Below are positions 1-64,000 of a DNA stretch of 64,000 nucleotides, one piece after another (positions within the stretch are counted from its first letter, which is position 1; the number at the start of each line of letters is the position of its first letter). The DNA is from Octopus sinensis. Lineage: Eukaryota. A model generated the notes under the pieces. That model was not told where the DNA came from, did not search any database, and saw nothing but the letters and a program-made list of their open reading frames with translations. Where the stretch lies: positions 33,170,001 to 33,234,000 of the forward strand of contig NC_043007.1 in the NCBI RefSeq assembly GCF_006345805.1, given 5' to 3'. The translations under genes and the position numbers were made by a program.

Positions 1-274
1 CGCATGTACTGTTTTGAATTTACAGGAATATGCACATATATACACAAACTCACATACACATAGATGTATCTGTGTAAGAGTAAGCTAGCGAGAGAGAGAG
101 AGAGACGACAGACAGACAGAGAGAAACAGAGACAAGGAAATACAGGATGTATAAAAATATATAGAAAGAGTGAGAAGAGATGTAATTAAACATCTATACA
201 ATTATGAATTAAATGCAATTAAATTAAGTACATTCATCTTCGAATGTATTTCATTTAATATATTCTCTCCTTTT

Positions 275-500
275 AGGCAGCGAGCTGGTAGAATGCTAAG
301 TAGTATTTCATCCGTATTTGCGTCCTGAGTTCAAATGCTGCCGAGGTCGACTTTGCCTTCCATACTTTTTTTTTTTTTTTGGTAGGGGGCGGGGTCGATA
401 AAATAAGTACCAGTTGAACACTAGGGTCAATGTAATCGATTTTTCTCACACTCCCCGCACTGAAAATCGCTGACCTTATGCCAAAATTTGAAAGCAATGT
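275..500 (+). mobile_element. SINE family A, diverged copy
   Basis: ggcagcgagctggtagaa...gagttcaaatgctgccgaggtcgactttgcctt...ggggtcgataaaataagtaccag, matching the better copies at 9090 and 38896. Confidence 0.8.
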
Positions 501-802
501 ATTCACCGTATTTTGTAATTCGTATCCAACACTTCCACCAGCATCCTAGACCTCTCTGCTTCAATTATCAACTCCAGATTTTCCGCATCCGTCTTTGATA
601 AACCTATTCACTTTCTCTCATAGGACGGTTGCTACAGCACCGGATGAATACGTTGCGACATTTATTTTGTGCTCAAATCCTGACGAGGTTATGACTTTTT
701 GATTAATTAATTAATTAATTAATTAATTCAATCATTTATTTATTTACTTTTTACTTGTTTCAGTCATTTTACTGTGGTCATGCTGGTGCACCACCTTTAG
801 TC

Positions 803-940
803 GGTACAAATCTAATATTGGTTGGTACAAGTCTAATATTGGTTGGTACAAATCTAATATTGGTCGGTACAAATCTAATATTGGTTGATACAAACCTAAT
901 ATTGGTCAGTACAAATCTAATATTGGTTGGTACAAGTCTA
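803..940. repeat. 21-bp minisatellite, ~6.5 copies
   Basis: Tandem ggtacaaatctaatattggt(t/c) units with point variants; begins where a SINE B tail fragment (745-802) breaks off. Confidence 0.95.
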
Positions 941-1069
941 CACAAATCTAAAATTTGTCAGAAAACAATATTTATCTACATTGACATTTCGATCGAGATA
1001 AATTCGCAGCAAACACACTAACAAAAAAAAAAGCACAGTTCCAAGATTTTTTATTTTTGGCAATCAATA

Positions 1070-1420
1070 AGTTCAAATCCCACCCCTGTCAGGGGAGGGG
1101 CGTAGCTCAATGAAGCCAAAGACGGCTGAAAAAACAGTCCTTTTTTTCCAAAGGAAAAATTATAGGATTGCGTTCCTTTTTTTTTTTTTTTGTTCAAAAG
1201 AATTTCTTCCTCTCAAGAGGAACAACAGTTCAAATCCCACCCCCGTCAAGGAGAGGGGCGCAGCTCAAATAAAGAGCCTAAAACGGTTGAACACAGTTTT
1301 TCTTTATTCAAAAGAAAATTGTAGATTTCCCTTTTTTTTTTCCACAGTTAAAAAATAAATTCCTCGCAATAGGATCAACAGTTCAAATCCTATCCCCATT
1401 TGGGGGTGGGGCGCAGTTCA
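1070..1420. repeat. ~155-bp diverged tandem repeat (2-3 units)
   Basis: agttcaaatcc...ggggcg(t/c)ag recurs at 1070, 1227 and 1380. Confidence 0.8.
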
Positions 1421-1858
1421 ACAATACCTACAAAGGCTAATTCTTTGTAAAATGCACTCCGTTGAAGAATCCAATCGAATAAACAATTGCCAAATGGCTA
1501 CAGAAATTTCACTGTTCCCCGAAATACCGAGAAATAAAATAATGCAACACAGCCTGCAAACAGGCAACTGTTCACAATAACAATTTTCAACAATAATTTT
1601 CAACAACAGTTTGCAATAAATAACAGGGTTTCAACAATAGAAATGACAACTCACAGAGCGCAAAAAAACACGACCGAAGTCTTCAACCGGAAGTAAGCTT
1701 CTTTATTTCATGATATTGGCTATGAAAACCGTACATAGAGTGGACAGTACAAGGCGGGGGGAAAAAATAAAACGAATGGAAGGGATGAATTAAATATGAT
1801 GAAGGATGAAACGAAGCCGTTCGGCTCCACCTCCGAGCGACTTCACTGAACCTGTTAA

Positions 1859-2288
1859 CCCTTTTGTTACCATATTTCTGTTGAGATGCTCTGTGTTTCT
1901 TTCAATTAATTCAAATATAAAAAGAATTTAATAAAATAACTTAGTTGCCATTAAGTTAGTGTTAAGAACTTAAATTGTGATTGAAGTTTGGTGGAAGATT
2001 TTAATTCAAATCTTATGAAAACAAGACTCGAGAAGGAAACTCAGCAAGGCCCCAGTCAGTTGCAGGGTCAAACTTATGTACATTTGGTAATCATTTACGG
2101 CTGAGGATTCTGAAACAACGTGAAATAAGTGCCTTGCTCAAGAGTGCAACGCACTATCGGGTCCGAAAATTGCCGATCTTATGCCAAAATTTGAAAGCAA
2201 TATATTCACCGTATTTTTAATTCATACCCACCAAATTCATAGATCTACGGAGCCAGAGGCGGTTTCAGCCGGGTTGGTATCGAAAGGG
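1859..2288. mobile_element. piggyBac-type MITE carrying an internal templated insertion
   Basis: TTAA at 1855-1858 and 2289-2292; TIRs cccttttgttacc / ggtatcgaaaggg; body homologous to 55599 and 63406 copies. Confidence 0.85.
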
Positions 2289-2341
2289 TTAATACAATGT
2301 TTTTTTTAAAGTCTAGTTTATAACATTATTATCAGCCACAA

Positions 2342-2800
2342 CTAATTGTCATTCCTCCGAAGGATGTCTTCATTGTGCTTCTTTAAAATATCATAAATGC
2401 TTACTTGCTTAGGCTTTGAGCTGGTGTCCAATTTCCTCACCCAGCTCTCATTGTGATGGTTTTCCTCAAAGTCCTTTAATCTTGATATGCATGCTGGGTC
2501 TGCCACTACACAACGAAGGTACTCGGGCATTCCTTTTACTCCTGATACGTCCACATTTATAACACTGTCCCACGAGTCTATTTCGTTATACACTTCTTCA
2601 TTGTCTCCACTGTACATCATAACATATTTTTCCAAGAGCGAGGGTGACGAAATTTGGGGCTCCTGTGTGTTTGTGCTTGTGATTTTGTCAGGTAGGGCAT
2701 GGAGAGGGCTGTTGTCTGTAGGGAGTGGTTGGAGTAGAGTGGGTTTGAGATGGTGGTCGCCCTTTACAGCGTGTGCTTTTTTCTCTTCCTTCTCTTTTTC
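2342..2800 (-). CDS. Unidentified stop-free reading frame (~152 codons), possibly retroelement ORF1 relic or exon
   Basis: Listed ORF 2342-2635 extends in frame upstream to a TAG at 2803-2801; normal amino-acid complexity; no recognised domain. Confidence 0.3.
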   Translation of the reverse strand, partial: EKEKEEKKAHAVKGDHHLKPTLLQPLPTDNSPLHALPDKITSTNTQEPQISSPSLLEKYVMMYSGDNEEVYNEIDSWDSVINVDVSGVKGMPEYLRCVVADPACISRLKDFEENHHNESWVRKLDTSSKPKQVSIYDILKKHNEDILRRNDN

Positions 2801-2934
2801 CTAGCTGTTTACCATTCATTATTCGTGAGGGCAACACCCTAACCAAACCACTCGGTCATACATACTCGCATGCATACACACACACACACACACACACACA
2901 CAACGAACAACGTACGTAGTAGTAGATATAAATA

Positions 2935-3177
2935 AATGCGCCCTTTTAAAACCAAGCTAGGCGCATGGGCCCAGTTTCAATGGCGTATGTGTTTCCCAGC
3001 TGGACGGGACGCCAGTCCATCGCAGCGTTACTCATTTTTGCCAGCTGAGTGGACTGAAGCAACGTGAAACGAAGTGATTTACTCAAGAACACAACGCGTC
3101 GCTCGGTCCAGGAATCGAAACCACAATCTTACGATCATGATGCTGACACCCTAACCACTAAGCCACGCGCCTCCACG
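2935..3177 (-). mobile_element. tRNA-derived SINE family D
   Basis: Minus strand gtggaggcgcgtggcttagtggttagg (A box)...ggtttcgattcc (B box)...gttcttgag...ttcacgttgc. Confidence 0.85.
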
Positions 3178-3750
3178 TTAGTAGATACACTACTAATAAA
3201 AGTTGCGTTGGTCATGGTTCAAAGGATTTTCATTGTGGGTCAGGTTGTTTAGAACTAGTATGGAATTCAACTTCAATAAGAACAAGAACAATGACAACAA
3301 CGACGACGATGGCAACAACAACAACAACAACAGCAACAACAACAACAGCAAGGGCAACAACACGCATATTTACCAATTCTCCTTCGCTATATTAATTCTT
3401 TGACATTTCAAATTCCCTCTGAAATTTTTAACCACAGTGCAGGAAATACCAACTTTATAAATATACATACATACGATTCATACATACGTGCATACATACA
3501 TACATACATACATACATACATACATACATACATACATACATACTTATATATGTGTGTATGGGTATATATATATGTGCGTGGGTGTGTGTATATATATATA
3601 TATACACACACATATATATATATATACACACACATGTATGTATGTATGTATGTATGTATGTATGTATGTATGTATGTACGAATCGTATGAATCTCTCTCT
3701 ATATATATATATATGTGGGGGGGTGTATATATATATATGTAGAGAGAGAC

Positions 3751-3790
<40 letters not shown>

Positions 3791-4542
3791 AGAGAGAGAC
3801 TCGCTTACATTTACATACGCATATACATAAATACATATATATATACATTAAATATATACATACATAAATACATATATATGTGTATGTGTGTATGCGCGCG
3901 CGCCTGTGTGTTTATGTGTGTGTGTGTGTGTGTGAGTGAGTGACTGTAGGAAAAACCTGAGCACAATGTGTTATTAAGATTTTCTATTAAATCCGAATGC
4001 ACAAGATAGCTGCTGCTGCTGCTACTTCTCAATTCAACACATCGGCCATCTTATTTTGGTTTATTATTGCTGTTCACTATGAAAGCTAAGCAGCTTAATT
4101 TTGTGCTAAAAATAATATTCACTGGTACTCTTATTTTCATCACATTGTTACAACTATTCACAATTTTCCTAACAGTGCTTCATGAGAAGAAATTAAGACT
4201 GTATTTAAATTATTTCTTGTCTAAACTACTATCACTGCGCTTCTTCTTTACAGAGACGCATGGTTGTTTTCGATCAATAGTATTTATGGAATACACACGA
4301 TATAAAACGGAGATTTCCATCTGAAAGTTTCTTTTGTCATTGCATAAACCATTCAAAATCGTTAGTCTAGCCTCTCACAAGGACATTTTTGCAAATGGAG
4401 ACATATCTTTTACTTCTTTTTATGGAGAATATTTAAGACGTGAAGAGAAAGAGTCTTTCTTGATCCCACAGGATCATGAGGCCGGTGCTTATCTGATTTC
4501 TCAAGAATGAAGGAACGAGATTATTTTTTCCCTCGGCAAGAC

Positions 4543-4790
4543 TGTGGAAGCGTGTGGTTTAGTGGTTAGGGTGTTGGACTCGGGATCATAAGATTGTGGT
4601 TTCGATTCCTGGATCGGGCGACGCGTTGTATTCTTGAGCAAATCACTTGATTTTCCGTTGCTCCAGTCCACTTAGCAGGCAAAAAGGAGTAATCTTGCGA
4701 CAGACAGGCGTCACATCCAGGTGGGAAATGTATACCCCATGGAAACCGGGAAGCCGGGCTTTATGAATCTGTATGACTCGAGAAGGAAAC
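4543..4790 (+). mobile_element. tRNA-derived SINE family D
   Basis: gtggaagcgtgtggtttagtggttagg...ggtttcgattcctgg...ttcttgagcaaatcactt. Confidence 0.85.
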
Positions 4791-5389
4791 TCAGCAAGGC
4801 CCCAGTCAGTTGCAGGGTCAAACTTATGTACATTTGGTAATCATTTTCGGCTGAGTATTCTGAAACAACGTGAAATAAGTGCCTTGCTCAAGAGTGCAAC
4901 GCACTATCCGGTCCGAAAATTGCTGACCTTATGCCAAAATTTGAAAGCAATATATTCACCGTATTTTGTAATTCATACCCACCAAATTCATAGATCTCTC
5001 TGCTTCAATTATCAACTCCAGATATTCCACACCCGTTATGTTATTTTGTTTTTATTTTTGTCCAGATATGAGTCTTTAGAAAAATTCTGATCGGTCAGAT
5101 ATTTGCGGCCTTACCAAAGCCCATTCGAACATGGGGGAACAGCTCATGCGGCCATTATGAATTTTCTGACGTCATGACAAAATATTCTGATTCCCGGAAT
5201 TGAATATTCATTTCTTTTAACTTAAAACGCTTCTATGAATGCATTTCATATAGTCTACTAAAAACCTAAAAGATATTTTCAATTTAATTTTTGTACCATT
5301 CTTGTTTTATTATCTTAAACTACTATTTTTTATGTGAGACACTGTGAGCGTTGCTTTGTGTCAAAGGTTTCCTTTAGAGTTGTTGCTTG

Positions 5390-5687
5390 TTCCTTCTCGA
5401 ACCATGCCTGATTCATAAGGGCCGGTTTTTTCTGGTTTCACTGGCGTATAAGTTCTCCGCCTGGACGGGACGTCGATCCGTCGCTGGTGAGCTGCAAGAT
5501 GCAGGAGGAAAGAGTGAGAGAAAGTTGTGGTGAAAGAGTCAGCAGAAGTTCGCCAAAACCTTCTACCGGAGCCGCGTGGAGCTTATGGGTTTCGCTCATA
5601 AACACACACATTGCCCTGTCTGAGATTCGAATCCGCGATCCCTTTACCGCGAGTCCGCTGCTGTAACCACTAGGCCATGTACCTCCA
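5390..5687 (-). mobile_element. tRNA-derived SINE family C
   Basis: Minus strand tggaggtacatggcctagtggtt...ggattcgaatctc; homologous to 25577 copy. Confidence 0.8.
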
Positions 5688-6288
5688 GAGAAGCTAATTT
5701 TAATGATAGACTTAGACTTAGTTTGTCATTAACTCAAGGTCTCAATAGTCCGAAGCTTAATTTAGTTCCCATGACTCTCCCCTCCGAACGGGACGCCAGT
5801 TCGTCGAGGGTTTAACATTTCAAAGATTGCTGGAAATCATTTACAGCTGAGTGAAGTGGAGCAACGTGAAATGCAGTGCTTTGTCCAATAACATAAAACC
5901 CTACCATGTCAACAAATTGAAACTATGACCTTACGTGTATGACCTTACGTGTATGCAACCCTCTAAACATCAGTCCCACGCGCTACTATGTATCTGAGTA
6001 AAAAGAAAAGTCATCAACTCCGTTGGGTGTGAAATAGAGTACGCTTTTACTTTTTTACTGGTTTCTGTCATTTGACTGCGGCCATGCAGGAGCACCGCCT
6101 TGAAGGACTTTAGTCGAATAAATCGACCTCAGGACTTATTTTTTTGTAAGCCTAGTATTTATTCTATCTGTCACTTTGGCCCAACCGCTTAATTACTGGG
6201 ACATAAACACACCAGCATCGGTTATCAAGTGATACTGGAGGTGGTCAAACACAGTCACAAAGAGATACACACATGAACACACACACAA

Positions 6289-6337
<49 letters not shown>

Positions 6338-6502
6338 ATAGTTATCGCCATACTAATATGGCATTCTTATAAAAATAAGAAAAAAGCTGTCCGCTTATTA
6401 GCTCCATGAGGCCATCGCCTTAAGTTAGCTATTTGATACACAAACTGTATCCATATAACCTTCGAACAAGGGAGGTCAGTCGCTCCACACTACTGACCGG
6501 CA

Positions 6503-6544
6503 GCTACAGACGCGTTTCGGGGTATTGCCCCTTTTCAATGCAGC
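6503..6544 (-). ncRNA. Minimal type I hammerhead ribozyme, U3-A8 core
   Basis: GCUGCA UUGAAAA GGGG-CAAUA-CCCC GAAA CGCG UC UGUAGC. Confidence 0.8.
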
Positions 6545-6726
6545 GTAGCCAGCCAGTAGGTGTCGCTTCCGACAATCTCTGTTCGATGGTTTTATTTACC
6601 TAGTTTCGGTGGAATACATCCACTTGTTTTCAATAAATAGAATATTAAAATACTAAGTCTCTCTAAACTAGGTAAATAAAACCATCGAACAGAGATTGTC
6701 GGAAGCGACACCTACTGGCTGGCTAC

Positions 6727-6766
6727 GCTGCATTGAAAAGGGCAATACCCGAAACGCGTCTGTAGC
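6727..6766 (+). ncRNA. Minimal type I hammerhead ribozyme, U3-A8 core
   Basis: GCUGCA UUGAAAA GGG-CAAUA-CCC GAAA CGCG UC UGUAGC; stem I 6 bp, palindromic stem III. Confidence 0.8.
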
Positions 6767-8929
6767 TGCCGGTCAAGTAGTGTGGAGCGACTGACCTCCC
6801 TTGTTCGAAGGTTATATGGATACAGTTTGTGTATCAAATAGCTAACTTAAGGCGATGGCCTCATGGAGCTAATAAGCGGACAGCTATTTTCTTAATTTAT
6901 AAGAATGCCATATTAGTATGGCGATAACTATTATTTCCGGGAACGCTGGCCGCTGTTCTCTTTTAGAGAGACTTAGTTATTTTAATATTTCTATTATATA
7001 TATATATATATATATATATAGATATAATATATATATATATATATATAGATACTATATATATATATATATATACACGACGGGCTTCTCTCAGTTTCTGTCA
7101 GTCAATTCCACTCACAAGGCTTTGGTCGGCCCGTGGCTATAATAGAAGACACTTGTCCAAGGTGTCACGCAGTGGGGCTGATCACGGAACCATGTAGCTA
7201 AGAAGCAAGCTCCTTACCACACAGCCACGCCTGTCTTTCATTATTTTTGCGAGTTTCAGCACGAAAACCGCGGTCATGCTGGAGCACTGTGGTTAGTTTT
7301 GTTACACTTTCACTACTTGAAACCTCTTCTATGTGGTATTTAGGGAATGAGGGAGTCTGATGTTTTATAAAGATAAAATGCATTATGTCATTTTGGAGGC
7401 TGTGCCTGTTACACAAGGAATTTACTGCGCCTCAAACAGCGCATTGTAAATCATCTCACAGAAAGTAGTGATTCAGTATAGAATTATATGATTTTAAAAA
7501 AAGTCCCAGAATGAAATTGACAACGTATTACATTAAAGAATTGAAGTATTGTTTAATTTAAGATTATATTACAAAAGTCCAAAGCAAGAAAATGAAACTA
7601 CATCCCCAAAACTGCTGAAACGGGTTTTCAGAAACATGGACGAATAAGGGGTTACTCTATAGTCACCTCTTTTCTTAAACCTACTCTGGCCTGAGGTGGC
7701 AGTACATGTAAAGAGCCGCAATTATTATTCAATTAGAAGATGGCCCTGTGGTTAAGGCATACAGGACTCGGAAGCGGGCTTGACCCACAGCCGTTCGGCA
7801 TTTAAACCGGCTATAACCGGCACTCTTTCCTCCTGCATCTTGCAGCTCACCTGCAACAGACCGGCATCCCGTCCAGGTGGGTAACCTATACGCCAAGGAA
7901 ACCGAGAAACCGGCCCTTATGAGCCAGGGATGGTTCGAGAAGGAACAAACAAAATTAGCTTCTACCTACAATTAGTTTTGCCTGATCCACTGCGTCCCGT
8001 GTTAGCTAATTTCTACGTCTGTCTGCGTGTGTTCATGTTTGCCGATATAAAACCAATTTTATGTCAATTGGTGTAACTTAGATTCCCGATAAAGAGTGGT
8101 CGATGAAATAAGCACTAGGGTGAAATAAATACTAGAGTAGATAAAATCACCGATCACTAAAACCAAAAAAAATTCAATGATAGAAAGTGCTACAGCTTGG
8201 CCACAGTCCATTATGGAATAGAATATATAAGCCACTCGAGAGGAAAGTGTAGTGACTCGTCTCACCTAAAGAATATTAAGATATAAAGTTTGAGATTAAA
8301 ACGAACAGATTTAATGCAAAATGTAAGCAAATAGCATATTGCTAACCATAAACACATTTTAAAAAAATATTCTTGAATATTAAGTGAAACCAGCTTGCGT
8401 TGCACTAAATATAATGACGATGTAGCAAAAAAAAAATTGGTTGAGGGGAAATATATGTAATTGATAGGAATCACCTATTTTACCAAACAGCCAAGTAATA
8501 ACCGAAAACGTTAGAATACAGAAAGAAAAATCAATAAAAAGATAGCAAGAAAACTCGTATTATAGGTAGTTACTAGAGAAAGATAAGGCAAAAAATATAT
8601 GAGAATTTACGAAAAAGTATTGAACGAAAAAAGGAAAATATAGTGCCAGCAAATGAAATATGTTTCATAATAAGAAAATAGATTCAGAGTTAGGAAATAC
8701 TATGCAAAATGGAAAGAAATTCTGTGCAAAAAGGTAAGAAAAAGTCAGTAAAAGAAGAGAAAATTAGTTGGAGGATAAATCTAAAGAAATAGCAAATGTA
8801 AATTTTTAAAAAATGGTATAAAATGATTTGACTAACAGAACGAAATATTTTAAATGAAATAGAATATTTCGAGAGGAGAAACAAAGTTATCTTGGTATGT
8901 ATGTGGTTTTTCGTTTTACAAGATTTTAC

Positions 8930-9329
8930 TTTTTTTTTTTATTATTTTTAACTGGAAGTTAAAGATTGAAACTATTAGAGTAGATGGGTATGAAACTTAT
9001 CTACTAACAAAGTACTTTGCGTGTGGTAGAGAAATCGCTTTGTAATTCCGTAGTTTCGGGTTCAACCTTGCTTTTAACATCTCTCGGAATAATACCTATT
9101 TCTTTACTACCCACAAGGGGCTAAACACAGAGAGGACAAACAAGGACAGACAAACGGATCAAGTCGATTATATCGACCCCTGTGCGTAACTGGTACTTAA
9201 TTTATCGACCTCGAAAGGATGAAAGGCAAAGTCGACCTCGGCGGAATTTGAACTCAGAACGTAACGGCAGACGAAATACCGCTAAGCATTTCGCCCGGCG
9301 TGCTAACGATTCTGCCAGCTCACCGCCCT
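8930..9329 (-). mobile_element. SINE family A with a ~150-bp 3' extension and A-rich tail
   Basis: Full SINE A 9090-9329; 8945-9090 is shared with 42046-42190; T-run on + strand at 8930. Confidence 0.85.
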
Positions 9330-9792
9330 TCTCGGGATAAATCAGTCTAGAGCATTGGACGATCTGAATTATTAGATCTTCGAACGAGATGCCTTGATGG
9401 GGTCTCTCTCGCCATTGTTCCTTCCGACGGCAAAATGAGCGACGATAGTAGCGCCTAATTATGTCTTCCCATATTTTCCCCTTGTACAACAGCATTACTG
9501 TGGGTAGGGATTACTTGTATGAATGAATAATTTTGGGGTTTGCATAAAAAAAAGAAAAAAAAAAACCTCCTGAACCTACACTTCGCCAAGAAGCAACGCT
9601 GAATTGAAACGGATCCGACTAAATGTCTCTCTATTCATCGAGTTATTGTAATTACAACCTTACTATTACTTATCATAGAGACACTGTATATAGACTTACT
9701 ATCTTACAGCCATACAGTATGCACAGACTCACTATATATTTGCTACGGAGATGCTACATGTACGTATTTACAAATGCTTATTATAGAGAGCC

Positions 9793-10190
9793 CTACCACC
9801 TAACCGTCGTGCTTTGCCCCGAATCGTGGCTCAGCAAGTTTGAACGATTGTTCTTCCGCTTTTTGTGGAAGGGCAGAGGACCCCTTGTAAGGCACTCTAT
9901 CTGTTGCCAACAACCGCTAAAGGGTGGGCTAGGGATGCCTTGGCTGATGATGCGCAAGCACGCGCTGAGGTGAAGGCATCTTTGGCTTTACCTGGAAGGT
10001 GAATTGGGTGTGGTCTCCGTTCGTCAAACTGTTGCTTTCTAGGTTCACTAGTTTTAATGAAGAACCATGACTCAAACGCAGACCAAAGTTGGGTACTTGG
10101 CAGGCCGAGTGTCGGAAGGCACTCATGCTCCTCTGCCGCACAGGTAATGCTGGTAGCGTGGGTTCCACTTTGTCATTCTATAGGAGGTTT
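9793..10190 (+). mobile_element. L1/Tx1-clade LINE ORF2 fragment (post-RT region)
   Basis: YHLTVVLCPESWLSKFERLFFRFLWKGRGPLVRHSICCQQPLKGGLGMP fits the F-x-W...P-x-x-GGLG motif of L1/Tx1 ORF2; stops follow. Confidence 0.75.
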
Positions 10191-10446
10191 CTGCCAGCTC
10201 GCCGCATTATGCCTTGTATATATAGACTTACTATAGCTTACTACAGAAACACTGTGTGTACAGACTTGCTGTTACTTACTACAGGATACACCTTGAAACT
10301 TTTAGCTGAAACTAAATGTATTGACTCTCGCAAACCTCTGTTTACATCTGTCAATGTAAGTAATCTTAGCTAAGAGAATTTATATACGTATTCTCGTAAG
10401 AACAGCATTGAATCAAAACTCCGTTAGCGTATAATAATATTTTACG

Positions 10447-10680
<234 letters not shown>

Positions 10681-10686
10681 TGTCTC

Positions 10687-10727
<41 letters not shown>

Positions 10728-11549
10728 GTATATATATTATATATGCATGTATTTATATATATATATATTATATATATGTGTATGTATGTATATATATGTG
10801 TGTATGTATGTATATATATATATGTATGTATGTATATAGAGTTAGGATTAGGGTGTGTGTGTGTATGTATGTATATAGGGTTAGGATTAGGGTGTGTGTG
10901 TGTGTGTATTTATCTGTGCGTGTCTGTGTGTGCATACCTATCAAGGTAAACACTAATAGAACAACAAGCACTTAGTAAGTACAACTTACTTTTCACGTCT
11001 TTGTTTACATATCGTATTTCTAGTCCCACGAGAAAACCGCGCTTCCATTATGTCTCTTCTAAATGGAATAAAAATGTTATTTTTCAATCATAAGAACCTA
11101 CTCATTCATTATAAACTGAAGTGTCGTCCATTATATCTGGTTTGGCCATATCTTTCCTCAGCACGTCTCCCTGAAACCACGGACCAACTTCGGCGTTCTA
11201 CAAATATGGGCACTCTTCTATAGAAATTTCATATTATTTTTACACAGACATGTAGAACAGGATTAACCATTAAGGAAAATAAGCACCTGCCTAGGGCATG
11301 AAGAGAAGGTGGGGGTTACTATAGAATTGATAAATGGTTTACGGCAAAAAAGATATTACTTTCAAAATTGCTAAAATAATATTCGGGATGCCGTATCTCT
11401 ACTAAGTATTGGTACAGTGTCCAAATGGTTTAAATACTTCAATACTGCAAAATGCAAGTCTACTAAATACTAGATTATGTATTTAACTGCATCAAATGAC
11501 ATTATTTTGCTTCAAGAAATAAATATTTCGAAAATGTACGTATCACATA

Positions 11550-11839
11550 CGTAGGAACAGGCGTGGGTGTATAGTAAGAAGATTGCTTCCCAACCATAAG
11601 ATACCGGGTACGGTCCCATTGCGCGGTACTGTGGGTAAGTGTCTTCTACTATAACTTCAGGCCGACCAAAGCCTTCTGAGTGGATTTGGTAGACGAAACT
11701 GAAAGAAGGCCGTCGAACATACATACATACATACATACATACATACATACTTACATACATACATACATACATACCTACATACATACATACATACATACAT
11801 ACGTACATGCGTACATACATACATACATACATACATACA

Positions 11840-11872
<33 letters not shown>

Positions 11873-12105
11873 GTGTGTGTGTGTGTCTTTGTTTCTATGT
11901 TTGTCGCCTCCCTCGCCATCGCTTGACAAACGATATTGGTGTGTTTACGTCCCTGTAACTTACCAGTTCGGCAAAAGGCAACGATAGTATAACTACTAGG
12001 CTTACAATGAATAATTCCGGAGGTCGATTTCTTCGACTAAAATCCTTTAAGGCAGTGCCCCAGCTGACCGCAGTCAGATAAATGAAACGAGTAAAAAAAT
12101 AAAGA
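11550..12105 (+). mobile_element. SINE family B with expanded (CATA)n spacer
   Basis: Diverged head, aagtgtcttctactata, gaaactgaaagaag, tail catcgcttgacaa...gcagtca. Confidence 0.85.
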
Positions 12106-12173
12106 CTCTATTTACTTTTGATATGTCTACGTATGTATTTAAGTGTATGTTTGCATGTATATATATATATTAT

Positions 12174-12240
<67 letters not shown>

Positions 12241-12242
12241 AT

Positions 12243-12275
<33 letters not shown>

Positions 12276-12278
12276 GTG

Positions 12279-12318
<40 letters not shown>

Positions 12319-12378
12319 TATGTATGTATATATATATATATGTATGTATATATATTTATGTATGTATATATTTATATG

Positions 12379-12426
<48 letters not shown>

Positions 12427-12454
12427 TATACATGCACATATATATGTATGTATA

Positions 12455-12630
12455 TTTGATTTGAAAACCCCACTAGAATGGGAGAAAGCACTAATACGTG
12501 ATCTAAGTTATATGATATATAAAAAATGTAATATACAAATAAATATCTGTAAATATAAACAATCCGATTTTCTGAGTACCTCATTTCTTCTAATATAAAA
12601 TACCTGTACATCATCTCCAAACCTTTCAAT
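12455..12630 (+). mobile_element. (TA)n-embedded insert, same family as the 57205-57447 inverted repeat
   Basis: aataaatatctgtaaatataaa...ttctgagtacct...ttcttctaatat...tgtacatca shared with 57205-57447. Confidence 0.7.
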
Positions 12631-12633
12631 ATG

Positions 12634-12689
<56 letters not shown>

Positions 12690-12999
12690 GAAGTATATAT
12701 CTTTATGTATATATATATGTATATATATGTATATATGTATATATATGCATGTATATGTGTATGTATGTATATATATATATATGCATGTATATATATATAC
12801 GTGTATGTATATATGTATGTATGCATGTATATATATATATATATGTATGTATATACATATATGTATGTATATATATGCCTATATATATTTATGTATATAT
12901 ACGTGTGTGGGGTGGGGGTGTATATGTAGATGTATATATATATCGGAAAGGTGACATTTCAACACGTCTTTCTATACGATTAATGTAGAGATAGTTTAT

Positions 13000-14440
13000 T
13001 GCTACTATTTTTACTTTAAAAATCAAAATAATAGAAAATTATATACATTTTCGTTATTTGATGCGCATTTGTGTCTGGAAAGAGAAAAAAACTCAGTACA
13101 AACAGCAAGAAAAACATTTGCAGTTTATGGCGATGACGCCAGAGATGAGCAGACTCCTCTAAAGTTGTTCGGTAGGTTTAGGGGGAATATTTGATCTGGA
13201 GGACCGTGAACGTTCCAGCAGGCGTATGGTTGTTGATGATGACCAAATCAAACTCTCATAAAATAAAAATAAGTCGCATGTGCCACGATACCACAGTGAT
13301 ACATCACATATCTCATATAAATGTTATCAAGCATCTAAAAACACTTGGGTACGTGAATCACTATCATGCTGATTGTGGTGGTGGTGGTGGTGGTGGGGCT
13401 CCATATTTAACAGAATTGGAAGAAACGTTAGCACGCCGGGCGAAATGCTTAGCGGTATTTCGTCTGCCGTTACGTTGTGAGTTCAAATTCCGTCAAGGTC
13501 GACTTTGCCTTTCATCCTTTCGGGGTCGATAAATTAAGTACCACTAACGCACTGGGGTCGATGTAATCGACTTAATACCTATGTATGTCCTTGTTTGTCC
13601 CCTCTGTGTTTAGCCCCTTGTGGGTAATAAAGAAATAGGTATTTCCATCTACGATTTTCTGCTAAAATGCAACAAATATATTGCACAAGCATTTAAAAAT
13701 ATGTTATCAAGCATTTTAAAACACTTGGATACGTGAAACACTATCATGTTTGAGGGGGACCTCCATATTTAACAGAATAATTTTTAATGGGGCGTATTTC
13801 CATCTGCAATCTGTTCCGTATTGAGAAGAAAACAAGTAATGGTAAATGGATTATTCACAACAATATGTAGCGAAAAAGTCCCGGAGAAAACGAATAGAAC
13901 CAGTTTTAATCGTTTCAAAACCTGGTCTGAATCCGAAGAAGGTGTTACCCTGTATCTGGAGGGATTAGGTGAATGTTCTATATTACTAGACCCTTCTGAA
14001 AAGTAAGTTATTGAATTCAGATAATTATGTTTGCATTTAGATTGATTAAAAGAGAAATCGATGAAAAACATTCAGAATTGGTCAATCGGAAGGGTTTCAT
14101 CTTCCTTCAGAATAACGGTAAACCTCATATCTCCTGGGGGAGACTTTGAAGAAATTGGTGGAGCTTATCTTGTACCTTCAGGTTAACATTTATTTTGATC
14201 CCTACAAAAATTCATTCAGTAGGAAGAAGTTAAATTTTTTTGTAGGACTGTAAAAAGACTACTTAATCCAGTTCATATCCCAGAAACATGGCAATTTCGG
14301 GGAAGACGGTATCATGAAGCTGTCTGAAATATGGCGAAAGATAATGGAAAAAAATGGGACATATGTGGTTGAATAAAGGTACGTACGAATATCTAAATAT
14401 CTAAATATTGTGTTTGAATTTTACGAACTTTTGTTCCAGT
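13000..14440 (+). mobile_element. Decayed mariner (Tc1/mariner) transposase
   Basis: Frameshifted segments FAVYGDDA...FDLEDRERSSR...VDDDQIK...VIKHLKTLGYV...PYLTE; KPGLNPKKV...CIW; EDGIMKLSEIWRKIMEKNGTYV; interrupted by a SINE and an internal duplication. Confidence 0.85.
13416..13643 (+). mobile_element. SINE family A inside mariner
   Basis: gaaacgttagcacgccgggcgaaatgc...aaagaaataggtatt. Confidence 0.9.
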
Positions 14441-14612
14441 GCTCCAGCATGACCATTGTCAAATGACTGAGACTAGTAAAAAAGTAAAGGGATGTTTATC
14501 AATGTATTTATATTTTACACATATATACACCCATGTGCGCGCGCACACACACACTGACACACAGACGTACACACACACACACACATGCATATATATATAT
14601 ATATATATATAT

Positions 14613-14874
14613 CACGTGATCACGTGACCGGCCAGACCATCAGATGTTGTTACACATCGCTGGTCACAATGCGTTCGCATTGTTTTAGCTTTCGAGCAGG
14701 CCAACAGAAGAAAGAGTGGGAGAAAGAGTGGTGAAAGAGTACAGCAGGGATCACCACCACCTGCCGGAGACTCGTGGAGCTTTTAGGTGTTTTCGCTCAA
14801 TAAACACTCACAATGCCCGGTCTGGGAATCGAAACCGCGAGTCCGCTTCCCTAACCACTAGGCCATTGCGCCTC

Positions 14875-14877
<3 letters not shown>
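14613..14877 (-). mobile_element. tRNA-derived SINE family C
   Basis: Minus strand gtggaggcgcaatggcctagtggttaggg...cggtttcgattcccagaccggg. Confidence 0.85.
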
Positions 14878-14927
<50 letters not shown>

Positions 14928-15616
14928 GCCTCCACACACACACATATATATATATAAATTTACATACATAATTCTATATATTGATCATTAACGATGGAAG
15001 CAGTATTAGTTCAAAATAGCATTTGTACATCTTACTTAACATGGATATACTGTCGTAAGTATCAAGACTATGGTATTCGTCTCGAGACGGCAATTCGTAT
15101 AAACGCATACTGCTAAAACAAAAAAAAAAAAAAGCATGAGCATACTCGTATGCTAATATAGTCAAAGACAATGTTACATCTAAGCTAAAAACAAAAGTCA
15201 TGATGCTCACAGCCGGAACGCCTTGTACAATCCTCACAATAAGAAATGGTTTAAAATATAGCAACAACAATGACAACATCAACAATATCGGCAACGAATC
15301 CTTTGGAATTTAGATCTTGTCTACGCTGTACAAGAACCCCAGACATTCAAATTCCTTGGCAGTCGCATGGAGTATAGCGTTAACCATCAAAACAACTTTA
15401 CGGAATTTTGCCTTCATTAGCCAAGTTCTTTTTATCAAACAGTGATTAAGGAAGGCCTTTATACTGCTAACAGTCACCAATATACTAAGCCAGAAATCCT
15501 ACGATTCATTGGTAATTACTCGGCATTTTGTAACAATCACGTAACATTCTTTTTTTTCTATGTAAGAAACCCGGGTACTGCTTAAACAACGTTAAACTAT
15601 TACAACGTATTATTAT

Positions 15617-15658
<42 letters not shown>

Positions 15659-16139
15659 ACTTTTATCATAAAATCATTCGCTGCCTGATTGAAATTCTTC
15701 TGATCTAACTCGTCCCAGACATGTAGATAATTGATTGCTCTGAGCCATTATCAAGCGGTCTCAGTACCCGGGTATGTGTGTGCACGTGTGTATGTGTGCG
15801 CGCGCGTGCGCGAGTGCCTGAATATATATATATATATATATACATATATATATGATTATATATGGATATATATATACATATACGATTATATATGTATATA
15901 TATATATATATATATGTTATATATGGATATATATATATATAATATATATTATATATATATACATATACGATTATATATGTATAATATATATATATACACA
16001 TATATATATACATATATATATATAGGGTTACATATATATATATACACACACACACACATATATATATATATGATTATATATATATACATATATACATAAT
16101 CATACACACCCGTGTGCATATATATATACATACATATAC

Positions 16140-16175
<36 letters not shown>

Positions 16176-16344
16176 GATATATATAGATATATATATATAT
16201 GTATACATTTTGTACATGTAGAATATATAGTATGGCTTGCTGAAGATAATGAAGAGAGAGAATTCGTTGCAAATCAGCGGAGTAATTGATATATTTTGGC
16301 TGTTTCATTTTACTGCTATGATGTACACTCATGTGTAATATATT

Positions 16345-16354
16345 TTATGTGTGT

Positions 16355-16394
<40 letters not shown>

Positions 16395-16956
16395 ATATGT
16401 GTGTATGTATACATATGTGTGTATGTATGTATATGTCTGTGTGCATGTGCGCGCATGTGTGTGTATGTATGTGTGTGTGTATATATATGTGTGTGTGTGT
16501 ATGTATATGTGTGCGTGCATGTACGCGCATGTATGTGTGTGTGTGTATATATATGTATGTGTGTGTATGTATGTATATGTGTGCGTGCATGTACGCACAT
16601 GTGTATGTATGTATGTGTGTGTGTGTGTACATATGTTTGTATGTATACATATGTGTGTATGTATGTATATGTCTGTGTGCATGTGCGCGCATGTGTGTGT
16701 ATGTATGTGTGTGTGTGTATATATATGTGTGTGTATGTATATGTGTGCGTGCATGTACGCGCATGTGTGTGTATGTATGTGTGTGTGTGTGTGTATATAT
16801 ATGTGTGTGTATGTATGTATATGTCAGTGTGCATGTGCGCGCATGTGTGTGTATGTATGTGTGTGTGTGTGTATATATATATGTGTGTATGTATGTATGT
16901 ATATGTGTAAGTGCATGTACGCGCATGTGTATGTATGTGTGTGTGTGTGTGTGTGT
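16345..16956. repeat. TG/TA-derived alternating purine-pyrimidine tract with higher-order units
   Basis: Recurrent gtgcatgt(g/a)cgcgcatgt blocks every ~70-90 bp. Confidence 0.9.
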
Positions 16957-17225
16957 TTAAGTATTTGTGTCTTTCTCCATAATTTACAGAGAATTTAGAA
17001 TGAAGTTACTAGAATAAAATCATTAGCGGTTCGGCAGAAGAGACCGATAGAATAAGTACTAGGCTTACAAAAAATAAGTCCTGGTGGTTCGATTTGCTCG
17101 ACTAAAGGCGGTGCTCCAGCATGGCCGCAGTCAATTGACTGAAACAGATGAAAAAAAACCAAATCCCCGGTGACTTTACTTTACCTCTGCTCTTCCCTTC
17201 TTTCACAAGCTTTCCTCTACAGGGT

Positions 17226-17253
17226 ATTCTTCTTCTTCTTCTGCTTCTTCTTC

Positions 17254-17285
<32 letters not shown>

Positions 17286-18201
17286 CTTCTTCTTCTTCTT
17301 CTTTTTCTTCTTCTTCTTCTTCTTCTTCTTCTTCTTTTCCTTCTTCTTCTTTTCCTTCTTCATCTTCTTCTTCTTCTTCTTTGCCTTCTTCTTTTCCTTC
17401 TTCTTCTTCTTCTTCTTCTTTTCCTTCTTCTTCTTTTCCTCTTCTTTTTCTTCTTCTTCTTCTTCTTCTTCTTCTTCTCCTTTTCCTTCTTCTTTTCCCT
17501 CTTCTTCTTCTTCTTCTTCTTCTTCTTTTTCTCCTTTTCCTTCTTCTTCTTTTCCCTCTTCTTTTTCTTCTTCTTCTACTTCTGCTTTTCCTTCTTCTTC
17601 CTTTCCTTCTTCTTCTTCTTTTTTTCCTTCTTCTTCTTTTCCTTCTTCTTCTTCTTCATTTTCTTCATCTTCTTCTTCTTCTTTTCCTTCTTCTTCTTCT
17701 TCATATTCTTCTTCATATTCTTCTTCTTTTCCTTCTTCTTCTTTTCCTTCTTCGTCTTCTTCTTCTTCTTCTTCTTTTCCTTCTTCTTCTTTTTTCTTCT
17801 TCTTCTTCTTCTTCTTCTTCTCCTTTTCGTTCTTCTTCTTTTCCCTCTTCTTCTTCTTCTTCTTCTACTTCTGCTTTTCCTTCTTCTCCCTTTCCTTCTT
17901 CTTCTTTTTTTCCTTCTTCTTCTTTTCCTTCTTCTTCTTCTTCTTCTTCTTCATTTTTCTTCTTCTTCTTCTTCTTTTCCTTCTTCTTCTTCTTCATATT
18001 CTTCTTCTTTTCCTTCTTCTTTTCCTTCTTCTTCTTCTTCTTCTTCTATTCTTCTTCTTCTTCTATTTCTTCTTCTTCTTCTTCTTCTTCTTCTTCTTCC
18101 TTTCATTCTTTTTCTTTTCCTTCTTCTTCCTTTCCTTCTTCTTCCTTTCCTTCTTCTTCTTCTTTTCCTTCTTCTTCTTCTTCTTCTTCTCTCTTTTTCT
18201 C

Positions 18202-18258
<57 letters not shown>

Positions 18259-18260
18259 GC
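17226..18260. repeat. ~1-kb (CTT)n/(CT)n polypyrimidine tract
   Basis: Direct reading. Confidence 0.97.
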
Positions 18261-18605
18261 TCATAGGTTTCGTATTTCACTCACGGTTTATCTATTTCAC
18301 TATAGTTCACCTGTTCCTCATGCTCCTCCGCTTCCATTCAATATAAAATATCTTTGCTTTCTTTATATCGATACGAAAAAAAAAATATCCTTGTTTTCAA
18401 ATTGTTCTCTAAGTCTTTTAATGATACATGCCATCAAACGTAAAAATACGGCATTCGTTTGATATACTAGAACCGAAAGAAACATGATCATAAGTACAAA
18501 TCATTTTTATTTCAATTTATGGTTATAAAAAATAATACTCTGAATGTTTGGCCTCGTCTGGATCGTTTAATTAAGAGCAGCTTATATTTCATAATAAGCT
18601 TCCCA

Positions 18606-18657
<52 letters not shown>

Positions 18658-18692
18658 GTAATAATAATAATAATAATAGTAATAATAATAAC

Positions 18693-18723
<31 letters not shown>

Positions 18724-18725
<2 letters not shown>

Positions 18726-19207
18726 TGTTTTGTCTTGGTATAAAAGATGGGCTACAGCAAATATTCTGCTCAATACCACAGATATGCTTGTCAGTTGTTT
18801 GACCTTAACCAGTTGAGCATGTCCCTTAGTGGCTGATGATATGTGCATCTCTGATCACGAGCAGAAGTAGTGGGGGAGCATCATAGCAATGTGTTGAGAG
18901 GGATTCTTTGGGGTTTGAATAGTTCACCTCTGGAAACATGGGTGGTTCTTTCAACATCCTTAAACAACCCTTATTCAGGGACCTTTTGAGTGGGATGGGC
19001 TACTCAACCTGAAGAAAATTCTAACTGGGCCCCCACCTGCAAGGTCATGTGCTGTTTACCTTGATATGAGATCACCATGTCGCGCATATATGGTTGTGAT
19101 GCATGTGCCTGGTGTACCCTTATCAGACGGGTAGTCATGATGGGTATATTGGGCTTCGTATATTTTACCTCAGTGTCACTTTGATGGCATGAACTCCTCT
19201 CTCACTC
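18724..19207 (+). mobile_element. (AAT)n-embedded element E, 5'-truncated copy 1
   Basis: Homologous to copies 2-4; ends ctctcactc followed by (AAT)n. Confidence 0.9.
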
Positions 19208-19243
<36 letters not shown>

Positions 19244-19779
19244 CAGTGCCCTGATACAGTACCAAGCAGTAGCTCTCGTGGCTTCTGATCTTAACTGATT
19301 GGAAGTGTTATCATATACATTGTTTTTTCTTGGTATAAAAGATGGGCTACAGCAAATATTCTGCTCAATATCACATATTTGCTTGTCAGTTGAGCATGTC
19401 CCTTGGTGGCTAACGATATGTGCATCTCTGATCACAGGCAGAAGTAGTGGGGGAGATCTTACTCATGTGTTGAAAGGAATTCTTTGGAGTTTGAATAATT
19501 CACCTCTGGAAACAGCTGTTTTGTTCATTATCCTTAAACAAACATTATTCAGAGGCATTTTGAACTGGATTGGCTTATGATATATTTCAACCTGAAGAAT
19601 ATTCTGACTGGGCCCCGCCTGCAAGATCATGCGTTGTTTATCTTGTTATAAAATCACCATCCTGCATACATATGGTTGTGATGCATGTGCCCTTATCAGA
19701 TAGGTAGCCATGATGGGTATATTGGGCTTCGTATATTTTACCTCAGTGTCACTTTGACGCCATGTACTGCTCTCTTACT

Positions 19780-19780
<1 letters not shown>
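19244..19780 (+). mobile_element. (AAT)n-embedded element E, copy 2 (more diverged)
   Basis: tgccctgatacagtacc...gctctcttactt, flanked by (AAT)n. Confidence 0.9.
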
Positions 19781-19837
<57 letters not shown>

Positions 19838-19885
19838 TTAATAATAGTATTAATAATAATAATAATATTAATAATAATAATAATA

Positions 19886-20442
19886 AATGCCCTGATGCAG
19901 TACCAGGCAGTGGCTCTCATGGCTTCTGATCTTAACTGATTGGAAATGTTATCATGTACATTGTTTTGTCTTGGTATAAAAGATGGGCTACAGCAAATAT
20001 TCTGCTCAATACCACAGATTTGCTTGTCAGTGGTTTGACCTTAACCAGTTGAATATGTCCCTTAGTGGCTGACGATATGTGCATCTCTGATCACTAGCAG
20101 AAGTAGTGGGGGAGCATCATAGCCATGTGTTGAGAGGGATTCTTTGGGGTTTGAATAGTTCACCTCTGGAAACATGGGTTGTTCTTTCAACATCCTTAAA
20201 CAACCCTTATTCAGGGACCGTTTGAGCGGGATGGGCTACTCAACCTGAAGAAAATTCTAACTGGGCCCCACCTGCAAGGTCATGTGCTGTTTATCTTGAT
20301 ATGAGATCACCATGTCGCGCACATATGGTTGTGATGCATGTGCCTGGTGTACCTTTATCAGACGGGTAGTCATGATGGGTATATTGGGCTTCGTATATTT
20401 TACCCCCATGTCACTTTGATGGCATGAACTGCTCTCTCACTC
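19886..20442 (+). mobile_element. (AAT)n-embedded element E, copy 3 (~557 bp)
   Basis: aatgccctgatgcagtacc...gctctctcactc, flanked by (AAT)n. Confidence 0.9.
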
Positions 20443-20489
<47 letters not shown>

Positions 20490-20490
<1 letters not shown>

Positions 20491-20735
20491 CACAGAAAAC
20501 GAGAAAGCAACCATATCTGGGATATGCCAATACACACAGATAGAGAAATTAAGGCCAATAGGCCAGATATAGTTGTCAGAGATCATGAATTAAAAAATGC
20601 TTTCTGGCTGATGTATCAATACAAGCAGATGACAACGTTTCTCTAAAAGAAATGGAGAAGCTTTCAAAATACAAAGACCTGGAAATAGAGGTAACTCGAA
20701 TGTGGAATCTAAAAACAAAAACTAATCCTATCATA
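20490..20735 (+). mobile_element. R4/Dong-clade non-LTR retrotransposon fragment, restriction-like endonuclease domain
   Basis: With two frameshifts: WDMPIHTDREIKANRPDIVVRD...CFLADVSIQADDNVSLKEMEKLSKYKDLEIEVTRMWNLKT, showing the RPD...D...K-x-x-KY RLE signature; starts directly at an (AAT)n tract. Confidence 0.85.
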
Positions 20736-20847
20736 TTCCTTTCTCTATACAATAACCTCCCCTGTATTCTATATTTTTTGCTGGTTATTTATCTATTTTC
20801 CTTTACCTCGAATTTGCTACTAACTCTTCTGAAGAAGATGTACTTTT

Positions 20848-20990
20848 ATAGGCGTAGACATGGCTGTGTGGTAAGTAGCTTGCTTACCAGCCGCATGGTT
20901 CCGGGTTTTGGCAAGTCGCTTCTACTATAGCCTCCCCTATAGCCTTGTGAGTGGATTTGGTAGACGGAAACTGAAAGAAGCTAGTCGTAT
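20848..20990 (+). mobile_element. SINE family B head half (tail half at 24100-24358), split by a CR1 LINE
   Basis: taggcgtagacatggctgtgtggtaagtagc...gaaactgaaagaag. Confidence 0.8.
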
Positions 20991-23900
20991 ATAAACTTAG
21001 ATAAACTTAGATATGTTTCGACCAGAGATTGGTCCAGGCCATGTCTAACTTAATAGCACCACCTGATAGGATTATTCGAATCCTGTTTAAGTCAAGTTTT
21101 GTTCAAGTAGTGAGTTCTTGTTGGGTGAGTTGTATCCAGTTTTGTTGAAGTAGTGAGTTCTTGTTGGGTGAGTTGTATCCAATTATGGGTGGCTTATCTG
21201 GTATTCTTTGAAGGAATCTATCCAGACTCTGTTTGAAGTTGATGCGATCATTTTCCTCTTTGATCTCCCTCGGGACAATGTTAAATAGGGCAGGCCTGTT
21301 GAGGAAAAGAAATTATGTTGCAGTGTACATGTATGTTGTGATCTTGAATTTGGCAGGGGACGTATAGCCCGTGGTCCAAGTCTTGGATGAACCTTGAAGC
21401 TAATGTTTAGGTCGTTTGGGCAAAGTTGCGGTTATATTTTCCACATCGTACAAATGATGTACCACTCACGGCGACGCTGGAGTGAGTAAAGTTTCAAGGC
21501 TTTAAGGCGATCCCAATAATCGAGAGCAGCCATGCCTTCAATTGTTAGTGAGAGCCCTCTGGGGTGACTCAATTCTGGAGATGTTTTGTCTTGTGTGAGG
21601 AGACCACAGTGGGCAGCAGTATTCGAGGTGTGGCCGTACAAAGGAGGAAAAAAGTGGTATGATGACACCTTGTTTCTCGGACCGGAAAGTTCTTAAGATC
21701 CAGGAACTCATCCTACGAGCTATATCGACCTTCTTGTTGATGTGTGCACTCCAACTGAGATCGTCATCAACAATTACACCCAGGTCTCTGATATTGTTAG
21801 AGGCTGTGAGCGGTTCCCCTGAAGAAGAGAGTATGGTTGTTTTAGTGAGGAATTTCTTCCAAAATGCATCAGCTCAAATTTTCCCTCATTCAGTTGCATT
21901 TGTTTCTGTCTGCCCATTGACTCACAGCATATAGATCAGACTGGAGTTGAGTTCGGTCTGCTTCTTCATTGACGATTTGCTGGAGCTTAGTGTCATCAGC
22001 GAATATTTTCACTTTGCAGTGATGTACGACACTGGAAAGGTCGTTTACGTAAATTATGAAGAGTAGCGGACCCAAAACAGTTCCCTGGGGAACACCGCTG
22101 GTGACTTTTGCTGGGTTTGAGTGGACTCCATCAACTACAACATGTTGTGTTCTATTCGCCAGGAAATACTGAATCCAGCGTAGAACTTTTCCACGGATTC
22201 CAACATTTGCCAATTTTGAGAGTAGGATGTTATGGTCTACCCTGTCGAACGCTTACTGAAGTCAAGATATATGACGTCAGAGTTCGAACCTGTTCCCAAG
22301 GCTTTGAGTACATCTTCAATGTGGTGTAAGAGCTGTGTTAGACAGTCCCTGCCACAGCGAAAGCCATGCTGATTTGATTTAGGAGTTTGTGGGTCTCCAG
22401 GAAGTCAGCTATCCTTGATCTTAACACTCTTTCAAAACACTTAATGATGTGGGGGTGAGTGAGATTGGGCGGCGATAGTTGACTGCGAGGGATCTGTTCC
22501 CCCTTTTGAAACCGGGATGACCGACTGGGATAGAAACTGTTTCGGTATATAACCTGAGTCTAACGAGTTTCTCCAGAGGTTGGTCAGAGGGACTGCAAGT
22601 TGATATCTACATTCCTTCAGGAGACTAGCGGGAAATCTATCAGGGCCTACAGCAGAGTAATGTTTGACCTCATTTATTGCTGCTACGATGTCGGTGGCAG
22701 TGAAGGTTATGTCTGCGATTTGTGTTGGGAGTCAGCTTCGTTCGTTTCCCTCACATCAATATCAGTGGAACACTGAAGACAGAGCAGTAATTGTTTCTGC
22801 AGTTTTCTGCCATTTCTTTAGCATCGTGTTGGGGAATGCCGTTATCATCAATCAATGGCCCAATGGGTGAGACAGTGGTTCTATGCTTAATGCATAAGAT
22901 AGAACACTTTTGGGTTCTGTTTGATGTTTTTGATTACTCATTGTTCCTCCACAGCTCTTTGATTTCAATGGAGGTTTTCATGTTAGTCTGCAGATGAAGT
23001 TTTTCCAGCTCTAGTCTTTTCATTGTTGTTGAATGTGGATGTTGTGTGTGGGAATATTTTAATTGGTTGATTTTTTTGTTGAGTCTTTTGATGCGCCTGA
23101 TGAGTGTTTTTTTCTTTTTAGGGAGCGGGTCTGTTTGTGTTAGTAGATTTTTGGGAGCGTGTTTAGAGCATGTATAGGTGACAATGGTTTCAAAGTGCTG
23201 CCACGCGGTCTCAATATGAGGGGAATTGAGAGTAAAAGACCAGTCGATGGAAGACAGATCCTTTCTGATTGTTCCCAGTCGCTTTGTGGAAGTTTATGTT
23301 GTCAAATGGGTGCCATGGAGTGGGATTGCTGGTTTGGTTTTTATATGTCGGGAATTAAGATTGCAGAGTACCGTGTCGTGGTCTGAGAGGAGAGTATTTT
23401 CGACTGAAATGCTGTGAACGTAGCTAGAGTGATTGGTCAATACCAGATCCAAGATCGTTTTATTCTGTCTCGTTGGTCAAGCACTAGCTGAGTCAGGAAA
23501 TACTCATCCATCAGATTAAAGAGCAGTTCTGCTGCTGCCCTATCTGATGTAGAACACTTGCCTAACTTCGGAGTATTTGTGGGCCAGTTCACATGAGGGA
23601 GGTTGGTTAAAATCACCCATCACTAGTATGTTTCCGGAGTGGTACTTCCGAAGGAAGGACTTGACTTTGCTAAGGCACTCTTCAAGTACTTTAGAGGTGC
23701 CTGGGGAGGCCTGTAAAGACCAACAATGGTTATGTCCTTGGCTTTGTTGTATAGTGATACCGATTCACAGTAGCCATTGGAAAATGTGTCCTTGGCATCA
23801 AGTGAAAAGGAGTCATGGATAAAGATGGCTGTCCCTCCCTTATTTCGGTCTGTGCGATCCGCACGAACAATGGTGAAATCTTTTATTTTCACCTCTGCGT

Positions 23901-24097
23901 CCATATGGGTGTTGTTCAGGTGAGTCTCGGTAAGGATAAGAAAGAAGGGAAGCAATGTGCCATTTCGCAAGCCAACTCTCTATATATGGGATCTTCCATT
24001 TTTGGGCAATAATTGATGGGTTGATGCCACGTACATTTAACAGGAATGTCGAGGTAAGGGAAGTTGGTAATGGGTGAGTGGTCCTTGTGATTTGCAT
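20991..24097 (-). mobile_element. Decayed CR1-clade LINE ORF2 (APE endonuclease + reverse transcriptase) with 3' UTR
   Basis: EN: LLNVRG, LTETHL, RADR...GGTAIFI, GLYRPP; RT: SGVPQGTVLGPLLFIIYVNDL, FADDTKL; C-term LDYWDRLKALKLYSLQRRRE; many frameshifts; 10-bp tandem tail at 20991-21010. Confidence 0.92.
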
Positions 24098-24099
24098 AT

Positions 24100-24358
24100 G
24101 TATGTATGCATATGAGCGTGTGTGTGTCTGTGTGTATATATATATGTTTATGTGTCTGTGTTTGTCCCCCCAACATCGATTGACAACCGATGCTGGTGTG
24201 TTTACGTTCCTGTAACTTAGCGGTTCAGCAAAAGAGACCGATAGAATAAGTAATAGGCTTACAAAGAATAAGTCCTGGGGTCGATTTGATCGACTAAAGG
24301 CGGTGCTCCAGCATGGCTACAGTCAAATGACTGAAACAAATAAAAAAGTAAAAGAGTA
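24100..24358 (+). mobile_element. SINE family B tail half
   Basis: gtgtttgtccccc...ttgacaaccgatgctgg...aaatgactgaaacaa...aaaagagta. Confidence 0.9.
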
Positions 24359-24673
24359 CTGTATCTGTTTTATGAACCAGAAACCACGTGATTTCATCTA
24401 CATTCACATTTATCAGATCCAAACTATGAGCTTGACGCATAAAATTGCGCTGTTTTCTAATATTCAAGGTCAATCTATAATCAATTAGAGGCTCAAACAT
24501 GTGGATATGGAGTACATTCATATCTCTTGGCTCTGAAACATCTAGAATTCATTGCACATGATGGATGGCTTTTTGATTCGTTATGAATTTGCACGCCTAG
24601 AATTTTATCGCTTGTAATTTCATCATCTGTTAATTTCGTCGCCTGATAATATCACCATCTGATAATTATTTGC

Positions 24674-25452
24674 ATAGGTGTAGGAGTGGCTGTGTAGTAA
24701 GTTGCTTGCTTAATAACCACATGGTTCCGAGTTCAGTCCCACTGCGTGGCACATTGGGCTAGTGTCTTCTACTATAGCCTCGGGCCGACCAAAGCCTTCT
24801 GAGTGGATTTGGTAGATGGAAACTGAAAAGAAGCCCGTCGTATATATGTATATCTATTATATAAAATCTCTTCTGTCTGTGTTTCTTTTAAGATTTCGGG
24901 CATCCTCCATCCGATTGCGCTCAAATTTGCTATGATGATAACGATGGTATCAGGGCGTGTATAAGTCTTGAAAAATTTACGAAAATCGATTCCAGATAAG
25001 AATACGATCGATAAAGCCGTCGGAACGTGCATTTGTACGTGCAAGTACATCCGCTGTTGCAATCGATACTACGCGTACGCGAGAAAAATGGACGTGAATT
25101 TTGCGCAAATAAAGCGGGCTGTCTTGAAATAATGCCACAAAATGTGACGGTCGGACAAGTTATTTTGAGAAAATTTGGTTTAAATGTTTGACAACTCAGC
25201 ACCCTCCATTGGACGGGGGGCATTTTGCTCGTGTATATATATGTGTGCGTTTGTGTGTCTGTGTTTGTCCTCCCAACATCGCTTGACAACCGATACTGGT
25301 GTGTTCACGACCCCCGTAACTTAGCGGTTCGGCAAAAGAGCCCGATAGAATAAGTACTAGGCTTAAAAAGAATAAGTCCTGGGGTCGATTTTCTCGACTA
25401 AAGGCGGTGCTCCAGCATGGCCACAGTCAAATGACTGAAACAAGTAAGAGTA
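24674..25452 (+). mobile_element. SINE family B, interrupted by a Helitron
   Basis: Head 24674-24850 and tail 25232-25452 match intact copies. Confidence 0.88.
24853..25231 (+). mobile_element. Non-autonomous Helitron
   Basis: 5' TC(tattatataaaa), subterminal GC hairpin ccctccattggacggggg, 3' CTCG (CTAG variant); inserted between A and T with no TSD. Confidence 0.7.
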
Positions 25453-25576
25453 AACTAATTACTGTGGTTGATGACATTAAAGACACACGCCCATACAAGA
25501 CGCACCCCAATTTCAGCAGCATATATTCAAGGATAAAATGCTTTTAGTGCTTCAAGCGTGAAATATTTAAAGTACC

Positions 25577-25960
25577 GTGGAGGCGCAATGGCCCAGTGGT
25601 TAGGGCAGCGGACTCGCGGTCGTAGGATCGCGGTTTCGATTCCCAGACCGGGCGTTGTGAGTGTTTATTGAGCGAAAACACCTAAAGCTCCACGAGGCTC
25701 CGGCAGGGATGGTGGTGATCCCTGCTGTACTCTTTCACCACAACTTTCTCTCTCACTCTTACTTCCTGTTTCTGTTGTACCTGTATTTCAAAGGGCCGGC
25801 CTTGTCACTCTCTGTGTCACGCTGAATATCCCCGAGAACTACGTTAAGGGTACACGTGTCTGTGGAGTGCTCAGGCACTTACACGTTAATTTCACGAGCA
25901 GGCTGTTCCGTTGATTCGGATCAACCGGAACCCTCGTCGTCGGAACCGACGGAGTGCTTC
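25577..25960 (+). mobile_element. tRNA-derived SINE family C, near full length
   Basis: gtggaggcgcaatggcccagtggttaggg (A box), ggtttcgattccc (B box); 3' part shared with the 36093 element. Confidence 0.9.
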
Positions 25961-26278
25961 CATTCCATTTAAAGTACCATCAAGGCCGAGAGCTGGTAGA
26001 ATCTTTGGGACGCCGGACAAAACGCTTAGCGGCATTTCGTCCGTCTTTCGGAGTCGATAAAATAAGTACCAGTTTAACACTGGAGGTCGGTGTAATCGAC
26101 TTACACACCCATCCGAATTTGCTTGACTTGTGCTAAAATTAGAAACCAAAATTTAAAGCAACATAAAGGCGGCATTTCGTCTGTCTTTACGTTCTGAGTT
26201 CAAATTCCGCCGAGATCGATTTTTCGTTTCGTCCTTTCGGAGTCGATAAAATATGTACCAGTGGAATAATAGGGTCAA

Positions 26279-26662
26279 CTAGCAGTATCGCCCGGCGTTG
26301 CTCAGGTTTGTAAGGGAAATAACTATAAAGCATTTTTAGAGTTATAGCCAAAAAATAGCAAAAAAATGGAAAAAAAATGATGGTAAATTTTTTTTTGAGA
26401 GTTAAAAAAGTTCGAGTTGCGTCCCCTAGACAGTCTGTGGTTTGTGTTTCTGATTCTCGACCCCATGTCGAATTTATCGATTTTTTTCAGAACTGGGGGA
26501 ACTTTTCAAAATTTTCGCTGCGTTAGTTTTGAATTATGACATTGGGTTATGTGTATGTCAAGTTTCATCAGAATCGGTTGAAAGCCGTGGTCAGGGTGAG
26601 GGTACAAGCAAACAGACACACAGAAACACACACAGACAAACTGCCGTTTATATAGAGAGAGA
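26279..26662 (-). mobile_element. Non-autonomous Helitron inserted in a SINE A copy
   Basis: Minus strand 5' TCTCTCTCTATATAAA; 3' hairpin cctgagcaacgccggg then CTAG; splits the host gggtcaa|tgtaa at A^T with no TSD. Confidence 0.85.
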
Positions 26663-27190
26663 TGTAACCAACTATCTCCCCCAACCCCGAAATTGCTGGC
26701 CTTGTACCAAGATTTTTATACCAATATTTACTACAGAGTTACAGTAGATACTGAACCGCCTCAATAACAGTATGAACACTGTGTTAAGGGTTCAATAGGA
26801 ATTCGTGGAATCCCTATACTGACAACTACAGCATACATAGATTTGCACTGGGCCTCTAATCACGTGGAGCTGCAAGACAACTACCCCAGTGTGCGCGTGC
26901 CTTCTGCCGATACCGTGTATATATAGACTTACTATAGTTTACTACTAAAATAGGCGCAGACGTGGCTGGGTTGTAAGAAACTTGTTGCCTAACCACATGG
27001 TTCCGGCTTCAGTCTCATTGCGTGGCACATTGGGCAAGAGTCGATTCGATGAAGGGTTGTTTGCCTTGTTTTCCATTTGTGTATTTCGTTGTTCGAAAAA
27101 ATAGTTCATATTTCATGTATTCGTACCCGTTTGTGACGTCCTGTGCCCACATATGCATATGTATATACGTATAGATGTATGTACGTAACG

Positions 27191-27231
<41 letters not shown>

Positions 27232-27248
27232 GTCTATGTATATAGATG

Positions 27249-27327
<79 letters not shown>

Positions 27328-27344
27328 TCAAATAAGTAAAAATA

Positions 27345-27379
27345 ATATCATGAATAGCGATAGCGAAACCGGTCGATAT
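27345..27379 (+). ncRNA. Minimal type I hammerhead ribozyme, A3-U8 core
   Basis: AUAUC AUGAAUA GC-GAUA-GC GAAA CCGG UC GAUAU in a ~160-bp insert between (TA)n tracts. Confidence 0.7.
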
Positions 27380-27501
27380 ATTAAAAATTATATTAAAACT
27401 ATGTAAGTGTGCGTATTTTCCTTTTTTAATTTCTTATATACATTACAACTCACCACGTGTGGATAATCGACATTCCTCTTTTCTGTTACTACTACTACTA
27501 C

Positions 27502-27533
<32 letters not shown>

Positions 27534-27676
27534 AATGTATATATGTATATGTATATGTATATATATATGCATATATGTATATGTATATATGCATATGTAT
27601 GTATATGTATGTATATATGTATATATATTTATGCATATATACATGTGTGTATATATATGTATATGTATATATGTAA

Positions 27677-27714
<38 letters not shown>

Positions 27715-28728
27715 ATGTGTATATATATATATATGTATGTATATATCTATATATCTATGTATATATTTATATGTGTGTGTATGTATGTATATATACAAAC
27801 ATACATTAATACATGCATACATATATATGTGTACGTATATATGTACATACACTCGTGCACACGCACACATACGTGTACACAGTCTTTAAGCTGTGTAATT
27901 TTTTTCAACACGTTATTTTACATGAAGAAGAAGCAGACGATGACGACGACGATGGAGTTACCTCCGCAAAGGAAATGAAGTGTTCAAATCAGCGTTATAC
28001 GAAATAGTACACACACTGACACACACACACACACACACACTGACACATACACAAACATGTCTTACAAAAAGAAATTAGCGCTCAAGCACAAAAGCACAAA
28101 CACAAATGCACAAACACGCAAACACATAAAAATTGTATTTGAAAAAAAAAACCCATTACAAATCACGCGAAAAACTCAAACGCAACACAATGTAAAAACA
28201 GCTACACATGTACGCACACACACGCACACACACGCACATACACAGGAAAATCGATTTTACCAGTCAAGGTGACGATAGGCTGTATCAAGAAGTGTCAAAT
28301 GGATTTCCGCTTATTACAAAGGTTTCTGATTTCAATTCTGCTGTTACCAACATTTCGAGTATCGTTTTGTCGTGTTGGCAGTGGCAGTAGTGGTGCTGGT
28401 GGCGGTGGCGGTGATGGTGATGATGGTAGTGATGGTGGTGATGACGGTGGGGGAGCATTTTATTTCTTTAATGTGTGTATATGCAACACACACACACACA
28501 CACACGCGCACACATATACTTCTACATTCTATGTATACGCGTAAAGATATAATCATATCTGCGTAATATATATATATATATATATATATAGATCAATAAA
28601 TGGTGGGGTTGTGTTGACCGCACGTGGAGAAATGATAAGTAAGGAAAAATTTTTTTTTTAAATGCAAAATGCTCAAATGAAAGAAAATTTTAATAAAATG
28701 AGAAAATGATAAATATATAAATAATATT

Positions 28729-28769
28729 TATTCAACCGGTTTTCGTCATTGTATGACTTGTCAAGAATA
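28729..28769 (-). ncRNA. Minimal type I hammerhead ribozyme, U3-A8 core
   Basis: UAUUC UUGACAA GUCAU-ACA-AUGAC GAAA(A) CCGG UU GAAUA; one extra A in the A-run. Confidence 0.7.
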
Positions 28770-29224
28770 TTTATGTTTTAAGAAGTTTTTTAAAAATTAG
28801 AAAGGGGAAAAAAAGAAAATTGCATTGTTTTTTGTAAAAGAATAATGATAAAAATGTACAAAAATTAAAAAATAAGTTCTCCGATACATTGTGAGTTCGT
28901 TGTGTATCTTGAGTTTTATGGTTGTTTACCAAAAAATTACCTTGAGGTGTTAAGATCCAAAGGGATTAAGAGCATGTGATGTGTTGTGTTGTTAAATTCA
29001 GCATGTTGCAGGACAGGAAGTAGTAGTAATTGGGTCCTGGTTCTCAGTTCCTGTGTTGTGGGTAAGGGGAGACAACTCTTTTGAGTTCTTCAATAAAACC
29101 CAAATTATAAAACTATCATTTTAGCTTCATTTGCATTTCTTTTTTTATATAATTGCTTGTTAACTTAACTTTCAGATTTTAACACTTTATTTATATTATT
29201 TGTCTATAATATAAATCTGCATAG

Positions 29225-29582
29225 ACAATTGCATTTCACCCTTATAGAGTATGGAATAAAACGCGCCAAAGAACTAGACAACACTACACTGAAAACCACC
29301 CAACCTAACACCACACACAACCTCAAAATACTTCCATACATTTCCACCCACAACCACCCAAAAATATCGAAGCATACACCACAATCATACAAAACCTCAG
29401 TCTACTGTCAACAGACCCAAAAATGAAAAACATTATAAATACACACAAGATCCTCAAATGCAAAGGCAACAACAAATCTTTAAAAAAACTCTCTTGACAA
29501 ATGCCAAACTTCACACACCACATCCACCCCCCAACAGTAAAAAAATGTGCACGCCCTCAACTGTGGTACCTGCCCCTTTCTA
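29225..29582 (+). mobile_element. Penelope-like element ORF fragment (thumb-linker with Cys cluster, Neptune-like)
   Basis: LIEYGIKRAKELD...ILPYISTHN...DPKMKNIINTHKILKCK...LTNAKL...VKKCARP/NCGTCPFL (C-x4-C-x2-C, which precedes GIY-YIG in Neptune-type PLEs); frameshifted. Confidence 0.75.
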
Positions 29583-29704
29583 CACACACACATATATATA
29601 TGTATGTATATATATATATACACACACCACACATATATATATATAAAATATTTAGTTATATATGTATGTGTCTGCCTATGTATTATATATGTGGTGTATG
29701 CGCA

Positions 29705-29781
<77 letters not shown>

Positions 29782-29889
29782 ATGTTTGTGAGTGCGTGTG
29801 TGTGCTGAAACAATACATACAAGTATGTGTGTGTGTATGTTGTCAGTGTGTAAATTTGTAAAAGCTGTCGGTTGCTGTCTATTATAGTA

Positions 29890-30105
29890 GTGATGATGAT
29901 GACGGTGATGACGATGATGATGATGATGACGTATATGATGATGACGTATATGATGATGATGATGATGATGACGATGATGACGATGATGATGATGATGATG
30001 ACGATGATGACGATGATGACGATGACGATGATGATGATGATGATGATGATGACGATGACGACGATGACGATGATGATGATGATGATGATGATGATGAAGA
30101 TGATG
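29890..30105. repeat. (GAT/GAC)n microsatellite
   Basis: Direct reading. Confidence 0.95.
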
Positions 30106-30910
30106 TCTAGACCGCAAACGGAAACGCTGTTATTTAACAAGCACACAGAAAGCAATCAAACGTCTTCCAGAGTGCTTTTATCATTACCGTATTTTTTTCT
30201 TCCATTTAATGAGTACACATACATGCACACACACACACACATACAGACACACTAATAAACACACTCGCACACGCACGCGTGAACATACACGTTGTTTCTA
30301 GCCATTACACTGAATAGCTAAATTGAATTGTTTGAGGTAATGTTGTATAGAATTAAGTGAAGAGATGGGGTTCTGGTGGTGGTGGCGGTGGTGGTGGTGC
30401 GACTGCCGCTGCGGCTTCGTAGAGCTTAAATACTTTAAAAGCAGTGTTGGCTAATGTTTAATTAACTAAAATTTTACTGAAAGTGAAGAGAAAAAGAGAG
30501 AAAGGAGAGGAGAGACAGAGAGAGACAGAGACGGACAGACGGAGAGAACCAGTAGTTTTACTGAATGATGCGTTTTGAAGAAAAAACAAGGGAGATAATT
30601 CCTGAATTTAAATTAATCAAAAGTTCAATGGCGGTGTTAGAGCGCGTCTAGTATATGCGAAGGGTGAATGATCTTTGTAGGTTCAGTTTGGCTGAGTGGT
30701 TAACGAGTTTGCTTTGCAACCAAGTTGATCCGGGTCCAGTCCCACTGCTCGCAAACTTGGGTGCCTTCTCCTATAGCTCCGGACAGACCAATGCCTTATG
30801 AGTGAATTTAGTACATGAAAACTGTATGGAAGCCCGTCGTATATAAATATACATATATTATATATTTATGTATGTATGTATGTATGTATGTATGTATGCA
30901 TGTATGTATG

Positions 30911-30944
<34 letters not shown>

Positions 30945-30972
30945 TGTATGTATTGTATGTATGTATGTATAT

Positions 30973-31205
30973 ATTTCTTTATTGCCCACGAGGGGCTAAA
31001 CATAGAGGGGACAAACAAGGACAGACAACCGGATTAAGTCGATTACATCGACCCCCAGTGCGAAACTGGTACTTTATTTATCGACCCCGAAAGGATTAGA
31101 GGTAAAGTCGACCTCAGCGGAATTTGATCTCAGAACGTAACGACAGACGAAATACCGCTAAGCATTTCGCCCGGCGCGCTAACGAGTCTGCCAGCACGCC
31201 GCCTT
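30973..31205 (-). mobile_element. SINE family A
   Basis: Reverse complement of the 38896 unit. Confidence 0.9.
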
Positions 31206-31383
31206 TGTATGTATATGTATGCTACATACATATAAGCGGAATGACCTGTAAGTGGAGATCCACTAGCTAGGAGAAGATCCGCTATAGTCTTATCACTAAG
31301 AAAGGAATGTTCTCAAGAAAATTTAGCAAACGCCAGGACGTAAGCGAGCAAGACAAATGAAAAGATACAAAATATATCGATTA

Positions 31384-31455
31384 ATCACAAACCTGGTTTC
31401 GTTGTTACCACTTACGTAATCATTTACATAATTGTCCGCAACTCATCAGTGTGAT
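31384..31455 (-). ncRNA. Type I hammerhead ribozyme, canonical core
   Basis: AUCACA CUGAUGA GUUG-(34 nt with an internal hairpin)-CAAC GAAA CCAGG UU UGUGAU. Confidence 0.85.
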
Positions 31456-31963
31456 CGTCTTTGCAAATATACTTTGCAGAACTATACACAAGACGTCCGC
31501 ATGAGATTGAATATGTATACAGTTCTACTACTTACAGTTGGGGGTCACCTTTCAAAAGTCTTCGTTTTAGCGCGCCAAACTACCGGAAAAGATCTTCAGA
31601 AAATACTTCTCTTCAGTGTATGTGTGTATATATGTGTGTGTGTGTATGTATTTGTGTGCGTGTGTGTGTACGTGTACACTCGTGCGTGTGTATGTGTGTG
31701 TGCCTTTATGTTTGTCTCCCTCACCTCTCGAAAACCGATGTTGTTGTTTGTTACTTCCCCGTAAGTTAGGGATTCAGTAAAAGAAAATAAATACCTGATA
31801 TAAAAAGTATAAACTGACGTCGATATCCACGACTAAACCCTTCAAGGTGGTGACCCAGGACGACCGCAGTCAAATGACTGATATAAGTAAGAGATAAAAG
31901 ATGTTTAAGTGTTATTAGCCCTCCACAGCAAAGTTGTATTTTCATCAGTATTTGCTACATTCT

Positions 31964-32335
31964 AAGGCGGTGAGCTGACAGAAACGTTAGCACGCCTCGC
32001 GTCCGCCGAGGTCGACTTTGCCTTTCATCCTTTCGGGGTCGATTAAATAATTACAAGTTACGCATTGGGGTCGATGTAATCGACTTAATCCGTCTGCCTG
32101 TCCTTATTTGTCCTCTCTATGTTTAGCCCCTTGTGGGTAGTAAAGAAATAGGTATTTCGTCTGATTTTACCTTCTTAGTTCAAATTCCACGAGATCGACT
32201 TTGCTTTTAATCCTTTCGGGGTCGATAAATTAAGTACTAGTTGCGTACAAGGATCGATAAATTAAGTACCAGTTGCGTACTGTGGTCGATCTAATCGACT
32301 GCCCCCCCAAAAAAAAATTTCGGGCCTTGTTTAGG
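31964..32335 (+). mobile_element. SINE family A, tandem/compound copy
   Basis: Internally deleted first unit; aaagaaata|ggtatttcgtctg junction at ~32150; second unit with a 29-bp duplication. Confidence 0.8.
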
Positions 32336-32545
32336 TGTTTATATAATTTAATGAAGGTGTTTGTGTGGAGGCTATCATGCATTTTATGGAAAAAGTGAAA
32401 GTATATTGTCCTAAACAAAATAAATGTAAACTGCAGTAGAAAGGGAAAGTGACGGCATTGTCATCCCATAATTTTTTGTATAAAATGTATGTAACATAAC
32501 CAATGTACAGGACGTTCATATATTTAATATAACGTGTAAGCCTCA

Positions 32546-32598
<53 letters not shown>

Positions 32599-32625
32599 CT
32601 ATCTATCTATCTATCTACTATGCTA

Positions 32626-32679
<54 letters not shown>

Positions 32680-32697
32680 TATATGAATTAGATATAT

Positions 32698-32730
<33 letters not shown>

Positions 32731-33172
32731 CTCTATATATTATATATATATATATCTATATTATATATATATATAATGCCATATAAATTAAGAAAACTAC
32801 CTTTCATCAATTCAACAATGACATAACAACGATTTAATTAAATTATACCATATCGAAAAAAATTAAATATACGATAAAACATATACCAATAATTAAGTAT
32901 AGTACAAAGTAAAAATAAAAAGTATATAATTGGCAAATTCGACTAATTAATCTAACCCTAAGGTTAAATAAATGTGTCCATGTAAATCAGATTTAGGTAA
33001 ATTAAGTAAATTTATTCTAGATAAATGTATTAATAGATTAAATGAAATTAATTACCTTAAACTTTGGAATAGTACTAATGATGCTTTAAAATGGTTTCAT
33101 AATACTAAAGACAAAAATAAATATAAATTCATTCAATAGATATAAATAATTATTCTTCTCTATTAATGAGAT

Positions 33173-33511
33173 GTGAGGCGCATGGCTCAGTGGTTAGAGC
33201 GTCGAGCTTACGATCGTGAGGTTGTGGAGCTCGAATCCCGGACCGGGCTGCGTGTTGTGTTCTTGAGCAAAGCACTTTATTTCACGTTGCTCCAGTTCAC
33301 TCAGCTGAGAAATGAGTTGCGACGTCACTGGTGCCAGCTGTATCGACCTTTGTCTTTCCTGGTGATAACACTGGGGCGTGGAGAGGGGAGGCCGGTATGC
33401 AATGGGCGACTACTGGTCTTCCATAACAACCTTGCCCAGACTTGTGGCCTCATAGGTAACTCTCTAGGTGCAAACCCATGGTCACTCATGACCGAAGGGG
33501 GTCTTTACCCC
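33173..33511 (+). mobile_element. tRNA-derived SINE (D-related) with 11-bp TSD
   Basis: TSD attaatgagat at 33162-33172 and 33512-33522; homologous to 36415-36755. Confidence 0.92.
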
Positions 33512-33765
33512 ATTAATGAGATCGTGCTCATTAAGACCCTAATTTATGCAGTGAATAAGGTAGGAATGACTTCTGATGAAGTTAATGTTATTAAAATGGC
33601 TAGGAAATCGTTAATTAGATATACTAATAAATTAAGGGCTAGGAAGTTACTAGGAACTATTTTGATATATCAATGGGGATACCAGATTCTCCACAGGTTA
33701 CTGATTTATTAGGTATTTATTTATTAAACTTCAATTAGAAAATTTAAAATTGGCGGGTGGTTTAT

Positions 33766-34166
33766 ATACTCTTTTACTCTTTTACTTGTTTCAGTCATTT
33801 GATAGCGACCATGCTGGAGCACCGCCTTTAGTCGAGCAAATCGACCCCAGGACTTATTCTTTGTAAGCTCAGTACTTATTATATCGGTCTCTTTTGCCGA
33901 ACCGCTAAGTGACGGGGACGTAAACACACCAGCATCGGTTGTCAGCTAGGGGGACAAACACAGACACACAAACACACACACTGATATATATATACATATA
34001 TACGACAGGCTTCTTTCAGTTTCCGTCTACCAAATCCACTCACAAGGCATTGGTCGGCCCGGGGCTATAGCAGAAGACACTTTCCCAAGATGCCACGCAG
34101 TGGGAGTGAACCCGGAACCATGTGGTTGGTTAGCAAGCTACTTACCACACAGCCACTCCTGCGCCA
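33766..34166 (-). mobile_element. SINE family B, inserted at the PLE RT GLYRD motif
   Basis: Full-length copy; flanks ggtttatata / atatagggatggc rejoin to G-L-Y-R-D-G. Confidence 0.92.
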
Positions 34167-35637
34167 TATAGGGATGGCCTTTTTTTACTTACTAATTATT
34201 GTACCAATAGAAAATCAGAATTGTATAAGAAGAAACTTTACAATTTCTTTAAAAATATGGTTTCAGTATTACAATTTATGAGATCTATAATGTTAATTAT
34301 TTAGATGTTAATTTTAATTTAATAATGGGTAAAAACCCAACCATTCATGAAAGTAATGAAAATCTTAAATATATTAATGCTTATAGTAATCATCCACCTT
34401 CTGTTAAAAAATCGTTGATAAATAATGTAGGTAAAAGAATATCATTACTTTCTTATGATTTAGTGACTTTTAATAAACATGCACCTTGTTTAATAAAACC
34501 TACATGAGGCAGGATATAATAATAATATTAAATTTTTTTATAGCTTTATGTTTATAGTGTGTATGTGCGTGCATATATACACACATACATATATGCATAC
34601 ATACATACATGCATACACAGGCGTACATAAGTACATACATACATACACATACATACATACATACATACATACATACATGCGTGTATGCATACATACACAC
34701 ATACATACGTACATATATATGACGAACTAACTGTTACTTTCTCAGATGCAGCACGGATTTTTGTCGTGAACAGGTCGCGATTTTAGCGACGAAAATATTT
34801 TGACAAATTAAACTTAAATGTTGAAGTGAATCGAATGGCTTTTTGTGTGTTTCTCTAAATGGCTTACAAACACCTTCCACGCTGCAATTGTTTTCGTTTC
34901 ACACACGATCTCAGATCAAATCACTTGCTATGCGAGTACATCTCCGTAATTAAATTTTTTAATATTTGTAAATATAATTATAATTTAAAGGATTATAATA
35001 TAAATGATTTTTATAATGATAAACCTAATTATCTGAATTATGAATTATCGTTTGGCCGTGTGCCTATAGTAGGAAGGCTTATTAATTTCTAGAAAAACAA
35101 AATAATAGTTGTTATAGTCATCAGAGCTACATTGTTTCTAAAAAATAATCTGGTAAAAATTCGAAAAGCTTCAAGTAGTTGGCTGAAATTTAACAAGATT
35201 CAGTGCCCACGTAAAATTTTTGAAACGTCACTTGGTGATATCTGTCGTTTCAGGCTAGAGACGATGGGGTAAGATTTAAGAGGAGTTCGATTGCTATTTC
35301 TAGCAAGCTGCTCTTGGGGAAAAAGTGGTTGCTATTTCGGTCTGCTGTCATATGCATAGGAAATTTCTTCCCTTGAGACAATTGACCTGTCTTCTTTGCA
35401 ATATCTTCCAAAATATCCTGGCATGAAATAAATAGACAAAAAAAAAGAAACCAAAAATTAAATGGGAAACAAATCTTGTTTAAGCAAATTTCTATAATAA
35501 GCGTGGAGCATACAGAACTTAAATCATTGCCAAGAATGTGGTTATAAGTTGATGAAGCGTCTCAAACGTCGGTTGCCAACTGTACTCATCTAATGAGGTC
35601 ACAAAGTCGATTACATAAAAAACATTTAGGTTCGCAT

Positions 35638-36056
35638 ATACTCTTACTCTTTACTCTTTTTACTTGGTTCAGTCATTTGACTGCGGCCATGCTGGAGCAC
35701 CGTCTTTAGTCGAGCAAATCGACCCCGGGACTTATTCTTTGTAAGCCCAGTACTTATTCTATCAGTGTCTTTTGCCGAACCGCTAAGTGACGGGGACGTA
35801 AACACACCAGCATCGGTTGTCAAGCAATGCTAGGGGGACAAACACAGACACACAAACACACACATATACATATATATATATACATATATACGACAGGCTT
35901 TTTTCAGTTTCCGTCTACCAAATCCACTCACAAGGCCTTGGTCGGCCCGGGGCTATAGCAGAAGACACTTGCCCAAGATGCCACGCAGTGGGACTGAACC
36001 CGGAACCATGTGGTTGTTTAGCAAACTACTTACCACACAGCCACTCCTGCGCCTAT
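35638..36056 (-). mobile_element. SINE family B, full length
   Basis: Near-identical to 40913-41326. Confidence 0.95.
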
Positions 36057-36092
36057 GTATATACACATATGTATATATGTGTATATAAAAGG

Positions 36093-36400
36093 GTGAAGGC
36101 GAGTGGCTTAGTGGTTAGGGCATTCGGCTCACGATTGTAAGGTCGTGAGTTCGATTCCCGGCGACGCGTTGTGTCCTTGAGCAAGGCACTTTATTTCACG
36201 TTGCCCCAGTCCCTCAGCTGGCAAAAATGAGTTGTACCTGTATTTCAAAGGGCCGGCCTTGTCACACTCTGTGTCATGCTGAATCTCCCTGAGAACTACG
36301 TTAAGGGTTCGCGTGTGTCTGTGGATTAATTTCACGAGCAAGCTGTTTCGTTGATCGTATCAGCTGGGACCCGCGTCGTCGTAATCGAAGGAGTGCTCCT
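36093..36400 (+). mobile_element. tRNA-derived SINE: D-type head with C-type 3' region
   Basis: ggcgagtggcttagtggttaggg...gagttcgattccc; 3' part gtacctgtatttcaaagggccggcc... shared with 25577. Confidence 0.88.
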
Positions 36401-36414
36401 TCCATGTAAAAGGG

Positions 36415-36755
36415 TAAAGGAGCATAGCTCTCTGGTTAGAGTGTTGGGCTCACAATCATAAAATAGGGAGTTCGATCCTCAAATCGGGCTGTGTGCGTGG
36501 TGTTCTTGAGCAAGACACTTTATTTCATGTTTAATTCAGTTCATTCAACTACTGAAATGAGTTGCGATGTCACTGGTGCCGAGCTGTATCGGTCTTTGCC
36601 TTTCCCTTGGATAACATCAGTGGTGTGGAGAGGGAAGGCTGGTATGCATGGGTGACTGCTGGTCTTCCATAAGCAACATTGCTCGGACTTCTTCCTCGGA
36701 GGGGAACTTCCTAGGTGCAATCCCATGGTCACTCATGACCGAACGGGGTCTTTAC
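36415..36755 (+). mobile_element. tRNA-derived SINE (D-related)
   Basis: Homologous to 33173-33511. Confidence 0.85.
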
Positions 36756-37108
36756 CGTGCATGCATGCATGCATGCATGTATGTATGTATGTATGTATGT
36801 ATGTATGTATGTATGTATGTATGTATGTATGTGTGTGTGTGTATGTATTTAAGTGTGATAAAAAGTTTGCTTCCCAACCTCATGGCTCCGGATTCAGTTC
36901 CACTGTGTGACACCTTGGTCAAGTGTCTTCTATGATAACCTCGAGTCGACCAAAGCCTTGCGAATGGATATGTTAGACGGAAACTCTTTTAGATACCCTA
37001 AATTATAATTTTAATAATAATTATTACCTTTGAAGGTTTTTATCCCTATGCTGGCCACCTAGTAAGTTCGGTATTTAAATAAACGATCTATCCTTATATA
37101 TATAAATT

Positions 37109-37176
<68 letters not shown>

Positions 37177-37220
37177 TATATATATATATATATTATTAAA
37201 ATATTATATATAATACATAC

Positions 37221-37332
37221 ATAATTTACAAAATGACGGCAGAAGAACAATTCTAACGCCAAATATGCCGAAAAATTTTTTGCGGCATGTTTGGCATTAG
37301 AATTGTTCTTCTGCCTCATTTGTGTAAATTAT
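37221..37332. repeat. Inverted repeat (hairpin) in (TA)n context
   Basis: ataatttaca...ggcagaagaacaattctaacgccaaatatgccg / cggcatgtttggcattagaattgttcttctgcc...tgtaaattat. Confidence 0.9.
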
Positions 37333-37747
37333 TTATAAAGTAACCTTTAAAGGTATTTTTGATATGCTGGCCATTGATAAAAATTTTTTCCCGAAACAAT
37401 TTTATCCTACATCAGTTATATATATATAGTTTTATGCATTGATGTACGTTTGCATGTACATACGTACATATGTACGTATGTACGTATGTATGTATGTATG
37501 TATGTATGTATGTATGTATGTATGTATGTATGTATGTATGTATGTATGTATGTATGTATGAAGTTTCATTTTATTGAAACTAAAGCTCAGAGTCTGTGTG
37601 GAAACTTGAGTGTCACACCACTGTGATCCTCAAGCGATGCGTGTGTAGTATTACATATATATACATATATATGGATATATTATATATATATCATATATAT
37701 ATAATATATATATATAATATATATATATATAATATATATATACACAA

Positions 37748-38062
37748 ATTTAGGGAATGGAACACGTAAAATCCGGTCTACATATGTTACATATATTTCC
37801 TTGTTACATATGTTTCCTGGCTAGCAAAATCCAGAAAGTAGTAATTACTCAATAAGGGGTACTCCACTAGCTATTTACCAAACCGAAGATACCTTTGTTA
37901 ACTTGAGATCCCTAGACGACAACGTAAGCTTCATTTGACTAAGGTATCTTCAGCCTGATGATTAGCTAGTGGAGTACCCCTCGTTGAGTGATTACTGCTT
38001 CCAAGGTTCTGCTAGCTAGGAAACATAAGTAGCCTGATTTTTACCTGTTCTGTTTCCTAAAT
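37748..38062. mobile_element. Diverged inverted repeat with a hammerhead motif, (TA)n-embedded
   Basis: Arms share ggggtactccactagcta / tagctagtggagtacccc and gaagatacctt / aaggtatcttc. Confidence 0.8.
37950..38037 (+). ncRNA. Type I hammerhead ribozyme, canonical core with long stem II
   Basis: UCAGC CUGAUGA UUAGCUAG...CUAGCUAG GAAA CAUAAG UA GC(C)UGA; the opposite arm keeps the palindromic CAUAUG. Confidence 0.75.
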
Positions 38063-38680
38063 GTTGAATTTTCATTCGCATACATGACAATCCTCGTTGC
38101 TAAACCGTGAAATATAAAATACCTTTTTTTATCTTATCCAACTTCGATGTGGGAAAAAATTTAGTCTTTTACGTCATTCAACCATTGTTGTTCCTGAAAG
38201 TTGTTTTTTTTAATACTTTCTACAGACTGCTTGAAGCTTATTAACTTCCTACACCTGGATCCTTGGATCTTGCATTTATATATCATTATATATATATATA
38301 TTACCGTTTTTGCATTATATTTTATATAAATAGACAGTGATAGACAAAATTTACTGCGGTATTCTGTTTCCCACTGATGTACACATCTGTTTCTAAATAC
38401 AAGGGCATAGAAAATAGTACCTCTGGACGAATACCAGCGTAAATTTTGCCTATCGCAAAGTATTTATATTATTAAGTATGATACATAAATACCTATTTTA
38501 ATCTAATATTGCTCATGTTGTATATAATGAAGATATGTATGTATATATACAAGCATACACACGCTGTATGTGCATGTGTATTTGCGCGTGTGTGTGAGAA
38601 TGTGTGTGTGTGTGTGTGACTATGTGTATGCGTGTTACAAATGAGAGAAAGAGAAAATGGAATTCACAAGATTCTTTATT

Positions 38681-38787
38681 AACCACAACGATCGTTTCGA
38701 ATTATCTTGCATCGGTCCCTCGCGGCTGAGATGCTGGACAACTGATTGTGGTGCATCATTGGATGCAGATGTGCTCGTCGGATAACT
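38681..38787 (-). ncRNA. Degenerate hammerhead-like motif
   Basis: AGUUAU CCGACGA ...UCUGCAUC...GAUGCAAGA... GAAA CGAUCG UU GUGGUU; U4C change and a wobble-rich stem I. Confidence 0.45.
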
Positions 38788-38895
38788 TTTCTGACGGTAC
38801 CTCACTCAACAAACTCGGTTTCGCTTTGTTCGATTTCTTCGATTATAAAATATTTCGCCATTTGCCTGTAGCTGGTTGGGTACAGTTGGTATTGT

Positions 38896-39308
38896 GGCGG
38901 CGAGCTGGCAGAAACGTTAGCACGCCGGGCGAAATGCTTAGCGGTATTTCGTCTGCGTTACGTTGTGAGTTCAAATTCCGCCGAGGTCGACTTTGCCTTT
39001 CATCCTTTCGGGGTCGATAAATTAAGTACCAGTTACGCACTGGGGTCGATGTAATCGACTTAATACCTATGTCTGTCCTTGTTTGTCCCCTCTATGTTTA
39101 GCCCCTTGTGGGTAATAAAGAAATAGGTATTTCGTCTGCGTTACGTTGTGAGTTCAAATTCCGCCTGGGTCGACTTTGCCTTTCATCCTTTCGGGGTCGA
39201 AATTAAGTACCAGTTACGCACTGGGTGCGATGTAATCGACTTAATACTTTGTCTGTTCTTGTTGTCCCCTCTGTTTAGCCCCTTGTGGGTAATAAAGAAA
39301 TAGGTATT
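38896..39308 (+). mobile_element. SINE family A head-to-tail dimer
   Basis: Second ~185-bp unit restarts at the internal ggtatttcgtctg (~39126); flanking direct repeat ggtattgtggc at 38888-38898 and 39303-39313. Confidence 0.92.
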
Positions 39309-40112
39309 GTGGCTTGGAGTGACATGGAATACGGAGTTTGCGTGTCTACGTTTATTAGGCTTGCTGGTGAGCACCTGTGATTAATTTCAACAACAGGAAA
39401 CCCTTAGTATTCAAGTGTGGAATACTTTAGTAAAATTTTTATTAAATATTTTATAATAGCAATATGTCCTAGTAAAAGGAAACGGGGCCAAATTAAGGAA
39501 TTCCTTGGTTATTTTTGTGCAAACATTCAAGCTTAAAGTTCTTTATTACACACGCTATTACTTTCATTTTCTTCCCCTTAACTTTTAGAACATACATTTA
39601 TGTATGAATTGAATTCTAAACGTTTCAAAGATCAAAGATATTTTTCTCCCTTAGTCCTGGTTTCTTTCTCTCCCTGCCTGTACTCTCTCTCTCTCTCTCT
39701 CCCTTTCCCTCTCTCTGTCTATTTCCCTATCTATCTCGTATTTAATCTCATACTTTTTAGAATTTATATGACTATTTTTCCCTTTGCTATTCTATAATAT
39801 TTTATAAAAGCACTCCTGTTATTAATATCTTGTAAATGCAGTACTAGCCAGTGTAACGGTAGTCGGTGCTCATGCCTTATGAATGGTTTGTTGTGCACTG
39901 ATAACTGTCAATGCAAATCATGCACAAATACCACAAATATTGATCAAACAGGATCCAGTGATGAAGATGAAGATTATTAATGAATAATGATGACTGTTTT
40001 TTCCTGCACATTTGCTCATTCTGTGAAGTGTATTGTTGGCTGTGGTAAGACTTGAACTAATGGTGAGTAAAATTGCTTGACTTTTGGTGTTTATGTTATG
40101 TTTTTCAATATG

Positions 40113-40524
40113 ATAGGCGCAGGAGTGGCTGTGTGGTAAGTAGCTTGCTAACCAACCACATGGTTCCGGGTTCAGTCCCACTGCGTGGCATCTTGGGCAA
40201 GTGTCTTCTGCTATAGCCCCGGGCCGACCAATGCCTTGTGAGGGATTTGGTAGACGGAAACTGAAAGAAGCCTGTCGTATATATTATATATATAATATGC
40301 ATGTGTGTGTTGTTTGTGTGTCTGTGTTTGTCCCCCTAGCTTGCTTGACAACCGATGCTGGTGTGTTTACGTCCCCGTCACCATAGCGGTTCGGAAAAGA
40401 GACCGATAGAATAAGCACTGGGCTTACAAAGAATAAGTCCCGGGGTGATTTGCTCGACTAAATACGGTGCTCAGCATGGCCCGCAGTCAAAATGACTGAA
40501 ACAAGTAAAAGAGTAAAAGAGTAA
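40113..40524 (+). mobile_element. SINE family B, full length
   Basis: ataggcgcaggagtggctgtgtggtaag (A box), gggttcagtccc (B box), cttgggcaagtg (CORE-like), microsatellite spacer, (gtaaaaga)n tail. Confidence 0.95.
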
Positions 40525-40912
40525 AGATTACTCTTTATTTAGGAAAAGAAATTACTTATAATATCATTATTATTGAAGATAGCGGACTCAAATTTCTCAC
40601 GGAATAGTAGAAATAAACATTAAATATAACTATGTTGTTTAACTTAATGAATATTAAATTAATGAATATTAAATTAATTGCAAAAAAATAGGAATGAAAG
40701 TCAATATACTGTGAAAAAACATATAAAATGGGCTTTTTTTCAGACAAATTGGTGAGATTTTCTAATTTTGGGCAATGGAAGATGAAAAATTCATCATGAG
40801 TATGGTAAAGAGGTATATTTCCTTCATTTCAGTGACATTGGAAATATTTGTATATTGACGACCTCTAGGGCGTTAATAGACAAATATTTCCAATGGTTAC
40901 CTGTGTATCACA

Positions 40913-41326
40913 TATACTCTTTTACTTGTTTCAGTCATTTGACTGCGGCCATGCTGGAGCACCGCTTTTAGTCGAGCAAATCGACCCTGAGACTTATTCT
41001 TTGTAAGCTCAGTACTTATTCTATCGGTCCCTTTTGCCGAACCGCTAAGTGACGGGGACGTAAACACACCAGCATCGGTTGTCAAGCAATGCTAGGGGGA
41101 CAAACACAGACAAACAAACATACACACACATACATATATACATATATATATACATATATACGACAGGCTTCTTTCAGTTTCCGTTTACCAAATCCACTCA
41201 CAAGGCCTTGGTCGGCCCGGGGCTATAGCAGAAGACACTTGCTCAAGATGCCACGCAGTGGGACTGAACCCGGAACCATGTGGTTGGTTAGCAAGCTACT
41301 TACCACACAGCCACTCCTGCGCCTAT
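40913..41326 (-). mobile_element. SINE family B, full length
   Basis: Reverse complement of the 40113 copy. Confidence 0.95.
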
Positions 41327-41509
41327 ATTTCCACTTTTTTATAGCCTCGAGACTCACCTTACTTATAAAAAGCTGTTGTCCTAATTACCTGACAAGTTGT
41401 GCGAATGACAAGTGAAAATGTCATCCCCATAGACCTGGGAACAATGTGGTACCATCAAACTAAAGTTGCAGGTACCATCAAACTAAATAAGGCCCTTTTT
41501 GGATTTGAC

Positions 41510-42660
41510 TCACCGACTATTGGATTCATATTCCATGATGTAACTTATACGGAATTCATTCGATTTTGATGAAATTTGACATTTAGGTAAAGTTTATGAT
41601 CGGAGTCATGTAGTAGAATTAAAATTAAACTGGTGAAAGGCAGAAATCGTCAAAATTCACTCACAATAAAATAATGAAGTGATTTTGAAGAAAATTGACT
41701 CATGAATAAATTTAAGCACTTCGACATATAAAACGTTGATTTCATATAATGTATTGGGATTTAAAAGTCAATGGGGTATATTCATGTAAATGGTCATATG
41801 GATTCTATTTTATGACATAACCTTAACACTTTTTTTCGAATATTGCTGAGATTGCACACGGTGATCAATTTTGTACAGAGGGTGGCATTAAGGGGAGAAA
41901 AATAAAAAAACATCACTCTCAACGGGTCGAGGTACACCCAAAGGTTTGACTGCGATTTCAGACGGTCCAGTATGTAGGAGTATGTCGAATGCGTTAACGG
42001 GGTAAAATCCCTGCCGAACTAGATATATTTTTTTATATTTCTAATATTTTTAACTGGAAGTTAAAGATTGAAACTATTAGAGTAGATGGGTATGAAACTT
42101 GTCTACTAGCAAAGTATTTTTTGTGTGGTCGAGAAATCGCTTTGTAATTCCGTAGTTCCGGGTTCGACTTTGCTTTACATCTCTCGGAATAATACCTATT
42201 TCTTTACTACCCACAAGGAGCTAAACACAGAGAGGACAAACAAGGACAGACAAACGGATTAAGTCGATTATATCGACCCCTGTGCGTAACTGGTACTTAA
42301 TTTATCGACCCCGAAAGGATGAAAGGCAAAGTCGACCTCGGCAGAATTTGAACTCAGAACGTAACGGCAGGCAAAATACCTATTTCTTTACTACCCACAA
42401 GGGGCTAAACACAGAGGGGACAAACAAGGACAGACAAAGGGATTAAGTCGATTACATCGACCCCAGTGCGTAACTGGTACTTAATGTATTAACCCCGAAA
42501 GGATGAAAGGCAAAGTCGACCTCGGCAGAATTTGCTGCCGAACCAGATATAACATCATTAATGGGTAATAACTGGCACGGGGAACGTAGATTTAAATACA
42601 AATTCAGAGGTAGGTTTAACTTCGACACCGAAAACACGAGCAACGCCGGGTCCAACAGTG
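41510..42660 (+). mobile_element. Possible old Helitron-like element hosting the 42028-42534 insertion
   Basis: cgattttgatgaaattt motif and terminal cacgagcaacgccggg resemble parts of the 26279-26662 Helitron; ends unclear. Confidence 0.4.
42028..42534 (-). mobile_element. 5'-truncated SINE A dimer with 3' extension and 17-bp TSD
   Basis: TSD ctgccgaa(ct/cc)agatata at 42011-42027 and 42535-42551. Confidence 0.88.
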
Positions 42661-42672
42661 CATACATACTGA

Positions 42673-42904
42673 CATACTCTTTTACTCTTTACTCTTTTAC
42701 TTGTTTCAGTCATTTGACTGTGGCCATGCTGGAGCACCACCTTTTAATCGAGCAACTCGACCCTGGGACTTATTCCTTTGTAAGCCCAGTACTTATTCTA
42801 TCGGTCTCTTTTGCTAAACCGCTCAGTGACGGGGACGTAAACACACCAGATCGGTTGTCAAGCAATGCTAGGGGGGCAAACACAGACACAAAACACACAC
42901 ACAT

Positions 42905-42949
<45 letters not shown>

Positions 42950-43114
42950 GACAGTCTTCTTTCAGTTTCCGTCTACCAAATCCACTCACAAAGCTTTGGT
43001 CGGCCCGAAAGCTATAGCAGAAGACACTTGCCCAAGGTGCCACGCAGTGGGACTGAACCCGGAACCATGTGGGTGGTAAACAAGCTACTTACCACACAGC
43101 CACTCCTGCGCCTA
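42673..43114 (-). mobile_element. SINE family B, full length
   Basis: Matches family consensus. Confidence 0.95.
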
Positions 43115-43369
43115 TGTATATTTTTAATTCTGCTTTTTTTTATTTGTTGTTCTGTTCACTCCAAACTCTTATAAATATTTGTTCCTCCTTCATATTTTTC
43201 TTAACTAAACACAATACATTCTGTTCATAGTTTTTTTGTTTGTTTGTTTGTTTGTTTATTTTTACATTTTGTACTTATTTGATTTCAAAAAATACTCAAT
43301 ATGTGGCATTATGAAATATTCCGTTTATTCATATATTTGTTTATTTTGCTTTCGCTTTATATATTTTTG

Positions 43370-43722
43370 TGACTTCTTCTTCTTCTCTTCCTCCTCCTCC
43401 TTCTCCTCTACCTCCTCCACCTCCTCCACCTCTTCTTTCTTCACTTCTTCTCCTCCTCCCCTCTTCCATCTCTTCCTTCTTCTCCTTCTCCTCCCCCTCC
43501 TCCATCTCTTCCTTCTTCTTCTCCATCTCCTCCACCTCCTCCACCTCTTCCTTCTTCTTCTTCCCCCTCCCCTCCTCTTCCTTCTTCTTCTTCTTCTTCT
43601 TCTTCTCCTCCTCTTCCTTCTGTTTTTCTCCTCCCCTCCCCTCCTTCTTTTTTTTCTTCTTCTTCATCTTCTTCTCCTTCATTTTCCTCTTTATTATTAT
43701 TATTATTATCATTATCCTTATT
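43370..43722. repeat. CT-rich low-complexity tract plus (ATT)n
   Basis: Direct reading. Confidence 0.9.
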
Positions 43723-44125
43723 ATGTAGCCCTTTATGGCAATCCCACATGCAGATTGCTAACTTGCAATTGAAACGAAAATGAAATGCTGATCAGATCTT
43801 ATAGTCACGCATCACAAATACAGAAATGTTTTGTTACAATGAAAACATCATGCTCTCCCTCACACACTCTCCTTATCCCACTCGCGACTATTTCCTCGTC
43901 TCCTGCAAATGCAAATGTTGATTCCACAATCAAATTCCGAAATAATAATTTTGGACAAACCTTATGTGAATATTTACTCTGCTTCTGAAATATACACATG
44001 CATACATACATACATACATACATACATACATACATACATACATACATACATAAAATCATACTTGCATACATAACTTCCTATATGTAGATATGTATGTATA
44101 CATATCTATGTATATTATATATATA

Positions 44126-44176
<51 letters not shown>

Positions 44177-44705
44177 ATAAATAAAAAATATGCATACAAC
44201 AAACATATATGTACGTACCTACATCTACATGTATATATACATGCACATATAAATAAATATACGTAAGTACAGGACGCCACAACAAGACGTAGAAACGGGA
44301 AAAACAAAAATTTTCGACAAGTACAGGACAGGCTACACAAGGGAAAATATGTATATGTATATATATGTGTGTGTGTAAATATATATATACATACATATAC
44401 ATATATATGTGCGTGTGCGCACATGTATTTACTTACATAAATATATATGTGTATATGTATGTTTGCGTATAGATAGATACATGCATGCATGCATACGTAC
44501 ATACATATATATATATATATATATACATACATACATGCATACATACACACACATACATACATACAGAGAGACATACACATACATACTCATACATAAATAC
44601 ATACATACAAACATACATACATACTGACAGACATACATGCACACAAACATACATACATTAACACACCCATATATGCATTCATATACACACACACACACTC
44701 ACATA

Positions 44706-44918
44706 CCTCTTTACTCTCTACTCTTTTACTTGTTTCAGTCATTTGACTGCGGCCATGCTGGAGTACCGCCTTTAGTCGAGCAAATCGACCCCAGAACTTA
44801 TTCTTTGTAAGTCTAGCACTTATTCTATCGGTCTCTTTTGTCGAACCGCTAAGTTACAGGGGCATAAACACACCAGCATCGGTTGTCAAGCGATGTTGGG
44901 GTACAAACACAGACACAG

Positions 44919-44949
<31 letters not shown>

Positions 44950-45135
44950 TATATATATATATACATATATACGACGGGCTTCGTTCAGTTTCCGTCTACC
45001 AAATCGAATCACAAGGCGTTGGTCGGCCTGGGGCTATAGTAAAAGACACTTGCCCAAGGTGACACGCAGTGGGATTGAACCCGGAACCATGTGGCTGATA
45101 AGCAAGCTACTTACAACACAGCCACTCATACGCCT
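44706..45135 (-). mobile_element. SINE family B, full length
   Basis: Matches family consensus. Confidence 0.93.
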
Positions 45136-45477
45136 GTTTATGTAACGTCGATTTGATGAAAGGACTGGGCGAATGTACAGCAAAAAACATTTGATCACCA
45201 TAAACAAATCATTTGTGCAGACGTTCGGCAAGGAATTCAGGAACCGTCTTTCTCGTACTGACTATCAAAGTCAGATTAGATTTTCAGTATTTTCTTATTG
45301 AATTTTGTATCTAGTTTGGAACAATAAAATTCCTAAATTCGCATTCAACATTTCTGACGTTTCTCATTTTTCCGGAATGATAGTTTGTCTCTGCGTTGTT
45401 TCTGTTATACTGATTGAATTCATATAGACTTTTCTGCCAAATGTATCTTTTTTACCATTAGGCTTTTTAACACATAT

Positions 45478-45670
45478 ATAGGTTGAGGAGTGGCTGTGTG
45501 GTAAGTAGATTGCTTACCAACCACATGGTTTCGGGTTCAGTCCCACTGCGTGACATCTTGGGCAAGTGTCTTCTACTATAGCTTCGGGCCGACCAAAACC
45601 TTGTAAGTGGCTTTGGTCGACGGAAACTGAAAGAAGCCCGTCGTATATATGTATATATTTGTGTGTGTGT
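45478..45670 (+). mobile_element. SINE family B head half
   Basis: ggagtggctgtgtggtaag...aagaagcccgtcgtatata. Confidence 0.9.
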
Positions 45671-46819
45671 GTGAGAGAGAGAGAGCTTTCGTGTGTGTCC
45701 TGGGTATGACTTTAAACGACATGCAGTTGTGGGGTATGGGAGTTCCATGGGAGTTCCAGGATTTTGATAGGAGTACATCTGCACTAACTCAGAGCAGAAG
45801 CACCTGATAAGGTTCCCAACTATGGTTTATTTGGCATGTTAACCACTGGGATTGAAAGCGATTCCTGACGTTCACTAGATCTTACTTCTAGAAGGTAAAC
45901 ATCGCACAAAAAAAAAGTTGATATGCAGCTGGTCGCTGGTCGTCTCACCCTCTGCTGTATCACTGGTTTTATATCTGATTGCGCTGTAAAGTGGGTTCAT
46001 TGCTGTGCAAGACGTTATTCACTCAAATTCAGGCGCAGGAACTTGAGCTCTCAGAATTCTTGCACAGTCTTACTGAGTTTATGAAGTGGCCTTACTCGTT
46101 CACAAGTTAAATTCCACCTTTTGTACATAGATACGTACATGCATACATACATACATAATATCCTATCATAATAGACCTGACATTGTGAGAAAAGAAACTG
46201 TGTACAGTTGTGTAAATCAGCTGCTCAGCTAATGTTAACATAGAGCTAAGGATCAGCGAAAAAAAAGTATCTACGTTGAACTATTGAGGAATCTACAGCT
46301 ACTCTATCCAGATTACAAGTTCAGGTTTATACCTGTAATTACTGGCGCACTGGGATTTGTAACACACAGCCTAGGTACAAATCTTTTGAAATTATGCCAC
46401 TCAGAACCAGAAGGGAGAAAGCTAATTTGAAGAATAGAGATCAAAGCGATCACTGGCATTGTAAAAGACTGTAAAACTTTCCAGAAGTTTATCATTTAGA
46501 TATATATATATGAGCATGTCTAGATATGCAACTATGTATGCATGAAAATACATACATACATAAAGCAAAACATGCAAATCTGCATATACACACGTATACA
46601 TACAAAAATATCCTGTTGTTGATATTAATTCCAATGAAGGTGCCTTGGAACTAGGTTAGAAACCGGCTCTTTATTGACAAGTAACCTTGAATTAAAACAA
46701 AATTATGACATAGATACATACATAATATATATATCCATATATACATACATGCATACATACATGCATACCTACATTTATAAATACCTTAATACATACACGC
46801 AACGCACAGCAAAAAATTA

Positions 46820-46933
46820 TGGTTCTGACGAAGGTAGCGTTAATTTTCTTAAGTCTTTCAATTTACCTCAATTGATCAATAGACCAATTGAATAAACCTA
46901 TCTATAATGGCTACTGGAAACAGCCGTAAGCCA
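46820..46933 (+). ncRNA. Type I hammerhead ribozyme, canonical core with very long stem II insert
   Basis: UGGUU CUGACGA aGGUAGC...GCUACUg GAAA CAGCCG UA AGCCA. Confidence 0.65.
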
Positions 46934-47383
46934 AATTTGCTACAATAAAGGAATTATATCTAATGACCATTATTTTAACTTGTCTATTATATATATATAT
47001 ATAAAATACATAAATCTTGGTATATCACATCACCATCTGCTTGTATTTTTAATGTCGTAGAATATTTGAAGGTCAGTAGATTCTTGTCGTAGTCACAGCG
47101 ATAATGGGCATGGTGAATTCGGCCACACCTCGGCAGCTACTGCTTCTCTGTCCTTCATTGACTTGCTTGTTGATAATAACGTTACTCTAAGTGATGTATC
47201 TGTTTTATATTTACCTCGACTGATTGGGAGAATTAGTTTCGCTGTAGTATTATGGATGAGAGCGTTGCAAGTGCGTCTGTCTTGAGTGCGATGGCATGTG
47301 TAGTGACACAGAATGTGAAAGCTGAAACTTGATGCAATAAGAAACTCAGTACCTTGTAGTGACGCTATTTTGAAAGTTTTCAG

Positions 47384-47447
47384 CGCGCATGCGCAGAGTT
47401 GGATTACTTCCGGTAGGCCGCCGGAAGTTCCATCATGCGCATGCGCA
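47384..47447. promoter_or_regulatory. NRF1-ETS-ETS-NRF1 motif cluster, candidate housekeeping/bidirectional promoter
   Basis: cgcgcatgcgca 47384-47395, acttccgg 47406-47413, ccggaagt 47421-47428, tgcgcatgcgca 47436-47447 in a locally CpG-rich non-repeat patch. Confidence 0.6.
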
Positions 47448-47639
47448 GAGAACTGCCAAGCATTGCACCCGGCGTGGTAACGATTCTGCCAAGAAATGGA
47501 TATAGACCAGAACAAATGAAATTTTTAGAATATCATTGAGATCGTTTGTTTTCTATTCTCCCCGGTGATATACGTAACAAAGGCCCGCTTCCACAACTGT
47601 CACAGCTGGAATTCTTCTACCTACAGAGAAAAGTATTCT

Positions 47640-47885
47640 TAGTAGAGAATACGCCAGTAGTTTACGCTCCATCTTGTACCATGTAAGGAAACTGGCGAAC
47701 CCAAACAAGTTGAAGAGCACTGTAGCTTCCATTCTACGTGCAACACAACACAACCATTTTATGGCAGGTCTTTGAGAAATCATGGGAACAGAGCCAAGAT
47801 GTGCAAGCTTGCTTTGTAGACCTCAGAGAGGCATATGACGACATGCCAAGAGACATGCTGCAGAGGACTTTACAAGGGTTTTGAT
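47640..47885 (+). mobile_element. RTE-clade LINE reverse transcriptase fragment
   Basis: QVFEKSWEQSQDVQACFVDLREAYDDMPRDML (FVDLxxAYD motif). Confidence 0.7.
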
Positions 47886-48004
47886 TAGTTTTTGAACACG
47901 CGAAGAAGGGCCAAGAACAAAGGAATGTCTCCCTCAGATTGCTTTCCCGAATCCATCCAGTGAGCTTGCGGGTGCCAGGATTTATTTATTTTTATCCCTA
48001 CATA

Positions 48005-48241
48005 TTCATCATCATCATCATCATCATCATCTTCGTTGGACGGTTCAACTGAGGTCTGGGAAGCCAGAAGGCTGCACCAGGCCCAGTCTGATCTGGCAAT
48101 GTTTCTACAGCTGGATGCCCTTCCTAACGCCAACCACTCCGTGAGTGTAGTGGGTGCTTTTTACGTGCCAGACGAGGCTGGCAAACGGCCACGATCGGAT
48201 GGTGCCTTTTACGTGCCACCGGCACGGGGGCCAGGCGAGGC
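48005..48241 (-). mobile_element. SINE family F with (GAT)n tail
   Basis: Minus strand ggttggcgttaggaagggcatccagctgtagaaac (Nin-domain-like); homologous to 58255 and 61000 copies. Confidence 0.8.
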
Positions 48242-48772
48242 TTTTATTTTTATTTTTATCCCTACATATTATCAATTATATTTTTATCCCTACATATTAT
48301 TAATTATATATGAAGGTTTACATGAGAATTTAGTATTTGTAAATTATTATTTTTTATTCTTTTATTTATTTATTTTTTTATTTTTATTAATTCTATTTGA
48401 ATTAAATTATAGCTTGCATAGTAAGGTCCAGCGAATCTATTTACACATACATTTACTTATCTGTTAAAATTAAATTTAGTATTTGGTATCGAACTATGAT
48501 AAAGTTACTTAGAGGCCTGATAATTGGGGTTATATTTTAAGAAAGGTTCCTGTAAAACACTGCATGCTTAAGGAACCGTAAATGAACCTCAAGAAACACG
48601 TTTAGCTAAGAAATGAGTTGTAAGTATTAAATTAAAATTCTTTTATATGGTGTGTTGAAGGGGACTACTATTTCTAAATAACATACATATTTACTCATTG
48701 AGAATTATTTGAACCCCTGTGATGCCGGAAATTTTATTCCCTAATAAATAAAATAAAATAATTATATATATT

Positions 48773-48946
48773 TAGGCGCAGGAGTGGCTGTGTGGTAAGT
48801 AGCTTGCTTACCAACCACATGGTTCCGGGTTCAGACCCACTGTGTGGCACCTTGGGCAAGTGTCTTCTTCTATAGCCTCGGGCAGACCAAAGCCTTGTGA
48901 GTGGATTTGGTAGACGGAAACTGAAAGAATTCCGTCGTATATATGC

Positions 48947-48980
<34 letters not shown>

Positions 48981-49193
48981 TTGTGTGTCTGTGTTTGTCC
49001 CCCTAGCATTGCTTGACAACCGATGCTGGTGTGTTTACGTCCTCGTCACTTAGCGGTTTGGCAAAAAGAGACCGATAGAATAAGTACTGGGCTTACAAAA
49101 AGAATAAGTCCTGGGGTCGAGTTGCTCGACTAAAGGCAGTGCTCCAGCATGGCTGCAGTCAAATGACTGAAACAAGTAAAAGAGTAAAAGAGT
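48773..49193 (+). mobile_element. SINE family B, full length
   Basis: Matches family consensus. Confidence 0.95.
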
Positions 49194-49199
49194 ATATAT

Positions 49200-49698
49200 A
49201 TAAATTCAGGGTGAATACTTGATAAGTGTAAGCACCTGTATATGCCGGCTAGTAGCAGAGATGAGAGGGTATATGCATCAAATGAAATAAAAAACAGAAC
49301 ACAAAGGATGTTGCGGTATACGTGTTTCAAGCTTTATACAACAACCTATTTTACATCAATGTATAATCGACATAACATAACTGATGATAAAGTATGGACG
49401 GATTTTTGAATTCCAATGATACCCTACATACCTATTTGATTATGAAGATTTACAAACATACTTTCTCTGTGCAACTCAATATACCCACCATTATAGATAA
49501 TACCAAATGTACATTTTCGGTTTTTTCATAATGTGATGGAAGTCTTTGATATAGCAATTGTATGCGGCTGAAGAGAGCTTTAAACCATCTGTTATGTCGA
49601 TTATACATTGATGTAAGAATAGGATGTTTTATAAAGCTTGAAACACGTGTACCGCGACATCCTTTGTGTTCTGTTTTTTATTTCATTTGATGCATATA
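49200..49698. mobile_element. (TA)n-embedded insert with 108-bp inverted arms and a hammerhead
   Basis: Arms 49270-49377 and 49590-49698. Confidence 0.85.
49564..49655 (+). ncRNA. Type I hammerhead ribozyme, canonical core with long stem II
   Basis: GCGG CUGAAGA GAGCUUUA...UAAAGCUU GAAA CACGUG UA CCGC. Confidence 0.82.
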
Positions 49699-49727
49699 AT
49701 TATATATATGTATATATATATATATAT

Positions 49728-50023
49728 AAAAGGAAATGAAGAAAATGCTGACAAAATAATTTAAGTAATTTAAGTAATTTAATTAGGCGAAAGTTCTTTT
49801 TACCGGTTGCGCATTTGTTATGCTTATCAAAAGATGTTTTTTTAAGAGAGATAGAGTTACTTTCTGATAGAGGAAAAAATCTATAAGAAAGTAACTCTAT
49901 CTCTCTTAAAAAAACATCTTTTGATAAGCATAACAAATGCGCAACCGGTAAAAAGAACTTTCGCCTAATTAAATTACTTAAATTACTTAGATTATTTTGT
50001 CAGCATTTTCTTCATTTCCTTTT
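49728..50023. mobile_element. Near-perfect ~296-bp palindrome in (TA)n with a hammerhead-like motif in each arm
   Basis: Arms 49728-49865 and 49886-50023 almost identical; 49917-49956 reads UCUU UUGAUAA GCAU-AACAA-AUGC GCAA CCGG UA AAAAGA. Confidence 0.88.
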
Positions 50024-50855
50024 TTATATATCACAACTCGTGTTCCACATCTCCTTTTTTAAATATATATATATATTATATACATATGTGTGTCTATGCA
50101 TGCGTTGTAAAGGAATAACATGCAAAAGTGAAAAAGTAACCAATATATCTTCCTGCTTCTTTTTTATATATATTTTTTTTTATTCTATCACCTTTTCAAA
50201 AGTATTTTTTATTTATATAATCAATTAATTAATTAATTAATTAATTTTTTAGTCATAAATTAGATGTTGATTGTGATTTCACAATTTTTTTTGGAATCCA
50301 CTCCTTACAATGACACAGCATTGCCAAAGTTTATTTACAATAGGAAAGAAAATTTATTATAAACAAATTAATTATGTTAATGATATAACTGCAATAATTT
50401 TAGCATTGATTTCATACAGAGGCACAAAGCCAAATTGAATAATGATAATAATATTAATAATACTAGTAATAATAATAATAATGATAATAATAACAATAAT
50501 AAATGTAATAATAAAGATAATAGTTTTCATCTGGAAATGAAAAATAAATATCTATTTTACATCGTACTAGAGCAATGTATTTATTGCAGAGTTGTTTTAG
50601 AATCAATTTTACATATATATATAAATATATTAATTATGTTTATACATGTAGTGTTTGTGTATGTGTGTGTGTAAAAATATATTTGCATATATGTGAATGA
50701 TATATACATATCTGTATATGTATGAATAGCTCTCTCTGTGTGTGTGTGTGTGTGTGTGTGCATATATATAAATATTTATATATATATGTATATGTATATG
50801 CATACATATAAATGTATGTATGAAGATATATATCTATATTTTTAGCATATATATA

Positions 50856-50895
<40 letters not shown>

Positions 50896-51276
50896 CTTCA
50901 TATGTAAACAAAAATATAAGTTTGTGTTTTGAAGCATTGAAATGTATAGTGGCACAATACAAAGATATATTTTTCAATGAGTAAATGCTGATAGAACAGC
51001 ACATATAGGTTCAACCCTTATAGAGCAGAAACATCTGTCAGCAACTAGCCCATTGTAAATATATTTTTCTAGTTGTGATATATATATATACACATACATA
51101 CATACATAGAAGCATACATATATTATATATAGTATATATATAATAGTATATATATATATATATATATATATATCTATAATATATATATATATATCGTATA
51201 TACATATATATCTATATATATACATACATATAACATATATTTATACATATACATATATATAATATATATACATATA

Positions 51277-51318
<42 letters not shown>

Positions 51319-51347
51319 TATATATATATCCTTATAGGTATATATGC

Positions 51348-51402
<55 letters not shown>

Positions 51403-51949
51403 ATATATATAGATACATATACATTATATTATGCATATATACCTATATATGTACACACACATATATACATATATAATACATATATATATATACATTTATA
51501 CATACACACATTCATATGTAAATATATATACACTTATATATACACACATTCATATATATATATATGTATACATAGATATATACATCTATATGTACATACA
51601 TATGTGTGTGTATGTATGCTCAGTGTGTTTGTATATGTGTGTGTGTGGTTTGTGTGTGTGTGTGTGTGTAGACACACACATATATGTAGATGGCAGAAAC
51701 AGGTTCCTGTAGATTCAGTCATTTATCATATATAATAATATTTACAGATTTGTTTGCATATAAAAATGCGCGTATATATATATATATATATACATAGATA
51801 CTGATATACATGCATAATATATACACGCATACATATATACATATATACATACATATATATGCATATGAACACATATATATACACACATTCATATATACAT
51901 GTACATATACATATATATATACATATACATACATATATATATTTGTACA

Positions 51950-51995
<46 letters not shown>

Positions 51996-52001
51996 ATATA
52001 T

Positions 52002-52032
<31 letters not shown>

Positions 52033-52260
52033 TACGTGCATACGTATTTATTCTTTTAACACACGTCTGATGAGATGATCACATTCTTTAAAATTTACTA
52101 TCAATTGCAATGGAATATCTTTATCTTTAAACCATTTTAGAATAAAATTTTTATACTTTTAGCCTCAATACAAATAAGCAAGAAGAGATGTTTTTTTATG
52201 TTTTTTTTTGTTTTGGCTTGATTTTACCGTTCCATAAATATTGAAAATTAAAATAATAAT

Positions 52261-52302
<42 letters not shown>

Positions 52303-52677
52303 TGTAATAGCATTTGTAACAATAAAAATGTTATTAATAAGGATCTTATTATAATATCATGATGATGATGATAATGATAATAATCATAATAATAACAATA
52401 TAATCATCTTAATAATAACAATATTAACAACATCAACAACAACAGCAATAACAACAACTGGAATAATAATCCTTTGTGCTATAGGCACAAGGCTTGGAAT
52501 TGTGGGAAGGAGGTCATCTGATGACATTGACCCCAGTGCTGATGTTTATTTCACTGGCCGCAAAAGGATGGTGGGCAAAGTTGACCTTGGCAGTATTTGA
52601 ACTCAGAACTTAAAGATCCGGAAGAAATGCTGCTAAGTATTTTGTCCAATCTCACCATCTTAGTAATAATAATGATC

Positions 52678-52729
<52 letters not shown>

Positions 52730-52734
52730 TGATG

Positions 52735-52790
<56 letters not shown>

Positions 52791-52791
52791 T

Positions 52792-53348
52792 AATGCCCTA
52801 ATGCAGTACGAGGCAGTGGCTCTCGTGGCTTCTGATCTTAATCGATTGGAAGTATTATGATATATATTGTTTTGTCTTGGTATAATAGATGGGCTACAGC
52901 AAATATTGTGCTCAGTACCACAGATTTGCTTGTCAGTTGTTTGACTTTAACCAGTTGAGCATGTCCCTTAGTGGCTGACGATATGTGCATCTCTGACCAA
53001 GAGCAGAAGTAGTGGGGAGCATCATAGCCATGTGTTGAGAGGGATTCTTTGGGGTTTGGATAATTCACCTTTGGAAACATGGGTGGTTCGTTCAACATCC
53101 TTAAACAACCCTTATTCAGGGACCTTTTGAGCACGATGGGTTACTCAACCTGAAGAAAATTCTTACTGGGCCCCACCTGCAAGGTCATGCGCTGTTTATC
53201 TTGATATGAAATCACCATGTCGCGCATATATGGTTTATGATGCATGTGCCTGATGTACCCTTATCAGACGGGTAGTCATGATGGGTAAACTGCACTTCAC
53301 ATGTTTTACCCCAGTGTCACTTTGATGGCATGCACTGCTCTCTCACTC
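52792..53348 (+). mobile_element. (AAT)n-embedded element E, copy 4
   Basis: Same 5' and 3' ends as copy 3; (AAT)n on both sides. Confidence 0.92.
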
Positions 53349-53355
53349 AATGATG

Positions 53356-53397
<42 letters not shown>

Positions 53398-53399
53398 TA

Positions 53400-53625
53400 A
53401 TCTTTTCTACTATAGGCACAAGGCCTGGAATTTGTGGGGAGGGGTAGAGTCAATCACATCGACCTCAGTACTTGACTGGTAGTACTTAATTTATTGACCC
53501 CCCCCCACCAAAAGGATGAAAGGTAAAGTCAACCTAGGTGGAATTTGAACTCAGATCATAAAGATGGACGAAATGCCACTAAGCATTTTGTCCAGAATGT
53601 TAATAATTCTGCCAGCTTGTCACCT
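53400..53625 (-). mobile_element. SINE family A-related, older subfamily
   Basis: aaaggatgaaaggtaaagtcaacc...gaatttgaactcag; a similar copy lies at 52470-52640. Confidence 0.75.
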
Positions 53626-54659
53626 TAACAATAGCAACAACAACAACAACAATAATAATAATAATTATAATGATAATAATGCTTTCTTTTATTAGCCCAA
53701 GAGCACAAGACATTCAGGACAATACAAAGGACAGTAATAATAACAATTATAATAATTATGGTAATAACAGCTAACGATAATAACAACAATGGCAATAATG
53801 ATAATAATAACAATAAGAATAATAATCTTTTTTCTATAATAATAATTGATAAAATTAACAATGATGGTAATAATATCAATAATAATAAATACTTATGATT
53901 ATAATAATAATAATAATGATAACAATAATACTTATAATTTGCTAATTAATTTAATTGATAATACATTGATAATACTAATTATAAATATATATTTCAGTTT
54001 CAATTTAAAAGACAAAAGGGAGGGAATATAATTAAATAAATCTATATAAAAATGAAAATAGTTTAAAAAAATTTAATTAAAAATAATACATTAAAATTAA
54101 CAAGGTTTTGGATATTGCCACCTCAGTAGTCTGATTGCAACATATGTTAGTGTGCACCAAAATGTGCAAAGCCTGCCTCATGGCAATGCATTGTTAATAT
54201 AAGAGTTCAAGCTGTGTTGTTGACCCCTAATGGGGAATGGGGATGGCTTGTCTTGTTTAAGGTATTCTTTGCGGATCTTTTGCGTTTTTTTGTATGCCTG
54301 GTACCATACAAATTGTACTTGCATACATGGAAAATTACATGTTTCATAATAAACATGTGCATATATACACATATATAAAATATGCATTCACGTGTTTAAA
54401 TTGTATGTGCACTGCTGTTCACATACAATCATACACAGGAATACATATAGACTTTTAAAAAAATGTGGATTCATAGACAGAAATAATGAGTACAAACATT
54501 AAATGCACAATTATACATCCACTCGTTTAAATATACATGGTATACCGCTGTGTGTGTATATATATATATATATAAATAAATATCTGTATGAAGTATATGT
54601 ATATATGTGTATGCGTTTATACACACACTCACACACACACACACACATACACACACACA

Positions 54660-54713
<54 letters not shown>

Positions 54714-55035
54714 CATATATTGTTTAAAACACCTTGATTTAGCTTCCCTGCTACCTCAAGTTTCACAGGACCCTAACAGAGCCCGACTCTTACAGGCTTC
54801 TGGAGTTACCAAATCTATACATGTATATATATATATATATATATTAGATATATATATATATATATACATACACACACACACACCAAACATACACACACAT
54901 AAATATATGTGTGTATATATATATATATTTATACATACACAGACACCAACACATACACACACATAAATATATGTGTATATATATATATATATTTATATAC
55001 ATACACAGACACCAACACAGACACACACATAAATA

Positions 55036-55091
<56 letters not shown>

Positions 55092-55598
55092 CAAACTCAT
55101 ATATATATAACACACACATATGTACATACACAAACTCACACACACTCACACACGCACACACACACACTCATATATGAATAAAACATATATGATTAAAACA
55201 CAACAGAATTTGGTTTGAATGGAAAATATTCATAAGGACAGTGAGCTGTTTTGACTTCAGAGTAATATGGTTGTTGTTTTAACACTGTCTATCTAACATG
55301 TACCGGTGTCCCTTGCTGGCTTAAATACATAGAAATACACGACAGAAAAAAATCACTACAATTGAGTATTTTTCCTGTTTTATATTTGATCAATAGACTC
55401 AGTTTGTATTTTTACAGAAAATAATGGTATACTGAAATTTGGAATGTATAATTTTTTGTTAGATTGGATGTCTATCTTATATAAGACGGGTGTGTTATTA
55501 TAATTATCTGGCTTACAGATGGTGTTACTAATATAATATGAACATCCCTGGGTTACATTATCAGAAGTGAACTTTCATTAATGTAACACCACTTTTAA

Positions 55599-55892
55599 CC
55601 CTTTTGGTTCCAACCCACCTAAAACCACCTCTGGGTCTGTAGTTCAAAATGTCTTGATTTCAAAAGTTCTGAATTAAAATCTTCCACCAAACCGTAGTCG
55701 CAATTTATTTTTCTAACACTAGCTTAATGATAACTGAGCTATCTTACTAAATTCTTTGTTAGAATTGATATTAAAATAATTATTTTGCTAAATTCTTTGT
55801 TAAAATTAATATTAAAATCAATATTAAAATAATATTTAAAATTAATTGAAAGAAATACAAAGCATCTCAACAGAATCATGGTAACAAAAGGG
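55599..55892. mobile_element. piggyBac-type MITE
   Basis: TTAA on both sides; cccttttggttcc / ggtaacaaaaggg termini. Confidence 0.85.
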
Positions 55893-56185
55893 TTAATACC
55901 TTCAAAATGCAAACTCATTTAGTTATTGTTGCGATAGATACATTTTTATGTTTAAGAGGTTCTATATATAGAAATGTGGTGGCGCAATGGCCCAGTGTTT
56001 AGGGGAGTGGACGCGTGGTCAGAGGATCACGGTTTCAATTCCCAGACACAGAATATTATGTCACCATGATTTTAGACGGAATTTGGTAAATTTTAGGATC
56101 TGTATATTTTGGGTTTTAGGATCTACGAGAACATTATTATTATCTTTATTATCAACAGTGTCAACATAATCATCATCATCATCAA

Positions 56186-56223
<38 letters not shown>

Positions 56224-56539
56224 ACATCATCAGGGCAGAAAGTTGGTAGAATTGTTAGAGAGTCAATGGATGCTTTGACACATTTGTTCACAAGCTGTAC
56301 ATTCCGGGTTCAAATCATGCTGTGACCAGCTTTTCTATTTTATCCATGCAAGATTGATAAAAAGAAAATGTACCAGTCAATAACTGTGGCTAATGATATT
56401 CACTAACACACACTCCCCCGCAAATGTGTTGGCCTTGTGTATATTAGAAACTATTAAGGAAAATGAGAGTAGAAACGGAAAAGCTCTCTCGCTCCTAATG
56501 AATTTGTTATGTATGTATGTATTTAAGTATTTATGTATG

Positions 56540-56573
<34 letters not shown>

Positions 56574-56951
56574 TGTATGTATGTATGTATGTATGTATGT
56601 ATGTATGTATGTATGTATGTATGTATGTATGTATGTATGAGTATGTATGTAGTGTGTGTGATGTATGTATGTATGTATGTAGGTATGTGTGTGTATGTAT
56701 GTATGTATGTATGTATGTATGTATTTATGTATAACTTTTACAAGAGTTGGTGACAGTTTAATAAACATTTATTCTACTAAAGCATTCTGTAATTCTTCAG
56801 TTTAATGTTGGATTGCATTTTATATAGAACTTGACACAAACATATATATCAGTGTGTGTGTGTGGATGCATATATGGTCATACAAATATTATATATGTAT
56901 AATATATATATATAATATATATATATATATTATATTAATATATTATATATG

Positions 56952-56988
<37 letters not shown>

Positions 56989-57080
56989 ATCCAAACATGA
57001 ATGCACAAAAAAAACAACAAGGTGAGGATGTGGAGCAAATATAGTATTATTGGACGCTCAGGAAAGAAGGAAAGAAGGAG

Positions 57081-57115
57081 GTTTAACGTTTCGAGCGGAG
57101 CTCTTCTTCGGAAAC
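57081..57115 (-). ncRNA. Minimal hammerhead-like motif (U4C, extra A)
   Basis: GUUU CCGAAGA A GAGC-UCC-GCUC GAAA CG UU AAAC within a ~195-bp insert (56985-57180) in (TA)n. Confidence 0.55.
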
Positions 57116-57181
57116 ATAGGAGAAGAAAAGATCCGAGAAGGGAGAACAGAGTAAAAAATCACCAACGGTACACACGCGATA

Positions 57182-57204
<23 letters not shown>

Positions 57205-57213
<9 letters not shown>

Positions 57214-57447
57214 GTTTGGGGTGATGTACAGATATCATATATTAGAAGAAATAAGGTACTCAGAAAATTGGATGGTTTTACATCTACAGATTTTTATTAA
57301 TATATCACACGTTTTTATAAATCATATATTAGCACTTGCGTCCACATAGCGCTAATAGATGATTTATTAAAAACATGTGACATATTAATAAATATCTGTA
57401 AATATAAAACTATCCATATTTCTGAGTACCTTATTTCTTCTAATATA
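57205..57447. mobile_element. (TA)n-embedded inverted repeat insert
   Basis: Arms ~57237-57333 and ~57347-57447 (attagaagaaataaggtactcagaaa / tttctgagtaccttatttcttctaat). Confidence 0.85.
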
Positions 57448-58254
57448 TATACATACATATATATTTATATATTATATATATATATTATATATATATATAT
57501 ATATAAAGAAGAAAGCAGACAGATGAGTGAGAGACATACAGATAAAAAGACATAGGTAGATAGATAGATAGACAGACAGACATACTCACAGACAGAAAGA
57601 CTTACTGAGAGACAGGCAGGTAAATAGATTGATATTCTGAGATCTCAGTCAACCAGATCTTCACAATAGATTTTGCTTTATTGTCATAGACTCACACCAA
57701 CATTAAATGCTCAGATATTATTCTTAAAAATACTTTAAAGTAATAACATTATTATAACATTTACAAACATAAAATAAAAAATACAGATGTACACCTGCAC
57801 ACACACATACACACACACACACACACACATATATTTAAAGCTGATAATATCAGTAACATATATATATATAACTATACTGTATGTATTCCTTACAAATATG
57901 GTGTCGTTACTTGTATTGCATTGTGTCTGTTCGGTATATTAACTGTTATTATGGACATTGTCCAGGCATTACAGCTGTCATCCATTATTGCAGAATACAG
58001 AGGTTGAACACCAGTCTTGAGAATAAATCTCAATGACAACCGTAGCAACAACAACAACAACACCAACAAAACTGATGGCTAATCAAATGAATATTATTTG
58101 AATATAAATAAGATGAAGCAGCCAACGTTGTTTCAATAGACATGTACAAAGGATGAGTAGATGAGGGTAAGTGTAACAAGATGAAACCCCTGTTTCCCAA
58201 AAGGAAACTCTGAATGGACCATAACAGAAGCATCATAGTCATCATCATTGTTTT

Positions 58255-58440
58255 GGATACAGGGGAGGATTGGCAACAGGAAGCGAATCAAGTCGTGGGC
58301 ATCCAGCTGTAGAAACACTGCCAGATCAGACTGGAGCCTGGTGTAGCCTGCTGCCTCTTGGCTTCCCAGACCCCAGTCGAACCGTCCAACCCATGCCAGC
58401 ATGGAAAACGGGCGTTAAACGATGATGCTGATGATGATGA
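58255..58440 (+). mobile_element. SINE family F with (GAT)n tail
   Basis: gggcatccagctgtagaaac...ccgtccaacccatgccagcatggaaa...gatgatg. Confidence 0.8.
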
Positions 58441-59065
58441 TTACACTATTGTCATCACCGTCACACTGTTGTCATCACCACCACCCCTGCTGTTGCTCTA
58501 ATCATCATTGTCATCATCATTGTCATCATCATCATTGTCATCATTATCATTGTCATCATCATCAGCATCATCCTCTTCATCATCCTTCTCATCGTTGCTG
58601 TCATTGTCATCATCATCATCCTTATTGTTGCTGTCATCATCATCACCGATGTTGTCATCATATATGTATACGTATGTATGTTTGGTTGTATGTATGTATG
58701 TATGATTGCATGTAAAACCTAATGATCAGTCAGGAATCGCGTTTGTCTTAATGAATGAAAAGATCAAAGGTGCAAATTGAAACTACAAAATCAATCAGGT
58801 AGGAAACATGTCAGAATAAAATATGGAGTCAAACCTACAAGAACAAATGAGGAATTAGACACATAGGAGTGAATCAGGAATCAACAGAGATCAAACTTGC
58901 ACGGATGAATCATAGTTTCAACCTTCAAGTATTGACTAATGTATATGAATGCATCACAAATCACAAACACACACACACACACATGCACACACATGCACAC
59001 ACATGCACACACATGCACACACATGTGTGTGTGTATGTATATATATATTATATATATATATGTAA

Positions 59066-59300
59066 TGTAGGAGTGGCTGTGTGGTAAGTAGCTTGCTTAT
59101 GAACCACATGGTTCCAGGTTCAGTCCTACTGTGTGGCACCTTGGACAAATGTCTTCTACTATAGCCTCGGGTCAACCAAAGCCCGTCGTATATATGTATA
59201 TATGTGTGTGTATATGTTTGTGTGTCTGTGCTTGTCCCCCAACATCGCTTGACAACCGATGCTGGTTTGTTTACGGTTCAGCAAAAGAGACCAATAGATA
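59066..59300 (+). mobile_element. SINE family B, internally deleted
   Basis: Head plus partial tail. Confidence 0.85.
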
Positions 59301-60309
59301 GCAAATAAAATAATTTGGAAGGTGAAGTTCTCATCAGCGGATACAGCAAAACACTAACATATAAATTGAAAAATATGTCTATTGACTTTGTATTCATACT
59401 AGGCCACAGGTAGAAAAAATTTTCATAATTTTTCCTACCCTATATTAATTTATATATATGTATGTATATATTCATATATATATATACATATATACATATA
59501 TATACATATATATTTATGTATGTATATGTAAATATATAGAGATATGTATATGTATGTATATATATGCATATATGTGTTTGTATATATATGTATATATATA
59601 TATCAAATATTTTTGTATGTATATAGATTAATATATATATATATATATATAAGTATATATTATATATAATATTTATGTATATATAAAGCATATATTTATG
59701 TATAATATATATAATAATATGTATATAATATATATATATAATATGTATATATATATATATATATGATTATATTCATATATATGTAATATATATATATCAT
59801 ATATGTATGTACGTATGTATGTATGTATGTATATATATATATAATATTTATATATATATATATTATTATATATATACACACCCACACCCAACATGCACAT
59901 ATGTATAGAGAGCGAGAGAGGGATATAGACACAGTCAGATATAGATACGCATGTACTTACATACACATCGGCACATATGCATACACACATATGTACCTAC
60001 GCAATCATACATCCATCCATCCATACATACATAACCATACACTAATGTAGACCAGTATTGGCTTCAACCACATATTTTCCCTGCTTTTTATGAAAGGTAT
60101 ATATGGTAAAAAAAATCAATGGTAGGAGAGTCATTGAGTCTACAAGTAACATAAGAAGCAATAATAGAATCTAAGAAGAAAAAGAAGAGGAAGAAGAAGA
60201 AGAAGACGCTAAAAATCGATACAGATAAGACATATTAAGAGAGGATTTATAAATAAATATATATACACTTATATACATAGATGTAAATATGAATATGAAT
60301 ATATATATA

Positions 60310-60341
<32 letters not shown>

Positions 60342-60347
60342 CATATA

Positions 60348-60378
<31 letters not shown>

Positions 60379-60603
60379 GTATACATATATATATACACAT
60401 CTGTGTTTGTGCAGATGTGTATATATGTACAAACATATACATATAGATTTTTGTAATGTATATATATACACATAATTATATATATATATTATATATATAT
60501 ATAATATGTATATATGTATATATGTATATATATATAATATTATATATATATATTATAGAGAGAGAGAGAGAGAGAGAGAGATGATAGAGATAGAGAGATA
60601 CAG

Positions 60604-60660
<57 letters not shown>

Positions 60661-60999
60661 CTTTGTTCTTTTATTTGTTTCAATCATTTGAATGGGGCCA
60701 TGCTGGAGCACTGTCTTTAGTCAACTAAACCGAACTCAGATCTTATTGTTTGTAATCTTAGTACTTATTCTATTAGTTTCTTTTGCCAAACTGCTATGTT
60801 ACAGGTACATAAAGATACCAGCATTGGTGGGGTTTCAAACAAAGACACACACATATATATATATACACATATATATATAAGATATAAATATTTAGAAATG
60901 AATGCGTGGCATTCAATCATATAATAATATAAATAATTAAAAAATACATATGTATATATACATATATGTAGATACATACATTTATATGTATATATATAC

Positions 61000-61260
61000 A
61001 GGCCGTTTGCCAGCTCTGTCTGGCCCCCGTGCCGGTGACACGTAAAAGCACCATCCGTTCGTGGCCGTTTGCCAGCTCTGTCTGGCACCTGTGCGGGTGC
61101 ACGTAAAAAGCACCCACTACACTCACAGAGTGGTTGGCGTTAGGAAGGGCATCCAGCTGTAGAAACATTGCCAGCTCAGACTGGGCCTGACGAAGCCTTC
61201 CAGCTTCACAGACCCCAGTTGAACCGTCCAACCTATGCTAGCATGGAAAGCGGACACTAA

Positions 61261-61290
<30 letters not shown>
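61000..61290 (+). mobile_element. SINE family F with (GAT)n tail and ~62-bp internal tandem repeat
   Basis: ggccgtttgccagctctgtctggc twice; ggttggcgttaggaagggcatccagc. Confidence 0.85.
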
Positions 61291-61291
<1 letters not shown>

Positions 61292-61472
61292 GCATATATG
61301 CTTACAGGACATCACAAAATGTAAACATGAGATACGAAAACAACATGAAATACAAAGACAAACTTGGGTATGCAAACAATGAGAGAAACGAATGGAAAAC
61401 AAGACAAGTAAAATAAAGAATGACCCTTCATCAGTTGTCGGCTGTCCATCTACTCCTCATCTACTTTAGAGC

Positions 61473-61626
61473 AAGCTTCTTTCAGTTTTCATCTACCAAA
61501 TCCACTCACAAGTTGCTGGTTGACCTGAGGCTATAGTAGAAGACACTTGCCCAAGGTGGCATGCGGTGGACTGAACCTGGAATCGTGTGGTTGGGAAATA
61601 AGCTTCTTACCACACAGTCATGCCTG
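61473..61626 (-). mobile_element. SINE family B head half, diverged
   Basis: gcttctttcagtttt...agaagacacttgcccaagg...cttaccacacag. Confidence 0.8.
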
Positions 61627-61749
61627 TTACTTCTGTCAGGAATTGGACTGTAATTATGCTACAGCATACATATTTATATATGTGTATATATGAGCATATA
61701 CTTATGTGTATTCATATATGCATATATGTACAAACATATATATTTATAT

Positions 61750-61791
<42 letters not shown>

Positions 61792-61815
61792 AAACATAAA
61801 TGTGTATACCACACA

Positions 61816-61861
<46 letters not shown>

Positions 61862-62178
61862 AGATATACTGTATATAGGTAAGACATATTCGAAGAAGTC
61901 TGTGGGAAAACAAAGCAGCTTTCTTGGAAGTAATCTTTTATGTTTTGTTTAATGGTTTTTTTATCTAATGGTTTTATTTTTTGCTGCTTTTTTTCTAGAG
62001 AATTTTTCTATTTTTTTTTCCTTTTTTTTGTGAAATGTCCCATATATTACTGTATCATTACATGAACTATTTTCGCTCTGTGGGTGACAAAGTGTTTGTT
62101 ACTGTCCCCCACCTCTCCCTTTCTCTCTCTCATTTTATATATACCTATTGATTTATAGGTATGTGTTTTTGTTTCTGT

Positions 62179-62211
<33 letters not shown>

Positions 62212-62906
62212 TATATATACAATATATACATATATACAAATACATATAATCATATATATGTATATTCCTTTCATTTTCTTACTTCTGTCAGGAACTGGAC
62301 TGTTATTATCCTATGGCATACATTCACTTATTATATGCATTTTCTGATAGATGTATATATATCTATGTGCATAAATATAAATTCATATATACATGTATGT
62401 ATATATACATATAAATATATATATATATATATATATTATATGTATATTATATATGTCATTATTCAGTTATTTTTTCAAGATTTCTTGCCAATAGAGAAAG
62501 AACATCATCAACAGGGTATTTTTGTTTGTTTGTATGTATTTATGCGCAGTTTTGTATGTTCTATGTATGTATTCTCATGCATATAGTTGCATTGTATGTT
62601 GTATATATGTATGTCTGTATTGTATTATTTAAAACAGTTTGAACTGGATCCATATGATTTAAAGTTTCATAATACATGTAACTCCTAATAAGCGCTTTGA
62701 GTGCCCCTTTCTTTCATTTGTCCACTCATTTGTAATTATATTATATATATATACACGCTCACATATATATAGCTACATACATGTATGTATGTATGTATGT
62801 ATGTATGTATCTATCTATCTATCTATATATATATATAATATATATATATGCATATATGTATATATATGTGAGTGATTGGACATGTGTGTGAGTGTTTGTG
62901 TGTTTT

Positions 62907-62937
<31 letters not shown>

Positions 62938-63405
62938 TGTCATCATTGCTATCTGTGTGGGGAGCTTTCTTGTTCTACGAAGTTGCTCAACCCACTTCGA
63001 TTACTTTTATTTTGCCTACTTCTAACATGGTTTTCAAGTAACTTTCAGAGTCTCAGACAGGTGATCCTTCAGTATTGGTCTCCAGTATGTCAGTATGAGG
63101 ACATGATGTCATTCACACCCTTTCATAGCCCAGGGATTGTTGTATTGATGAATGACCTTAGGTTTATTTTAATCATTAGATGACATTCTCTGCACAGAAC
63201 GATTGAGGACTGTAGATGGTTTATTCACTGACGGTGACTTGTTTTCTATTTTTTAGTGATCCTTGGTTTTTCCTGTCCTTCTCAAAGAATTCACAGCCTA
63301 CATAAGTGAGATTCCTGCCTTTTTTGTCTCTCCTTTGCAATAGTTTCAATCTTCTTTGGTTTTTGGTTGTTGTAAATCTGAGGTTTCAACTCACAATGTC
63401 TTTAA

Positions 63406-63625
63406 CCCTTTCATTACCAACCCGGCTGAAACCGGCTCTGGCTCTGAATACAAATGTCTTGTTTTCATAAGTTCTGAATTAAAATTTTCCACCAAACCTT
63501 AGTCACAATTTATGTTCCTAACACTAGCTTAACGATAACTAGGTTATTTTACTAAATTCTTTGTTATATTTAAAGTAATTGAAAGAAACACAGAGCATCT
63601 CAAAATAAATACAGTAACGAAAGGG
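63406..63625. mobile_element. piggyBac-type MITE
   Basis: TTAA 63402-63405 and 63626-63629; ccctttcattac / gtaacgaaaggg. Confidence 0.88.
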
Positions 63626-63629
63626 TTAA

Positions 63630-64000
63630 ACCTCAGTTGTGATCTTCTGTGATACCATTTAACATTTTCACCAATACAGATTAAAAGACAGTCTTTAGGA
63701 TTTATTCATTGTCCATCCTTTGAGCATGATTGATACAGCATAACGCTTGGCCAATTTTCATTATTTTGATACTTGTCACTTCTATCTGTTCAAGGACAAA
63801 GACGTGGGTCTTCTTTTGCTTCCAGTTAATATCTAAAAGTAAGCAAAGACTTACTTGTTGGAACCGTTTAAACTATTTGGTGACATGTTGATAAATCCAT
63901 GTTTCTTTGGCCTGAAGAAGTGTACCAATAATAACTATTGCTTGATCATGGACAGCTTGGTGACAGTTTTAAGTCCATAGTTCTTGAAGAGTCTTTGATA
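63630..64000 (-). mobile_element. RTE (BovB-like) LINE, decayed RT C-terminal region, runs off the window end
   Basis: QRLFKNYGLKTVTKLSM...GTLLQAKETW...KRFQQVSL..LLDINWKQ...FVLEQ...HAQRMD, matching the RTE TK...LLYG.ETW...W..HV.RM pattern. Confidence 0.65.

Follow-up and report, generated by a model that had tools for sequence, protein, structure and literature searches.

How two copies of a non-coding unit with a hammerhead motif came to lie head to head at one site in the genome of Octopus sinensis, and which class of element they belong to, are the questions raised by this locus. We addressed them in a 64,000-nt stretch of contig NC_043007.1, analysed as a whole and hereafter called the window. 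All positions are those of the window, and its strands are given as (+) and (−).

Layout of the inverted pair

The insert spans positions 6333-6995. Its left copy (335 nt; 6333-6667, −) reads tail (6636-6667), spacer (29 nt; 6607-6635) and arm (6333-6606), so that the tail forms its 5' end, and its 3' end, which is the end of the arm, meets a (TA)n tract with no extension. The right copy (331 nt; 6665-6995, +) reads arm (6665-6936), linker (25 nt; 6937-6961) and tail (6962-6995), and its 3' end likewise meets (TA)n. Linker and tail together (6937-6995, +) form a 59-nt extension found at one 3' end only, the counterpart of the 'tail' of Penelope-like elements (PLEs). Both copies are 5'-truncated. 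Their 3' ends point outward into (TA)n, and their 5' ends meet centrally at a head-to-head junction of three bases common to both copies (6665-6667), a microhomology at which the turn contains no palindrome.

The two arms could be aligned end to end with 2 substitutions and 4 single-base indels. The tails (6962-6995 on the + strand and 6667-6636 on the − strand) were identical in 32 of 34 columns, with 2 indels (E = 4.5e-7), and the linker and the spacer occurred once each. These alignments agree with the arm-linker-tail and tail-spacer-arm arrangement described in an earlier reading made from the letters alone (the sequence-only reading), and its estimate of a unit of about 360 nt was accurate: reconstruction gave exactly 360 nt with either arm, at a GC content of 0.42. 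The left and right copies end 25 and 29 nt, respectively, before completing one 360-nt lap, and 58 nt at the centre of the inverted pair are unpaired. If transcribed, the inverted arms would form a 270-bp duplex. No further copies of the unit were found elsewhere in the 64-kb window.

The unit is non-coding. Its longest stop-free frame, over six frames and three laps, measures 59 aa, and the 360 nt contain no ORF start of any length. No ORF of at least 100 aa overlaps positions 5100-9200, and the RT/GIY-YIG ORF of an autonomous EN+ PLE was accordingly absent from this interval. Elsewhere in the window, no protein of comparable length matched a 152-aa non-repetitive frame at 2342-2800 (−) at E 0.001. 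The broken frames at 21538-23979 (−) are apparently not of PLE type, and we take them to resemble an endonuclease/reverse-transcriptase LINE.

The insertion site

(TA)n tracts border the insert on the left (6292-6332) and, with few interruptions, on the right (6996-7072). Outside them lie the left (6060-6290, +) and right (7070-7234, +) parts of an interspersed host repeat, presumably SINE-like (an octopus SINE). Each half had 16 matches in the window, and these gave 12 colinear pairs, one of them the locus under study; in 8 of the remaining 11, a TA-rich stretch of 17-31 nt separates the halves. Since both flanks are colinear in the 11 other copies, 6333-6995 is an insertion into the internal microsatellite of the repeat, interrupting the (TA)n middle of a dispersed host repeat. 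A target-site duplication is unreadable within the TA tract.

Two of the other host-repeat copies, at 24845-25231 and 60828-61475, whose halves are separated by 386 and 647 nt, point to insertion or expansion at the TA hotspot there as well. Farther out from the insert, an inverted pair at 5383-5516 and 7821-7952 (85% alike) was set aside, being two copies of a different dispersed repeat.

The flanks also bear on whether the inverted pair exists in the genome at all, the sequence-only reading having named a fold-back assembly artefact as grounds for abandoning its claim. An artefact of this kind, or a fold-back in a long read, would be in keeping with the position of all 8 differences between the duplicated parts in or beside base runs, as consensus errors would give, and with the central junction of this locus being absent among the listed contig pieces of the public runs described below. 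The flanks contradict it: they are not mirror images, and together they continue one host repeat. Given these unmirrored flanks and the single-copy spacer and linker, the locus is explained neither by a fold-back during sequencing nor by simple folding-back of a cDNA. Similar inverted junctions were, moreover, present in three other runs. We therefore consider an artefact very improbable, and the colinear flanks confirm two oppositely oriented copies at one insertion site.

A type I hammerhead motif in each arm

Folding and a descriptor search identified a type I hammerhead motif in the left arm (6503-6544, −), with a helix I of 6 bp, a helix II of 4 bp and a helix III of 1 bp plus a palindromic CGCG loop. 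Its core lies at 6538-6532, and cleavage is predicted after C6509, between 6509 and 6508. The corresponding motif of the right arm (6727-6766, +) has its core at 6733-6739, a helix II of just 3 bp and a predicted cut after C6760. The core reads UUGAAAA, with U3-A8 replacing C3-G8. The 6-bp helix I sits beneath an internal loop and a long closing stem, and helix II bears a 5-nt loop and is followed by GAAA. The internal loop above helix I and the 5-nt loop 2, candidates for loop 1-loop 2 tertiary contacts, may be akin to the loops of Schistosoma hammerheads.

A strict hammerhead descriptor matched the − arm but none of 20,000 dinucleotide-shuffled versions of the unit. The + arm escaped detection because the descriptor demands 4 bp in helix II. 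Local folds of the hammerhead regions gave z-scores of −5.1 and −3.9, and in a circular fold of the unit helices I and II paired with probabilities of 0.94-1.0. Rfam returned no match at the gathering score across the 64-kb window, and the 29 matches by E-value, mostly to miRNA-hairpin models, included no hammerhead family; the miRNA matches are due only to the long hairpin.

U3-A8 is described as a natural covariation of the core (PMC3088659), and U3-A8 cores have been reported from PLEs (PMC4209133). In the latter source, canonical metazoan hammerheads have 6 bp in helix I, 4 bp in helix II and a short helix III, palindromic and active as a dimer. As modelled, the arm hammerhead fits this canonical metazoan shape and has retrozyme-type geometry. 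Indeed, the − arm shows every element of the retrozyme hammerhead: type I, a 6-bp helix I, a 4-bp helix II, a helix III of 1-2 bp with a palindromic loop, and a conserved core.

Two more 6-bp hairpins occur in the arm, at 6816-6832 and 6906-6921 (+), both mirrored in the left arm, with pairing probabilities of 0.98 and 1.0, respectively. The second, just upstream of the arm-end 3' terminus, could be a candidate protein-binding or start signal. Four hairpins at a spacing of about 90 nt suggested that the unit might consist of four old ~90-nt hammerhead repeats. We rejected this reading because the quarters of the unit, compared pairwise, were no more alike than shuffles (no pair beat them; best, 136 of 2,000).

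A second, degenerate motif

The sequence-only reading counted one hammerhead per unit and overlooked a second, degenerate hammerhead-like motif that spans tail, spacer and arm (6593-6639, −). It has the same U3-A8 core as the main motif (6633-6627), followed by three extra bases, a 5-bp hairpin, GAAA (6607-6604) and a CTAG palindrome; its 6-bp helix I is one base out of register, and its flanks are U-rich and AU-rich. The relaxed descriptor, which was written after the motif had been seen, found it in 0 of 20,000 shuffles. Judged by its letters, the motif resembles the minimal-hammerhead consensus of PLEs. It has neither the G10.1 pair nor a proper cut site, and we therefore read it as a relic that is predicted to be inactive.

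The right copy begins 5-9 nt upstream of where the degenerate motif would cut, and we rejected the idea that the motif had produced this 5' end, as the position does not fit. The degenerate form seems to be the form of the whole family. In the contigs of four public runs, no change of at least 3% was listed at the core of this motif.

The family in public sequencing runs

For the abundance check, we sampled 46 words and counted a run if it held at least half of them, as did 20 of the 24 listed runs (11 studies, 8 organism labels). Contigs from 4 of those 20 runs, none of the runs being recorded as RNA, were aligned on positions 6600-6995 only. Matching contigs numbered 3,052, 1,619, 1,292 and, in the run labelled X13, 17, depth being no measure of copy number. 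Such a multitude of variant contigs points to a large family. X13 may be an RNA run, but its contigs do not count as evidence that the unit is transcribed. Exact scans for a 22-nt motif yielded 0 loci in metagenome contigs, viral contigs and prokaryote genomes, and hence neither a second locus with flanks nor an autonomous partner from these collections.

The spacer-to-arm joint was present in all four runs (5, 3, 5 and 1 contigs) and the tail-to-spacer joint in two of them (3 and 2 contigs), so the permuted order is a feature of the family. The sequence-only reading had proposed a search for the tail-spacer-arm order beyond the locus and had let its claim depend on the outcome, which is now positive. 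A 192-nt contig of X13 crosses from the spacer into the arm and reaches 6809, and tail-like loose ends at 6636 were seen in X1 and X13. None of the listed contigs spans the whole unit or carries two same-strand hammerheads in tandem, so it is through junctions only that head-to-tail arrays are indicated.

Among the 15 joints listed of 17, six connect the antisense spacer to the sense arm or linker at varying points and thus represent other head-to-head junctions. Each comes from one contig with a short side of 20-29 nt and is weak by itself. In X13, a loose end departs at 6928 into (TA)n. This end, together with T-to-A changes at 6929 and 6931, fits copies that terminate at the arm end. Inner break points differ among loci, and other junctions show shorter right-hand copies. 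Loose ends at 6933-6957 in all four runs belong to a subfamily with a different linker.

The varying break points speak against a fold-back transposon or MITE with long terminal inverted repeats that moved at the DNA level. Long inverted arms and a TA target are what such an element would display. Its ends, however, would not be expected to be asymmetric, with a 59-nt extension on one side only, and the strand-specific ribozyme motif indicates an RNA intermediate. We regard a DNA-level origin as highly unlikely.

The contigs also shed light on stem II, which is GGGG/CCCC in the − arm versus GGG/CCC in the + arm. The sequence-only reading correctly saw this difference and took the pairing to be kept, with homopolymer error as its alternative. 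We rejected covariation, a private slip being likelier: the differences lie in or beside base runs, and the contigs favour the letters of the − arm. At 6886 and 6895, the − arm's letters accounted for about 100% of contig depth in all four runs, and at the checked differences the left arm (6333-6606, −) carries the family-majority letters. An extra G after 6739 and an extra C after 6747 were listed in three of the four runs; loose ends with GGGG occurred in X1 and X6. In X3 the share of depth amounted to no more than about 9%, so some contigs may have GGG/CCC. On these letters, the GGG/CCC of the right arm is most likely a private homopolymer slip or an error.

Comparison with Penelope-like elements and retrozymes

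In PLE insertions, a 5'-truncated copy in inverted orientation is often present, as is an extension of 30-40 bp on one side; Naiads prefer (TA)n targets yet have no canonical hammerheads (PMC8557442). For Penelope, head-to-head is described as the commonest arrangement (PMC3846280). With an inverted, truncated head-to-head copy and an AT-rich, (TA)n target, the layout of the locus is, by analogy, itself the standard PLE insertion pattern of these two sources. Taking the EN+ PLEs together (Penelope/Poseidon, Neptune and Naiad), the locus shares with them head-to-head truncated copies, a one-sided extension, an AT/(TA)n target, a hammerhead and a microhomology joint. It differs in having no RT/GIY-YIG ORF, in an extension of 59 nt rather than 30-40, and in an intact hammerhead that is canonical instead of minimal.

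Metazoan non-LTR retrozymes are described as 170-400 nt long, with a GC content below 45% and links to PLEs (PMC7229834). Examples are the 350-390 bp repeats of mussel and the 330/350 nt repeats of axolotl (Cervera & de la Pena 2020, PMC7229834). Our unit agrees with them in size (360 nt), in GC content (42%), in being non-coding, in its one intact type I hammerhead and in the head-to-tail junction found in the family. By contrast, it has a U3-A8 core, a second degenerate motif and an inverted pair in place of a tandem array. Schistosoma has Cercyon-associated minimal hammerheads with U3-A8, some of them in opposite-strand pairs 100-700 bp apart (PMC4209133). The U3-A8 covariation and the opposite-strand pairing recur here, with cores about 200 nt apart, whereas the Schistosoma hammerheads are minimal with a long helix II, and only the relic motif of our unit resembles them.

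These comparisons bring up the possibility that the unit is merely the pLTR of an ordinary autonomous PLE, from which two heavily truncated copies were inserted, the tail-spacer-arm order having come from tandem pLTRs in the parent. The layout is indeed standard for a PLE, U3-A8 cores are known in PLE pLTRs, the relic motif looks like the minimal-hammerhead consensus of PLEs, and three X13 contigs run on 3' of the tail. Against this, the tail joins the spacer directly in contigs of two of the four runs, and the unit has no ORF start, whereas the pLTRs of Penelope and Poseidon contain the first codons of an ORF. The intact hammerhead, with its 6-bp helix I and 4-bp helix II, is also canonical as in retrozymes and not of the minimal PLE type. 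A pLTR of this sort is, in our judgement, unlikely. From its sequence, the locus appears to behave like a PLE insertion and to match non-LTR retrozymes in size, GC content and hammerhead shape; the unit is likely another retrozyme, a class already known, and a circular RNA is predicted for it.

A recent preprint argues that retrozymes derive from PLEs and are likely moved by them (bioRxiv 10.64898/2026.07.22.740005). It reaches the same conclusion on origin, and solo or monomer derivatives are common among its examples. Its basis, in the text available, is co-occurrence and pLTR homology, mainly in vertebrates, whereas ours is an insertion footprint. Inverted insertions go undiscussed in the main text of PMC7229834, where 'inverted' occurs 0 times. 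Nor does the preprint take them up in the text consulted: it never uses 'tail' or 'target site', and 'inverted' appears only in the title of a reference. Among listings of mostly open-access papers on octopus or cephalopod retrozymes, hammerheads and Penelope, no description of such a family surfaced; the giant squid genome paper, in the part consulted, only counts 235 hammerheads (PMC6962438).

A model for the insertion

We favour, at a probability of roughly 0.72, a single insertion of two head-to-head truncated copies into (TA)n, the element being likely a non-LTR retrozyme (a non-autonomous PLE) that was likely written by the RT/endonuclease of a PLE in trans. A PLE enzyme would open the TA tract on both strands and extend each of the ends. 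Of the two cDNAs, one would begin where the arm ends and the second where the tail ends, 59 nt further 3'; two such internal start sites would explain the one-sided extension. Each cDNA would be ~330 nt long, and their 5' ends would be joined through the three bases of microhomology. The enzyme would act in trans, since the unit encodes nothing and no 100-aa ORF lies nearby.

The purified Poseidon protein behaves in a comparable way: both strands of AT-rich DNA are cleaved and extended by it on unprocessed RNA, with synthesis beginning at two adjacent internal positions of the RNA, and the gap between these corresponds to the 'tail' (PMC11167929). Although Poseidon is a lizard element of another family, this two-site, two-strand activity predicts outward 3' ends 59 nt apart and microhomology-fused 5' ends.

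The inversion might instead have arisen on one multimeric RNA by LINE-type twin priming, a model able to give inversion, or by cDNA fold-back or template switching, as in the self-priming model for Penelope. A proposal of self-priming on an antisense template exists for Penelope copies in head-to-head orientation (PMC3846280), and the 3-base microhomology at the junction would suit it. The turn without a palindrome and the 58-nt unpaired centre would not. In addition, each copy has a piece absent from the other, so neither was copied from the other, and the arm end recurs elsewhere as a 3' end beside TA, which fits a fixed second start site. We consider these routes distinctly improbable.

With two-site priming by a PLE enzyme as the preferred reading, the nature of the template can be narrowed. 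Since the hammerhead cut site lies within both copies, the template would be an uncut multi-unit RNA or a re-ligated circle. On tandem transcripts, the hammerhead would normally release 360-nt monomers, probably acting as a dimer via its palindromic helix III. The multi-unit order tail-spacer-arm that the sequence-only reading had assigned to a tandem or circular template stood up, but both copies can be derived without a circle, from a linear RNA of about 394 nt (~1.1 unit) in the order tail-spacer-arm-linker-tail. On this linear template, the left copy would be a run-off to the 5' end of the RNA.

One point in favour of a circle is that both copies stop just short of a full lap; these stops are two data points, at a locus picked for its long arms, and the right-hand copies at other junctions are shorter. 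A more specific proposal, which we hold to be doubtful, is that a PLE enzyme copied circular retrozyme RNA from both cut DNA ends and was stopped by protein bound at the start site, the degenerate hammerhead being a fossil of the ribozyme of the parent pLTR. If true, the locus would be genomic proof that circular retrozyme RNA is the template for PLE RT, a step that has been proposed.

The movement of retrozymes by PLE enzymes or through circular RNA has so far been argued from co-occurrence and homology. Taken as a single locus, this is a routine repeat insertion, and it provides modest structural evidence that PLE machinery moves retrozymes. An abundant family with a PLE footprint, that is, two fixed 3' ends, head-to-head pairs and TA targets, makes the mobility of retrozymes testable by counting junctions.
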